In this document: one piece after another, positions 1 through 64,000 of the stretch
How the letters are laid out: every line of letters starts with the position of its first letter
How positions within the stretch are numbered: the stretch's first letter is position 1
From: Candidatus Latescibacterota bacterium
GTDB taxonomy: Bacteria; Latescibacterota; UBA2968
Reading direction: 5' to 3'
NCBI GenBank assembly: GCA_965198115.1
Contig: OZ240241.1
Location: 2,240,001-2,304,000 of the forward strand
Length of the DNA: 64,000 bases
Position numbers and translations under genes: made by a program
The notes under the pieces: generated by a model
Database searches by the model: none
Seen by the model: the letters and a program-made list of their open reading frames with translations, nothing else
Told to the model about the DNA's origin: nothing

Positions 1-254
1 GGGTTAAACTGGACAGGTAGTCGCACGGGCGGCGAACGTTTACGTCAGGCGCGATTGCTTGCAATCTGCGGAACGCCTCGGGAAAAGGTGACGCTCCCGT
101 TTTCGAAAGGACTGTGTCGATCGCCACGATAAGCTGTGTGGCAGGAACTCGGGGCCGAGTTCGGTGTGAGGACCAGCCAGGGACGTGCGGTTCGGGTCCG
201 CCGGAATGCAGATTCAGTGACTTAAGTGAATCTAAAGCGACGGCGACCGGCTTA

Positions 255-1548
255 GGGTTTGCCACGAAATAAGTGCTGCACTTTTCAAGGTAATGATCTT
301 ACGCTCGGAGTGTGGACGTCGAAACTCTCCGAACGAAGTATGAAGCCTTGGCTCCGGTGCTGACGGAACGCACGCGTCGTCTGTGGGCCGCCACGGAAGC
401 CGAAGCGTTGGGTCACGGTGGGATCGCGATTGTGGCTCTGGCGACAGGAATGTCCAGAGAGCGGATCTTTCGTGGCATTCAGGAGTTGAGGTCGGACGAA
501 CCTTTGGACCCGGCTCGCATCCGGCGTCCAGGCGGCGGTCGTAAGCGGAAGGCCGACACGGACCCGACGCTGTGGCAGGACCTGAATGATCTGGTCGAGC
601 CAACGACTGCGGGGTCGCCTGACGACAATCCTCTGAGATGGACATCGAAGAGCACTCGCAAACTGGCCGCCGAGTTGCAAGCGATGGGGCATTCGGTGAG
701 CCCCAGGATCGTTGCCAATCTCCTGCACGAACACGATTACACGCTGCAGGCGAATCGGAAGACAAGGGAGGGATCTGCACACCCGGATCGGGACGCTCAG
801 TTCGTTTACCTCGATGATCGGATTAGCCAGCAGCAGCAGCAGGGCCTTCCCGTTATCTCGGTGGACACCAAGAAGAAAGAGTTGATCGGCGACTTCAAGA
901 ATCCTGGCCGAGAATGGCGACCCAAGGGAGACCCGGAGCGTGTGAAGGTACACGATTTCATAGTGCCTGCTCAGGGCAAGGCGATCCCTTATGGAGTGTA
1001 TGATCTGAGCCGTGATGAAGGCTGGGTAAGTGTCGGTATCGATCACGACACGGCCAGCTTCGCCGTGAATGCGATCCGAAGTTGGTGGAAGAACATGGGA
1101 CGGCCCGCCTACGGCACTTCGACGCATCTGCTAATCACGGCGGACGCAGGCGGCAGCAACGGCGCCAAGACGCGGCTGTGGAAGTGGGAGCTGCAGCGCT
1201 TTGCGAATCGCACTGGCCTGACGATCACCGTATGCCACTACCCTCCTGGCACTAGTAAGTGGAACAAGATCGAACATCGCCTGTTCTCCTTCATCGCTAT
1301 GAACTGGCGAGGCAAGCCCCTGGTCAGCCTGGCTGCAACCGTGAATCTCATTGCCGGAACGACCACTCAAGCCGGTCTCCGAGTACGCTCCGAGATCGAC
1401 AAGCGACCCTACCCTAACGGGGTCAAGGTGACCGATGAACAGATGACCCAAATCGATCTCACTCCGCACGATTTCCACGGCGACTGGAACTACACGATCC
1501 GGCCAATGGCTCAACATTGAGATCGACCGTTTATTTATTCGCGAACCC
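255..1548 (+). mobile_element. ISAzo13-family insertion sequence
   Basis: Imperfect terminal IRs GGGTTTGCCACGAAATAA / rc GGGTTCGCGAATAAATAA; 3-bp TTA duplication at 252-254 and 1549-1551; contains an intact transposase. Confidence 0.88.
312..1520 (+). CDS. ISAzo13-family (Rhodopirellula-type) DDE transposase
   Basis: 402 aa; motifs ISVDTKKKELIG, LLITADAGGSNG, PPGTSKWNKIEHRLFS. Confidence 0.92.
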   Translation: MDVETLRTKYEALAPVLTERTRRLWAATEAEALGHGGIAIVALATGMSRERIFRGIQELRSDEPLDPARIRRPGGGRKRKADTDPTLWQDLNDLVEPTTAGSPDDNPLRWTSKSTRKLAAELQAMGHSVSPRIVANLLHEHDYTLQANRKTREGSAHPDRDAQFVYLDDRISQQQQQGLPVISVDTKKKELIGDFKNPGREWRPKGDPERVKVHDFIVPAQGKAIPYGVYDLSRDEGWVSVGIDHDTASFAVNAIRSWWKNMGRPAYGTSTHLLITADAGGSNGAKTRLWKWELQRFANRTGLTITVCHYPPGTSKWNKIEHRLFSFIAMNWRGKPLVSLAATVNLIAGTTTQAGLRVRSEIDKRPYPNGVKVTDEQMTQIDLTPHDFHGDWNYTIRPMAQH

Positions 1549-2565
1549 TTACTTCTCACACACTGCCACCCCGATGTGCCGGTAAACCCCCATTCGATCC
1601 ACCTTCAGCGTGCCGTTGCCCGCGCCGTAAATGTTTCCCAGATCTCGCGCTGAGTAATACATCAGATACCGATCCCCATCGTCCAGAACGCATGGCGTAG
1701 AGGTGTACCTACCGTCGAAGTCGTCGGGGTTTCGCGTTGCCGGAAACGACGCGTTGTCTCGGTGGTGGGTCCACCTGATGCCGTCTGAAGATGTTGAGCA
1801 GTGGAGTTCGCAGTATCCACCCTCGACTGCACAGGCGTACCACATCGTAAAGTCACCGCTATCGCTGATCACGAATGGATAGACGTTGGATCGCGTTGGA
1901 CCCCCGGCGGTGACCACGGGCTCGGGATCTCGCGTCCATTCGATGCCGTCGTTCGAAGTAAACCTGTATATGTTGGCCGCGAGACTTGCGAATTCATCGT
2001 CCGGATTGGGAGCGGAGTTCATCCACATCGTGTATCCACCACCCTCCCCTGTCAGAATGCATGGACCACGACCGCTCGGGTAGACGGGCTCGGGACGGAT
2101 CTCCCAAGAGACCCCATCTTCGCTCTCGGCGTAGCCCAGATATTGGCAGCGGATAGGCTTGTCGTTGGCGTCCAGCTCTGATCCTCCCGACACGAACCAC
2201 ATCCTGAACACACCGCGTGACGTGTCGAACTGCACGCGCGGTGTCTGCCAGGAGGTGCCGAACGGCAAGTCGGCCGGCCCCAGAATCGGATTGCTATCGT
2301 GCTCGTTCCAGCTGACGCCGTCGTTCGATTCCGCATATCCCAGAGACACAACATCGACGCGTGTGGCCTCGGAATTGCCGACGTACCACATGCGGTACTT
2401 TCCCTCCATTTTGACCACGGAGGGACTGTACAGCTGCACGGAGCACCATTCCTGTTGCGTGGTCATCGCCGACAGCACCGGCTGATTCACCCGTGGCGCC
2501 TCGTCGCGGTGGTGGATGTTGACGTCAGTGATATTTCGTTGCCAGTCGAGCTCATGCAGAAACAT
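1549..2565 (-). CDS. Five-bladed beta-propeller glycoside-hydrolase-like protein (GH32/43/130-like fold)
   Basis: Repeated YRMWY...LGYAESxDGVSW blades; likely start MFLHELDW at 2565 preceded by AAGGAG. Confidence 0.7.
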   Translation of the reverse strand: MFLHELDWQRNITDVNIHHRDEAPRVNQPVLSAMTTQQEWCSVQLYSPSVVKMEGKYRMWYVGNSEATRVDVVSLGYAESNDGVSWNEHDSNPILGPADLPFGTSWQTPRVQFDTSRGVFRMWFVSGGSELDANDKPIRCQYLGYAESEDGVSWEIRPEPVYPSGRGPCILTGEGGGYTMWMNSAPNPDDEFASLAANIYRFTSNDGIEWTRDPEPVVTAGGPTRSNVYPFVISDSGDFTMWYACAVEGGYCELHCSTSSDGIRWTHHRDNASFPATRNPDDFDGRYTSTPCVLDDGDRYLMYYSARDLGNIYGAGNGTLKVDRMGVYRHIGVAVCEK

Positions 2566-2887
2566 CTCAGGTCTCCTTGGGCCCCCACACCGGGGTAACA
2601 CTCGTGAACACAGTATTCGGATTGGCGCGTTCGCGGCACTGACGAAGTGCATCATCGGGTCACCCGCTTGCACGCTGCGGCACTGATCTTCATCTTGCCG
2701 CTGCGAACCTTGTTGTCAGTTCGCGAATAAGACGTTAAGTGCCAAGCCGGTGCCTACAAAAGTTGAGCCATCCCTGGGCTGCCCCTGGAGTGGATAGGAA
2801 AAACAAACGGCGTTCTCTGTTACCCAGGAAACGAAAGAAATAAAGATAACCAAGGTAGAAACAATCCGCGTGGCAAGTCGAAGGCAG

Positions 2888-2990
2888 GCTTATAGACACG
2901 GAATCTGGGTGCAGATTTACACAGACGAAGGTCATGTTGGGCTTGGCGAGACTTGGTACGGGCCGATGGCAGTAGAAACTGCCCCAAAGA
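2888..2990 (+). pseudogene. Remnant of a mandelate racemase/muconate lactonizing enzyme N-terminal domain
   Basis: Reads IWVQIYTDEGHVGLGETWYGP, typical of the enolase-superfamily N-terminus; no downstream continuation. Confidence 0.6.
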
Positions 2991-3181
2991 TAACGTGGCC
3001 TCGGCTGGCTTGGCTCGCAGAATGGGGTACCAGACCGAAAAGGAGTTCCGATTCGTCGTCTGGGATCCCCCTGACCGATAGGATGATATTAGCGAAGGTA
3101 TTTTCGTGTAAGCTGGGTCTGTTCGAGGAGTCGTAGCCCCAGAATGTTTTAGAGTTCAGGTCAATAGGTGTGTAAAAGAAA

Positions 3182-4432
3182 TCAGGCGGCCATCTTCCCG
3201 GCTTCGACCTGCGGTCCGGTTGAGTGTTTCTGATCGTAGACTTGTTGTAGCAAGTGTGGCGCGGTGAGTTTCCTGAATCGGCTCTCTGCGACCTTGAGCG
3301 TACGCCAGATGAGAGTCGTGGCGTTCCTGACTTTCTTGAATCGCCTGGCGGCGTTTGTGCGAAGCCGAACGGAAGCAAAGGGGCTCTCGACGACGTTCGT
3401 GGTTCTCAGGTGTTTCCAGTGTTCCTTCGGGAAGTCGTAGAACGTGACCATCCGATCCCAGTCTCTTTCGAGCGTCTCCACGGCGGCAGGGAACTGTGAG
3501 CGATACCGTGCGGCAAAGCGTTTCCGGAGCTTCTCGGCCTCCTTTTTCGTGCCGGCATAGGGGATCTGGACGAGCAGTGCGCGGGCTTCAGCCTGTGCAC
3601 GCTTGGCGACCTTGTCGAGCACGTTGAGGATCTTGTGGTTCCAGCACCGTTGTTGCCGGCTCTCTGGCCAGACCTGATCAACGGCCGCCCAGATGCCCAT
3701 ATTCCCGTCCGCGGCGATCAGGACAGGATGTTCGAGCCCGCGATCCCGGAGATCCCGGAGCACCGTGAGCCAGGATTCTGTAGACTCTCGATAACCGGGT
3801 TCTATCGCCAGGATCTCCTTGCTGCCGTCGCTCATCGCGCCGATCACGACCAGCAGACACGCCTTCTCGCGCTCGAGCCCGGCTTTGACGTAGATGCCAT
3901 CAGCCCAGGCGTAGACCAGTTCGCGATTATCCAGACGCCTTTCTTTCCAGTCCTGGAAGTCGACCTCCCACTTCCCTCGAAGACGAGCGATCGAGGTCGG
4001 CGAAAGCGGCGCGCCATCACCGAGCAGCGCACGCAAAGACAACTCGAAGTCGCCCTGGGAGAGACCGTGGAGATAAAGGTCGGGAAGCAGATCTCCAATG
4101 GCCCTGGTTCTCCGGGCGAACAGGGGGAGGATGCGGCTTTCAAACCGCTCTTCCAGACCACGAACCCGGGGACGCCGGACCTTGATCGTTCCGCAGCTCG
4201 TCGAGAGACGCCGGGGCTTGCCGTAGCCGTTCCTGTAGCCCGTGGAGCTATCGACCTCGGCTCGGCGCTCATACCACGACCGGCCCAAGAACGCGGTCGC
4301 CTCCTCCTCCAGAATGGACTGGAACCGGCTCTGGATCTCTTCACGGATCCAATCGTCAACCGTCTCCCACGTCGGCATGGACTTCAATGGGGTTCTATGC
4401 GTATGTTCCTTCACGGCGATCCTCCTTCCCAA
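3182..4432 (-). CDS. IS256-family (mutator) transposase
   Basis: 416 aa; YRNGY, YAWADGIY, IAADG, QQRCWNHK, RTTNVVES motifs. Confidence 0.93.
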   Translation of the reverse strand: MGRRIAVKEHTHRTPLKSMPTWETVDDWIREEIQSRFQSILEEEATAFLGRSWYERRAEVDSSTGYRNGYGKPRRLSTSCGTIKVRRPRVRGLEERFESRILPLFARRTRAIGDLLPDLYLHGLSQGDFELSLRALLGDGAPLSPTSIARLRGKWEVDFQDWKERRLDNRELVYAWADGIYVKAGLEREKACLLVVIGAMSDGSKEILAIEPGYRESTESWLTVLRDLRDRGLEHPVLIAADGNMGIWAAVDQVWPESRQQRCWNHKILNVLDKVAKRAQAEARALLVQIPYAGTKKEAEKLRKRFAARYRSQFPAAVETLERDWDRMVTFYDFPKEHWKHLRTTNVVESPFASVRLRTNAARRFKKVRNATTLIWRTLKVAESRFRKLTAPHLLQQVYDQKHSTGPQVEAGKMAA

Positions 4433-4499
4433 CCGGGCCTCTCACCCGGTTTTGTGTGAATCAACTATCTCACGGGAAGGGTAGGGTCGCCCTTTCTAT

Positions 4500-5887
4500 G
4501 GTGTTGTGCCTATCGTAGTTGAAACTTAGAGGGCTCCAAACTTACGTTGGGTAGACGTGTAGGAGCGTATACCCGTAAGAAAGGAGCCCAGATGGAGAAG
4601 CTATTTGTAGGCGATGGTGAAGTCAAGGTTGAGGGCGATGTCATCGATTTGGAGACGCGTTTGTCGGTGATCCAGGCGTTGATCCCGTTGGGTCTGGAGG
4701 CAGTGGCAGACCTCCTCCAGCAGGAGGTCGAGCAGCTCGCAGGCGTTCGGTATGCGCGCAAAGGTTCGGAGCAGGCGCATCGTCGGTGGGGAAGCCAGAA
4801 GGGATCCGTGTATCTGATGGACCAGAAGCTCCCGTTAGACGTTCCCCGGGTGCGCGACGTCGAGACCGACGCAGAGGTTTCCCTGGCTGCATACCGGGCT
4901 CTACAGACGCCCAAGAAGACGGACGAGGGGCTGTTGCTTCGTGTTCTCAAGGGGATCTCGTGCCGCAACTACAAGGCCTGTGCCGAATCGGTTCCAGAAG
5001 CGTTTGGTATCTCAGCGTCCTCCGTCTCGCGGCGGTTCATCAAAGCCACCGCGAAGAAGCGGAAGCAGTTCCAGGAGCGTCCCCTCGACGACTACGGCTT
5101 CGTGACCCTGTTCATTGACGGAAAGAGCTTTGCCGACGAAGAGATCGTGATCGCTCCGGGGGTCACGATGGACGGCCAGAAGATCCCCCTGGGCTTCGTC
5201 GAATCGGCGACGGAGAACGAACGGATCTGCCGCCAGCTGATCCAGGACCTCATCCGGAGAGGCCTGTGCTACGACCAGGGCCTTCTCGTTGTGCTTGACG
5301 GCTCAAAGGGACTCCGCAGTGCTGTCACCAAAGCCCTCAAAGGGTATGTGCGCGTGCATCGCTGTCAGTGGCACAAGCGCGAGAATGTCGTCAGCTATCT
5401 CCCGGAGAGGGAACGTCCAAGAGTTCGACGGAAGCTCCAGAAAGCCTATGACTGCGACACCTACGAGGAGGCAAAGGCCGCACTCGAATCACTTAAACCC
5501 GAACTGAAGCTGATGAATCAGTCTGCCGTAACGAGCCTCGAGGAAGGCCTGGAGGAAACCCTGACCCTCCACCGGCTGGGTATGCTCCCATTCCTGAAAC
5601 GAAGCTTCCGAACCACCAACTGCATCGAAGCCCTCAACAGCAGGACCGGCGAGCTCACTCGGAAGGTCAGACGCTGGAACAACTCTCCCCAGAGACACAG
5701 ATGGGTGGCTGCCGCACTCCTCGACATCGAACCTCGCCTGCGACGCGTGAGCGGATACAAACATCTTCCCCTACTCAGGCAAGCACTGAACAAAAATCTG
5801 AATCTCGACAACGAACAGAATGCTCAAAAGAGAGCCTGACCAAACTACGGGGCCCGATGAGTTTTCAACTGACTATGGGACTTGACC
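4500..5887 (+). mobile_element. IS256-family element B (inner, nested)
   Basis: IRs GGTGTTGTGCCTATCGTAGTTGAAAC / rc GGTCAAGTCCCATAGTCAGTTGAAAAC; flanking 8-mers CTTTCTAT (4492-4499) and CTTTCTCT (5888-5895), one mismatch. Confidence 0.82.
4547..5839 (+). CDS. IS256-family transposase
   Basis: LFIDG, VVLDGSKGL, HRCQWHK, RTTNCIE motifs; true start probably ATG 4592 after AAGGAG. Confidence 0.92.
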   Translation: MGRRVGAYTRKKGAQMEKLFVGDGEVKVEGDVIDLETRLSVIQALIPLGLEAVADLLQQEVEQLAGVRYARKGSEQAHRRWGSQKGSVYLMDQKLPLDVPRVRDVETDAEVSLAAYRALQTPKKTDEGLLLRVLKGISCRNYKACAESVPEAFGISASSVSRRFIKATAKKRKQFQERPLDDYGFVTLFIDGKSFADEEIVIAPGVTMDGQKIPLGFVESATENERICRQLIQDLIRRGLCYDQGLLVVLDGSKGLRSAVTKALKGYVRVHRCQWHKRENVVSYLPERERPRVRRKLQKAYDCDTYEEAKAALESLKPELKLMNQSAVTSLEEGLEETLTLHRLGMLPFLKRSFRTTNCIEALNSRTGELTRKVRRWNNSPQRHRWVAAALLDIEPRLRRVSGYKHLPLLRQALNKNLNLDNEQNAQKRA

Positions 5888-6212
5888 CTTTCTCTTTTTC
5901 CACACCTTTTGATTATAGCTCATGTTTTACGGAACAACTCTTCATTGTCATAGGAGATGCTATGAATAAGCCGCAACGCCCGCACTTTGAGGGTGGAGAA
6001 AACATAGCAATGAAAATACCTCCACACTTATTCGACCAGACCGTCGCCTTTTATAGGGACACGCTAGGACTGCCTCCATTGAAGGTTGAGCCGAATTCGT
6101 GCGGTTTTAGGTTCGGTGCGGTTGAGTTGTGGCTCGACCGTGTTCCCACGATGAGCCAGGCAGAGCTATGGTTGTAAAGCCCGCGGTTGTCTGGACACTC
6201 GGGTGAGTGTAT

Positions 6213-7106
6213 TCAGGCGGCCTTTCGAGTTGCCGTGAGTGCGTTTCTAGCCTGTTCGGGCGTCTTGTAGCCGTGACGTTCGATGATCCACCTGTGGTTG
6301 TATCTGTCCCGAAACTCAAGGAGTGCGAGGCGCAGGTCTTCGATGGTACTGAAGTGTCTAACCCACAGGAGGTTTTCTTTGAGGGTACGGATGAACCGCT
6401 CGGCGCATCCGTTGCCTTCTGGCTCACGCACGAAACTCGGCGATGTTTGGACGCCGAGGAATGCGATCTCGTTCTGGAAGTCGTCAGAGACGTATTGTGA
6501 CCCGTGATCGTGTCGGAGCTCCAGTCCTTCGGCGATGTTTTCTTCGAAGCCCCCGAAGTGTTCACGGATGCCCTGTCGGATCGGCTCGAGAGCCTCAAAG
6601 CGGTTGGCCGTCTTGGAGGCGTGAATGCCCACACACTCGCACGTGCAGTGGTCGATCGCGATAAACACGGAGGCTCTGCCCTCGTCGACCGTGGGCGTCA
6701 CAGTCAGGTCGGTGCCCCACATCTGATCGGGCTTCTCGGTCGTAATCGTGCCATCGTGGGCTCGTCGTTCGCGACGCCGTCCTGGACGCGCCTGGAGCCC
6801 GTTTTCACGCATCAACCGGCGGACCCGATCCTTTGACGTCCGCATACCGTGAAAGCGAAGCCTGGCCCAGATCTTGCGGTATCCTTCGCCGTGGAAGGGT
6901 GACGCGTCGATCTCCTGCTGAATGAGGGAGACCAATTCCTCATCGGTACCCGCTCCGACCGGGCCTCGCTTCCGGGGTTGCCGAAGATCGGTTACGGATG
7001 AACGACGAAGCTGGCTGTGCACCGTGGAACGGGGTATCTGCAACACTTTGCACACGCGTTTAATGCTGTAGCGTCTCCCCGTGGAGGGCGAAAGGACCTC
7101 ACTCAT
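6213..7106 (-). CDS. IS3-family transposase OrfB (integrase core)
   Basis: GYRKIW, WGTDLT, RHDHGSQY, NGCAERFIRTLK (DDE triad). Confidence 0.93.
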   Translation of the reverse strand: MSEVLSPSTGRRYSIKRVCKVLQIPRSTVHSQLRRSSVTDLRQPRKRGPVGAGTDEELVSLIQQEIDASPFHGEGYRKIWARLRFHGMRTSKDRVRRLMRENGLQARPGRRRERRAHDGTITTEKPDQMWGTDLTVTPTVDEGRASVFIAIDHCTCECVGIHASKTANRFEALEPIRQGIREHFGGFEENIAEGLELRHDHGSQYVSDDFQNEIAFLGVQTSPSFVREPEGNGCAERFIRTLKENLLWVRHFSTIEDLRLALLEFRDRYNHRWIIERHGYKTPEQARNALTATRKAA

Positions 7107-7486
7107 TTCCGCGACCTCCGATGCGCCAAAGGGCGGCGGGCTTCCAGACGATCGATTCTTTGTTGCAGCAGCTCGTTGTCCATCGTGAGCTCGCCAATCT
7201 TCGCCTGGAGGTCCTTGACCCTCTCGTCACGCTCGTCGCTCAGACGAGAGCGTAGTGCGGCCTGGGCGCCAGAGTGGAACTGATCGCGCCACTCGCTCAA
7301 TTTAGCTGCCGTTACTCCCAGATCGCGAGAGACGCTGTCGAGGCTCTCGCCACGCATCACACGTAATACGGCTTCGGCCTTCTTCTTCACGGAGAAACGA
7401 CCCTGCGAAGTCGCGCTTGGATCGGCTGGGCCTCCGCTCGCTCTCGCTCGCTCCGCCCCAACCGATCCCCTAGTAGCCTTGTTCAT
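7103..7486 (-). CDS. IS3-family transposase OrfA (HTH)
   Basis: FSVKKKAEAVLRVMRGESLDSVSRDLGV HTH plus a coiled coil; ATGA overlap with orfB. Confidence 0.9.
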   Translation of the reverse strand: MNKATRGSVGAERARASGGPADPSATSQGRFSVKKKAEAVLRVMRGESLDSVSRDLGVTAAKLSEWRDQFHSGAQAALRSRLSDERDERVKDLQAKIGELTMDNELLQQRIDRLEARRPLAHRRSRK

Positions 7487-7916
7487 GGTGGACCCTCCTT
7501 TTCGACCTACTGTAGGTCAACGGAGTGTCCAAGAAAACCCCGGGGCGCTGGATGCAGAGCTATGGTTGCAAGTGGATACGCCCGACGTGATGGCGGCCAG
7601 TGAGTATCTTGAACAAAAAGGAGCAGTTCGTTGTGACGAAATCGAACCTCTACCAGATGGATTCGAGTGATGCTGGATCAGCAGTCCAACGAGCATTATT
7701 CACCTCATCTCTCGAACTGATAGGTGATCACGGGTAGGATAGTACGTTAATCCAGTAGGGACCACATCCTCTAACAACCGTGTGCGGCCGCTCCTTTCGT
7801 CGCTCCGACCCAACCTTCCCTCGTGCCTGGGTCACGTTCGCACACGGCGGAGACGTTAAGTGCCATGACGTGCCAGAAAGGCGGTTGCCCATCCCTAGGC
7901 CGCCTCGGATCAAACT

Positions 7917-9854
7917 TTGACTAAACGCGCTTTCATCATCGGCATCGTCCTCTCGGCGTGCGCCAACCTGTGGCCCGCCTACAACAGCATGATTGTGCAC
8001 TCCTCGCGCGCCGATCACATGCACCTCTCCATGGGGATGCTCATCCCCTTCCTGATCCTCCTTTTACTGAACGTCTTTCTCGAATCGCGCGGCGCCGGCC
8101 TCTCCCCTTCCGAGCTCTTGACCGTCTGTTGCATGTCCATGGTCGCCGTCTGCATGCAGGGCGAGTGGCTCGCGGGCTACCTGATGGGGATGATCACCGC
8201 CCCCTATTACTTCGCCTCGGCTGAAAATCGATGGGAAGAACTGCTGCTGCAGTACATCCCGACCTGGGCTCTCATCCCCGACCGGGATCTGGTGCGCGGG
8301 TTTTACGAAGGTCTCCCGCCGGGGCAGTCCGTTCCGTGGGAGGCCTGGCTGACGCCAGCCTTCTGGTGGGGGATGCTCTTGGCGGCCATCCTTACGATCA
8401 ACCTCTCCGTCGGCGTCCTGTTCCGAAAGCAATGGATGGAACACGAGAAACTCGCGTTCCCCATCGCGACCGCCCTCCTCGAACTCACCGGTGCCTCGGG
8501 CGAATCCGGCAAGCTGTCCGGCCTGCTGAAGAATCGCCTGTTCCGCGTCGGATTCGCAATCACCTTCGGCATCATCTGCTGGAACATCACCACCTGGTTC
8601 TCCGAGTTGGCACCGATGATTCCCATCCTCAACGGTCGCCCGGGCAAGCACGTTCTCACGCTGGCGCCGGGGTTCCCCAGCCTCATCTACGCATTCAGCC
8701 TCTTCACGTTTACGTTCGGCTACTTCACCCGATCCGAAGTGCTCTTCAGCATCTGGTTCTTCCATCTGCTGGCGATCGTGCAGGCAGGCATCTTCAACCG
8801 GCTGGGCTACGACCTTGGAAGCTCGGACAACTGGTGTTCGTTCCACCCAGCTGTCGGGTGGCAGGGATTCGGCGGGATGATCGTCCTGGCCGCGTGGGGC
8901 GTTTGGATCGGACGCGATCACTTTCGAAACGTGTGGAGACACGCGCTCGGTCAGGCGAAAGGGGACGACGACGGGGAGCTGATGTCCTACAGAACGGCGA
9001 TCGTGCTTCTTGTGCTTGGACTTGGCTTCGTGATGCTGTGGCTGAACCGATCGGGCATGGCCTGGGTCCCTCTCATAGCCTTCGTTTTCGGAACCGCCGT
9101 GCTCTACATCGGGATGTCTCGCATCGTCGTCGAAAGCGGGCTCGTCGCCATGCGCGGCCCGATCACGGCGCAGGCATTCGTCTGGCACGCATTCGGAATC
9201 GCGGGCCTGGGTCCCACGAGCGCGGCCGGTCTCGCACTGACTTTTTCCTGGTTCTGCGATGGCAAAAGCTTCGGGATGACCATGCTGGCTCACGTCCCAC
9301 GTCTCGGAACAGCCATGAATCGAAAAGCCCGACGACCCCTCGGGCCATCCGTACTCGCCGCGTGCGCGGTCGGCGCGATCAGCGTCATCACCTACATCGT
9401 TTACGAAGGCTACCACGCCACGGGTGGGTTCAATTTCGGAACCAACAACTTTGTCGTGGGTGGAAACGCATTCACCATCTCCGCGGTCACCGCGAGCCGA
9501 ATCGAACAGGGCACGTTAGGCACGGACTGGACCCGGCTCTCGTTTCTCGGCGTGGGCGTGGTAGTGGCGGCGCTGCTGTTCTGGCTCCGCTATCAGTTCC
9601 CTGGCTTCCCTATCCACCCGATCGGGTTCACCTGCGCCGCAGCGCCGCCTTTAGGGGACACGGCCGCCACCATCTTCCTGATCTGGGCCGTCAAGTCTTT
9701 GATCCTCCGCATCGGGGGACTGGAGCGCTACCGGGCAACGGCCCCCCTCATCCTGGGATTCCTGATTGGCTACATCTCCGGCGTGGGCATCGGTGTCGTG
9801 GTCGACAGCATCTGGTTCCCCGGTCAGGGGCACCCCATGCACATGCCCTGGTGA
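7917..9854 (+). CDS. Polytopic membrane protein, DUF6785/DUF6784-like (putative OPT-superfamily-related transporter)
   Basis: 645 aa with many hydrophobic helices; FRKQWMEHEKLAFP and C-terminal FPIHPIG...ILRIGG motifs. Confidence 0.65.
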   Translation: MTKRAFIIGIVLSACANLWPAYNSMIVHSSRADHMHLSMGMLIPFLILLLLNVFLESRGAGLSPSELLTVCCMSMVAVCMQGEWLAGYLMGMITAPYYFASAENRWEELLLQYIPTWALIPDRDLVRGFYEGLPPGQSVPWEAWLTPAFWWGMLLAAILTINLSVGVLFRKQWMEHEKLAFPIATALLELTGASGESGKLSGLLKNRLFRVGFAITFGIICWNITTWFSELAPMIPILNGRPGKHVLTLAPGFPSLIYAFSLFTFTFGYFTRSEVLFSIWFFHLLAIVQAGIFNRLGYDLGSSDNWCSFHPAVGWQGFGGMIVLAAWGVWIGRDHFRNVWRHALGQAKGDDDGELMSYRTAIVLLVLGLGFVMLWLNRSGMAWVPLIAFVFGTAVLYIGMSRIVVESGLVAMRGPITAQAFVWHAFGIAGLGPTSAAGLALTFSWFCDGKSFGMTMLAHVPRLGTAMNRKARRPLGPSVLAACAVGAISVITYIVYEGYHATGGFNFGTNNFVVGGNAFTISAVTASRIEQGTLGTDWTRLSFLGVGVVVAALLFWLRYQFPGFPIHPIGFTCAAAPPLGDTAATIFLIWAVKSLILRIGGLERYRATAPLILGFLIGYISGVGIGVVVDSIWFPGQGHPMHMPW

Positions 9855-9893
9855 GTTCATCGGCGCCAAGCCGATTGGCAAGGAGCAACAGCC

Positions 9894-11450
9894 ATGACAT
9901 TATCCGACGATTCGGCTTTTCCCCAACCACGGGGGCTGTGGAGGCTTCTCTACACGAGCGATCCTTCGAACCTGGCCTTCTACCAGGCCGGCCGTCACCT
10001 GGATCATACTGCGGCTGCGGAGTTCGCCGCCGGAGATCCCGCCCGTCCGGAGGATCTGACGCGTTGGGTCGACGAACTGGCCCACAGCGGAGTGGATGCC
10101 TACGCCCAAGCTGTTTTTGCGCAAGGCTGGACCGTTTTCTTCCGCTCGGAAAACTTCGAGTCCGACACAAGGCCGCAGCACCAGCGTTTCGCGGCCATGC
10201 TGGCGTCGGGTCCCTCGCCGCTGGAGGTGCTGATCGAGCAGACCCACAGGCGGGGCATGGCCTTCATCGCCAAGTTCCGGATGAGCGATACACACGGCTC
10301 GGGCACACAGGGCGCCCGCTTCCTGCTGGACAACAAGCAGTGGTGGATCCCGGAGCAACCTGGTGCGCTCGACTACCGGTTCGATCAGGTCCGCGGGTAC
10401 GTGTTCGGAGTGGCCAACGAAATCGTCGACCGCTTCGACGTGGACGGGCTGTTGTTCAACTACATTCGGTTTGGTCACTGTTTCCCGAAGGATGTGGCAA
10501 TCCAGAGTCAGCCGATCATGACCGGTTTTCTTCGACAGGTGCGGGAGATGCTGGACCGCCGGGGCCGGGACGGACACAAGGATCTGACGCTGGGGGTCAT
10601 GCTACCGCAGACGCTTGAAGAGTGTCACGGCCTGGGATACGATATTCTGACCTGGATAGATGAGGGGCTCATCGACTATGTGTGTCCTTGCGACGTAGGT
10701 TTTGCGGATTTCAATGCGCCGTACGAAGAATTCGGCGAACTCACGCGTTCCTCCGAGTGTTTCCTCTATCCGTCGTTGACACCCATGATGTGTCGCAACG
10801 ACCAGGCCACTTTGCTCAGACCGGAAAACTACCGCGCACTGGCGCAAAATTTCTACGGGGCGGGGGCAGATGGGGTTTCGGTCTTCAACTACCAGTACCA
10901 CTGGGCTCGCAGAGGTGGAACTGCCAGGTATGCGGGGCCGGTGGAAGGTCGTTTGTTAGGGTTGAGTTATTTACGGGGACTCAAGGAGCCCGGGGATCTT
11001 TCCCGCCAGGTGCGACACTACCGGTTTCACCCGCTCTGGAGTGGGAGCAGTAGGACGGGCTTTGTGAAGAACGACCGGCTCGTCCTCCCGCGCCAGGCAG
11101 GCGCCAGCGGGAAATACCGCTTCAGGTTGAGCGGCGAGTTGACAGACAGCGATCGGGTTGAACTCTACTTCACGGCTCAGGGGCTGGTTCCGGATGACGA
11201 GATCCGCGTCGATGTCAATGGGCGAGAGGTGATCGAAGTGCGGCGGGTGTTTCACTCGGATGGTCGTCTGGAAATAAACGGCCGGGAGCTGCCGCCCTTC
11301 TCGACCGGTTTCTTCGACCTGGACGGGCAGGTGCTGACCGGGCGCGACAACGACCTGGGGGTGACGTTGACCAAGAGCGCTGGGGCGATCGGGGAGGAGG
11401 TTGTGATAGACGAGGTGGAGGTCGTGGTGGTTCCAGATATAGGAGTATAG
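9894..11450 (+). CDS. Glycosyl hydrolase-like 10 (GHL10) TIM-barrel protein
   Basis: THRRGMAFIAKFRMSD, LDYRFDQVR, EIVDRFDVDGL, GADGVSVFNY. Confidence 0.65.
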   Translation: MTLSDDSAFPQPRGLWRLLYTSDPSNLAFYQAGRHLDHTAAAEFAAGDPARPEDLTRWVDELAHSGVDAYAQAVFAQGWTVFFRSENFESDTRPQHQRFAAMLASGPSPLEVLIEQTHRRGMAFIAKFRMSDTHGSGTQGARFLLDNKQWWIPEQPGALDYRFDQVRGYVFGVANEIVDRFDVDGLLFNYIRFGHCFPKDVAIQSQPIMTGFLRQVREMLDRRGRDGHKDLTLGVMLPQTLEECHGLGYDILTWIDEGLIDYVCPCDVGFADFNAPYEEFGELTRSSECFLYPSLTPMMCRNDQATLLRPENYRALAQNFYGAGADGVSVFNYQYHWARRGGTARYAGPVEGRLLGLSYLRGLKEPGDLSRQVRHYRFHPLWSGSSRTGFVKNDRLVLPRQAGASGKYRFRLSGELTDSDRVELYFTAQGLVPDDEIRVDVNGREVIEVRRVFHSDGRLEINGRELPPFSTGFFDLDGQVLTGRDNDLGVTLTKSAGAIGEEVVIDEVEVVVVPDIGV

Positions 11451-11526
11451 TGCGGTATGGTGGAAAAGGGTTACTGGGGTATGTCTCCGTGCCAAGGGAA
11501 GGCGTTGGTAGGCTTTTCGCAAAGCG

Positions 11527-11637
11527 ATCTGGGTCGTCCCCGGCAGCCACGTGCGGCCCAACCCATCACACTACTTTTTCAATGAAATCCCTGCCGATGT
11601 GACCGTCGAGGGCTTCATCGCCGGCTGGGGAACGTGA
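11527..11637 (+). pseudogene. Internal fragment of a PhyH-family dioxygenase
   Basis: Reads IWVVPGSHVRPNPSHYFFNEIP..., matching the (L/W)xVVPGSH motif of the other PhyH genes; no start and no His motifs. Confidence 0.5.
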
Positions 11638-11670
11638 ACCCGTGCAAGCAGGTGAGCCCAGGAGTCGCGC

Positions 11671-12963
11671 TTGGCTAAATCATTTGCCCTGGGCCGTCCT
11701 CACACAGAGAGGGTTGTTTTGGCAGAACTGTTAGCGAACGAATATCGTGTGCTGTATGAGTCAGCGGATCCGGAGCACCTTTACGCCTATACGCCCGGCA
11801 TCTGTCGGCTCGGTTCCGGACGGCTGGTCGCGTCGAATGGCCAGGGTGGCCCCGGTGTGGCGAATCTGGAAGGGCCGAAAGGTCTGCAGGGCGAAGGAAA
11901 GAACCCCTGGCAAGGGATCGTCTGGACGTCCGACGATCACGGATCCACCTGGGCAGAACGTACGCGCTTCCCGTTCATGCACGCACGACCGTTCGCGGCT
12001 GGCGATCGGGTGTATGTGCTTGGACACGATTCCGATCTGACGATCATCGCAAGCGACGACGGAGGAGAGACCTGGTCCGATTCGGCGCAACTGACGTCGG
12101 ATCAATACTGGCATCAGTCCGCGTGCAATGTGATCTACGCCAACGACGCCGTCTATCTGGTGATGGAGCGGAGGACACAGTTTGACCATCCCGGCTGGTA
12201 TGTCAGCGAGCTAGCGCCCGTGCTGATGAAGGGTCCCGTGGAAGCAGATCTGACGGACCTTGGGAACTGGACGTTCGCGAGCGAGCTGTCGTTCTACGAG
12301 CTGGAAGCGACGCTTGGGAACGTGCCCGTTCCGTTCTTCAGCCTGGGTGAGGTGAGTCCGGGGCGTAAAATGAACCCGATCGGGTGGCTGGAGGCCAACG
12401 TGGTCCAGTTCCGGGATCCCAATCACATCTGGTACGATCCATCGGGACGGACCTTTCATCTCTGCATGCGGGCCCATACGGGCAGTACGGGATTGGCGTG
12501 TGTCGCGAAGGTGGTAGAGGATGCGAATGGACAGATGACGACGTCGCTGGAACAGACACCCGCCGGGCAGCCCTTCCTATACGCCCCGTGCCCAGGCGGC
12601 CAGATGCGCTTCCACATTCTGCACGATGAGCCGGCGCAACTGTTCTGGCTGTTGGGAAGCATCGCGACGGACAGCGCGTGTCGACCCGAAAGGATGCCGG
12701 ACAACCGTTACAATCTCCCGAGCAACGAGCGTCACATTCAGGGCCTTCACTACTCGAGGAACTGCATCGACTGGGTACCGGCCGGCATCGTGGCGAAGGG
12801 GAATACCGCCCGGGAGGCCAGGCACTACGCCAGCATGGTGATCGACGGGGATGATCTGCACATCCTGTCGCGTTCCGGAGATCATCGGGCGAAGTCCGCA
12901 CACGACGGAAACTTGATCACGCTGCACACGGTGCGAGATTTCAGGGATCTCGTCGTAATTTGA
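11671..12963 (+). CDS. Sialidase-like BNR/Asp-box repeat protein
   Basis: Asp-boxes WTSDDHGSTW and ASDDGGETW, plus HYSRNCIDW. Confidence 0.72.
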   Translation: MAKSFALGRPHTERVVLAELLANEYRVLYESADPEHLYAYTPGICRLGSGRLVASNGQGGPGVANLEGPKGLQGEGKNPWQGIVWTSDDHGSTWAERTRFPFMHARPFAAGDRVYVLGHDSDLTIIASDDGGETWSDSAQLTSDQYWHQSACNVIYANDAVYLVMERRTQFDHPGWYVSELAPVLMKGPVEADLTDLGNWTFASELSFYELEATLGNVPVPFFSLGEVSPGRKMNPIGWLEANVVQFRDPNHIWYDPSGRTFHLCMRAHTGSTGLACVAKVVEDANGQMTTSLEQTPAGQPFLYAPCPGGQMRFHILHDEPAQLFWLLGSIATDSACRPERMPDNRYNLPSNERHIQGLHYSRNCIDWVPAGIVAKGNTAREARHYASMVIDGDDLHILSRSGDHRAKSAHDGNLITLHTVRDFRDLVVI

Positions 12964-13052
12964 AACGCGTCCCCGTGAATCGCCCCCTGCCGGGTCCCGC
13001 ACTCCAGTTAGATCCGTGGATCGCAGTATCTCATTAAGAGAGGAATAGTACG

Positions 13053-13442
13053 ATGCCCGACAAAACGACCAGGACATTTGCGGCCCACGCAAAGGATGCC
13101 CAGTGGGCCAAGGAGGGTCTGCGGCCTTACTTCGCATACCGTGACCTGGGAATCAGGGACGCCACCGGGGGCAAGGTGTTGGCGCACATCATTCGCGCCG
13201 ATCAACCCTGCAAGGGCCCGATGGGCTACCACTCCCACGATCTGGACTTTCAGATGGTCTACTTGATTAGGGGTTGGGCGCAGCTCTATTTCGAAGACAT
13301 CGGTGAGATCCGCGTGGAGGCCGGCGATGCCTGGTATCAGCCACCCGGTATTAAGCACGAGGTATTGAAGTATTCCGATGACTGGGAGGTCATCGAAATC
13401 ACCATGCCAGCCGAATTTGCCACACACGACGAATCGCGTTAG
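13053..13442 (+). CDS. Cupin domain protein
   Basis: GYHSHDLDFQMVY and GDAWYQPPGIKH cupin motifs. Confidence 0.85.
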   Translation: MPDKTTRTFAAHAKDAQWAKEGLRPYFAYRDLGIRDATGGKVLAHIIRADQPCKGPMGYHSHDLDFQMVYLIRGWAQLYFEDIGEIRVEAGDAWYQPPGIKHEVLKYSDDWEVIEITMPAEFATHDESR

Positions 13443-13501
13443 TGTGCGCTTTCGAATCGGTTGCGAGTGCCTATCCACACTTCTGCGTGAGAGAACCCTA
13501 A

Positions 13502-14548
13502 ATGACAATCAAAACTGCGAATGAACTCCACACCCTGGTCCAAGAGATTTTTCTATCTGCCGGGGCCAATGATCGCAACGCGGAGGAGTTGGCCGCGCAT
13601 TTGGTTCGGGCCAATCTCAGCGGCGTGGATACGCACGGCGCCTGGCACGTGAAGGGCTATGTGGAAGCGATTCAGGCGACTGACATTCTTGCCGATACGA
13701 AGCCCGAAATAGTAGAGGAGACCCCGACCCACGCGCTGATTTCGGGTAACTGGACCTTCGGTCAGGTGACGGCCAAGTATGGAATGGAGATGGCGATTCA
13801 AAAGGCCCAGGCCCAGAATGTAGCCGTCGTAGGTCTGGTGCAGATGCACCACATCGGTCGCCTGGGCCACTACGTAGAGATGGCGGCGGCTGAAGACACG
13901 ATCGGCATGGTCTGGGCTGGTGGGTATAGTGAAGAGCAGCCGGCGACGGTTCCCTATGGTGGCCGGGAGCCAGTACTGCATACCAATCCCATTGCCATCG
14001 GCTTTCCAGGTGGGGAGGAATCGCCCATGATGTTTGATTGGGCCACAACGGCCCTCTCTGGAGTCAAGGTTATCAACGCCCAACGTGCGGGTGAAGCATT
14101 ACCTCCCAACTCTATCGTGGATAAGGATGGGAACCCCAGCACAGACCCCAACGACTTCTTTGAAGGCGGTGGCCATTTGCCCTTTGGCGCGCACAAAGGC
14201 TACTCGCTCATGATGACGACCGAGTTCCTGGGACGCATCTTTACCGGTTCCGATGCCTATGTCGAAACGGACCGAGCCGGACCCATCATGCGCCATCAGG
14301 GCGTCACGATGATGGCCATCAAAGCAGATCTTTTCCAACCCATCGCGGACTTTACCAGGCGGGCAGATGAACTGGAACGCAGGGTCAGGGCGATTCCCCC
14401 TGCCCCCGGCTTCAATGAGGTCCTCGCACCGGGCGACCTGGAAGCTCGAACCAGAGAAACCCGGCGGCGTGACGGCATTCCGATTAAGGATGATGTCTGG
14501 CAATCGATTGTCGATGCGGCTGCGTTAGTCAATGTCAAGGTGCCTTAG
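13502..14548 (+). CDS. Ldh_2 family oxidoreductase (malate/L-lactate/sulfolactate/ureidoglycolate dehydrogenase-like)
   Basis: SGVDTHG, HHIGRLGHY, HTNPIA, PFGAHKGYSL. Confidence 0.9.
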   Translation: MTIKTANELHTLVQEIFLSAGANDRNAEELAAHLVRANLSGVDTHGAWHVKGYVEAIQATDILADTKPEIVEETPTHALISGNWTFGQVTAKYGMEMAIQKAQAQNVAVVGLVQMHHIGRLGHYVEMAAAEDTIGMVWAGGYSEEQPATVPYGGREPVLHTNPIAIGFPGGEESPMMFDWATTALSGVKVINAQRAGEALPPNSIVDKDGNPSTDPNDFFEGGGHLPFGAHKGYSLMMTTEFLGRIFTGSDAYVETDRAGPIMRHQGVTMMAIKADLFQPIADFTRRADELERRVRAIPPAPGFNEVLAPGDLEARTRETRRRDGIPIKDDVWQSIVDAAALVNVKVP

Positions 14549-14575
14549 GCAATCAAATCAGAACGGTACCCTCGT

Positions 14576-15271
14576 ATGGAAGAACCACTCATATCTTCCG
14601 AAGTGATCGAAGCGCTGCGACAGATTGACAGCGCAACGGTTGCCAATGCAATCGAGCATTTCGATCTACGTGATCCGGTCGATGGATACGCTTCCTGGGC
14701 GTTGCCGTGCCAGTTTCCCAAACTGGCACCAACGGTCGGCTACGCTATAACCTGTACGGCGGACACGACGACTGCTGATAATGATCGCCCCATGCGGCTC
14801 CATGAATTACTCGATATCATCCAGGATGCACCGAAGCCCGCTGTTCTGGTCGCGCAGTACGTGGGGCAAGACCGCCAACGCAGTTGTCTGATCGGTGATA
14901 TGTTTGCGGCCACGCTGCAAAAGCTGGGTGTGGTTGGCATGGTCACAGAGTTGGGAGGGCGTGATTTTCGGGGTATTGAAGAGCGGGCACCAGGCTTTCA
15001 ACTTTTCTGTCCGGGTTCAGTCGTTTCCCACGGATATGGCGTCTTCCACGATTTCAACCTGACCGTATCGGTCTGCGGCCTGACCGTCCAACCCAACGAT
15101 CTGCTTCACGGGGATGCCAACGGGGTGGTTAACGTGCCCGTTGAAATCGCTGGAGATGTCGTAGCACAGAGCAAACGCGTGCTGGAGGAAGAGGCAGCAT
15201 TCTTCGACTTTCTGCACAGCGATGCCTACAGCTACGAAGGGTTGAAGCAACGTATGGGACGGAAAGAGTAG
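14576..15271 (+). CDS. RraA-like / HMG aldolase family protein
   Basis: TVANAIE, GYAIT, IGDMFA, GGRD, LLHGDANGVV. Confidence 0.85.
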   Translation: MEEPLISSEVIEALRQIDSATVANAIEHFDLRDPVDGYASWALPCQFPKLAPTVGYAITCTADTTTADNDRPMRLHELLDIIQDAPKPAVLVAQYVGQDRQRSCLIGDMFAATLQKLGVVGMVTELGGRDFRGIEERAPGFQLFCPGSVVSHGYGVFHDFNLTVSVCGLTVQPNDLLHGDANGVVNVPVEIAGDVVAQSKRVLEEEAAFFDFLHSDAYSYEGLKQRMGRKE

Positions 15272-15380
15272 GTCGATAGCGTTCAGACGAGGCCATCCGC
15301 GCTGTTCTGTGTGTCCGCACGATTGCGGCCCGTCGTTGGTACTCGAACGTTAGCCGCAAGCCAGACTCACCGGTACCTTA

Positions 15381-16159
15381 ATGAATCTCAGATCGCTCGG
15401 ATACAAGGCGGATCTTGCTTTTCCGGGAGTGTTCGGTGAAACGATCGACCGGGGTAATACCTGGTCGTGCGGACTCCGAATCTCCCTGGCTTCTTCTGGG
15501 GCAATTTCCTGCTATTCGCGAAGCCTCCTACCTCCGGAGACTTCGATCGGTGGAGGGAACGCTTCAAGTCGGAGGTCGGAGACCAGCCTGGCGTTGAGCA
15601 CGAGGCGTTCGGCTGGGACTCGCCCTCGGGAGCCATGGGTGACGTGGAGTCGTTCAAGTCCGCCGGGTTTGTTCCTTTTTCATCCGCGGTTATGACGGCC
15701 GACCACGTGTCTCCTTCTCCCCATCTCAACTTCGACGTCGTTACCAGACCCGTCACCACGGCGGATGAATGGGATGCCGCCGCACTATGCGAGGCAAACT
15801 ATACCTCGGACAGCACGCCGAACCATCGGATCGAGGCGAGGATCGCCTCCTACCGAGGCATGTCCCGGACCGACAGCGGGGAGTGGTATGGCGCGTTTCT
15901 GGAAGGACGGATCGTAGGTGGTCTGGGTATCTACAAAGTCGATGAAACAGGCGTCATCGAGGCCGTCTCGACACACCCGGACTTTCGAAGACGCGGAATC
16001 GGCCGCAGCGCAGTATACCAGGCCACTCGCCACGCAATGGAAAATCTTGGGATCAGGGAGCTGCTCCTGATCGCCGATGATGAGGGTGACGCGAAACGTA
16101 TGTATGAACAACTTGGATTCAGAACGGTTGAAATGCAGGTAGGAATGCTTCGGACCTAA
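15381..16159 (+). pseudogene. GNAT acetyltransferase, frameshifted near 15457
   Basis: MNLRSLGYKADLAF...DRG joins VVRTPNLPGFFWGNFL in another frame; C-terminal VSTHPDFRRRGIG motif. Confidence 0.78.
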
Positions 16160-16354
16160 TCAGGCCTCCTCCCTCACCACTCGTGTGTCGTCGTACACAA
16201 GCCGCTCAACACGGAAGTCTACATCACCGACAACCATCTGGGAGGGCTCAGGATGTCTTTCGCCTTCAAGGGGGAAGAGATCGGCGTCTTATGACGAAGC
16301 AAGACGTGAAGCTGACTACTCGTAGGTACTTGCTTTAAGGAAAGGTCCATCGAA

Positions 16355-17395
16355 TTGACGAACGCCAGCACAGTATCTCATGACACGATGCTGACCGCAG
16401 AGATACAGGGACCGCGCCAGTTGAGTGTGCGCCGGGTGCCGATACCGGAGTTCGGTACTGCCGACGCGCTGCTACGGGTCCACGCCTGCGGTATCTGTGG
16501 CTCGGATGTTCACCGATATCTCGTCGACGCATACGGCAGCCGGTTTCGCTACCCCCTCAACTCCGGGCACGAGTTCGCGGCAGAAGTGGTGGCCGTTGGA
16601 GAGCACGTAAACGACTTCAAGACAGGTGACTGGGTCACCGGTCACTCCAGCTGGGTGGATTGCGGAGGCGCCTTCGCGGAGTATCTGTTGGTACCGGAGG
16701 CCGATCGTAGTCTGATCTCGATCAGGGGTGCCGGCCAAACAGGCAATGGCGGTTCCCTCGATCCAGAGCTGGTCACACTGATCGAGCCCCTGACGGTAGG
16801 GCTGAATGCTCTGAATCAGGGTGCTCCCGCCTCTGAACAGACCTCGGGCCGACCGCCTCAACTCGTTATCCTGGGCGGCGGCACCATCGGGCTTTCCGTT
16901 CTACTTGCAGCTCAGACCCACGGCCATCGCGATATCGTGGTCAGTGAGCCGTCGAGCCTGCGGCGCGACATTGCCGTATCCCTCGGCGCGCGAAGCGTGG
17001 ATCCCAGCGGCGACGATGGGTTGGAAAGGCTACGGAAGGCCGTGAGCGCGGAACAAGGTGCCGACGTCGTGTTCGAGTGCGCAGGCACCGAGGATTCGAT
17101 CGCCAACGCCGTGGAGATCGTGGCTCGCGGTGGCACACTCATGATGGTCGCGGTCTCAAGCACCCAGGTTGGCATTCCTGCGATGAGTGTTGTAACGAAG
17201 GCTTTGAAGGTGCTGGGGATGACAGGGGCGCCGCTGCACGAATATGCCGACGAGGCGATCGCGATTCTGGGGTCACGAGCCAGTGAGGCCGCTCAACTCG
17301 TGACCCATCGCTTTCCCCTTGACGAGGCCGAACAGGCGTGTGACCCGCACAGCTGCTGCAAGGTGTTGGTGGAACCGGGAGAGGGTGGCACATAG
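16355..17395 (+). CDS. Zn-dependent alcohol dehydrogenase (MDR superfamily)
   Basis: CGICGSDVH, GHE and GGGTIG motifs; no four-Cys structural Zn lobe. Confidence 0.85.
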   Translation: MTNASTVSHDTMLTAEIQGPRQLSVRRVPIPEFGTADALLRVHACGICGSDVHRYLVDAYGSRFRYPLNSGHEFAAEVVAVGEHVNDFKTGDWVTGHSSWVDCGGAFAEYLLVPEADRSLISIRGAGQTGNGGSLDPELVTLIEPLTVGLNALNQGAPASEQTSGRPPQLVILGGGTIGLSVLLAAQTHGHRDIVVSEPSSLRRDIAVSLGARSVDPSGDDGLERLRKAVSAEQGADVVFECAGTEDSIANAVEIVARGGTLMMVAVSSTQVGIPAMSVVTKALKVLGMTGAPLHEYADEAIAILGSRASEAAQLVTHRFPLDEAEQACDPHSCCKVLVEPGEGGT

Positions 17396-17647
17396 CTGCT
17401 GTCGGAGCGATCTAACCCAAACTCACGAATTTCATCGAAATTACGTTGGATACGTGCCTCAGTTCAATCGCTCAAGGCATAACCTCGTTTCCCATCAGGC
17501 GATCGCCTTTCGGGCGTAGCGAACGACACTCGGATTCGGATCGTGGAGTGCGATTTCAAACAGGGAGCGGTTGGCATCTTGTCCAGCGCCCCGGGGTTTT
17601 CTTGGACACTCCGTTGACCTACAGTAGGTCGAAAAGGAGGGTCCACC

Positions 17648-18031
17648 ATGAACAAGGCTACTAGGGGATCGGTTGGGGCGGAGCGAGCGAGAGCGAGCGG
17701 AGGCCCAGCCGATCCAAGCGCGACTTCGCAGGGTCGTTTCTCCGTGAAGAAGAAGGCCGAAGCCGTATTACGTGTGATGCGTGGCGAGAGCCTCGACAGC
17801 GTCTCTCGCGATCTGGGAGTAACGGCAGCTAAATTGAGCGAGTGGCGCGATCAGTTCCACTCTGGCGCCCAGGCCGCACTACGCTCTCGTCTGAGCGACG
17901 AGCGTGACGAGAGGGTCAAGGACCTCCAGGCGAAGATTGGCGAGCTCACGATGGACAACGAGCTGCTGCAACAAAGAATCGATCGTCTGGAAGCCCGCCG
18001 CCCTTTGGCGCATCGGAGGTCGCGGAAATGA
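17648..18031 (+). CDS. IS3-family transposase OrfA
   Basis: Identical protein to 7103-7486; AAGGAGG RBS. Confidence 0.9.
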   Translation: MNKATRGSVGAERARASGGPADPSATSQGRFSVKKKAEAVLRVMRGESLDSVSRDLGVTAAKLSEWRDQFHSGAQAALRSRLSDERDERVKDLQAKIGELTMDNELLQQRIDRLEARRPLAHRRSRK

Positions 18032-18921
18032 GTGAGGTCCTTTCGCCCTCCACGGGGAGACGCTACAGCATTAAACGCGTGTGCAAAGTGTTGCAGATAC
18101 CCCGTTCCACGGTGCACAGCCAGCTTCGTCGTTCATCCGTAACCGATCTTCGGCAACCCCGGAAGCGAGGCCCGGTCGGAGCGGGTACCGATGAGGAATT
18201 GGTCTCCCTCATTCAGCAGGAGATCGACGCGTCACCCTTCCACGGCGAAGGATACCGCAAGATCTGGGCCAGGCTTCGCTTTCACGGTATGCGGACGTCA
18301 AAGGATCGGGTCCGCCGGTTGATGCGTGAAAACGGGCTCCAGGCGCGTCCAGGACGGCGTCGCGAACGACGAGCCCACGATGGCACGATTACGACCGAGA
18401 AGCCCGATCAGATGTGGGGCACCGACCTGACTGTGACGCCCACGGTCGACGAGGGCAGAGCCTCCGTGTTTATCGCGATCGACCACTGCACGTGCGAGTG
18501 TGTGGGCATTCACGCCTCCAAGACGGCCAACCGCTTTGAGGCTCTCGAGCCGATCCGACAGGGCATCCGTGAACACTTCGGGGGCTTCGAAGAAAACATC
18601 GCCGAAGGACTGGAGCTCCGACACGATCACGGGTCACAATACGTCTCTGACGACTTCCAGAACGAGATCGCATTCCTCGGCGTCCAAACATCGCCGAGTT
18701 TCGTGCGTGAGCCAGAAGGCAACGGATGCGCCGAGCGGTTCATCCGTACCCTCAAAGAAAACCTCCTGTGGGTTAGACACTTCAGTACCATCGAAGACCT
18801 GCGCCTCGCACTCCTTGAGTTTCGGGACAGATACAACCACAGGTGGATCATCGAACGTCACGGCTACAAGACGCCCGAACAGGCTAGAAACGCACTCACG
18901 GCAACTCGAAAGGCCGCCTGA
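18028..18921 (+). CDS. IS3-family transposase OrfB
   Basis: Identical protein to 6213-7106. Confidence 0.93.
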   Translation: MSEVLSPSTGRRYSIKRVCKVLQIPRSTVHSQLRRSSVTDLRQPRKRGPVGAGTDEELVSLIQQEIDASPFHGEGYRKIWARLRFHGMRTSKDRVRRLMRENGLQARPGRRRERRAHDGTITTEKPDQMWGTDLTVTPTVDEGRASVFIAIDHCTCECVGIHASKTANRFEALEPIRQGIREHFGGFEENIAEGLELRHDHGSQYVSDDFQNEIAFLGVQTSPSFVREPEGNGCAERFIRTLKENLLWVRHFSTIEDLRLALLEFRDRYNHRWIIERHGYKTPEQARNALTATRKAA

Positions 18922-20373
18922 ATACACTCACCCGAGTGTCCAGACAACCGCGGGCTTTACAGCGGTTGGCATCTTGATCAAGGTGGTCCAGTAGTGCGGC
19001 CGTTTCCAGACGCACGCACGCGCTTGGATCCTTCAGACCACGCTCAAACCATCGTGCTGCTCCCCCACCGCCGTGCCTGGCGAGTACGGCTACGGCCGAT
19101 GCCCGGATTCTTACGTCTTCTGAGTTGACGAGCGGGGCCAGGACGGTGCGATCTATATGATCGCAGTGAATCATCCCCTGAAGCGCCGCGACACGGACAT
19201 CCCTCGACTCATCCTCCAGGAACATCAGGCACCAGTCGAACAAATCAGGAACCTCGAGCTCCGCGAGGCGCTTCAACCCGCGGACACGACGTTTTGCATT
19301 CGTAGACTCCAACCAACTTAGAGTTTTCTCCTGGATTTCAACGTTCGGAGGTTCTTGCCGGGGTATCTTGGGTTTTGCCTTGGACCGAGGAGTACCGAAT
19401 TCTAGCTTTTCGAATTCGACATTCGTATCTGGAAAATGTTCCGGCAGCCACTGTTTTGCCTTCTTCAATTACTCTTTGACATCCGTTCTGCGCTCAGGTT
19501 GAATCGTAATTCGATGTTGATGCCAGCGCCATAGGCGTAGGAGACCGGGGTGACTCGCGTTGACGCCTCTTGGCGGCCGGTGGCCAAGCAGCTGGTTCAC
19601 CCAGTCGGCAACCTCACCGGGGGTGTTCAATTCGACGATCCGCCTCAGCTTCTTACACTGGGCAGCTGGAGTGAGGTCCCCTTCAGCTTTCGGGTCGTGC
19701 TGAACCTGCTGGCGCAATAGCCTGCAAGCATCCGGATCGGACAAAACACCGTCAAGTTCATCCTCGAAATCCTTCAGCACCGCGCGCCAGCGTCCACTGG
19801 TTTTGGAACGCTGCAGGAGGGTGGCGATGGCCTGAACCCCGACCTTCCCCGGCTGATGGGCTGCCTGGAATACCTTTTCCCATACGGATATATCTTGAAC
19901 ATCATTGCGGCAGGGACAGAGCTCCTGCATCGCTTTTGAGCGCTCGCTGAAGGAACCCTCATCAAGGGCACGGCTAATCTGAGAGATCTTGTTTGGGTGC
20001 ATCTGTGACCCCTTCTGATACAAACTGATGGGAATGGTTGATATACGAACCTGTTACAACTTCCCAATCTTGGCAGGTCATCAGGTCAGTCAACCCATTG
20101 GGTTTCCTCATTTTATACTAAAGCGGATGCACGCAGGCGTTTTTGAAGTCTTTCAGTCTATATTTATGGAAGAGAGTCTCCCAAGCTTGGCGTCTTACTT
20201 CGGCTGCCCGACCAGAACCACCCACCCCCACACTTACAGCGCCGTCGGGCAGCCTGTAAGTTACCCGCGACTGGGCTCCCAGTCGCGGGATCGGTAAAAG
20301 CTATTGGCTTTCCAATTTAGGGCGCTAAAGGACGTAGCGCTCACGATTCCGGAGGGAATGGGTAAACCCCGGC

Positions 20374-20435
20374 TTGACATACATAGCACTGTTAGGCGCC
20401 GTATACCTAATACTGTTATGCATACTACTGCTATG
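20374..20435 (+). promoter_or_regulatory. Putative PadR operator array next to a TTGACA hexamer
   Basis: TTGACA at 20374; three 15-bp quasi-palindromes CATAGCACTGTTAGG (20382), CCTAATACTGTTATG (20406), CATACTACTGCTATG (20421) upstream of padR. Confidence 0.6.
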
Positions 20436-20482
20436 CACAACCGGACTCGTTCGAGCTCATTGGGACCGGCGACGAGTAAATC

Positions 20483-20869
20483 ATGGAAATCAACAAAGAC
20501 CTGATAGCCGCTTCTTCGACCCCGATCGTCCTGGCGATCCTGACCGAAGAGGACAGCTACGGCTACGCCATCCTCAAGCGAGTTCAAGAGTTGTCCGGAG
20601 GGCGCATGGAGTGGACGGACGGGATGCTCTACCCTGTGCTGCATCGGCTCGAGCGGCTCGGCCACGTCGAGGCGAGGTGGGAAATCGCGGAGAGCGGCCG
20701 CCGACGGAAGTATTACGGGATCACGCCCCTGGGCCGCGACCAGCTCGTTGAGGTGCGCAGGCAGTGGCAAGCGGTAGACGCGACGCTCCGGGGGATCTGG
20801 CGAGCGCTCGACGTTCTCGACCCGGCCAGCCAACCAACGTTAGCCACGCCGTTTCCACAGGGGGCCTGA
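20483..20869 (+). CDS. PadR-family transcriptional regulator
   Basis: YGYAI, GMLYPVLHRLE, RRRKYY motifs. Confidence 0.93.
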   Translation: MEINKDLIAASSTPIVLAILTEEDSYGYAILKRVQELSGGRMEWTDGMLYPVLHRLERLGHVEARWEIAESGRRRKYYGITPLGRDQLVEVRRQWQAVDATLRGIWRALDVLDPASQPTLATPFPQGA

Positions 20870-20872
20870 ACG

Positions 20873-22249
20873 ATGCCGACTCCAGATCACGCGATATCGC
20901 TCGAGGAGCAGATCGACCAATGGCGGAACTACCTCCGCCGCCGGCAGGCGATCCATTCCGTCGACGTAGCGGAGCTCGAAGACCATCTGCGCGAGCAGGT
21001 CGTGGCCCTGGTCGACGCAGGGCTCGCCACCGATGAAGCGTTCCTGGTGGCGGTGAAACGGATGGGCAACCTCGACGACCTCTCACGGGAGTTCGCGCGC
21101 GAGCATTCGGACCGACTCTGGAAAGAGCTCGTCGTCGTCCCGTCCGACTCCGGGGAGTCACGTGTGCGGGCCCGAACGGATGCCATCGTCGCCTTCTGTC
21201 TTGCGGTGGCGGCAGCCGTGGCCATCAAGCTGCCAACGCTGTTCGGAATCCAGTTGAATGTGGATGCGGACCAGGGCTTCTACGCACGCAATATGAGCTT
21301 CTTCGTGCTGCCCCTCCTGACCGGCTATTTCTTCTGGAAACGCCGGCTCGACACGAGCACGTTCCGATGGCCGGTCCTCGGGTTTGTCTCTGCAGCTGTA
21401 TTCGCCAACGTCTATCCATTCGCCCTGGGCGGCCACACCGAGGTGCTTACGACGATGCACCTGCCAATCGCGGTCTGGCTGGTCGTGGGCATCGTGTATG
21501 CGGGCGGGCGGTGGGGCGAGGTGGGCGGTCGGATGGACTTCATTCGCTTCTCGGGCGAGCTCTTCATCTACTATGTGCTGATCGCCCTCGGCGGCGGCAT
21601 CCTCACGGGGTTCATGGCGATGATCTACCAGACCATCGGGATCGACGTCGAGCCCTTCATCGAATCCTGGCAGGTGCCGTGCGGCGCGGTGGGGGCCGTA
21701 CTGGTTGCCGCCTGGCTGGTGGAGGCCAAGCAGAGCGTGATCGAGAACATGGCGCCTGTGCTGACACGCCTCTTCACGCCTCTCTTCGCCGCGCTGCTGG
21801 TCACGTTTCTGGCGACCCTGCTCTGGACCGGGCGCGGGCTGGACATCGAACGCGAGCTGCTCATCGCCTTCGACCTGCTCCTGGTCGTCGTCCTGGGCCT
21901 GCTCCTCTACTCCATCTCCGCCCGCGACCCCCGGCTGCCTCCCGGTGTCTTCGATGTGGTGCAGGTGGTGCTTGTGGTCAGCGCGCTGTTGGCCGACGCC
22001 GTCGCGCTCTGGGCCATCGCCGGACGTATTTCCGAGTTCGGCTTCAGCCCGAACCGCGTGGCCGCTCTGGGCGAGAACGTGATTCTTCTGGTCAATCTGG
22101 CTTGGTCCGCCGTGCTCTACATCGGCTTCCTGCGAGGGCGTAGGTCATTCACAGACCTCGAACGGTGGCAAACGGATTACGTGCCGGTCTATGCTCTGTG
22201 GGCCGCGAGCGTCGTGATCGTGTTTCCGCCGGTGTTCGGCTACATCTGA
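20873..22249 (+). CDS. Membrane protein with N-terminal permease-prefix domain
   Basis: ELEDHLRE...EAFLVAVKRMG prefix followed by many TM helices; directly follows padR. Confidence 0.8.
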   Translation: MPTPDHAISLEEQIDQWRNYLRRRQAIHSVDVAELEDHLREQVVALVDAGLATDEAFLVAVKRMGNLDDLSREFAREHSDRLWKELVVVPSDSGESRVRARTDAIVAFCLAVAAAVAIKLPTLFGIQLNVDADQGFYARNMSFFVLPLLTGYFFWKRRLDTSTFRWPVLGFVSAAVFANVYPFALGGHTEVLTTMHLPIAVWLVVGIVYAGGRWGEVGGRMDFIRFSGELFIYYVLIALGGGILTGFMAMIYQTIGIDVEPFIESWQVPCGAVGAVLVAAWLVEAKQSVIENMAPVLTRLFTPLFAALLVTFLATLLWTGRGLDIERELLIAFDLLLVVVLGLLLYSISARDPRLPPGVFDVVQVVLVVSALLADAVALWAIAGRISEFGFSPNRVAALGENVILLVNLAWSAVLYIGFLRGRRSFTDLERWQTDYVPVYALWAASVVIVFPPVFGYI

Positions 22250-22364
22250 TAGGATTCCCTGACCCGTTCCAACTCCGCGTAGCTAGTTCTCGAGCATCGT
22301 GCGCCTAACAGGAGACGGGTCACGTCTAAAGGTTGCGCCAAAGCCTCTGGCAAAGTCTCCCACG

Positions 22365-22865
22365 TCATAGCCTGAATAGTGCAAGCAATAGCTGAGCAGA
22401 AGTCAGGCTTGCGAAACCAGTTCTAATCGCGTTCCACCGATTCCAGCGCGGCTCGAATTCGTCACGCGCTGCCCTTCGCCCCTCTTCGCTCATCACGTCG
22501 ACGTCTAGTGTCTGAAGCATGTCGTTCAGCGGCACATTGATCGTGAATGTGGGCAGTTGAACGCCCACAAGGTAGACGAAGACGGCGCAGATAATGAGTG
22601 TCCGACCGAATGGATCGAGTTGACCGATCCCCAGCGCCGCGGCAACCACCAAAGCCGCCACCGACCCTACCCAGACGAACACAAAGACGGGTTGCCTCTT
22701 CTGGATCACGCCGTCAATTGCCTGGAAGGCTCGAATGAACTCTCGGTCGCTCAGGCTTCCGAGGCCAGGCATCGCGACGATGGCAAAGGCGAGGAGGAAA
22801 CCGGCCACCAGGGAACACAGCAGTGTGGCCGAGATGAGCATGAATGGAAAGGCGCCACTGTCCAC
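22365..22865 (-). CDS. DUF1772 / anthrone oxygenase-family membrane protein
   Basis: MPGL, NVPLND, WNRWNAIRT motifs; GTG start at 22865. Confidence 0.85.
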   Translation of the reverse strand: MDSGAFPFMLISATLLCSLVAGFLLAFAIVAMPGLGSLSDREFIRAFQAIDGVIQKRQPVFVFVWVGSVAALVVAAALGIGQLDPFGRTLIICAVFVYLVGVQLPTFTINVPLNDMLQTLDVDVMSEEGRRAARDEFEPRWNRWNAIRTGFASLTSAQLLLALFRL

Positions 22866-22988
22866 GGTTCGCCCTCTTTCTTCTTGGTTTCCAAACTTGG
22901 CTGGTATGGATCGGCGGCGCACCACGCGCTGCGAAAAGTGAGAGACCGTCCATGAGCGCAAGGCGGCCGCTGATTCCTGTCGAGTCGT

Positions 22989-23432
22989 TCACGCCGCATC
23001 CCAGACGCCGGCGGCGGCGGTATGTCGTGCGTAATCGGCGAAGTCGCGGGGGGGACGTCCGAGGGCCCGCTCGACACCGTCCGCCAGGTGGGCGTTGCGG
23101 CCGTCGAGGACGGTACTGAACAGATAATTGACCAGCCATTGGAAATCGATTGGCAACCCGGCTTCGGCTAGAGCCGCGGCGTACTCGTCAGAGGAAATTT
23201 GCACATAGCGGATCTCCCGACCTGTCGCTCGACCGATTTCGTCGACCGCCTCCGAAAAGGTCAGAAGGCGCGGGCCAGTCAACTCGTAGAGCCGTCCCAC
23301 GTGCCCGTCCTGAGTGAGAGCCGCGACCGCGATGTCGCCGATGTCGTCGGCGTCGACGAAGGGCTCGCCTACATTTCCTGCGGATAGCACCACCTCGCCA
23401 TCGATGACGGAGTCCAGCAGGAAGTTTTCACT
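22989..23432 (-). pseudogene. NmrA-family NAD(P)-binding protein, 3' half only
   Basis: PFVDADDIGDIAVAAL, YELTGPRLLT, VERALGRPPRDF; no N-terminal Rossmann motif. Confidence 0.82.
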
Positions 23433-23703
23433 ATCAACGCTGGCCAAGGAAGTCGCGATGTCGCGTGCGGGATTCGCGGCGCGGTTCAAGACAGTGGTTG
23501 GAGAGTCACCCATGCAATATGTGACGCGTGGGAAGATGAACCTCGCCATGACGTGGCTCAAGGAAGAGGACACGCCACTCAGTGAGCTCGCACCGCGTCT
23601 TGGGTACCAATCGGAAGCTGCATTCGGCGGAGCTTTCAAACGATTCATGGGCGTTTCACCAGGGTACATTCGGCGGCAGGGAGAGTGGGCGTTTGTCGAT
23701 TGA
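23431..23703 (+). pseudogene. AraC-family regulator, C-terminal HTH only
   Basis: LAKEVAMSRAGFAARFK...GYQSEAAFGGAFKRFMGVSPG. Confidence 0.85.
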
Positions 23704-23826
23704 ATCGATATCGGCTCTCAGCGGAGTTCTTTCATTCCCAGGAGAACCTCGCCCTCATGGGAAGTGAAGAATCACTCAGCACTGAGCCAGCGGCCAGGGA
23801 ACATCCGATAGACCGAGGGACATCGT

Positions 23827-24804
23827 ATGAATCCACGAGTCGACGAATCACACCTACAAGATGCGCGTGAGACGGTCGATTTCATGTGTAGCCGAGTACA
23901 GCCCGATGGTTTCCTGCTGCCCCCCAAAGCACTTTTCTGCGAGACGACCGGCTATCAGGCGGAAGCTGCAGCCACCATCGCCTTGGCCGGAGCCAAGCTC
24001 GACCTACCGGGAACGTCAGAGACGGCAAGGCGGATGTTCGATCGTCTGTTCGGCCGTCGACTGGACAGTGACCTGTGGTCACTCGACTGGACAGGCGGCT
24101 TCCCCTACCGCGATCCGCTTCCCGGGAATTGGCAGGAACAGAATGCTATTTCCGGATGCGCGATACACCGCAGCCACGTTACTGAGTCGGCGATCTACTG
24201 CTCGGCTGCAGGCGATGACTCATTCAATGAGGCAGCCAACAGATCCATGACGGCGATGTTCGATGAATGGGACTTCATGACCGACGATTTCATTCATCTG
24301 ACACGGGAATTCGTCATCCTGTCGGTCCTGGCGTGGGGTGAACCCATGGCCGAGTTCGTCCCCAAAATCGAGCCGTTATTGCAGTGGGTATTGGAGACAT
24401 TCGTGGATACCGCTTCTCGAGACTTTCCTTTTTTGACGACGGTAAGAACGATGCTGTTGCTTAATGCTGTGGGACCGGATTGTGTGCGCGACGTTATTGC
24501 ACCGGGCTGATTCGAGTCGGAGCCAGACAGTTTTCGGCACATCGAGTCAACCGACGACCACATTAACACACGAGGAAACACAGCCGTTGCACTCACGTTT
24601 CGCACGTTGGACCTGGCACTGGGCGAAACCGAGTACACAAGTCGGCCGATCTATGCACATCTCAGTGAATGGATTGATTCGATGCGCAATCCAGACGGCG
24701 GCTATTTTGAATGCCAGGACCTCGAGACGGGCCGGAAGTGGGGCCAGGGTTGCCCAGCCCATTTCCTCCCTTTGTGGTGGATTCTTGGAGGATTCCAGGT
24801 CTGA
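23827..24804 (+). pseudogene. Hypothetical protein with an in-frame TGA at 24508-24510 and probable compensating frameshifts near 24150-24190
   Basis: Frame continues after APG* as FESEPDSFRH...RNPDGGYFEC; the alternative frame gives PDARYTAATLL. Confidence 0.55.
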
Positions 24805-25031
24805 GCCAATTTTCTCACGAGGTCCCGCCACTAGCGTGACCGGAGAAAGCGAGCGGACCTGCTAAAAGATCCCAACGTCCCAGCCGCCAAGGCGGCGAGT
24901 GGATTCAGCTACGGACCGATTCTCGTCAATCGGAGGCCATTGGATGAGCAGCGAGCGTGACACCCATTGCGATAGAATGGGCTATGCTGAGTTTTCACAG
25001 AATCACGAGTGAGCCGAAGAAAGACGCTTCC

Positions 25032-25673
25032 ATGAACGTAGACCGACAACCTACCTCAGTCCCACTGCTCGAAAACCAGATCGACCGGGCTGGCCATTTG
25101 CTCGCTCGTGCATTTCAAGACGACCCGTTGAACATCTACGCGTTGCCCGACGAACGAGAACGCGCACGCTTGAATCCAACCTATTTCTCAGCATTCGTAA
25201 GGTATGGCCACGTTGCCGGAGAAGTGTGGACGATGGAGGGAAGTCTTGACGGCGTCGCGATTTGGCTTCCCCCGGGAGGTGTGGATATACAGTCCGACCT
25301 GGCTGAACAAGCAGGCATTACTTCCCTTCCGTCAATCCTTGGCGTCGAGCCAGTCGACCGTAAGAGGAACGTGTTTGACTACCTGGATATGCTTCACAGG
25401 CGTGATGTACAGGGTCCGCACTGGTACTTGACCATCATAGGTATTGAGCCGAATCGGCAGCGACAAGGCGTTGGGAGTGCGCTGCTACAACCCGTACTAT
25501 CTCGTGCTGATGCTGAAGGACTGCCTTGTTATCTCGAAACACTCAACGCGACGAACATTCCCTTCTACGCAAGGCATGGGTTTAAGATCGTCGTTGAAGA
25601 TGTCGAACCCAAGAGCGGCCTTCGGTTCTGGACATTTCAACGTGAACCCAGATCGCGACCATTGGATTCTTAG
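25032..25673 (+). CDS. GNAT acetyltransferase
   Basis: LARAFQDDP, HWYLTIIG...RQRQGVGSALL, CYLET, FYARHGF. Confidence 0.9.
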   Translation: MNVDRQPTSVPLLENQIDRAGHLLARAFQDDPLNIYALPDERERARLNPTYFSAFVRYGHVAGEVWTMEGSLDGVAIWLPPGGVDIQSDLAEQAGITSLPSILGVEPVDRKRNVFDYLDMLHRRDVQGPHWYLTIIGIEPNRQRQGVGSALLQPVLSRADAEGLPCYLETLNATNIPFYARHGFKIVVEDVEPKSGLRFWTFQREPRSRPLDS

Positions 25674-25744
25674 GTGTTCCGGGGCGACGATCTTCGTAGA
25701 TTGCGCTGGGCATCCTTGAAATCATTCGATGGGAAGGTTGACTT

Positions 25745-26608
25745 ATGACGGCTCCACTCGGTAATGGTGACTACCAATACGAACACGTGTCGGGTTGGGG
25801 GAAGGGACCCGAGGGCCGCAAACTCGGCGTCGTTTCTGGCCAAGCGGCGGATTCAAGAAACCGGCTCTTCGTAGTCGATCGGGAGCCCGATCCGGCCATC
25901 GTTGTCTTTGATCGCGAAGGTCGGTTTCTCAGCGCCTGGGGCGAAGACGTATTCACACAGCCTCACGACATCTGGATCTCGCCCGACGATAAAGTCTACA
26001 TCTCAGACTGCGGCGATCACACCATTCGCATCTGCACGACGGAAGGTGAGGTGCTCCAGACACTCGGAACGCCCGGTACACCTGGCGAACCGGGCACGCC
26101 CTTCAACAGACCCACACGAGCCGTCGGATCTCCATCCGGTGAGATCTTCGTCTCCGACGGTTACGGTCAGCATCGAGTTCACCGGTTTTCCGCGGAAGGC
26201 GAGCTGATTGCCTCCTGGGGTGAGCGAGGACCCGAGCCGGGGAAATTCGGCCTGGTTCACAGCGTCTTCGTCGATCAACAAGGCCGCGTATTGATCGCCG
26301 ATAGAGAGCCGAACCATTGCATCCAGGTTTTCGACGTCGACGGCAATCTGCTCGACCGATGGAAGGGACGGACCGCCCCTTGCGGTCTCTTCGTCGACAA
26401 CGACGGCACCGTCTTCGTCGCCGAGGGCCATAGCATCAACCTCTTCACGTCGTCAGGAGAATTTCTGTCCCACGTCCCCCTGGAAATCAGTCCGGACAGC
26501 GCTGGACACGGATCCCATTCCGTCTGCGTCGACAGCCACGGAGACCTCTACGCTGGTGAGGTTGGCGCAGAGAACCTGATACACAAGTTCAAACGTATCG
26601 CCAGCTGA
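25745..26608 (+). CDS. NHL-repeat protein (peptidyl-alpha-hydroxyglycine lyase-like)
   Basis: FTQPHDI, FNRPT, VSDGYG, IADREPN NHL repeats. Confidence 0.85.
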   Translation: MTAPLGNGDYQYEHVSGWGKGPEGRKLGVVSGQAADSRNRLFVVDREPDPAIVVFDREGRFLSAWGEDVFTQPHDIWISPDDKVYISDCGDHTIRICTTEGEVLQTLGTPGTPGEPGTPFNRPTRAVGSPSGEIFVSDGYGQHRVHRFSAEGELIASWGERGPEPGKFGLVHSVFVDQQGRVLIADREPNHCIQVFDVDGNLLDRWKGRTAPCGLFVDNDGTVFVAEGHSINLFTSSGEFLSHVPLEISPDSAGHGSHSVCVDSHGDLYAGEVGAENLIHKFKRIAS

Positions 26609-26724
26609 AGTTCGAACTAAAAGGTCCACTAAGACTCTTGCACGGCCTCACGACGTCTCGAGAGCGTGTAACGGACTCTCTGACCTCTGACTTCAGACCT
26701 CTTGGTGCAGCCGCAGGCCACCGG

Positions 26725-27435
26725 TCAAACATCGTAACCCACGCTGCGCAGATGGGCCACGGACTCCTCCAAATCCCCGCCCTCCTGAATAATCCACGGC
26801 CCCTCGTAATTCACGGCCTCTAGCACTCGCCGAACGCCTGCGAAATCCACGGTTCCCCTGCCGAGTGTCCCAAATTCCCGTGCACTTAGAACGCCGTTGT
26901 GATCCTTCAAGTGCGTGCTGACCACATACTCGGCGACCTTCTCCAGTTCCTCGACGGCATCCGCACCTTCCGTGTAGAAGCTGATATTTCCTGTATCGAA
27001 GTTGATTCGAACATTCGGATGGTCCGTTGATTCCATTGTCTTGATCGAAACATCCGCATTGTGAAGAAGAGAAGGGTGGGTTTCGATCGCGACCGTGACA
27101 CCGCGTTTTGCCGCTTCATCCCCCATCTCTTTCAACCAGTGACAAACCTTCGGTCTCTGCGCTTCCCCGGCTTTGATGCTGGTGAGGGCGAGCGTGAGCT
27201 TCATCTGCGCCGCCGCATCGAACGCGTCCACCCAGGCCCGGGCCGCTTCTGGTGAGGCAACGGTTTCCTCTTCCAGATACTGTGCCGTCAGCCCGACGGC
27301 CTCGAGCCCTTTCGCTTTCAAATCTGCCTGTAGTTCCTCTACCTTGTCCGGGTCAGGGGCAGCAACCTGAACGTAGCGTATGCCATAACCCAGGAGCTCT
27401 TCCCCTCCGCCCGTGTTCGCCAGTACCTGTTTCAT
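26725..27435 (-). CDS. Sugar phosphate isomerase/epimerase (xylose isomerase-like TIM barrel)
   Basis: IETH, NFDTGN, HLKD, GRGTVDF. Confidence 0.85.
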   Translation of the reverse strand: MKQVLANTGGGEELLGYGIRYVQVAAPDPDKVEELQADLKAKGLEAVGLTAQYLEEETVASPEAARAWVDAFDAAAQMKLTLALTSIKAGEAQRPKVCHWLKEMGDEAAKRGVTVAIETHPSLLHNADVSIKTMESTDHPNVRINFDTGNISFYTEGADAVEELEKVAEYVVSTHLKDHNGVLSAREFGTLGRGTVDFAGVRRVLEAVNYEGPWIIQEGGDLEESVAHLRSVGYDV

Positions 27436-27468
27436 GCTTGGCTCCTTTCCTATCAGGAGGACGATGAG

Positions 27469-29052
27469 ATGTCCGAAGAAAGAGTCCTAACCGGAACGTG
27501 GTCGGGGTTTTACCCGGGCGACTGGGTAAGACCGAGAAGCAATCCCGGGACGTGGATGCCGCTCGTGGATGTCGTCGACGTCTTTCCAGGCAACAGGTGC
27601 GTCTCACGCCAGGGTGAATACAATCTCTACGATGCGCCCATCGGCGTCGAGCTCAAGATAGAGGAAGCCACCAAAGCGCCTATCATTTTCGACAAAGAAG
27701 CCGAATGGGAGAGCGAGGGCGTCTCTCCGGGCGATGTGTGGTACGAAGATGGGCGATACCACATGTTCTATTACGCCACGGGGCAGGGCTCCTGCTACGC
27801 CGTCAGCGATGACTGCTATCATTGGACCCGTCCCGAATTGGGAGAAGTCGACTACAACGGCTCGAAGAAGAACAACATCCGCGCCAACTACCCCGAAGGG
27901 GGCATCTTCGAAGATCCCTCCGCACCGCCGGAGGAGCGGTTCAAGGCCATGGGGGCCGGATCCGGTTGGTACGACCCCGACACGTGGGAAAAGCTGGAGG
28001 GCGAGGAAGCCACGGAGCGATGGGACGCCATGCACTACGAGGGGCTGGACTATCAGGGGCCGAAAGTCGTCCTGCGGGGCTGGTTGGTCGGATGGACATC
28101 CCCCGACCGTTTCCACGGTTGGAAAAAGATAGAGGAGCCGCTCGCAGACTATTCGGTCAACGGTGGCATCGTCGCCGGCTACGATGAAGCGAATGCCATT
28201 TACTACGCCTACATGCAGCCACAGGGTTTCGCTCCGGAAGATAAGGGAATCGGCACGGGTATTCAGGAAACAGAGATCGTGCGCCGGGCCAACGGCATCG
28301 CCAGAACGAAAGACTTCCGCCACTGGCCCGCACCCAAACTCACCATGTACCCCGACGCCCAGGACGATCTGGACATCGCCTTCTACGCGCACAACTACTT
28401 CGCTTATCCCGGACGCACGGATCTTCACACCATGCTCACCCCCATCTTCCATCACTCGACGGGCCAGATGGACGTCCAGATCGCATTCAGTCGGGACGGA
28501 CTCGTCTGGTATCGGCCCGAACGCAAGCCCATCGTCACCGTTGGCCCACCCGGCAGTGGCGAAGAGGGCATGATCGGCGCCTCCGGTATCCACGAGCTTC
28601 CCGACGGGCATTGGGGTGCTCTATACTGGGGGGACTCCCGGCTTCACAATGTCAAAGAAGAGTATCAGGCCGCCCTGTTCCCACAGCAACAACCCCGAAA
28701 GATGGGATGGGCCCTGTGGCAACCACACCGCTTCTGCGGATTCGAGGCAGACGGTGAGGGACAGTTCACGATTCCCACCATCCACCGCCGCAACGACGAG
28801 CTGCGGCTCAACTACCGCTGTCAGCCCGGCGGCTGGGTGAGCGTCGAGCTGCTGCACAGAATACCTTCCATGTTCCACGGGGACGTCGATCCACTGAGCG
28901 GTTTCACCTTCGAGCAATGCGACCGCCTGACGGGCGACTCCCTCGATCAGGTGGTCACCTGGCGCGGGAACAGCGACATCTCGAGCCTGGGTGAAATGGT
29001 CGCCATCCGGTTGAAGATGTTCCAGGCCAAGCTGTTCGCTTACCAGGTGTAA
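27469..29052 (+). CDS. Hypothetical five-bladed propeller (GH32-like) protein
   Basis: YHMFY...YAVSDD..HWTRP, FSRDGLVW; C-terminal beta-sandwich ending AKLFAY; strong AGGAGG RBS. Confidence 0.6.
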   Translation: MSEERVLTGTWSGFYPGDWVRPRSNPGTWMPLVDVVDVFPGNRCVSRQGEYNLYDAPIGVELKIEEATKAPIIFDKEAEWESEGVSPGDVWYEDGRYHMFYYATGQGSCYAVSDDCYHWTRPELGEVDYNGSKKNNIRANYPEGGIFEDPSAPPEERFKAMGAGSGWYDPDTWEKLEGEEATERWDAMHYEGLDYQGPKVVLRGWLVGWTSPDRFHGWKKIEEPLADYSVNGGIVAGYDEANAIYYAYMQPQGFAPEDKGIGTGIQETEIVRRANGIARTKDFRHWPAPKLTMYPDAQDDLDIAFYAHNYFAYPGRTDLHTMLTPIFHHSTGQMDVQIAFSRDGLVWYRPERKPIVTVGPPGSGEEGMIGASGIHELPDGHWGALYWGDSRLHNVKEEYQAALFPQQQPRKMGWALWQPHRFCGFEADGEGQFTIPTIHRRNDELRLNYRCQPGGWVSVELLHRIPSMFHGDVDPLSGFTFEQCDRLTGDSLDQVVTWRGNSDISSLGEMVAIRLKMFQAKLFAYQV

Positions 29053-29057
29053 GGCTG

Positions 29058-29624
29058 ATGCTGGAGGCCGTCGTCATTCGAAAAATTAAACGACCAATAG
29101 CGATGATCCGCTGGCCGGCCTATGTCGTGGGCGTGGATCGTCACGGCCGGTGGCTCTTCAGCCCCAAGGGCACGATCTGCAGAGGCCAATCCGGTTCGAA
29201 TATCGGCGAGAACGAAGTCGGTCGGGGGAATCGAGACGCCAGTCAACCTGTGATGCACCTGATCCCGAACATTGGCTGGTGGACGGCAGCCTGGAGTCGA
29301 GAGCCCGAGGTCACGATCAGCGTCGACGTCTGCACGCCACCGAGATGGATCGATGGAGAGTGGCACTACATCGACCTCGAACTCGATCCCACCTCGCGCA
29401 GCGGCCGTGTAGAGATCCACGATGAAGACGAGTTTGTTGCCGCGTGCGAGGAGGGACTGATTTCGCGTGAGGAGGCCGTTGAGGCGCGTGCTGCTGCAGT
29501 GGAAATCGAACGAAGCTTACAGCAAGGTGAGGAACCTTTTGGCTGCTCGGGCTGGAACAAGCTGGACGAGGCGTTGAGCTTGAAGTTGCCCCCGATCAGG
29601 GACCTGCGACACGTCGAGTCATAG
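29058..29624 (+). CDS. DUF402-family protein
   Basis: SVDVCTPP, YIDLELD, IHDEDEF. Confidence 0.75.
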   Translation: MLEAVVIRKIKRPIAMIRWPAYVVGVDRHGRWLFSPKGTICRGQSGSNIGENEVGRGNRDASQPVMHLIPNIGWWTAAWSREPEVTISVDVCTPPRWIDGEWHYIDLELDPTSRSGRVEIHDEDEFVAACEEGLISREEAVEARAAAVEIERSLQQGEEPFGCSGWNKLDEALSLKLPPIRDLRHVES

Positions 29625-29929
29625 AGAAGATTGAAAATTGTCTACAATCACTCCTCTCCCCTTGATCAAGCAGCCTTCGGCCTTCACCGATCCCGACTGG
29701 CTGTTCGAAGTCAAGTATGATGGATTCCGCAGTCTCGCCTACATCGGCGACGGAACGTGCAGATTGGTTTCACGCAACGGAAACACCTACCAGCGGTTCA
29801 AAAGCCTTGTGAAGGCCTTGTCGGACCTGCAAAGCGAAACGATCCTGGACGGAGAGTTGGCGTGCGTTGACGACGAAGGTCTCTCGCAGTTCGACGACCT
29901 GATGTTCGCGCAGTCGCCCGCCCTTTTCT

Positions 29930-31349
29930 GGCTCTATCCGGGTTTCTCAACGGTGAAACTATAGAATGACAAGGTCATAGATCGTTCCCTACGCTTGGTT
30001 GTGTGTGTAGGACAATCAAAGCGAAGGGGGTGCGACCTATGACCGGGAGCAGATTACTATCGAAACTGCTGAGATTCAAGGGGTTCCGTGTTGTCAGCTG
30101 GTGGTTTGAGGGGAGAAGCTGTTTCGTCATCGCCGTAAAGCCCCATAAGAATGGTTGTTGTTGTCCGGAGTGCGGCCGTCGAGGTAAAATCGTCCGCACA
30201 ATGCCCCATCCGCGTCGGTGGCGTGACATTCCGGTGTGCGGGTGGAGGGTCTGGCTTCTCTACCATCCTCGGGAGATTCGGTGTCCTACCCACGGTCGTG
30301 TGGTCGAGGAGATTCCGTGGGCGGAGCGGTTCTCTCGGGTGACGTATCGCTTCGAGTATGCCATGCTGCGCTACTGCCAGACCATGACGCAGAAGGCGGC
30401 GTCCGAGTTGCTGCGCATCTCTGCCTCGACGCTGTCGGATCTCCTTCACCGATCCATCACGCGGCTTCGTGAAGGTCATCGTATCCGAGGGCTCAAAACC
30501 ATCGGGATCGACGAGATCTCCTACGCCAAGCGTCACAGGTACGCCACGCTCGTTTACGATCTGGACCGCTCCTGCGTGGTGTGGGTTGGCCGCGGCAGGG
30601 CGCGTAAAACGATCGATCGGTTCTTCACAGAGGCTCTCAGTCCCTACCAGAGATCCAAGATCGAGTGGGCCTGCTGCGACATGAGCGAAGCTTACATCGG
30701 AGCCATCCAGGAACACTGTCCGAATGCCAAGCTGGTCCTCGATCGCTTTCACATCGTCAAGGCTCTCAATGCCGCCGTTGACGAGGTCCGTAAGGACCAG
30801 TGGCGTAAAGCTGCCCCGGATGAGCGCAAAGCCATGAAGGGCCTCCGATGGCTCCTCTACCGGCACTCAGCGACACGCTCCAGAGGGGATACTCGGACAC
30901 TCAAAGCACTGGAGAAGGCGAACTACCGAATCTATAGAGCCTGGAGACTCAAGGACGAGTTCGAGCAGTTCTGGGAATACAAAGCGCCCTGGGCTGCCGA
31001 ACGCTTCCTGAAATGCTGGACGACGTCCGCACTCAGAAGTCGACTTGAACCCCTGCGAAAGTTCGTCAGGACCCTGCGACAGCACTTCTTCGGCGTCCTC
31101 GCATTCGTGAACACGCGTCTTACCAACGCCATCGCCGAAGGCCTCAACCGAATCGTCCAAATCGTCAAGAACCGAGCCAGCGGATTCCGCACACTCGACG
31201 CATTCAACGATATGATCTTCCTTACCGTCGGAGACATAAACATCCCTGAGCAGATTCCGAAGAGGTTCCGCACACTCTAACCGCGCCCCCATGCCAGGAA
31301 CCACGGCACCTTCACCCACTTCATCTCGTTGAGAGATCCGGATATAGCC
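29930..31349 (+). mobile_element. ISL3-family element, copy 1 (1420 bp)
   Basis: IRs GGCTCTATCCGGGTTTCTCAACG / rc GGCTATATCCGGATCTCTCAACG; 8-bp duplication CCTTTTCT at 29922-29929 and 31350-31357. Confidence 0.95.
30003..31280 (+). CDS. ISL3-family transposase
   Basis: Zn finger CPECG, IGIDE, CCDM, DRFH, TNAIAEGLN. Confidence 0.94.
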   Translation: MCRTIKAKGVRPMTGSRLLSKLLRFKGFRVVSWWFEGRSCFVIAVKPHKNGCCCPECGRRGKIVRTMPHPRRWRDIPVCGWRVWLLYHPREIRCPTHGRVVEEIPWAERFSRVTYRFEYAMLRYCQTMTQKAASELLRISASTLSDLLHRSITRLREGHRIRGLKTIGIDEISYAKRHRYATLVYDLDRSCVVWVGRGRARKTIDRFFTEALSPYQRSKIEWACCDMSEAYIGAIQEHCPNAKLVLDRFHIVKALNAAVDEVRKDQWRKAAPDERKAMKGLRWLLYRHSATRSRGDTRTLKALEKANYRIYRAWRLKDEFEQFWEYKAPWAAERFLKCWTTSALRSRLEPLRKFVRTLRQHFFGVLAFVNTRLTNAIAEGLNRIVQIVKNRASGFRTLDAFNDMIFLTVGDINIPEQIPKRFRTL

Positions 31350-31747
31350 CCTTTTCTTCGCCTTCGACATTCTGGCACTCGACGGCGAGGATTTGCGGGA
31401 GAGACCCTGCATCGAACGGAAGCAGATGCTAAAGGATCTAGTCGAGACCGGCGTTCCGAGGCTCCACTACGTCGACCACGTCGAGGGTGAGGGCGAACAG
31501 CTGTTCGACCTGATCTGCGAACGCGACATGGAGGGCATCGTCGCGAAACCAAGGGCAAGCCGATATCGGGAAGTGAACGGAAAGACACCCTGGATCAAGA
31601 TCAAGAACCCCGACTATTCGCAGGCCGAGGACCGGGGAGAGCTATTCAACCCATCGGCGGAAGAAAATCAGAAGCCGACGTGAAGACTTCACTCGGACAC
31701 GAGGAGCGCACCTACGAGGCGGGCGGCATGGAACTCCGGGGAACAAC

Positions 31748-32224
31748 GTGAAAGCTCGATCGCGAAGAACAAGAATCAAAGATCCCGATGTTGCTGCGGT
31801 CTTCCAATCCTACCCGAAAACCTTGCGACCAAAGCTGATGGCTCTCCGGCAACTGATCATCGAGACCGCCGCCGCGACGGAAGGGGTGGGAGGGATAGAA
31901 GAAACGCTCAAGTGGGGGGAGCCAAGCTATCTGACAGCAGAATCCAAGAGTGGATCTACGATCAGAATCGCCTGGAAGGAAGCTCACAGCGACCAGGTCG
32001 GGATCTATTTCAAGTGCACAACCAATCTGGTAGACACGTTCAGGGAACGCTACCCGACGGAATTTCGATACGGGGGAACTCGGTGTATCATCTTCGACAA
32101 AGATGATCCGATTCCGGTGGGCAAACTACGACGATGTATCGCGTTAGCCCTCACCTACCACCTAAACAAAAAGTTGGAGCAAGAAGCCAGGTGGGAAACC
32201 GTAGAGAAGCGATTCACAAAATGA
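31748..32224 (+). CDS. DUF1801 (YdhG-like) protein
   Basis: EETLKWGEPSY, SGSTIRI, ALTYH. Confidence 0.82.
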   Translation: MKARSRRTRIKDPDVAAVFQSYPKTLRPKLMALRQLIIETAAATEGVGGIEETLKWGEPSYLTAESKSGSTIRIAWKEAHSDQVGIYFKCTTNLVDTFRERYPTEFRYGGTRCIIFDKDDPIPVGKLRRCIALALTYHLNKKLEQEARWETVEKRFTK

Positions 32225-32440
32225 GGATCGTCTTGGGACGAAGTCGTCGGAGGTGAGGACCAGAGAATCTGTCGACATTCCCCGGTTCATGAGCAACCCA
32301 CCCGTCGTCCTGATAGAACAGATGAACAGATCCAGCCGACTTTTGACTGTTTGAACGTGCGACCCTTCCCTACCTTGGCCTGAAGGCTGGACTACGCGTG
32401 TCGATGTGTCTGCCTAACCGTCCGATTTTGTGGGAGACCT

Positions 32441-33343
32441 ATGGCCGATAGCCCGTATGTCATGACCGATGAGGAAAAGTAATACTTCGACCTCCGGGGG
32501 TATCTCATCCTCCGAAACGTGCTTTCTCGGGAGAAGGTCGAAGCCTGCAATCACGCCATCGATCAGTTTGCCGACCGGATCGTGCCAAGCAAAGAAATCG
32601 GCGTCCTCTCCCGGGGCTCGGAAGCGCTGGCTGGTGAAGGCCGGAACGAACTGCGAGGCATGCTCGGCTGGCCCGAACCCTACCGCACTCCCTTCCGCAG
32701 GCTTCTGGTCCACCCGATGGTCGTATCTCGCCTCAACGAACTCTGTGGCAAAGGGTTCCGACTCGACCACGGCCCTCAACTCATCATCACCGAAAGAGGG
32801 TCCGAGGGCCATTGGTTGCACGGCTCGGGCGAACCCTTTAACCCAGCCGTCGGCTACCACCAGCAGAACGGCAGAATCTTCGCTCGAGGTGTGACCGTCT
32901 CGTGGCAGCTCACCGACGTCAACGCCGGCGATGGCGGCTTCGTCATCGTCCCCGGCAGTCACAAGAACGCCGAGCCCACGCCCGAAGACCTGCGTCTGAT
33001 GAAAGACGACATGGGCGTCGTAGAACAGCCTGTCTTGAAAGCCGGCGACGTTCTCTTCTTCTGCGAAACGGCCACCCACGGCACGTTGCCCTGGAAAAGC
33101 GGCAGCCAACGCCGCTCTCTGTTATACAAGTACGCCGAACGGGGTGCCGCCCGATCCGTGGGCCGGTACTTCACGCCGCAGGAGCGCCACGGCGAATGGA
33201 CGAACGAACTCACCCCCGAGCAGCAGGCGCTCCTCTACGGCCCCGGGATGCATCGCGACGGCAAGGAGGTGCTTATTCCCGCAATTGACTCGGATGGGGA
33301 GAAGGTCTGGTTGTCGGACGAGGAGATTCGAATATTCGGGTAG
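32441..33343 (+). pseudogene. PhyH-family Fe/2OG dioxygenase with an in-frame TAA at codon 14
   Basis: MADSPYVMTDEEK*YFDLRGYLILRNVL; TAA at 32480-32482; IVPGSHK, THGTLPW. Confidence 0.8.
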
Positions 33344-33395
33344 GTACGAGGCGTGACTCTCCCACGTCGTTCAGGAACGACATTGCGAGGCTATT

Positions 33396-34340
33396 ATGGA
33401 CGCCAAAGAACGCTACCTCTGGGATCTGAAAGGACATCTGATCCTCCGCGACGTCCTTGGCAAAGAGGAACTCAAAGCCGCAAACGACGCCATCGACTTC
33501 TGCGCCGACCGCATCACGCCGGGCGATGCAAACCGTTTGTCAAGAGGCTCGACTTTTCTCCAAGGGCTGGGGCGGCCCGGGTTGCGGGGCACCAATCTGC
33601 TCGACATCGAGAAGCCTCACTGTAACATCTTTCGGAAACTACTGGTCCACCCAGTCGTCATGTCCCGTCTGAAAGTCATGTGCGGCCAGGGCTTCCGTCT
33701 CGACCACGGCCCCCAGTTCATCGGTGGCGTCAAGGGTACCTCCGGGCACGCCCTCCACGGCTCCGGAGCCCCCCATAAACCCTATGTCGCCTACCGAAAC
33801 AGGCACGGTGAGATGCACTGCGCCGGCGTCACCGTCTCCTGGCAACTGGCTAAGGTTCCCGCAGGCAAAGGCGGCTTCGCCTGCGTCCCCGGCTCCCACA
33901 GATCCGACTTCGACATGCCCGAAGGCGTGCGCACCGTCGACAGCGACATGGGCACTTCCATCAACCCCGAAGCCAACCCGGGCGACGTCGTCTTCTTTAT
34001 GGACGGGGCACAGACCCACGGCACCTATCCCTGGGTGAACGACCACGAGCGCCGTTCCATCCTCTACAAGTTCGCTTCACGCACCGCTGTGCGCACCGGT
34101 GTCTCCGTCCAGATGGCGCCCCCGGAAATCTACTGGGAAGAGAACATTGTCGAAGGTATGGAACCGGAAGAGCGAGCTGTCATGTTTGGCCCCTGCTCGG
34201 GTCACGGAGGCCTGGTTCCTTCTCTGGACGTCACTGAAGACGGCTCACTCATCGTCGAGGGTGGCGACGAAACCAAAGCGCCCCCTACGGCCGATGGACT
34301 ACCACGACGAACGTCTCAGAAAGCCACGCCGACAGGGTAG
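33396..34340 (+). CDS. PhyH-family Fe/2OG dioxygenase (H-G-S variant)
   Basis: RLDHGPQ, LHGSG, CVPGSH, THGTYPW, RRSILYKF; paralog of the upstream gene. Confidence 0.85.
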   Translation: MDAKERYLWDLKGHLILRDVLGKEELKAANDAIDFCADRITPGDANRLSRGSTFLQGLGRPGLRGTNLLDIEKPHCNIFRKLLVHPVVMSRLKVMCGQGFRLDHGPQFIGGVKGTSGHALHGSGAPHKPYVAYRNRHGEMHCAGVTVSWQLAKVPAGKGGFACVPGSHRSDFDMPEGVRTVDSDMGTSINPEANPGDVVFFMDGAQTHGTYPWVNDHERRSILYKFASRTAVRTGVSVQMAPPEIYWEENIVEGMEPEERAVMFGPCSGHGGLVPSLDVTEDGSLIVEGGDETKAPPTADGLPRRTSQKATPTG

Positions 34341-34370
34341 GGCTCTTAGACCCAACCAAAAGGATTTCCC

Positions 34371-34408
34371 AGCCTCGCAGGTCGCGCACCGGCGGGGCTT
34401 CTTGTTGT
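34371..34408 (+). terminator. Possible intrinsic terminator
   Basis: GC-rich imperfect stem AGCCTCGC...GCGGGGCT followed by TCTTGTTGT, 30 bp after the stop codon. Confidence 0.4.
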
Positions 34409-34417
34409 GCTTAGGAT

Positions 34418-34670
34418 CCGAATCTGACCGACCCGGAGCATTCGTTCGGGTTGGCCACGCGGGATCTGCTGCCGATCGGTCTGGTGGGTGTGATGCTGGC
34501 TTCGATGACCGCGGCGGTCATATCGTCGTTTGATTCGTTTATGGTAGATGGGTCCGCACTCTTCGTCGAGAATTTCTACAAACCGTAGATTCGTTCCGAT
34601 TCGCCGGAGAAGCACTGCATGAACGTAGGACGCGTTGCCGCGGTGGGAGTCGTGGCTGCAGGTCTTGCCT
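34418..34670 (+). pseudogene. Internal fragment of a sodium:solute symporter
   Basis: PNLTDPEHSFGLATRDLLPIGLVGVMLASMTAAVISSFDSFMVDGSALFVENFYKP*IRSDSPEKHCMNVGRVAAVGVV, typical of SSS central helices; contains an in-frame TAG. Confidence 0.72.
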
Positions 34671-35415
34671 GCTCCGGCCTGTCGGAGTCGGTCACGAGAG
34701 CGTGAAATTCTCCGTGCTGTTCGTGGCCGGCTCGAGCCACTGGAAACGACATCCAGGTCGCATGGTTTTTCCGTTGGATCTCTTTAGACAAGAATCATAT
34801 TCTCGTCACACATAGACACCGGCATCTGTTCGTCGCTGGCAGATCTGAATGAGCCAGTGAAACTTGAAGCCAGTGGCGATCTCCAGGTACTCTCGTTACA
34901 ATGTGCTCCAATGAGGGTGATTGGGGCGGCACGATGTTCAGGTGAGAGATTATTCATGATCCGGACATTCGTAGACACGCTGTATCCCGTTGCTTATTCG
35001 ATTCGGCTCGTGACAACCGCCGTAGTTCTCTCCATGTCATCCGTGTCTCAGGCAGGGGGATCCGAACCAACTCTGGCCCGGTTGTCTTTCTGGGTGCCTG
35101 GTGAGGCTACGAGATTCGAGGTCGATTATCGGGCTAGGGTCCTTCCGATTCTCCAGCGCCACGGACTTCGGGCATCTTCGAGAACCGCTCGGGCGACCCC
35201 TGACAGCGTGTTCAGCCGGCTGTTCGAGTTCGAGACACCGAGCGAGCTCCGGCGGGTGTGGGACATCTTACGGCAAGACGCGGGATGGCTGAAAGTCATG
35301 CGTAGACTGGCCACGGATCGGATCGTAAACGAGGACGGCCTGATAAGGCATCGCTTCGAAATCTACACAACACCTGTCGGACAGGGCCGGATTGTGAATC
35401 AGACCGCTTAAAAAG

Positions 35416-36835
35416 GGCTATATCCGGATCTCTCAACGAGATGAAGTGGGTGAAGGTGCCGTGGTTCCTGGCATGGGGGCGCGGTTAGCGTGTGCGGAAC
35501 CTCTTCGGAATCTGCTCAGGGATGTTTATGTCTCCGACGGTAAGGAAGATCATATCGTTGAATGCGTCGAGTGTGCGGAATCCGCTGGCTCGGTTCTTGA
35601 CGATTTGGACGATTCGGTTGAGGCCTTCGGCGATGGCGTTGGTAAGACGCGTGTTCACGAATGCGAGGACGCCGAAGAAGTGCTGTCGCAGGGTCCTGAC
35701 GAACTTTCGCAGGGGTTCAAGTCGACTTCTGAGTGCGGACGTCGTCCAGCATTTCAGGAAGCGTTCGGCAGCCCAGGGCGCTTTGTATTCCCAGAACTGC
35801 TCGAACTCGTCCTTGAGTCTCCAGGCTCTATAGATTCGGTAGTTCGCCTTCTCCAGTGCTTTGAGTGTCCGAGTATCCCCTCTGGAGCGTGTCGCTGAGT
35901 GCCGGTAGAGGAGCCATCGGAGGCCCTTCATGGCTTTGCGCTCATCCGGGGCAGCTTTACGCCACTGGTCCTTACGGACCTCGTCAACGGCGGCATTGAG
36001 AGCCTTGACGATGTGAAAGCGATCGAGGACCAGCTTGGCATTCGGACAGTGTTCCTGGATGGCTCCGATGTAAGCTTCGCTCATGTCGCAGCAGGCCCAC
36101 TCGATCTTGGATCTCCGGTAGGGACTGAGAGCCTCTGTGAAGAACCGATCGATCGTTTTACGCGCCCTGCCGCGGCCAACCCACACCACGCAGGAGCGGT
36201 CCAGATCGTAAACGAGCGTGGCGTACCTGTGACGCTTGGCGTAGGAGATCTCGTCGATCCCGATGGTTTTGAGCCCTCGGATACGATGACCTTCACGAAG
36301 CCGCGTGATGGATCGGTGAAGGAGATCCGACAGCGTCGAGGCAGAGATGCGCAGTAACTCGGACGCCGCCTTCTGCGTCATGGTCTGGCAGTAGCGCAGC
36401 ATGGCATACTCGAAGCGATACGTCACCCGAGAGAACCGCTCCGCCCACGGAATCTCCTCGACCACACGACCGTGGGTAGGACACCGAATCTCCCGAGGAT
36501 GGTAGAGAAGCCAGACCCTCCACCCGCACACCGGAATGTCACGCCACCGACGCGGATGGGGCATTGTGCGGACGATTTTACCTCGACGGCCGCACTCCGG
36601 ACAACAACAACCATTCTTATGTGGCTTTACGGCGATGACGAAACAGCTTCTCCCCTCAAACCACCAGCTGACAACACGGAACCCCTTGAATCTCAGCAGT
36701 TTCGATAGTAATCTGCTCCCGGTCATAGGTCGCACCCCCTTCGCTTTGATTGTCCTACACACACAACCAAGCGTAGGGAACGATCTATGACCTTGTCATT
36801 CTATAGTTTCACCGTTGAGAAACCCGGATAGAGCC
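35416..36835 (-). mobile_element. ISL3-family element, copy 2 (1420 bp)
   Basis: Near-identical to copy 1; 8-bp duplication TTAAAAAG at 35408-35415 and 36836-36843. Confidence 0.95.
35485..36762 (-). CDS. ISL3-family transposase
   Basis: Differs from the copy-1 protein at two residues. Confidence 0.94.
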   Translation of the reverse strand: MCRTIKAKGVRPMTGSRLLSKLLRFKGFRVVSWWFEGRSCFVIAVKPHKNGCCCPECGRRGKIVRTMPHPRRWRDIPVCGWRVWLLYHPREIRCPTHGRVVEEIPWAERFSRVTYRFEYAMLRYCQTMTQKAASELLRISASTLSDLLHRSITRLREGHRIRGLKTIGIDEISYAKRHRYATLVYDLDRSCVVWVGRGRARKTIDRFFTEALSPYRRSKIEWACCDMSEAYIGAIQEHCPNAKLVLDRFHIVKALNAAVDEVRKDQWRKAAPDERKAMKGLRWLLYRHSATRSRGDTRTLKALEKANYRIYRAWRLKDEFEQFWEYKAPWAAERFLKCWTTSALRSRLEPLRKFVRTLRQHFFGVLAFVNTRLTNAIAEGLNRIVQIVKNRASGFRTLDAFNDMIFLTVGDINIPEQIPKRFRTR

Positions 36836-39800
36836 TTAAAAAGGCCGGTGGAAAGTCCTGGACATTACGAGCGGGCTCGTTCACGGAGTCGTACAGTCAT
36901 CCCTGCAGGATCAAGAAGGTTATCTCTGGTTCGGGACCAAGAATGGCGTGAGCCGGTATGATGGGAATACATTTACGACACTGACTCGAGAGGACGGGCT
37001 GGCGAACAACGAAATCCAGGCGATGCTCCAGGATCGAGAAGGTGACCTCTGGTTCGGGACCAAAGGGGGTGTCAGCCGATACGATGGGAAGACTTTTGTG
37101 ACTTGGACCGAAGAAGACGGGCTGGCAAGTAATATCGTGCGTTCAATCGTGCAGGATCGAGAGGGGTATCTGTGGTTCGGTACGGAGGCTGGTGTCAGCC
37201 GTTATGATGGGAAATCTCGCTCCTCGAGCGACCCTGATACAGAGACTTCAGAGCATATCGAGCAGACCTTCACGACCTGGACTGAAGAGGGCGGGCTTAC
37301 GAATAATAACGTACGAGCTGTCGTTCAGGATCGAGAAGGGTATCTGTGGTTCGGAACAGACGGAGGCGTGAGTCGGTATGGCTCTTCTTTGGATCTTGGG
37401 CTCACGGATTCAGGTCGCTCACACCAGCCCCGCAAGAGGACTTTCAAGAACCTAACGACAGATGATGGCTTGGTTCACAATCAAGTGTTTTCGCTGGCCC
37501 AGGACAAAGAGGGATACCTCTGGTTCGGCACCAGGGGTGGTGTGAGCAAGTACGATGGAAAAGTATTCACGAACTTTACGACGTCAGAGGGTCTGCCGAC
37601 TAATCGGGTAAGCACGTTACACGCGGATAAGGAAGGAACGGTCTGGATCGGCACGAGAGGCGGCGGTGTTTGTCAGTATGACTCAGTCTCGTTTGAAGAA
37701 ACAGGTCGGGCATTCACCACCTTCACGACGGAAGATGGCCTTGCCCACGGCTGGGTGTACTCGATCATTCGGGATCGGGAAGGGTATCTCTGGTTTGGCA
37801 CAAGGGCCGGCGTGAGCCGGTATGATGAGCATTACCTTACGACCTTTACTCAAGATGACGGACTGGCATCCCGTGCGGTCAACACGGTCCTCGAGGACAA
37901 TACTGGAGACTTATGGTTCGGTACCTGGGATGGCGCTATTCGGTATGACGGGAAGACGTTCACGACGTTTTCTTCGGCCGACGGGCTCATCGACGATGAT
38001 GTGTGGTCGCTTTTTCAGGACTCGGTTGGAAACATCTGGGTCGGTACCAACGGTGGGCTGAGTCGATTCGATGGCAGGATCTTCACGAATTTCACGACTC
38101 AGGACGGGCTGCCGGACGACGAAGTGAGTGCGATCCTTCAGGCTCGGGACGGGACGCTCTGGTTCGGGACGGAGGATGGTGTGAGCCGGTATGATGGAGA
38201 GACATTCACCAACTTTACGACCGAAGCCGGCCTGGCTGACAACGAAGTTGAATCGGTCTTCCAGGACCGAGACGGAACATTCTGGTTTGGGACCGAGGGA
38301 GGCTTGAGCCGCTATGACGGCAAGACTTTCACGAATTTCACAACAGAAGATGGCCTGGCAGGAAACGATGTGCGGTCGATCTTTCAGGATCGCGCCGGGA
38401 TGCTCTGGTTTGGAACCTGGGGAGGTGGCGCCAGCTGCTATGATGGGCAGATTTTTCAGACGCTCACACGCAGAGATGGTCTGTCAAGTAACTCGGTGGT
38501 CTCGATTCTTCAGGACCACAATGGCGACCTCTGGTTTGCCAACCCCGACAACGGCGTAACGCGTTATCGAATGCGATCGGCGGTGCCACCTTCGGTATTT
38601 ATCGACGCCGTGGTGGCAGATCGCCGTTACGAGGGATCCCGTCGTCTGGACGTACAGTACGGCGCAGGTTTAACTGCCTTTGAGTTTCGCGGAATCAGCC
38701 TCAAGACGAGACCCGAAGCGATGGTGTATCGATACAGGCTCGTTGGGCACGATCCCAACTGGTACAACACTCGAACCCGACGCGTTGAATATCAGGACCT
38801 GTCACCGGGATCATACACGTTCGAAGTGCTGGCTGTGAGCAGAGACCTAATACCTTCCGAGAAGCCGGCCACGGTTTCGTTCCGAATCCTTCTGCCCTAC
38901 GCGCAGATCGGATGGGGAGCGGCGATGAGTCTTGCTCTGGGTATGATTGTTTGGCAGGCGATCCGAATCGTTCAGCGAGGCAGGAAGCTGCACGCATCTA
39001 ATCGAGCGCTTCAAGAAGCGCACGACACACTTGAAGTGCGTGTTGTGGAGCGGACGACTGCTCTCCATGAATCAAACACCCGGCTGAAAGAGGAAGTCGC
39101 CGAGCGAGAACGTACTGAACGGAGCTTGGTACGTCTGGAGCGACTCCGAGCTCTGGGCGAGCTGTCGGCCGGCATTTCTCACAACCTGAACAACATCCTT
39201 ACCGGTGTGATGGGTCCGGCTTTGATGCTCAAGAGTCGGAACACCGATCCTGAGACGACCCGAGGAATCGAGGAGATCATCAGGAGCGGCCTGCGAGCTC
39301 GCGACCTCGTGAGTCGGCTGCACAAAGCCGTGCGCGGCCAGGATGACGGCACTGAGCCTGTGGACGTGAACATCGTAGTTCAAAATGCGGTCCAGGATGC
39401 ACGACCTCGGTGGAAGGATGAAGCGGAAGCAAAGGGGATTACGATCGAGGTTGTGACCGAGACGCAAGACGTGCCGACGATTCGAGGTAACACGTCCGGT
39501 ATGCACGACATCGTGATCAATCTGCTGTTCAACGCGATCGACGCCATGCCAAAGGGTGGAACCATCCACGTCAGCACGGCGCCGTGCGAGACGGGTACCC
39601 GGCTGGTGGTAACCGATACGGGCCACGGGATGGACAAAGAAACGCTCGACCGGGTGTTTGAGCCTTTTTTCACGACCAAGATGGATGTAGGTACGGGTCT
39701 CGGCCTGTCGACGGTTTATGGAACGGTGACCAGATGGGGCGGACAAATCGACCTGGAGAGCGAGCCCGGTATAGGCACAACGTTTGTCGTGAGCCTTCAG

Positions 39801-40436
39801 CGGTGGAAAGGGTTCGAACCGACCACAGACGAGTTTCCGAGAGCAACCATTCCCGGGCCGGTCGCCTCCTTATTGTCGACGACGACAACTTGGTACGTCG
39901 CTTTCTAAGTCTACTCCTGTCGCAGGAACACGAGGTAGACACGTTCCGGACTGGACCTGAAGTTCTTGACAACTTCGCGCCAGGGCGATATGACGTGGCA
40001 TTAATCGATCTGGGTATGCCAGGCATGAGGGGCGATGAGTTAGCGGGACAGCTGCGGAAGATGGATCCAACCCTTTCGACGGTGCTCGTTACGGGGTGGG
40101 AGATCGGAAGCGAGGATACCCGCGGACAGAAATTTGATTTCCTGGTGCGAAAACCGATCGAGGACTTGGACGTGCTTCGCGATGTAGTGGCGCGCGCCAT
40201 CATTCAGCACGACGTACGATCGAGAACCTGAAAAGGAAGTCAGTTCCTCGCCCACGGGAGGATAGGAAGAACAATCGAGCTTCTCTTCTCCCAAGGCAGC
40301 GGAATCCGGGTCGGGTTTTCCTCGATCGGCTCACCTGGCACCGACACAACGCTCAAAACAGCAGCACTTGCGGCTCCGCCTGACGACTCTTGATCTAACT
40401 TGCCCTCGCATTTGCAACGCTTACTCCGAACCGTAA

Positions 40437-41822
40437 ATGGAAACGACTATGGCAAAAACTACACCCAACGTCATCCTCATCATGGCCGATGACCAAGGCT
40501 GGGGACAGACGGGCTACTACGACCACCCCATCTTGAAGACCCCCAACCTGGACGCGATGGAAAAGAATGGTCTGCGATTCGACCGCTTCTACGCCGGCGC
40601 GCCCGTCTGTTCTCCGACACGCGCATCCGTGATGACCGGTCGCTCGAACGATCGTTCAGGTGTGTTCAGCCACGGCTGTGCCATGTACCTTCAGGAACGA
40701 ACGATCGCCCAGGCCATGCAGAACGCCGGCTACACAACGGGTCACTTCGGCAAGTGGCACCTCAGCGGCTTTATGGGTCCTGGCGCACCCATCCTCGAAG
40801 AGAACCCCAGACATCCGGGCCACTTCGGCTTCGACCACTGGCTCTCGGTCACGAACTTCTTCGATCGGGACCCGCTCCTGAGCCGACTCGGCGCCTTCGA
40901 ACAGTTCGAAGGAGACTCCTCCGATGTCGCCATGGAACAGGCCATCAGCTTCATCCGTACTCAGCACGCAACCGGCAACCCGTTCTTCACCGTCGTTTGG
41001 TACGGTACACCGCACAGCCCCTGGATCGCGGGTGAAGAGGACAAGGTCGACTTCACCCACCTCAGCGACATCGAGCAGAATCACTACGGCGAATTGGTCG
41101 CCATGGACCGGAGTATTGGCACGCTGCGAAGCACTTTGAGAGAGCTGGCAATCGAGAACGACACGATCGTCTGGTTCAACAGCGACAATGGGGGACTCGA
41201 ACCATTCGGACCGGCCACCGTTGGCGGGCTCAGGGGCTGGAAAGGTACATTGTATGAAGGCGGCCTGCGCGTTCCCGCCATCATCGAGTGGCCGAACGGG
41301 ATTCCCGACCCACGGAGGACCTCCTACCCGGCCGGAACGATCGACATCTTCTCGACGATCATCGACATCTCTGGCATCGAGCCCTCCGTTCTCCTGCACC
41401 CGCAGGATGGAAGGAGCATCAAACCGCTCTTCACCGGCGAGATCGGCCCGAGGGACACCCCCATCCCCTTTCGATACAACGGTGGCGGCGCACTCATCGA
41501 CAACGACCTCAAAATCATCCTCGACGACGTCAATGGCGAGGACGTCCAGCTCTACAATCTGGCAGCCGATCCAGAGGAGACAACAGACCTCTCCGAATCG
41601 CAACCCGATGTAGCGTCGGCAATGAAGCAACAGTTCGACGAATGGAATCTCCAGGTCGAAGCCAGCCTCAGAGGCGAGGACTACACGGAAGGAACCATCA
41701 CCATTCCCAATCCCGAACGCCGCGACTAGATGCTCGACCCCTCCTACGCCCTACTCATTCCCGAGTGGAAGGACCGACCCGAATTCAGAACCCGCTGGGA
41801 AAGACTTCAGGATCCGAAGTAA
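40437..41822 (+). CDS. Sulfatase (S1), C-terminally truncated by an in-frame TAG at 41727-41729
   Basis: MADDQG, CSPTR formylglycine motif, GKWHL, SDNG; frame continues RRD*MLDPSY...EWKDRPEF to TAA at 41822. Confidence 0.88.
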
Positions 41823-41888
41823 TGCTGGGGACCAGAGCCATCATCCACGAACAGGTATTCATAAAGAGCCGTCAACCTGTGAGGAAGC

Positions 41889-43370
41889 ATGCCCGACAGT
41901 AAACCCAACATCATCTACATCCTCGCCGACGACATGGGCTACGGAGACACGGGGTGCAACAACCCCGACTCCAAAATCCCCACCCCCAACCTGGACCTCC
42001 TCGCGTCGCAAGGCATGCGATTCACCGACGCTCACGCCCCCTCCAGCGTCTGCACCCCGAGCCGATACGCCCTCCTCACCGGACGCTACTGCTGGCGAAC
42101 CCCTCTTAAGAATGGTGTCCTGTGGCCCTTCGACCCTCCCCTCATCGAGCCCGATCGCCTGACCGTGGCCGGGATGCTTCGTCAGCTCGGATACAGAACG
42201 GCCTGCATCGGAAAATGGCACCTTGGCTGGGAATGGGGGACCCACGACGGAAGGCCGGCGAACAGCGGAACCCAAATCGGCAGCCGGGACGCGGATAAAC
42301 GCCTGGCACTGGAACAGAACATCGACTACGAGCAGCCCATGCGAGGAGGACCCATAGACTGCGGGTTCGAACACTACTTCGGTGTTGACGTCCCCAACTT
42401 CCCACCCTACGCCTGGTTCGAACAGGATCGGTTGACTGATCAGCCGACTGAAGAAAAACCGGACGAGATGTTCGGCGCACCCGGGCGAATGGTCTCCGGC
42501 TGGAAGCTGGAAGAAATGATCCCTGAATTCGTTCGGCGAGCGGTCGACTACATCGAATCGTCGGGGCCCGATCCTTTCTTCCTTTATCTCCCCCTCACCT
42601 CACCCCACACACCCATCGTACCAAACGATGAATTCATCGGTCGGAGCGAATCCGGGCTCTACGGCGACTTCGTATGTGAAGTTGATTGGCTCGTGGGTGA
42701 AGTCATGGCAGTCCTGGAGCGCAAGGGGATCGCGGACGAGACGCTGCTCATCTTTACGAGCGACAATGGCCCCGAGTGCATCCAGGCCGCGGCCGGAGGA
42801 TGCTACGAGCAGATTCGGAGTTTCGGCCACTACAGCATGGCCCACCTGCGTGGTGTCAAACGCGACACCTGGGAGGGCGGCCATCGTATCCCCTTCATCG
42901 CTCGTTGGCCCGGTGTCACCCCACCCGGCACGGTGTGCGATCAGCTCACCATCCTCGGCGACCTCCTTGCCACCTGCGCCGAACTGAACGGCGTTGAGCT
43001 CGAGGGAGAAGAGGGCGAAGACAGCGTCAGCATCCTTTCGCTGCTCCAGGGCAGGATCGACACTCCCGTAAGGGACTTCGCCATCCACCACAGTGCCCAG
43101 GGCAACTTCGCCATCCGAAAGGGAAAATGGGTCTTCATCGACGCTCCCAGCGGCGATGACAATCGGGAGCCCGACTGGTTCAAGAAGAAACGGGGGTACA
43201 CACCACACGATCATCCCGGTGAGCTCTTCAACCTCGACGAAGATATCTCCGAACGACGTAACCTCTACGCCGAACACCCAGACGTTGTAGGGGAGCTGTC
43301 CCGAACCCTTGCTGACGTCAAGCCACCGGACGTATCGAATAGACCTTCTCCAGTGATCGAATCCGAGTGA
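41889..43370 (+). CDS. Arylsulfatase (S1)
   Basis: LADDMGYGD, CTPSR, GKWHLG, SDNG, WEGGHR. Confidence 0.93.
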   Translation: MPDSKPNIIYILADDMGYGDTGCNNPDSKIPTPNLDLLASQGMRFTDAHAPSSVCTPSRYALLTGRYCWRTPLKNGVLWPFDPPLIEPDRLTVAGMLRQLGYRTACIGKWHLGWEWGTHDGRPANSGTQIGSRDADKRLALEQNIDYEQPMRGGPIDCGFEHYFGVDVPNFPPYAWFEQDRLTDQPTEEKPDEMFGAPGRMVSGWKLEEMIPEFVRRAVDYIESSGPDPFFLYLPLTSPHTPIVPNDEFIGRSESGLYGDFVCEVDWLVGEVMAVLERKGIADETLLIFTSDNGPECIQAAAGGCYEQIRSFGHYSMAHLRGVKRDTWEGGHRIPFIARWPGVTPPGTVCDQLTILGDLLATCAELNGVELEGEEGEDSVSILSLLQGRIDTPVRDFAIHHSAQGNFAIRKGKWVFIDAPSGDDNREPDWFKKKRGYTPHDHPGELFNLDEDISERRNLYAEHPDVVGELSRTLADVKPPDVSNRPSPVIESE

Positions 43371-43437
43371 CGGTCCACACTGGATCTTTCGAAGCCTGAT
43401 CTCACGGAGCGAATCCAGATCGCATAAAGGACGATTT

Positions 43438-44591
43438 TTGCCGATGCCGCAAACACAGACCAAGCAGTTAAGTCAGGGACCCAAACACCACTGGTTCGCC
43501 TATCACGACAAGCTCCAGTTCGACCCGACTGGTCGTTACGTCCTGGGTATGGAAGTCGACTTCGAGCACCGCTCCCCAACTGCTGAAGATGTCATTACAG
43601 TCGGTATGATCAATCTCGAGGATGGGAATCGCTGGATCGAGCTGGGTAGGAGCTCTGCTTGGTGTTGGCAGCAGGGATGCATGCTCCAATGGATCCCTTG
43701 CTCGGATAACCTGGTGATTTGGAACGATCGCGAGGATGGGCAGTTTGTGTCACGCATCCTCGACACAACGACCGGGTCGAAACGGACGGTCCCCTTCTCC
43801 ATCTACACCATTGCCCCCGACGGCAAAACGGCATTCTCAACCGACTTCGCACGAAACAACGACACGCGCCCCGGCTACGGCTACCCGGGCATTCCCGATC
43901 CAAACCACGACACACTCGCACCCGACGATTCCGGCCTCTGGTGCGTCGATCTCGAGACGGGTGCACACGAACTGATCCTCACCCTTGCCGAAATCGCCGC
44001 TCTGCACTTTCCCCACGCAGACAACAGTCGGGCAAAGCACTGGTTCAACCATCTGCTCGTCGGTCCGGACGGTGCGCGTCTCGAATTCCTGCATCGATGG
44101 AGTGGAAACGGGAAGCGTGTCACGCGTATGCTGACCTGTGCGCCCGATGGAAGCGACCTGCGTATCGCCGACGACTGCGGCCTCACCTCTCACTTCATAT
44201 GGCTCGACAACCACCACATTCTTGCTTGGTCCAAAGCCCACTCCGAGCGCGGCGACTTCTGTCGTTTCGATGAACGGTCTGGCGATTTCCAACCCATCGG
44301 CAGCGACCTGATGACCGTCGACGGCCACGTCAACTGTCTCCCGAACGCCGAGTGGATCATCAACGACACCTACCGGACAGTGATCGAATCCGCAGCCTCT
44401 ATCTCTATCACCTGCCGACGGGTGACCGCATCGACGTCACTGGCCTTTACGCCCCTCCCCAATACGACGGCGAGTGGCGTTGCGACCTCCATCCCAGACT
44501 GAGCCCGGACGGAACCAGGATCACCGTCGACTCCGCCCACGAAGGCAACGGTCGCCAGATCTGCCTCATCGATGTAAGCGAGATTGTTTAG
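43438..44591 (+). pseudogene. TolB-like / oligogalacturonate-lyase-like beta-propeller, frameshifted near 44373
   Basis: AWCWQQGCMLQW, HWFNHLL, then NDTY|PD...RCDLHPRLSPDG in a shifted frame. Confidence 0.7.
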
Positions 44592-44597
44592 CCTCTA

Positions 44598-45764
44598 GTG
44601 TCACGTCCCAGGAATAACTAGAAAAATATTCGATTCTGTCGTATGGTTCCTCAAGCACTCATTCTTGGGAGGAACCGATGGCTAGAGGTCGTCCGTTACA
44701 GCCACTGAACATCAGTGATGAGGTCCACGATCAACTCGAGTCATTGTCTCGTTCGCGTAGCATGTCTCACGCTTTGGTGCGTCGCGCGAAGATCGTCTTG
44801 ATGAGCGATTGCGGTCTGACCAATCAGGAGATCGCGGAACGAGTCGGGTTGTCCGGAGCGTCTGTCGGCAAGTGGCGTCGTCGCTTCTGCGAGCAAGGCT
44901 TGATGGGACTGTATGACGAATTGCGTCCTGGAGGGCCACGGTCGGTCAGCGACGAAGAGATCTCCTCCCTCATCTACAAGACGCTCAAGAAGCAACCGAA
45001 GGGTGCCACCCACTGGGACCTGTCGTTCGATGGCCGACGAGACGGGGCTCTCCAAGTCCTCGGTTCAACGTGTATGGAAAGCTTTTGGACTGCAACCGCA
45101 TCGACAGAAGCACTTCAAACTGTCGAACGATCCCTTCTTCGTCGAGAAAGTCAGGGATATCGTCGGTCTATACCTGAACCCACCGGACAACGCGATGGTG
45201 CTCTGTGTAGACGAGAAGAGCCAGATTCAAGCACTCGAACGGACACAACCGATTCTTCCTTTGGGTCTCGGATACGTCGAGGGCGTCACTCACAGCTATA
45301 TCCGGAACGGCACGACCACCCTCTTTGCAGCGCTCAACATCGCATCCGGCAAAGTTCTGACTCAGTGCAAGCCCAGACACCGCAACAAAGAGTTCCTTCA
45401 GTTCCTCAAGCACATCGACAAGAACGTCCCAAAGGATCTCGACATCCATCTGGTCGTCGATAATTACGGCACGCACAAGCACCCGAACGTCAAGCGTTGG
45501 CTCGCCTCACGGAAACGATATCACGTGCACTACACACCAACATATGCCTCCTGGCTGAACCAGGTAGAGATCTGGTTCGGTATCATCACCCAAAGAGCCA
45601 TTCGACGAGGCACCTTCAGAAGCGTCAAGGACCTGATCGCCTGCATCAAGAAATTCACTGATCACTACAACGAGAATTCTACACCCTTCGTCTGGACCGC
45701 CACGGCAGATTCAATCCTCGAGAAAGTCCATAAACTTTTGAAGCTTATACGCGGGACGTGACAC
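44598..45764 (+). mobile_element. IS630-family insertion sequence
   Basis: IRs GTGTCACGTCCC / GGGACGTGACAC; TA duplication in a CTAG context at 44596-44597 and 45765-45766. Confidence 0.92.
44678..45761 (+). pseudogene. IS630 transposase with a +1 frameshift near 45015
   Basis: HTH ORF ending THW then TCRSMA...CVDEKSQIQAL, VDNYGTHK, SWLNQVE; extra G in CACTGGGACC. Confidence 0.85.
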
Positions 45765-45875
45765 TAGCGGTCGTGCACATATCAGGTCGACGACGATCTC
45801 AAGATGAAGGTTTTCCGACTCTGCCAGCTGTCGCCTTCGCCGAGCAGACATTCCTAGACCACCAGAGGATCTGAC

Positions 45876-46726
45876 GTGGCACCTCTAACGGACGAAGAAG
45901 CTCTAACCAAGCGTGATGAACTTGTCACGGACGGCTACACCTGTATCCCACGTGTCATGTCGCGGTCCCTGCTCGACAGACTGTGTGCCTGGTCTGATGA
46001 AATCTTCGATCGTGTAACCGTTAAACACAAGATCCGTTACCAGGGCAGCGACATCCTCGTCAGCACCGAACGAAACTGGTCGCCCGATCGTGAACCCGAG
46101 GATAACCGGTTTCCCGATCCCATCGCGGAAGAGATCATCGATCAACCCGATCAGCTTTCGGTTTGTCGTCAACTGGGCCTGGAAAACCTGGTGTCGGATG
46201 ACGTCGTCATCATCCTTTCCAAACCGGGCTATGGTCCCCCGCTCTACTGGTACCAGGACTTCATGAAATGGCAGAGCCCCGAAGCCGCCACGCCCTGGCC
46301 GACGCGGATCTTCCTCTCCTATTATCTGACTGACACCACGCGCGAGAACGGCTGTCTCCGGGTTATTCCCGGAAGCCACGGTAGACGCCACGAGCTTCAC
46401 GACACGCTGCCCGCTGCTCACGGCGAGGAAATCCAGGCCATCGACGATCTGTCTCATTCAGCCTTCGCAGACTACCCGGATGCCGTGACGTGCCGTTGAA
46501 CGCTGGCGATCTCGTCATCGCAGATGCCCGGATTCTCCACGCCGCGTGGCCCAATCAGACGGACCAGCGCCGCACCCTACTGCTAGCCTGGCACGATGTC
46601 TTATCCTTTCCTAACCCGCCCAGCTGGTGGACCGGCGACATTCCAGAGGTGGTTCGGAATGCGGATCCTGACGCGGAGTATGAACGATCGTCGGAAGACA
46701 GAACCCCGACCCACTTTTTGGAGTAG
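45876..46726 (+). pseudogene. PhyH-family dioxygenase, frameshifted, iron-ligand His apparently lost
   Basis: PPLYWYQDF where WHQD is expected; NGCLRVIPGSH; frameshift near 46487 to VPLNAGD...ILHAA. Confidence 0.8.
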
Positions 46727-46833
46727 AGCGTACGCACGTGTCCCTGGCTGTTCGCGAACTCTGGAACTGAACCGCTGATCGCAACCTACACCAAAAATCT
46801 GAGGACCGTTGACCACCGGCGGACGGTAGCGAC

Positions 46834-47379
46834 ATGACCACTGACTGGGAACCGCTTCTTCAGGGCACGGGGCTTGACGGATGGCGCGAAAGCGAAGGCG
46901 CGTGGAAGCCCGGTGAATGGTCACGGGACGGAACCGAACTGGTCGGCCACATGAGGGCCACAAGAAGGCACGACTAGTGATTGGGGATTCGAGCTGGAAG
47001 GACTACGAATACGCGCTCAAGGCGACGCTGGTCGAAGGCGAAGCGATGCAGATTCACTTCCGTGTGTCCGAAAACGGCAACACGTTCGGCCGACTTCTGG
47101 CCAGCTTGGCCCGAGGGAGAGGGTTCGGTACTCATCAGCCGGCGAGGACCGGATACGGGAGCGGTCGATCAACTCCGGAAAGTCGGGTTCGACTTCCAGA
47201 GGGGACGCGAATACGACATCCGAATCGCTGCCCGTGGACCGGAGCTGAGGATTTACGTGGATGGTGAGCTGATCAACGAACACACCCACGACGGCACCGA
47301 TCGCGGTGGAGTGGGACTGAATCTCTGGCATACGACGCACGCACGGTTCAGAGATCTCAGGATCAGGCATTTGGATTGA
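46834..47379 (+). pseudogene. DUF1080 / concanavalin-like domain protein with two frameshifts
   Basis: MTTDWEPLLQGTGLDGW...GDSSWKDYE...YVDGELI...GGVGL...ARFRDLRI spread over shifted frames. Confidence 0.7.
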
Positions 47380-47468
47380 ATAAATGTTGAGGAAAGATCC
47401 GGGAAGAGGTAGCATGACGGATCTATAAATCTGGCTGTCTCACTTCTCCCTCTTAAGGGTTTCGTGCC

Positions 47469-48537
47469 ATGAACCTAGGCTTCTTCACCATGCCCCTTCA
47501 CCCCCCGGGGGCCAATCTGACACAAACCATGGATGACAACATGGAGCAGATCGTCATCCTCGATGAGTTGGGCTACACCGAGGCCTGGGTCGGCGAACAC
47601 TTCACTTTTGAATGGGAGAACATCCCCTCCCCTGAGTTGTTCATTGCCAAAGCCCTGGGGCTGACCAAGAACATCGTCCTGGGAACGGGCGTCACGTGTA
47701 TGCCCATCCATAACCCGGCTTCGGTCGCTCATCGCATCGCCCAGCTCGATCACCTGGCGCACGGACGCTTCTACTGGGGCGTTGGCTCCAGTTCTGTCCC
47801 CGGGGACCGCGAGCTGTTCATGTTCGATGACGCGGGCGATAACCGGAGGAAGGCAACTCGAGAGGGTGTGGATGCCGTGCTCCAGATCTGGGAGAACCCC
47901 AAGCCCGGTTTATACGAGAGTGACTTCTGGCGCTACAAGATTCCGGAGCCGGTTGAGAAGATCGGCCTGAGACTTCACGTCAAGCCTTATCAGAAACCGC
48001 ATCCACCGATTGCGATGGGCGGCGTGTCTCCCAAGTCGGATACGTTGGTCCTGGCGGGTGAGCGTGGGTGGATCCCCATGAGCCTGAATCTCGTACATAA
48101 GGGAATCGTTCAGACCCACTGGGATGCAGTGGAAGAGGGAGCAGAAAGGGTCGGGCGTACGCCCGACCGGTCGATGTGGCGCATCGCGGGAGGTCTACGT
48201 GGCCGACACGACCGAGCGAGCGCGCAAGGAAGCCCTCGAAGGAACGCTTGGACGCGACTTCGATGAGTACTGGTTCAACCTGTTGCCTCTCGAGCGATTC
48301 AAGAAAGATCCGGACATGCCGGACGCAGACGTTACGACCGAATATCTACTGGACAATCTCTGGATCGTCGGCGGTCCGGACGATGTAGCAGATCAGCTGC
48401 GCCAGCTATACGAGGATGTGGGAGGATTCGGCGTGCTTCTGGCCATGGGCCACGAGTGGGCACCCAAAGACCAATGGCTCAACTCGATGACGCTTCTCAA
48501 GAACGAGGTTATGCCGAAGCTGGCTGACTTGAACTAG
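47469..48537 (+). pseudogene. LLM-class flavin-dependent monooxygenase, frameshifted near 48188
   Basis: LGFFTMPLHP, AWVGEH, PYQKPHPP, then IA|REVYVAD in a shifted frame. Confidence 0.85.
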
Positions 48538-48561
48538 TCCGTCGTTTTTCGCCTACACCCA

Positions 48562-48611
48562 TTCGCGGTCGGGAGAGAGCCTGCCCTGAGCGGGAGTCGA
48601 AGGGCTCCCAC
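48562..48611. repeat. REP-like element containing a CTGAGC..GTCGAAGG micro-unit
   Basis: TCGCGGTCGGGAGAGAGC[CTGCCCTGAGCGGGAGTCGAAGG]GCTCCCAC between convergent genes. Confidence 0.6.
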
Positions 48612-48630
48612 CGGTAATCGTTGTTCGAAC

Positions 48631-49449
48631 CTACGATGATGGCTTCGCCATGGATTCTGCCAGGATCGGATGCACGGGATGATCCCACGGGCCGCCAGGC
48701 TCCATTTCCTCCGCCGCTCCGGCAGCGTCATTCTTGCCCGTAAAGATCACGTAGTCAGGGATGTAGATAACGGCGAACGCCCGACGGGGCTGATCCGTCC
48801 GGTTCGGTCCAGCGTGATGAAAGTTGCAGCCGTTGTGGAACGTGACGCCGCCGGCTTCCATTTCGATCGCCACCGGTTCGGCCACGTCGTTTCCCCTGTC
48901 CTTCATCCTCGACACGATCGAATCATCGTCGGCACGCAGGTTGATAGGCTCTTGCGGTCCGAACTTGTGCGATCCCGGACAGAATTGGAGACACCCGTTC
49001 TCGACCGTCACGTCATCGACAGCAATCCACGCTGAAAGCGGACCGATCGGTTTCATCGACCAGTAAGGGAGATCCTGGTGCCAGTTGGTCTGTCTGCTCT
49101 CCTGTCCACCCGGCTTGACCATCGCATGATCGTGATAGATGCGAACGCTTTCTGACCTCGACAGCCGTCGCGCCGATTCCGCCATCCGTTCATCGAACGC
49201 AAACGCCTTGATAGCCGGGTAGTCGATCCACAGGTTAACCATCTGGTTGAAGACCCGCTCGTAGTCTTCGGAAACACGGCCCCCGCCTTCGGCGCCTAAA
49301 ATTCGATCTCGATTCGAGGCGATGGCGTCGTCAATCGTGGCACGGAGCGTCTTCATCTCATCAGCCGAGAAGAAGGCTCCGTATTGGATGAAGCCATTCT
49401 CCTGGTAAACTTCGACGTCCTCGGGTGTAACAGGTGAATCACTCAACAC
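48631..49449 (-). CDS. PhyH-family Fe/2OG dioxygenase
   Basis: NWHQD, NGCLQFCPGSH, FHHAGPN, RRA. Confidence 0.92.
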   Translation of the reverse strand: MLSDSPVTPEDVEVYQENGFIQYGAFFSADEMKTLRATIDDAIASNRDRILGAEGGGRVSEDYERVFNQMVNLWIDYPAIKAFAFDERMAESARRLSRSESVRIYHDHAMVKPGGQESRQTNWHQDLPYWSMKPIGPLSAWIAVDDVTVENGCLQFCPGSHKFGPQEPINLRADDDSIVSRMKDRGNDVAEPVAIEMEAGGVTFHNGCNFHHAGPNRTDQPRRAFAVIYIPDYVIFTGKNDAAGAAEEMEPGGPWDHPVHPILAESMAKPSS

Positions 49450-49488
49450 TGGTCTGCTCCAGGCTCCTATTACCCATTGTCCAACGAC

Positions 49489-49520
49489 TGGTCACCCTGA
49501 GCGGAGTCGAAGGGTGACCA
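49489..49520. repeat. REP-like hairpin carrying the same micro-unit
   Basis: TGGTCACCCT-GAGCGGAGTCGA-AGGGTGACCA; 10-bp perfect inverted repeat. Confidence 0.7.
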
Positions 49521-49591
49521 TCTCGCCGTGTCAACCGGTCATGGAAGTTGCGGCACCCACCAACCTTGGGTCGATTGAGGAGGAATACGTA

Positions 49592-50237
49592 ATGAGAATT
49601 GCATTGATCCTGCTTGCTACTCTGGCACTCACCATTTCAACCGCTGCTGCTGATCCAACCGGGCCCGAAAACGACTATGGCCGCAGCCGTCCGGGCGGTC
49701 TCAGAATTCCCTGGCAGTCATTGCTCGTGGACACCGGCCTTGAAGGCTGGAATGAAAGTGGATCCCCGTGGAAGCCAGGAGAGTGGACACGCGAAGGCGA
49801 CACGATCCGAGTCAGTTTCTCCGGTCGTGGAAAAACACGGATCACACAGGGCGACTCGACCTGGCAAAACTACGAGTTCTCCCTGCACCTGACGATCGAG
49901 GGAGGCACTGTCCAGCTCCCGTTCCGTCTATCGGAGGATGGGTTCTACTTCGTCGAATTCGACCACGCCTGGCAGACCATCAACGTCACCAAGCGAAACG
50001 AAAGTGGAAGAGGCGTCACCAAGCTCAGCGTCATCAACTTTCCCGTTGAATACGACCGCGAGTTACCACCTCATCATCTCCGCCCGCGGGCATTCGCTCA
50101 CCACCTACATCGACGGCAAGCTCGTCAACCAGACCACCGATGACACCTACGATAGAGGCGGCGTCGGCCTGGGAACGTGGTGGACCACCACGGCTGCCTT
50201 CCGAGATACCAAGATCCGCCACTACAGGTGGCCCTAG
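49592..50237 (+). pseudogene. Secreted DUF1080-like protein, frameshifted near 50063
   Basis: GAGGAGG RBS; signal peptide MRIALILLATLAL; WKPGEW and GDSTWQNYE shared with 46834; C-terminus YIDGKLV...GGVGL in a shifted frame. Confidence 0.72.
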
Positions 50238-50264
50238 GGTCGCTGCCCGAAGGCCGTCGTTGAA

Positions 50265-50288
50265 GCCTGTCCTGAGCGAACGTGAGGG
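50265..50288. repeat. Degenerate copy of the micro-unit
   Basis: GCCTGTCCTGAGCGAACGTGAGGG. Confidence 0.5.
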
Positions 50289-50436
50289 GTCCACCGTCTA
50301 CTGTCCAAAGGTTTCCGGTTCGCAGCTAGGAGGCTGCCCCTACCCTGGGGTTCTCTGCTTGTATTCGTGCCTTGGCGTCTTCGAGCCTTCGCGTCCAAAC
50401 TCCCCGGTCTGATCGGCATCTCGAATGCTCAAGGTT

Positions 50437-51627
50437 TCAAGCCACCGTCTGAAACGCCCCCCACTCCTCTCCCACCTCCGCGGCCTGCCGCTCCAACTCC
50501 CCACGTCGTCCCACGACATTCCCGGCCTTGATCTGTTGAACGTCCCAGCCCGCATAGCGATCCTCGAGCGTATCTCCAAGTATCTGCGTCCCCGCCCAGC
50601 GATCCCATGCCGTCTTCATCCACGCGTGAGGTAGAGCCTCTCTCACCTCCGGATCCAACTGCCACGCGTTCCGTGCGTCGGCGGTCGATGGTTCTTCGTC
50701 GGGCTCCGACCACTTCGACCAGCCAATCGACAGCGTGTTCCGCTCTCGATCGGGAACAGTGTGTCCGTTGTGGATTGTCGTCCCATTCCGGATCAGAGCC
50801 TCTCCGGGTTTGAGCCGGATCGCGACCACACCTAGCGGAGTGTCCTCACCGTTCCAACTCGGTGTGTGCGGAACACCCGCGTCCTTCATTTTCTGTGGAA
50901 GCAAGACGTCGTGTTCGTGGGCCGTTCGCCAGCGATCGTGGCTGCCTGGTATGAGCTCGTGACACTCGTCGTCGGTCAGCGCGAGGAACATGCTCACCCC
51001 GTTTCGTTCCGTGATGGACTCTGCGTTCTTCTCCCTGATCTCCTTCCACCTGATCCTCTCCACCTCCTCGGAATAGTCCTCGGGTGTATTTCCTCGGACC
51101 TCCCGCTGCGCGAGATAGGACTTCCCGGTTCCCCACCACGTGGTGTCTCGGTGCCAGCTCAACTGATTCTCCCGCTTCCGCGGATTGCACCACAGAAGCA
51201 GCCCACCCAAAACTGCCTCCTCCGGATTAAAACCGTCCACACACCACGCATCGACGAACCCGAGGAAGTCGTCCGATCCGTGAAACTCGGCAAAGCAGGA
51301 CTCGCCGAAAGCCGGATGGATGAGACCTCGAATCGCCCACGGCTCATTCCCCTTCTCACGATGTACGTAACCCCTCGAGCAATCGATCCTGTCATAACCG
51401 TTCTCAGGCGCACACGCCTCGGTTACGCGCCGCCCCGCCTCGCGCAGAACCGGGATCCACGGGTTGTCCACAAAGTCCGTGACGATGACGAAACCGTGTT
51501 CCTCCAGGTGCGCCAATCGCTCGGGTGTGGCTCCTGGCTCAGAAAGCTCGGGTTTGGAATCGGCAAATGCCGTCGAGCGATAAGATGGAACCGGCTCGGT
51601 ATCCGTAGATGGCTGTGGGTCGCTCAT
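50437..51627 (-). CDS. PhyH-like Fe/2OG dioxygenase
   Basis: LEEHGFVIV, SWHRD, LIPGSH, IHNGH; likely start MSDPQ after GAGGAG. Confidence 0.75.
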   Translation of the reverse strand: MSDPQPSTDTEPVPSYRSTAFADSKPELSEPGATPERLAHLEEHGFVIVTDFVDNPWIPVLREAGRRVTEACAPENGYDRIDCSRGYVHREKGNEPWAIRGLIHPAFGESCFAEFHGSDDFLGFVDAWCVDGFNPEEAVLGGLLLWCNPRKRENQLSWHRDTTWWGTGKSYLAQREVRGNTPEDYSEEVERIRWKEIREKNAESITERNGVSMFLALTDDECHELIPGSHDRWRTAHEHDVLLPQKMKDAGVPHTPSWNGEDTPLGVVAIRLKPGEALIRNGTTIHNGHTVPDRERNTLSIGWSKWSEPDEEPSTADARNAWQLDPEVREALPHAWMKTAWDRWAGTQILGDTLEDRYAGWDVQQIKAGNVVGRRGELERQAAEVGEEWGAFQTVA

Positions 51628-51701
51628 TCTCTCCTCATTCTGAAAAGTTCGTAAGGGCACAATTTATCTGTCATTGCTCGGCTTCGCCAGCTCTGCTGTT
51701 G

Positions 51702-51911
51702 TTATTCCTCGTTTCTCATCACGCCCAGTGCCACCCCCACCGCGGCGCCCAGAGAAATCCCGAGCGCAATACCTACTCCTACGTTACCGAAGGCGGCGCC
51801 AACGGCTGTGCCCACACTCACGCCCAATGCGACGCCGAAGGCTATCCCCAGCGTGTTACTCGCCGCCTCATCATCGAGTCTCTGCTCGCCGTTCGATTCG
51901 TTCGAGGACAC
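51702..51911 (-). CDS. Small Gly-zipper membrane protein
   Basis: LGIAFGVALGVSVG...GIALGISLGAAVG; co-oriented with the XRE gene. Confidence 0.6.
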   Translation of the reverse strand: MSSNESNGEQRLDDEAASNTLGIAFGVALGVSVGTAVGAAFGNVGVGIALGISLGAAVGVALGVMRNEE

Positions 51912-51947
51912 GTGTCCCTTCTTAGGTAAGGTCGAAGATTGTCGGCG

Positions 51948-52154
51948 CTACTGTTCCGAGGGCACCTCATCGAGAAAGATCTCTTCAATCGATGAATCGA
52001 ACAGCCGGGCGACTCTGAATGCCAGAGGCAAGCTGGGATCGAATTTGCCCTTTTCGATGGCATTGACCGTCTGCCGCGAAACCTCGAGTGCCGTCGCCAG
52101 GTCAGCCTGAGTCCAATCTCGTTCTGCGCGAAGTACCTTTAGTCGATTTTTCAT
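51948..52154 (-). CDS. XRE-family HTH transcriptional regulator
   Basis: MKNRLKVLRAERDWTQADLA...SRQTVNAIEKGKFDPSLPLA. Confidence 0.93.
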   Translation of the reverse strand: MKNRLKVLRAERDWTQADLATALEVSRQTVNAIEKGKFDPSLPLAFRVARLFDSSIEEIFLDEVPSEQ

Positions 52155-52558
52155 CGGAATCGAACCTGACCCACGATCACACCAGCCACGTAAGTAAAAA
52201 TCGTGAGCAAAATAATGTCCGAAATCTCCGGGTCGGTTAACAGCTTTGCGGTTTCGAGCAGCGAATAACTGACACTGCCGACCAACCCGACACCAAATGC
52301 CAGAGCCAGTGAATCGAGCTGAATCTTGCGCTGCAGTTCATCCAGCTCCCTCAGATATCGCACGAAGGTCACAATCAGTCCCAGACCGACGACCGCATTG
52401 ACGACGATCGCCAGAATCGACATCCAGACAGAAGTAAACCATTCGTAGAGCTCGGCTTTGTCAGCCAACACCATCGTCCCCATCCACGCCAATGTCCAGC
52501 AAACGATACGAACGCTGTTCCTGATATTTCACGCTTCCCAGTCGGTCGAGTTATCCAT
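52151..52558 (-). pseudogene. Membrane protein with an in-frame TGA at codon 10
   Basis: AAGGAGG RBS; MDNSTDWEA*NIRNSVRIV...LDELQRKIQLDSLA; TGA at 52529-52531. Confidence 0.75.
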
Positions 52559-52591
52559 CGAATCCTCCTTGAGTCCACTATCTTTGTCATA

Positions 52592-52644
52592 ATGTCAATT
52601 ACACTTTACATCTCTACGTTCAGTTTATCAAGTGTATTTTACAA
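52592..52644 (-). promoter_or_regulatory. Sigma70-type promoter overlapped by two palindromic operators
   Basis: Minus strand TTGATA(52631-52626)-17 bp-TAAAGT(52608-52603); ATGTCAA-N6-TTTACAT (52592-52611) and TTATCAA-N6-TTTACAA (52625-52644). Confidence 0.68.
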
Positions 52645-52755
52645 AAAGATTACTAAACGCGACTTTATCAGCTCATTTTGGTGTATGACGAGGCCACACA
52701 TTATATATACCAGCATTCGTGCTCAGATTGATCCCTACTCGGTGGCTGAGGAAAC

Positions 52756-53544
52756 ATGAAAACCCATTTCCTCGAACTGGACGAACAAGGCTATACGATC
52801 CTGAATGATCTGCTGTCCCCTGGGCAGGTTCACGAGGCCATTGACGCATTAAGAGAGAGCTACGTGGAGGAGCACGTCTCCGCCCACGAACCGGGCACCA
52901 AGCGAACCCACAACCTGACGGCACGGGCAGAGATCTTTCGAGAGATCATCCAGCTGCCAAAGCTCGTCGCTTGTATGGAGTATCTGCTGGGACCAGACTA
53001 CATCCTCTCAGACGTGGGCGCCCGTTCGCCCGTGCCCGGCATGGAGAAACAGACCCTGCACCGGGACGGCGGCCCCTTCGTGCCCAATCCACCCTACAAC
53101 GTGCACACGCTGCTTCCCATCTCCGCCCAGTCGATGATCGCATTGTCTGAATTCACACCGGAGAACGGTGCGACGCGTTTTGTCCCCGGATCGCATATCC
53201 GCGATATCGACGCCAACACCGTCCCACCCGAGGATGAAAGCCTTTTCGTCTGCGCCCCCGGCACTGCGCTGATCTTCGACAGCCGTCTGATCCACGGGGG
53301 CAGTGCGAACACCACGGACGAAATCCGCTACGCCATCCAGGGCTTCTGTTGCCGCGCCAACGTCAGACCGTTCTGCGATCACACAAGATCGATTCCGAAG
53401 CAGGTCGTCGAGCAAGCCACACCGTTGTTGCGTCGGCTCTGGGGTTTCGAAGTTCAGTCGGCCTGGGAAGAATCCCCGCGGGATTTCAAAATCGTCGAGG
53501 CGCCGGGTGCCAAACCCAGGTTCGACTACAACCGTGGTAGGTAA
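52756..53544 (+). CDS. PhyH-family Fe/2OG dioxygenase
   Basis: TLHRD, ENGATRFVPGSH, IHGGSAN. Confidence 0.92.
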   Translation: MKTHFLELDEQGYTILNDLLSPGQVHEAIDALRESYVEEHVSAHEPGTKRTHNLTARAEIFREIIQLPKLVACMEYLLGPDYILSDVGARSPVPGMEKQTLHRDGGPFVPNPPYNVHTLLPISAQSMIALSEFTPENGATRFVPGSHIRDIDANTVPPEDESLFVCAPGTALIFDSRLIHGGSANTTDEIRYAIQGFCCRANVRPFCDHTRSIPKQVVEQATPLLRRLWGFEVQSAWEESPRDFKIVEAPGAKPRFDYNRGR

Positions 53545-53750
53545 CCATCACGCCAATTGAAGGTGTCCCAACTGTGACCACGCCTGCTCTTCCTCACGCC
53601 CGAACAGCCTTTGTCGCCACCCTCATCTGGTTTGCCTGTGTATCAGCAGGATGCACCGAGTTCAGTCATGGAGAGGGACGAATCGGCCGGGTTCAACGGG
53701 AGCCTTGAAGTCGTGAGGGCGCGCAATGATATTCACGGGCCGCTAATTTC

Positions 53751-54581
53751 ATGGTGAGTTCTCAACACGCCGAACCACAGAAACCCGAGTACGCCGCCGA
53801 CCTGTTCGCGGGAACGGCGCGCTACTATGCCGCCTACCGCGTTGCGTATCCGAAGCCTCTGCTCGACGACCTGCGGAAAAGGGCGCGCCTAACAGGCAAA
53901 GGTCGGCTTCTCGACCTGGCGTGTGGTCCAAGACGGGTTGCGCTTCCTCTGGCGACGCATTTTGCTGACGTTCTGGCGATCGACCAGGAACCCGAGATGA
54001 TCGAGGTGGCAGGGGAAGAAGCCGAAAGACTCGGGGCGGAGAACATCCAATGGCAGGTCGCAAGAGCTGAGAACCTCGACCTACCGAGCGCAACCGTCGA
54101 GCTGATCACCATCGGCGAAGCGTTTCATAGACTGGACCAGCGCCTGATACTCCAGCTTTCCCTCGACTGGCTGTCGCCCGGAGCGTGTCTGGTAACGCTC
54201 GGCTGCAATGGGATCCGGAGGGGTTTGGAGCCCTGGCAGGATATCCTGCGCGGGGTCTATCAGACGTGGACCGGCCGTGAATCGAACCCCAGAACGTCGA
54301 CCCTTGACAGCACACGGACAGCCGAACACAGCGCACGGGTGTTAGAAGGGGCTGGATTCGTAAACGTTCAGAACCATCCTTTCTGGGATTCCCACGTATG
54401 GACGCTGGAGTCCATCATCGGAAATCTGTATTCCGCTTCGGGGAACCTCAAGGCAACGTTAGGGGAAAGATCTGAGGGATTCGAGGCCGATCTGAAACGC
54501 CAGCTCCTGGAGTATGATTCGAGTGGCCGGTACCCAGAAAAGTTGGGCTTCGGCTACACGCTTGGAAGAAAACCGGATTGA
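53751..54581 (+). CDS. Class I SAM-dependent methyltransferase
   Basis: LLDLACGP, AIDQEPEMI, IGEAFH. Confidence 0.88.
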   Translation: MVSSQHAEPQKPEYAADLFAGTARYYAAYRVAYPKPLLDDLRKRARLTGKGRLLDLACGPRRVALPLATHFADVLAIDQEPEMIEVAGEEAERLGAENIQWQVARAENLDLPSATVELITIGEAFHRLDQRLILQLSLDWLSPGACLVTLGCNGIRRGLEPWQDILRGVYQTWTGRESNPRTSTLDSTRTAEHSARVLEGAGFVNVQNHPFWDSHVWTLESIIGNLYSASGNLKATLGERSEGFEADLKRQLLEYDSSGRYPEKLGFGYTLGRKPD

Positions 54582-54597
54582 GGGAGGCAAACTGCCT

Positions 54598-55476
54598 TTG
54601 GGACTGACGAAAACCATCGACAAACACATCTTCCATCTCAAAACGGAAGGCTGGTGCCTGGTCGAAAACGTGATCCCAGCGGATCGTGTCGATGCCATCC
54701 GCGATCACGTGATCGCCGGCCACGATCGGGCAATCGCCGAATACGAAGCCTGGGGCGGTTCGCTCGGTTTTCAGAATGGCCCAAACGGCGAACCTGGCAA
54801 GAACGTTGTCCACTATGTACCGACACTCGGCGCCTACTTCGGCGATAAGCGGGTCGTCGGCATCGCCCAGGCCATCCTCGACCCTCACGTTCGCATCTCG
54901 CAAACCGAATTCAAAACCCGTCAACCGAACGACGTCAATCCAGCCTACCGCAGCTGGCACACCGACTTCCCACACGACCTGACTGATCGCGAACGCGCCG
55001 GCGCCGTCCTCATGCCGTTCCCGAGCGTCACGATGGGGTTGACCACCCTGTGGATCCTGGACCCTTTCGACGCTGACAGTGGCGGGACCTGGGTCGTGCC
55101 ACGCAGTCACCTGGATCTGCGTAACCCCCGCAGCCACCTCGATCCGCGCAATCCGCCTGAGCTGCACGACAACATCCCCATAGACAAACCGATTCCCGGC
55201 GAGATTCAGCTGTCCGGCTCGGCGGGCAGTGTGGTCATCATCGACAGTCGTGTATGGCACTCGAACGCCGCCAATCCCAGTCCCGAGCCCCGAGTCACTG
55301 TGCTTGCCCGCTACTCGCCCTGGTGGCTCAGCCTCGAGTTCGGCGGTCGAAACCACGCCATCGTCCCGCGCGAGACGTACGAAGCCATGCCCGACGAGGT
55401 CAAGCTCCTCTACCGTCACCGTGCCGAGGGACAGTTCGACCCCATCCGGATGGACCACTCATTTAGGCCTCACTAG
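54598..55476 (+). CDS. PhyH-family Fe/2OG dioxygenase
   Basis: SWHTD, GGTWVVPRSH, WHSNAAN; probable TTG start after GGGAGG. Confidence 0.9.
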   Translation: MGLTKTIDKHIFHLKTEGWCLVENVIPADRVDAIRDHVIAGHDRAIAEYEAWGGSLGFQNGPNGEPGKNVVHYVPTLGAYFGDKRVVGIAQAILDPHVRISQTEFKTRQPNDVNPAYRSWHTDFPHDLTDRERAGAVLMPFPSVTMGLTTLWILDPFDADSGGTWVVPRSHLDLRNPRSHLDPRNPPELHDNIPIDKPIPGEIQLSGSAGSVVIIDSRVWHSNAANPSPEPRVTVLARYSPWWLSLEFGGRNHAIVPRETYEAMPDEVKLLYRHRAEGQFDPIRMDHSFRPH

Positions 55477-55478
55477 CC

Positions 55479-55590
55479 GCGTCCCTGTGCTCAGCACAGG
55501 GACGAGTTGCACTTTCTATCATAGCAACTGTCGCGTCGCTCGTCCTCGTGCCTGTCCTGAGCGAAGTCGAAGGGCTTTGCACGAGGACGC
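55479..55590. repeat. Inverted REP-like doublet, one arm carrying a micro-insert
   Basis: CGTCCCTGTGC-TCA-GCACAGGGACG (55480-55504) and CGTCCTCGTGC-[CTGTCCTGAGCGAAGTCGAAGG-GC]-TTT-GCACGAGGACG (55541-55589). Confidence 0.8.
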
Positions 55591-55612
55591 TGTTCCATCG
55601 ATCGAAGTGGAC

Positions 55613-57913
55613 ATGCAAACGCATACTGAAACCATCACCGCCTCCGACGGCACTTACACGATCCACGTAGGTGGCACGCTGGACGGTGTGAACACGCGTG
55701 ACCCCGTGGGCGGCTCACCCTACGAGCAGACCTACGAACCCAATCGCTACGTGCGTATCGAAAACGTCGGCGACACGGAGGTTGTCAACCCGTGGATCGT
55801 CGTGAACGGGAAGCGCGACTGGCGTTCGCTCGACCACATTCTCGCCGAGATCCTCACCGACGACACGATGGACGCCGAGAAAGCGCGTGCCATCTGGGAG
55901 TTCGCACGCAAGCACCGCTATCACTTCACCTGCGCCACCGATGAAGTCAAAGACACAGTCAAAATGCTCAACGTGTATGGCTACACCCTCTGTTGGGACG
56001 AGGCCTATACCGTTTCCAACCTCTGGCAGTCGGCTGGCCTGAAGGTTCGTCGTGGTTATCCACACGGCCACTGCACCACCGAGGTCTACTACGACGGGGC
56101 CTACCATCTTCTCGACAGCGACGAGCATCTCCTCTACCTGCTTCGCGACAATAAAACGATCGCTTCAGAGGCCGATCTGGCCCGTGATCGGGATCTCGTC
56201 AAACGGGGCCACGCCTACGGCGTCCTCCAGCACGAGAACATGGACAACGCCGAAGGCACCGCCGCCCTCTTCTTCTTCGACGGCCCACGCACGGGCGGTA
56301 GACCGCTGATCGGCAGTCATACGATGGACGTCACGCTCCGTCCGGGCGAAGCGCTCCTTTGGGAATGGGAGGATCGCGGGAAGTATCACGGCTACTGGGA
56401 TCGACCGAAGCTGCTCCGCAACGGGAGGATGCAATACGAACCCGATCTCTCAACGTTTGATCGGTGGGCTGATCGATCAGAAGGATGGGAAGGCACCGCG
56501 AATGGACTTCACCCCGAGGGCGGGGAAGTCACTCTCGAACTGACCGTTCGGAGCCCCTACGCCATCGTCGGAGGAAAGGTGGACCTGGCACTCCAGCGCG
56601 GTCCCAAAGACGAATTCCGCCTCAGTGTCTCGCGCAATGGCGAGGACTGGCACCCGCTCGAGGTTCCGGAGGATCAGCACCTCCAGACTTCCATCGACCT
56701 CGATGGCGTCCTTCGCCCCGATGCTCAAGCCTGCTACGCGTATACGATCCGACTGGAATCGACTGCGACCGATCTCCTGATCACGAAGCTCGCCCTCGAA
56801 ACCGATCTTCAGATGGCCCCGCTCGCCTTGCCCGCACTCGAAATGGGAGAAAACGAAGTCCGTTACACCTCGGAGTCGGGCGGCCAGGTTCGAATCACAC
56901 ACGCGTGGGAAGAGAAGGAGGCTTCGCCGGCGCCGGTTCCACCCTCGTCACCGTGTTTCCCGTTGAACGAAAGCGCTGTCCCCGGCACGAAGATCACTTT
57001 TTCCTGGCCAGCCGTCGAAAGCGCCACCGACTACCTTTTCGAGCTCAGCGACCGCGCTGACATGCGGTATGCGCTCTCCCCCGTCTTCGAAAAGCTCGTC
57101 TCGCTTACCCCCTCGAAGGGCAAGACCGAGTGGACGATTCCCTTCGAAGGACTCCTCAACCCGGGCCAGATCTACTACTGGCACGTTCGACCTCGAAGCG
57201 CGGGTGGACTCTGGGGAGCGTGGAGTCTCATCTGGTCTTTCACCCCAGACGCGCCGGACGTCCCTCTCGACGTCCACATCGTCCCCGATTGGGATGACCG
57301 CACACTCACGCTCAACTGGTCACCGAATGCTGACGGGAACGTTCCCGTTCACTACGAAATTCACGGCAGCGACGAGCGCGGGTTCACGGCCAGTCGCGAA
57401 CCCTACAGTGCGATGATCGCCAACGACGAGCGTGAAACACGCCCGCCCAATCTCATCGCGACTACGGATCAGACGTCTGTTCAGGTGGGTGGTCCATCCG
57501 TAACGTCCGGGAACTGTGCGTTCTATCGTGTCGTGGCCGTCGACAAGGATGGCAACCGCAGCGGTCCGTCAGACTTCGCGGAGGCACCACGCCCGATGAT
57601 CGTCTCGGTGCCGGCACCGACGGCAACGGCCGGCGAAACGTACGCGTATCAGATCCAGGCGATCACAGCCCTCGGCGAACTGCGAGCAGAACGTATAGAG
57701 AACCAGAACTATGTACGCGAAATCCGAGAGGCGGACGCGCCGCGATACTTGATCGACGAAGGCCCATACTGGACCTCGATCGATGAGGAAACAGGCGTGT
57801 TCACCGCATGCCCGGAGCCGAAACACCTCGGTTTCCATACGATCACTGTTCGCATCCAGAATGGTCAGGGCCGCTTCGATATGCAGGGGTTTGATCTAGA
57901 GGTAACAGAATAA
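55613..57913 (+). CDS. Hypothetical multidomain protein: transglutaminase-like core + Fn3-like + C-terminal Ig/cadherin-like domain
   Basis: EKARAIWEF, GYTLCWDEA, GHCTTEVYYDGAYHLLD; Fn3-like YYWHVRP and FYRVVAVD..GNRSGPS. Confidence 0.6.
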   Translation: MQTHTETITASDGTYTIHVGGTLDGVNTRDPVGGSPYEQTYEPNRYVRIENVGDTEVVNPWIVVNGKRDWRSLDHILAEILTDDTMDAEKARAIWEFARKHRYHFTCATDEVKDTVKMLNVYGYTLCWDEAYTVSNLWQSAGLKVRRGYPHGHCTTEVYYDGAYHLLDSDEHLLYLLRDNKTIASEADLARDRDLVKRGHAYGVLQHENMDNAEGTAALFFFDGPRTGGRPLIGSHTMDVTLRPGEALLWEWEDRGKYHGYWDRPKLLRNGRMQYEPDLSTFDRWADRSEGWEGTANGLHPEGGEVTLELTVRSPYAIVGGKVDLALQRGPKDEFRLSVSRNGEDWHPLEVPEDQHLQTSIDLDGVLRPDAQACYAYTIRLESTATDLLITKLALETDLQMAPLALPALEMGENEVRYTSESGGQVRITHAWEEKEASPAPVPPSSPCFPLNESAVPGTKITFSWPAVESATDYLFELSDRADMRYALSPVFEKLVSLTPSKGKTEWTIPFEGLLNPGQIYYWHVRPRSAGGLWGAWSLIWSFTPDAPDVPLDVHIVPDWDDRTLTLNWSPNADGNVPVHYEIHGSDERGFTASREPYSAMIANDERETRPPNLIATTDQTSVQVGGPSVTSGNCAFYRVVAVDKDGNRSGPSDFAEAPRPMIVSVPAPTATAGETYAYQIQAITALGELRAERIENQNYVREIREADAPRYLIDEGPYWTSIDEETGVFTACPEPKHLGFHTITVRIQNGQGRFDMQGFDLEVTE

Positions 57914-58025
57914 GGATAGGACCCTGGACCCTCTGGCGAAGCTCGTTGGTCAGAGCCGCAAGCCATGGCATGAAAGTCGTTTCGCCGACATTGGCTTTAG
58001 CCGCCATCAGGTTGGGCCGCACTAA

Positions 58026-58568
58026 ATGAAAGAAGCCACCACAACAGAAGTGCGCATCGCCCCTCCCGAACAGAAACCCTTCCTGCTCAACCTGATCCCC
58101 TACTACATCTACGACATGTCCGAATACATGGGATGGGATCCCAACAGGAAGGGGCAGTTTGGCGGCTGCGACGAATTCATACAGTCCTGGGGAAAACCCG
58201 GGCAGGTTCCCTACTTCATTTACGAAAAGGACAAGGTAGCTGGCTTCGCCGGGGTCCACCCCTGTCCAGACGAACCGGAGCGGTCCGAGATCCAGGAGTT
58301 CTTCATCCTCAGAAGACACAAACGTCAGGGCGTGGGCACGAGCGCGGCCTGCCTGCTGTTCGATCGACATCCCGGACCCTGGCTTGTCCGAGTGATGGAT
58401 GAAAACGAGGGAGCCTGCCGGTTCTGGTCCAGGGTCATCGACGACTACACGGGCGGCACCTTTCAGCAGACCTCTCAGCAATATGTTTCCGAGCACTCAG
58501 GCACCTGGCCAATGCAGTATTATCGATTTGAGAGTATGAGCTATGGCAGCACCGTCGAACGAAAATGA
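58026..58568 (+). CDS. GNAT acetyltransferase
   Basis: EFFILRRHKRQGVG, NEGACRFW. Confidence 0.88.
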   Translation: MKEATTTEVRIAPPEQKPFLLNLIPYYIYDMSEYMGWDPNRKGQFGGCDEFIQSWGKPGQVPYFIYEKDKVAGFAGVHPCPDEPERSEIQEFFILRRHKRQGVGTSAACLLFDRHPGPWLVRVMDENEGACRFWSRVIDDYTGGTFQQTSQQYVSEHSGTWPMQYYRFESMSYGSTVERK

Positions 58569-59073
58569 TCGCCGATTGAGCCCCACCGACATCGCCATCG
58601 AAGAGGTGGATTCCGATCACCCGGATTGGCGAGAGTTGGTCCAGGTCATCGATGAAGAAAACCAGACCCACTGGGCATTCGAGAAGCACTTCGAACCGTT
58701 TGCGCGTCACTTCGTAGCGGCTAAATTGAATGACCGGATCGTCGGGTTCCTGATGTTCGTCGTCTGGGACATTGGCCCTCACGACCGGGGCTACGCTACA
58801 CTCAAATTCGGTGGCAAAACCCTGACGGAGGCCAAAATCATCGCCTTTGGGGTAAGAAAGGACCATCGTCGCCGCGGCATCGGCCGCGCGCTTCAGGAGT
58901 ACGTGCTGAATCGCGCTCGAGAACTGGGCTGTTACCAGGTGCGGTCGGTTAGTGGCAATGACCATCCCGAGAACCGTAACCTCAAACTCTCGATGGGCTT
59001 TGCCGTCGAACCCATGGAGCGTGACGAACCTAGTCTCGCCTTCGTCATGCCGCTGAGGTCAGACCTGTCCTGA
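58543..59073 (+). CDS. GNAT acetyltransferase
   Basis: FGVRKDHRRRGIGRAL, SMGF. Confidence 0.86.
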   Translation: MAAPSNENDRRLSPTDIAIEEVDSDHPDWRELVQVIDEENQTHWAFEKHFEPFARHFVAAKLNDRIVGFLMFVVWDIGPHDRGYATLKFGGKTLTEAKIIAFGVRKDHRRRGIGRALQEYVLNRARELGCYQVRSVSGNDHPENRNLKLSMGFAVEPMERDEPSLAFVMPLRSDLS

Positions 59074-59236
59074 TTGATTCAGGAGCTTCCAGTGAACATC
59101 AACCCGATCGATTTCGTCGTCTCGCAATTCGAAGACGCGAAGAAGCCCTTCATTTCAACAGGGACGTTCTCGGCACCGAGGCTAACCTGATCAACGACCA
59201 ATACGTCAGCGGCGATGGCCCGCGCTCAAGTCCGTC

Positions 59237-59743
59237 GTGAACACTTTCACCACCCGGAAGGTGACCGAGGCCGATCTGCCCGTCTTGAAAAGGGACACCG
59301 GCAGAGACGAGTCCAAACGCCTCAAACCCGATGGGAAGTCTTACCACCCTGAAAACTGCGTCATGGTCGTCGAAGAGGACGGCAAGATTATCGGATGCAC
59401 TGCCGTCCTCTTCACTCGCCCACACGGTTGGGGGGAAGGCGATCGGGATCATCTCTATCCCGAAATACGCGCTCTCGCCATTAACGATGAGCATCGCAAC
59501 AAAGGAGCGGGGACGCATCTGATCAACGCTGTAGAAGAAGAAGCGAGGTCACGTGGCTGCAAGCATCTTCACCTGAGTGTCAACCCCACGGAAAACCCCG
59601 GTGCATACCGGCTCTACCAACGCCTCGGATACAGAACGATCTCAGAGGAGGCACACCGACACTCCTGGACGTATACGGACGAAGAGGGAGTTACCCACGA
59701 AGTCGTGGAGTGGGTCATCGACACAGTTAAGGATCTGACTTGA
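59237..59743 (+). CDS. GNAT acetyltransferase
   Basis: LAINDEHRNKGAG, NPGAYRLYQRLGY. Confidence 0.88.
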   Translation: MNTFTTRKVTEADLPVLKRDTGRDESKRLKPDGKSYHPENCVMVVEEDGKIIGCTAVLFTRPHGWGEGDRDHLYPEIRALAINDEHRNKGAGTHLINAVEEEARSRGCKHLHLSVNPTENPGAYRLYQRLGYRTISEEAHRHSWTYTDEEGVTHEVVEWVIDTVKDLT

Positions 59744-59744
59744 A

Positions 59745-60982
59745 ATGATCAACCGTACCCGCACACTCGACTATCTGAAGCAGTGTGAGTTGGACGCCCT
59801 GGTGGCGACATCGCCGGTCAGCATCACTTACTTCACCGGCTTCTATTCGTGGCTTGGTGGACAGTTCAAAGAATTCATGGTCAAACCGGGTGGGAGCGGT
59901 AGCCTGCTGCCCTCCTTCGGGCTGTTTTCTGCCAACGGCGAATCTGCTCTGGCCGTCGAAGCGACCTGGGCTTGCAATACCGGAGATCTTCGAATCGAGG
60001 AGGTGCGCTTCTTCGGTGGAGGCATGCTCGACCACTCCGTGCCGCCGGCAGCGCTAGCGGAACCGCAGCAAAAACTCCATGAATCGATGATCGCCTCTCC
60101 TTACGCGGCGTCAGCCATCGACGCACTCGTCGATCTCTTGTCTGCAAGAGGTCTCACCGACGGTTCCATCGGCATCGAGCTCGACGGGCTGCCCGCACCG
60201 ACTCGGAAAGCCGTCGAGGAAGCGTTACCGAAGGTTCGGTGGAAGGATTGCTCGAATCTGATCCGTTTGATCCGAATGGTGAAAACAGAAGAGGAAATCG
60301 AGCACCTGAAGTCGGCGACGGAAATTGCGGAGAAAGCTGCGTTCGCGTGTCTGGCTGAGGCGGGGCCGGGCCATTCTGTGCTCGAAATGCGGCGGCATTT
60401 CCAGACGGAGCTGGCTACGCGAGGGGCTGAACCCGATCACTTCGCCTATTCCGTCAAGGGAATGGGCATCGCCACGGAAGCCGACTACCGACTCGAGGCA
60501 GAGGACGTGCTCTACGTCGATTACGGCTGCGTCCACGGCTATTGCTGCTCGGACAGCGGATTGACACTCGCGCTCACACCGTTGACCGATGAATTCAGCA
60601 GCAGCTATGATGCATTGTATGCGTGCATTCGGGCGGGGTGCGAGGCGATGCGGCCAGGCGCAAGGGCGTCATCCGTCTCGAAAGCGATGTGGGATGTGCT
60701 GCACGCACGAGGAGTAGAAGTTTCTTTTCCCCACGGTCACGGAATCGGCTTAGAAGTGGCGATTATCCGATCCTGGTCGCCGACACGGGTTTGAGGATCC
60801 ACGACGATTGCGTCGATGAACCCGCCGACCTGCCACTCGAAGAAAACATGGTCCTCAACCTCGAAGCCCCGATCTTCATCCCCGGCACGGCCTCCCTACA
60901 CATCGAACAGACCTTCCTCGTCGGCTCCAATGGTGCGACCCTTCTGGCGCCACAGGAATGCAGGAGACCCTTCGTGCCGTAG
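59745..60982 (+). pseudogene. M24 Xaa-Pro peptidase-family protein, frameshifted near 60758
   Basis: IRMVKTEEEI, VDYG...CSD, HGHGIGLEV then DYP...VLNLEAP...HIEQT in a shifted frame. Confidence 0.82.
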
Positions 60983-61032
60983 AGACTCACTCTGTACTGC
61001 AATGATTCAGGATCTTTGAATCAGTTGTTGGG

Positions 61033-61064
61033 AATCGAGGATCTGGGCACCCAGATCCTCGATT
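61033..61064. repeat. Perfect 15-bp inverted repeat between convergent genes
   Basis: AATCGAGGATCTGGG-CA-CCCAGATCCTCGATT. Confidence 0.8.
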
Positions 61065-61128
61065 GTGCGCCGAGGGGGATGCTACTCAGATCTACGTTAC
61101 AGCGGCGCACCTGATCCCACGCCAGCAG

Positions 61129-61203
61129 ACCCGGGGCTTTCACGCCTTCGCAGAGCTTCGGCGGCTGGCGCCCCGGGCTAAGATCTGCCGCCCTTACAGG
61201 GCG
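61129..61203. repeat. REP-like element with an internal second hairpin
   Basis: CCCGGGGC...GCCCCGGG arms enclosing CGCCTTCGCAGAGCTTCGGCG, followed by GCCCTTACAGGGC. Confidence 0.55.
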
Positions 61204-62163
61204 GAAAACTCTCTAAACCTCTGCGCGTGTTGAGGGCTTTTGGTTCGGCCCTGGCCACTCAGTGTTCTCAGTGGCGCCTTTCATGCTCTGACGAGGTCTT
61301 CAAGCACGTCCACAATCTCATCCACCTGAGGCACGACGGCCGCTTCCAGCGAGGGACTATAGGGCGTCGGTGTGTGCAGTCCGCTGAGTCGGCGAATCGG
61401 AGCCTTCAGGGCATCGAATCCATCGTCGACGACCTGCGCGGCGATCTCCGCACCGACGCCACAAGGACTGAACGCTTCGTCTACGATTGCCAGTCTCCCC
61501 GTTTTCCCGACCGACTCGAGGATCGTCTTCGTATCCAAAGGCGCCAGTGTGCGGGGATCGATCACCTCGATCGAAACACCCGATTCGGCCAGAGTCTCCC
61601 CTGCCTCCATCGCCCGGTCCACCATCGCACCTACCGCGACCACCGTCGCGTCCGTGCCTGGCCGTGCGATTCGCGCTTCGCCGAATGGAATCCCGTAGTC
61701 TCCCTCCGGCACCGGCCCCTTCTTCGAAATCAGCGATCGGTGCTCGAGGAAGAAGACTGGATCGTCGCTGTGTAGCGCGGTCGTGAACAGCCCCTTCGCA
61801 TCTGCCGGCGTCGTCGGCACGACGATCCTGAACCCGGGCAGGTTCATGAACGTGGCAAAGTAGTTTCCCGAATGGTGCGTCGCCGCTGAACCCCCGATTC
61901 CGATGCAGCCACGGAACAGAACGGGCATCTTCACCCGTCCGCTGCTCATGTATTGGATCTTGGCGATCTGATTCGCCATCTCGCCCATCGCGTCCAGCAG
62001 GAAGTCCAGAACCATGAAATCGACGGTCGGTCGTGACCCCGTCATCGCCGCGCCCGTACACATTCCCACAAACCCACGTTCGCAGATCGGTGTATCCCTT
62101 AACCGTTCGGGTCCGAATCGATCTGTAAAGCCCGCGGTTGTCTGGACACTCGGGTGAGTGTAT

Positions 62164-63057
62164 TCAGGCGGCCTTTCGAGTTGCCGTGAGTGCGTTTCTA
62201 GCCTGTTCGGGCGTCTTGTAGCCGTGACGTTCGATGATCCACCTGTGGTTGTATCTGTCCCGAAACTCAAGGAGTGCGAGGCGCAGGTCTTCGATGGTAC
62301 TGAAGTGTCTAACCCACAGGAGGTTTTCTTTGAGGGTACGGATGAACCGCTCGGCGCATCCGTTGCCTTCTGGCTCACGCACGAAACTCGGCGATGTTTG
62401 GACGCCGAGGAATGCGATCTCGTTCTGGAAGTCGTCAGAGACGTATTGTGACCCGTGATCGTGTCGGAGCTCCAGTCCTTCGGCGATGTTTTCTTCGAAG
62501 CCCCCGAAGTGTTCACGGATGCCCTGTCGGATCGGCTCGAGAGCCTCAAAGCGGTTGGCCGTCTTGGAGGCGTGAATGCCCACACACTCGCACGTGCAGT
62601 GGTCGATCGCGATAAACACGGAGGCTCTGCCCTCGTCGACCGTGGGCGTCACAGTCAGGTCGGTGCCCCACATCTGATCGGGCTTCTCGGTCGTAATCGT
62701 GCCATCGTGGGCTCGTCGTTCGCGACGCCGTCCTGGACGCGCCTGGAGCCCGTTTTCACGCATCAACCGGCGGACCCGATCCTTTGACGTCCGCATACCG
62801 TGAAAGCGAAGCCTGGCCCAGATCTTGCGGTATCCTTCGCCGTGGAAGGGTGACGCGTCGATCTCCTGCTGAATGAGGGAGACCAATTCCTCATCGGTAC
62901 CCGCTCCGACCGGGCCTCGCTTCCGGGGTTGCCGAAGATCGGTTACGGATGAACGACGAAGCTGGCTGTGCACCGTGGAACGGGGTATCTGCAACACTTT
63001 GCACACGCGTTTAATGCTGTAGCGTCTCCCCGTGGAGGGCGAAAGGACCTCACTCAT
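62164..63057 (-). CDS. IS3-family transposase OrfB
   Basis: Identical protein to the other copies. Confidence 0.93.
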   Translation of the reverse strand: MSEVLSPSTGRRYSIKRVCKVLQIPRSTVHSQLRRSSVTDLRQPRKRGPVGAGTDEELVSLIQQEIDASPFHGEGYRKIWARLRFHGMRTSKDRVRRLMRENGLQARPGRRRERRAHDGTITTEKPDQMWGTDLTVTPTVDEGRASVFIAIDHCTCECVGIHASKTANRFEALEPIRQGIREHFGGFEENIAEGLELRHDHGSQYVSDDFQNEIAFLGVQTSPSFVREPEGNGCAERFIRTLKENLLWVRHFSTIEDLRLALLEFRDRYNHRWIIERHGYKTPEQARNALTATRKAA

Positions 63058-63437
63058 TTCCGCGACCTCCGATGCGCCAAAGGGCGGCGGGCTTCCAGAC
63101 GATCGATTCTTTGTTGCAGCAGCTCGTTGTCCATCGTGAGCTCGCCAATCTTCGCCTGGAGGTCCTTGACCCTCTCGTCACGCTCGTCGCTCGGACGAGA
63201 GCGTAGTGCGGCCTGGGCGCCAGAGTGGAACTGATCGCGCCACTCGCTCAATTTAGCTGCCGTTACTCCCAGATCGCGAGAGACGCTGTCGAGGCTCTCG
63301 CCACGCATCACACGTAATACGGCTTCGGCCTTCTTCTTCACGGAGAAACGACCCTGCGAAGTCGCGCTTGGATCGGCTGGGCCTCCGCTCGCTCTCGCTC
63401 GCTCCGCCCCAACCGATCCCCTGGTAGCCTTGTTCAT
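63054..63437 (-). CDS. IS3-family transposase OrfA
   Basis: One L>P change (RSRPSDER) versus the other copies. Confidence 0.9.
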   Translation of the reverse strand: MNKATRGSVGAERARASGGPADPSATSQGRFSVKKKAEAVLRVMRGESLDSVSRDLGVTAAKLSEWRDQFHSGAQAALRSRPSDERDERVKDLQAKIGELTMDNELLQQRIDRLEARRPLAHRRSRK

Positions 63438-64000
63438 GGTGGACCCTCCTTTTCGACCTACTGTAGGTCAACGGAGTGTCCAAGAAAACCCCGGGGCGCT
63501 GGAGGGTCCGAATCGATCGTAGAGACCGACCGTCGTTTTGAAATTCCCGCCCCTCCGACCGATACCCTGGCCGACCACGAAAATGGACGCGTCCTCTTCC
63601 ATGGCCGTCGTCAACGCCTCGAGCGTAGCCTCCGTGAACGTCAGTTCTCGTGTGCGTGCGCGAGGATCGGCCGCAACGAATGGTGCCACGTCATCGCTGT
63701 AGACGAAATCTGCCGCGGTGCTCGGATCGGGCAATGGACTGTCCTCCGCGAACGCCATCGCTTCTCCGACACGGACGTCGATCTCCTGATCAATCGCATC
63801 GAATTCCCCATCCTCCACCCCTCCCTCCCCCACCACCTTCTGACGGAAAGTGACAATCGGATCTCGCGCCTTCCAGACCTCGATCTCCTCTTCCGTTCGA
63901 TACCCGGCTAGCCGCATGCCTTCCGCGTGAGGACGCGTGCGATACGTCTTGCACTCGATCAGCGTCGGCCCCTCTCCTTTTCTCGCCCGCTCGACGGCTT

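Follow-up and report, generated by a model that had tools for sequence, protein, structure and literature searches.

A two-ORF IS3-family insertion sequence with 13-15 bp target-site duplications, and an OrfB linker feature that accompanies duplication length among its relatives

The window, by which we mean the whole analysed stretch of 64,000 nucleotides from a Candidatus Latescibacterota bacterium (contig OZ240241.1), contains three copies of one insertion sequence, each 1380 bp long. Copy 1 (6173-7552, minus strand), copy 2 (17582-18961, plus strand) and copy 3 (62124-63503, minus strand) lie where the earlier note had placed them; copy 1 matches copy 2 at every base, and copy 3 departs from them at two. 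In copy 2, the left terminal inverted repeat (17582-17611, plus strand) starts with TCC, not with the TG expected at both ends of an IS3-family element, and the right one (18934-18961, minus strand) starts with TGT. The inner motif lies two bases deeper at the left end than at the right, an offset that recurs in relatives, many of which carry TG at the left end. Both open reading frames are on the plus strand. orfA (17648-18031, 127 aa) codes for a helix-turn-helix domain (HTH_Tnp_1) followed by a segment that looks zipper-like by eye. orfB (18028-18921, 297 aa), in the -1 frame relative to orfA and overlapping it by ATGA, codes for an HTH_21 domain and an integrase core with residues D133, D200, E236 and K243. 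The OrfB linker, residues 104-117 (18337-18378, plus strand), is without the Gly-Pro pair that is present in all relatives with short repeats. Direct sequence comparison places the 15-bp target-site duplication of copy 2 at 17567-17581 on the left and at 18962-18976 on the right (plus strand). Just upstream of copy 1, a 430-aa ORF (4547-5839, plus strand) encodes what we take to resemble an IS256-type transposase.

The heptamer C_CCT_TTG (18001-18007, plus strand), in X_XXY_YYZ register, is the predicted site of -1 frameshifting for OrfAB. In 70 of 79 rows C_CCT_TTN precedes the overlap in the register needed for frameshifting, CCCTTT occurs within the heptamer zone in 146 of 168 loci, and the heptamer is kept despite low use of its codons in clade orfB genes (CCT in 97 of 1025 proline codons, TTG/TTA in 228 of 1622 leucine codons). 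A passage of PMC4066793 counts C_CC.U_UU.G among the motifs that shift by more than 0.10% without stimulators. No stable hairpin was found downstream of the heptamer (z +0.99), and for this reason OrfAB frameshifting is given here as a prediction only. A GGAGG site ahead of the orfB ATG means that OrfB could also be made on its own. A search for promoters yielded a single weak site inside the element. The element is also present in two public RNA runs, X4 and X18, from a single study that carries the label sponge metagenome; one contig spans most of it, which is not proof of transcription. No circle junction was present in the contigs of four public runs, and contigs drop rare forms.

Transposases of the IS3 family have a DD(35)E integrase-type core with a lysine or arginine seven residues after the glutamate, and the core of OrfB follows this pattern. 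The predicted OrfB fold (pLDDT 87.5) matches IstA, TnsB and retroviral integrases; model confidence is lower in the linker (blocks of 80 and 65), and no sequence relative of OrfB was found among solved structures. Against the curated IS3 model NF033516 OrfB scores 177 bits, above the cut-off of 160. It falls short with 100 bits against the IS481 model (cut-off 224) and with 25 bits against the ISNCY_2 model NF033594 (cut-off 250), which we take to stand for the IS1202 family. The OrfB tree that the earlier note had proposed was built from 58 rows chosen for measured repeats: the clade itself, named IS2, IS3, IS51, IS150, IS1203, ISEc27 and ISPpu29, unnamed IS3 and IS481 model hits and one ISNCY_2 hit, with no named IS407. 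The two-ORF clade (support 100/99) is nested among IS3 subgroups, sister to the IS2 group (97/82, a position flagged by a long-branch warning), and is separate from IS481, whose rows are model hits and not named elements. IS2 elements resemble the clade in their two ORFs and in a similar linker end (RAHTG versus RAHDG), and differ in OrfB, which is about 26% identical; IS2 has an A-rich frameshift site. Membership in the IS2 subgroup was rejected: the clade is a sister group on a long branch and makes duplications of 4 or 14-15 bp, against the 5 bp stated for IS2 in a section of PMC10045372. IS481 membership was rejected on the two ORFs, in place of a single one, on the model score and on the tree, and IS1202 membership on the single long transposase expected there and on the model score.

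The 8.43 Mb genome, a single contig, was searched for copies assembly-wide. Fifteen full-length copies are 99.5-100% identical; with one internally deleted and one interrupted copy, 17 copies have both ends, and there are several fragments besides. The earlier note had wanted the flanks of every copy compared, and at this scale too the repeats are not of 3-5 bp. Exact 15-bp repeats accompany 12 of the 17 copies (eight direct, four with reciprocally swapped flanks), four have 13-15 bp with small deviations and one has none. The deviating copies carry, one each, an exact 14 bp, an exact 13 bp, 13 of 14 bp and 14 of 15 bp with one mismatch. Exact 15-mers flank copies 2 and 3 in the window, as had been reported, and the 13-14 bp given for copy 1 resolve into 13 identical bases and a single mismatch adjoining the left end. 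As a chance control, left flanks were paired with the right flanks of other loci, over 82 unrelated homologous loci; no match exceeded 5 bp. Public contigs of run X1 contain both flanks of the copy at 7136954, 15-mer included, and those of run X2 both flanks of copy 2 with zero differences; the source sample could itself be one of these runs. No empty site was found in public contigs, which carries no weight either way.

The four copies without a repeat of their own form two reciprocal pairs, between whose partners exact 15-mers are exchanged. Each pair is in opposite orientation (501668-503047 with 1778676-1780055, and 2877717-2879096 with 2896314-2897693; genome G000, contig C1). These are apparent inversions between copies, of about 1.28 Mb and of 17-20 kb, or else assembly misjoins. 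On the same contig, one copy (7467664-7470425) is broken in orfA by an insert of about 1.37 kb with a repeat of about 8 bp and keeps its outer 15-bp duplication intact, another (4052790-4054115) lacks 50 bp close to the beginning of orfA, and a fragment at 1433126-1433676 belongs to a diverged relative with 71% DNA identity. In window copy 1 and in one related insertion (L352), the long duplication is mismatched solely at the base adjoining the left end, possibly through imprecise processing of a non-canonical end.

Copy 3 lies inside a gene with an E1/transketolase domain. In the orthologue of this gene from the same genus its flanks overlap by exactly 15 bases and the 15-mer is present once; the repeat is therefore a true duplication, as the earlier note had argued. 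That note had also relied on restoration of the three interrupted genes upon removal of the element and one repeat. This stands for copy 1, where the longest reading frame is obtained at 14 bp, and for copy 3, where it is obtained at 15 bp; for copy 2 the test did not separate the candidate repeat lengths. As for the identity of these genes, Pfam detects HEAT and E1/transketolase domains in two of them, and the halves of the third, named earlier as VOC, have no Pfam match to that domain. The targets had been described as sharing no obvious sequence, and among 16 sites no strong consensus was found.

The two-ORF IS3-family group to which the element belongs is widespread. Matches on plasmids descend from 59% to 41% identity and then fall to about 30%, and at E up to 1e-40 the clade comprises at least 7,943 protein clusters (90% identity). 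In literature outside subscription journals, ISfinder and TnPedia we found no description of the clade, or of long duplications in any IS3 subgroup. The group is nevertheless not uncatalogued, because the named, two-subunit element ISGsu7 falls inside it: OrfB of one locus (L325) is the UniRef "Transposase of ISGsu7", a plasmid record annotates one clade orfA after ISGsu7, and one record annotation assigns it to the IS3 family. ISGsu7 shares with the window element the ATGA overlap, the CCCTTTG site, the lack of Gly-Pro and 46% OrfB identity; it differs in its basal branch and in repeats of 14 bp (five of six copies) instead of 15 bp. The passage and supplement rows of PMC2882325 that mention ISGsu7 give no repeat length. 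Of the "unrecognised IS3-related subgroup" suggested earlier, the relationship to IS3 and the distinction from IS481 hold, and the claim of being unrecognised does not. The IS3 subgroups duplicate 3, 4 or 5 bp according to parts of PMC10045372, on which the lengths used here for the family rest, and elements of the IS407 group 2-4 bp according to a passage of PMC3281130. The element is a variant and not a typical IS3 member, since its duplications are of 13-15 bp against the 3-5 bp of the family description; the earlier estimate of about one helical turn above the IS3 norm agrees with this.

A uniform end rule applied to 270 clade loci gave 168 distinct other insertions with both ends and 30-base flanks. 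Their repeats are bimodal: 51 are of 14-15 bp (14 bp in 32, 15 bp in 19), 30 of 3-5 bp (4 bp in 27, 3 bp in two, 5 bp in one), and nothing lies between 6 and 13 bp. The remaining 87 (0-2 bp) include short contigs, where collapsed copies probably mix flanks; they carry no weight either way. Long duplications thus recur in other genomes (51 of 81 informative insertions) and are not clade-wide. Among elements with several measured copies, none mixes the classes. Both classes occur on complete plasmids, among Alphaproteobacteria and within one host class, where G101 makes 4 bp and G142 14 bp. The G101 relative (63% OrfB identity) has terminal repeats nearly identical to those of the window element and yet 4 bp in all six intact copies of seven examined; the tips therefore do not set duplication length. 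The terminal-repeat sequence was rejected as determinant on this contrast and because left ends of either type, TCC or TG, are found with long and with short repeats alike. In the right flanks of two loci, L132 and L021, a second right-end-like repeat starts 4 and 1 bases past the right end. This suggests insertion next to an end already in place, leaving a short spacer, also in lineages where long duplications are expected.

On a tree built without the linker columns, length class changes four times, forced by well-supported branches, and the switching occurs among proteins that are 55-65% identical. A single origin of the long class was rejected (p-AU 0.003; 36 rows, linker columns removed). 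With the IS2 group as root, the tree suggests that 14 bp is ancestral and that the short class was gained once, followed by three returns to the long class, the window element among them, because the basal branches are long.

A first comparison of 20 elements, 11 long and nine short, gave two candidate OrfB positions. The rule that Gly-Pro in the linker goes with 4 bp and its lack with 14-15 bp was recorded before further loci were collected. Later loci agreed with it: those on complete plasmids and in other genomes (where one Gly-Pro locus had 3 bp and another no exact repeat), those of the basal branch, and those from another class of bacteria and from viral contigs. In the final tally, which includes the discovery rows, Gly-Pro is present in 30 of 30 short insertions and in none of 51 long ones. 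Across 42 elements it is the sole perfect feature among single or paired columns (16/16 short, 0/26 long); the linker has 16 residues in all short elements and 14-16 in the long. OrfB positions 166 and 234 had looked diagnostic and failed in new lineages, so that chance correlates do occur; proline alone and glycine alone each failed in some lineage. Many of the matching loci are kin, which leaves only four independent contrasts, and Gly-Pro tracks class in all four pairs (sign test p 0.125). That the Gly-Pro linker causes the change of stagger is predicted from this correlation, and we would give it somewhat less than an even chance. The transposase could instead set the stagger elsewhere, through several residues jointly, OrfA or the multimer state, with Gly-Pro merely accompanying it. 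Such an explanation draws on the small number of contrasts, on other columns that follow the classes in part, and on a comparison of OrfA made by eye alone in 21 elements. It is nonetheless unlikely in our judgement, as no other feature follows the classes without exception, and three long lineages lost Gly-Pro separately, by different changes.

Our favoured reading, held with moderate confidence, is that of a recently spread two-ORF IS3 element that makes duplications of 13-15, mostly 15, bp, whose transposase likely cuts one helical turn wider than those of its 4-bp relatives, the OrfB linker being the predicted determinant of that spacing. IS3-family elements transpose by a copy-out/paste-in route via a circle. 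From this knowledge of the family, -1 frameshifting at C_CCT_TTG would produce OrfAB, copying-out of the element would yield a circle, with the TGT right end the probable donor, and the junction of that circle would then be inserted into the target (PMC3219604 and PMC3299598 contain a partial basis for this route in IS3 elements). As the earlier note did, we infer a wider-cutting transpososome at this last step: the target strands would be cut one helical turn further apart than in the 4-bp relatives, and since a difference of 10-11 bases corresponds to one turn, the cut would move along by a turn and stay on the same face of the target. The end-binding helix-turn-helix and the catalytic core are connected by the linker, in which a Gly-Pro turn could fix the seating of the two cores. 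The Gly-Pro turn and a 16-residue linker would have produced the 4-bp geometry from a 14-bp ancestor, and three lineages, that of the window element included, would have dropped Gly-Pro and regained 14-15 bp. Alternatively, the geometry could be rigid and unchanged, the ends being joined to the target sequentially or the target looping between active sites, with repair filling the gap of 14-15 bases. The spread of 13-15 bp within one element and the mismatches beside the left end in copy 1 and L352 would fit such a course, and looping is among the options raised in a part of PMC10045372; it is improbable all the same, as the lengths are tight and multi-copy elements never mix classes, unlike IS481EU-7. 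Host factors, pre-existing repeats or assembly artefacts as the source of the long repeats are largely refuted and very improbable, for although the assembly is a single contig whose two reciprocal pairs could be misjoins, the empty site holds one 15-mer and both classes occur in one host class (G101, G142), in Alphaproteobacteria and on complete plasmids.

Duplication lengths that fall into discrete classes have precedents. IS481 and IS481EU, which have a single ORF and stand apart in the tree, show lengths spaced by about 10 bp (4-6, about 15 and about 25 bp), as stated in sections of PMC10045372. In the IS1202 family (ISAba32, ISTde1 and IS1202 subgroups), part of bioRxiv 10.1101/2022.12.17.520857 ties three classes (5-6, 15-17 and 27-28 bp) to transposase indels; there the classes follow subgroups, whereas the present clade switches four times among 55-65% identical proteins. 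The same sections of PMC10045372 describe discrete lengths for IS481, IS481EU and IS1202, offer no mechanism ("no clue"), and call the jump between lengths one helical turn apart among related transposases unexplained. What is new here is the repeated switching of class, the linker correlate and the conserved, predicted C_CCT_TTG frameshift site. More tentatively, the clade might be read as an undescribed sixth IS3 subgroup whose transposase linker contains a reversible switch, a Gly-Pro turn that was acquired once, disappeared three times and displaces the staggered cut by a full turn of the helix (4 versus 14-15 bp); this would explain the discrete lengths of IS481, IS481EU and IS1202 as well.

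Duplication length is used to classify families of insertion sequences, and the IS3 family is described by 3-5 bp. In the source genome, copies of this clade interrupt genes and bound the two apparent inversions. Related families provide precedents for the trait itself, and a member of the clade was already named; it is the repeated switching together with a two-residue correlate that makes the question testable. Natural pairs within the clade, 55-65% identical and with almost the same ends, come with a candidate of two residues, and one linker swap would test the switch. If the proposal is true, the stagger of insertion could be engineered through the linker.
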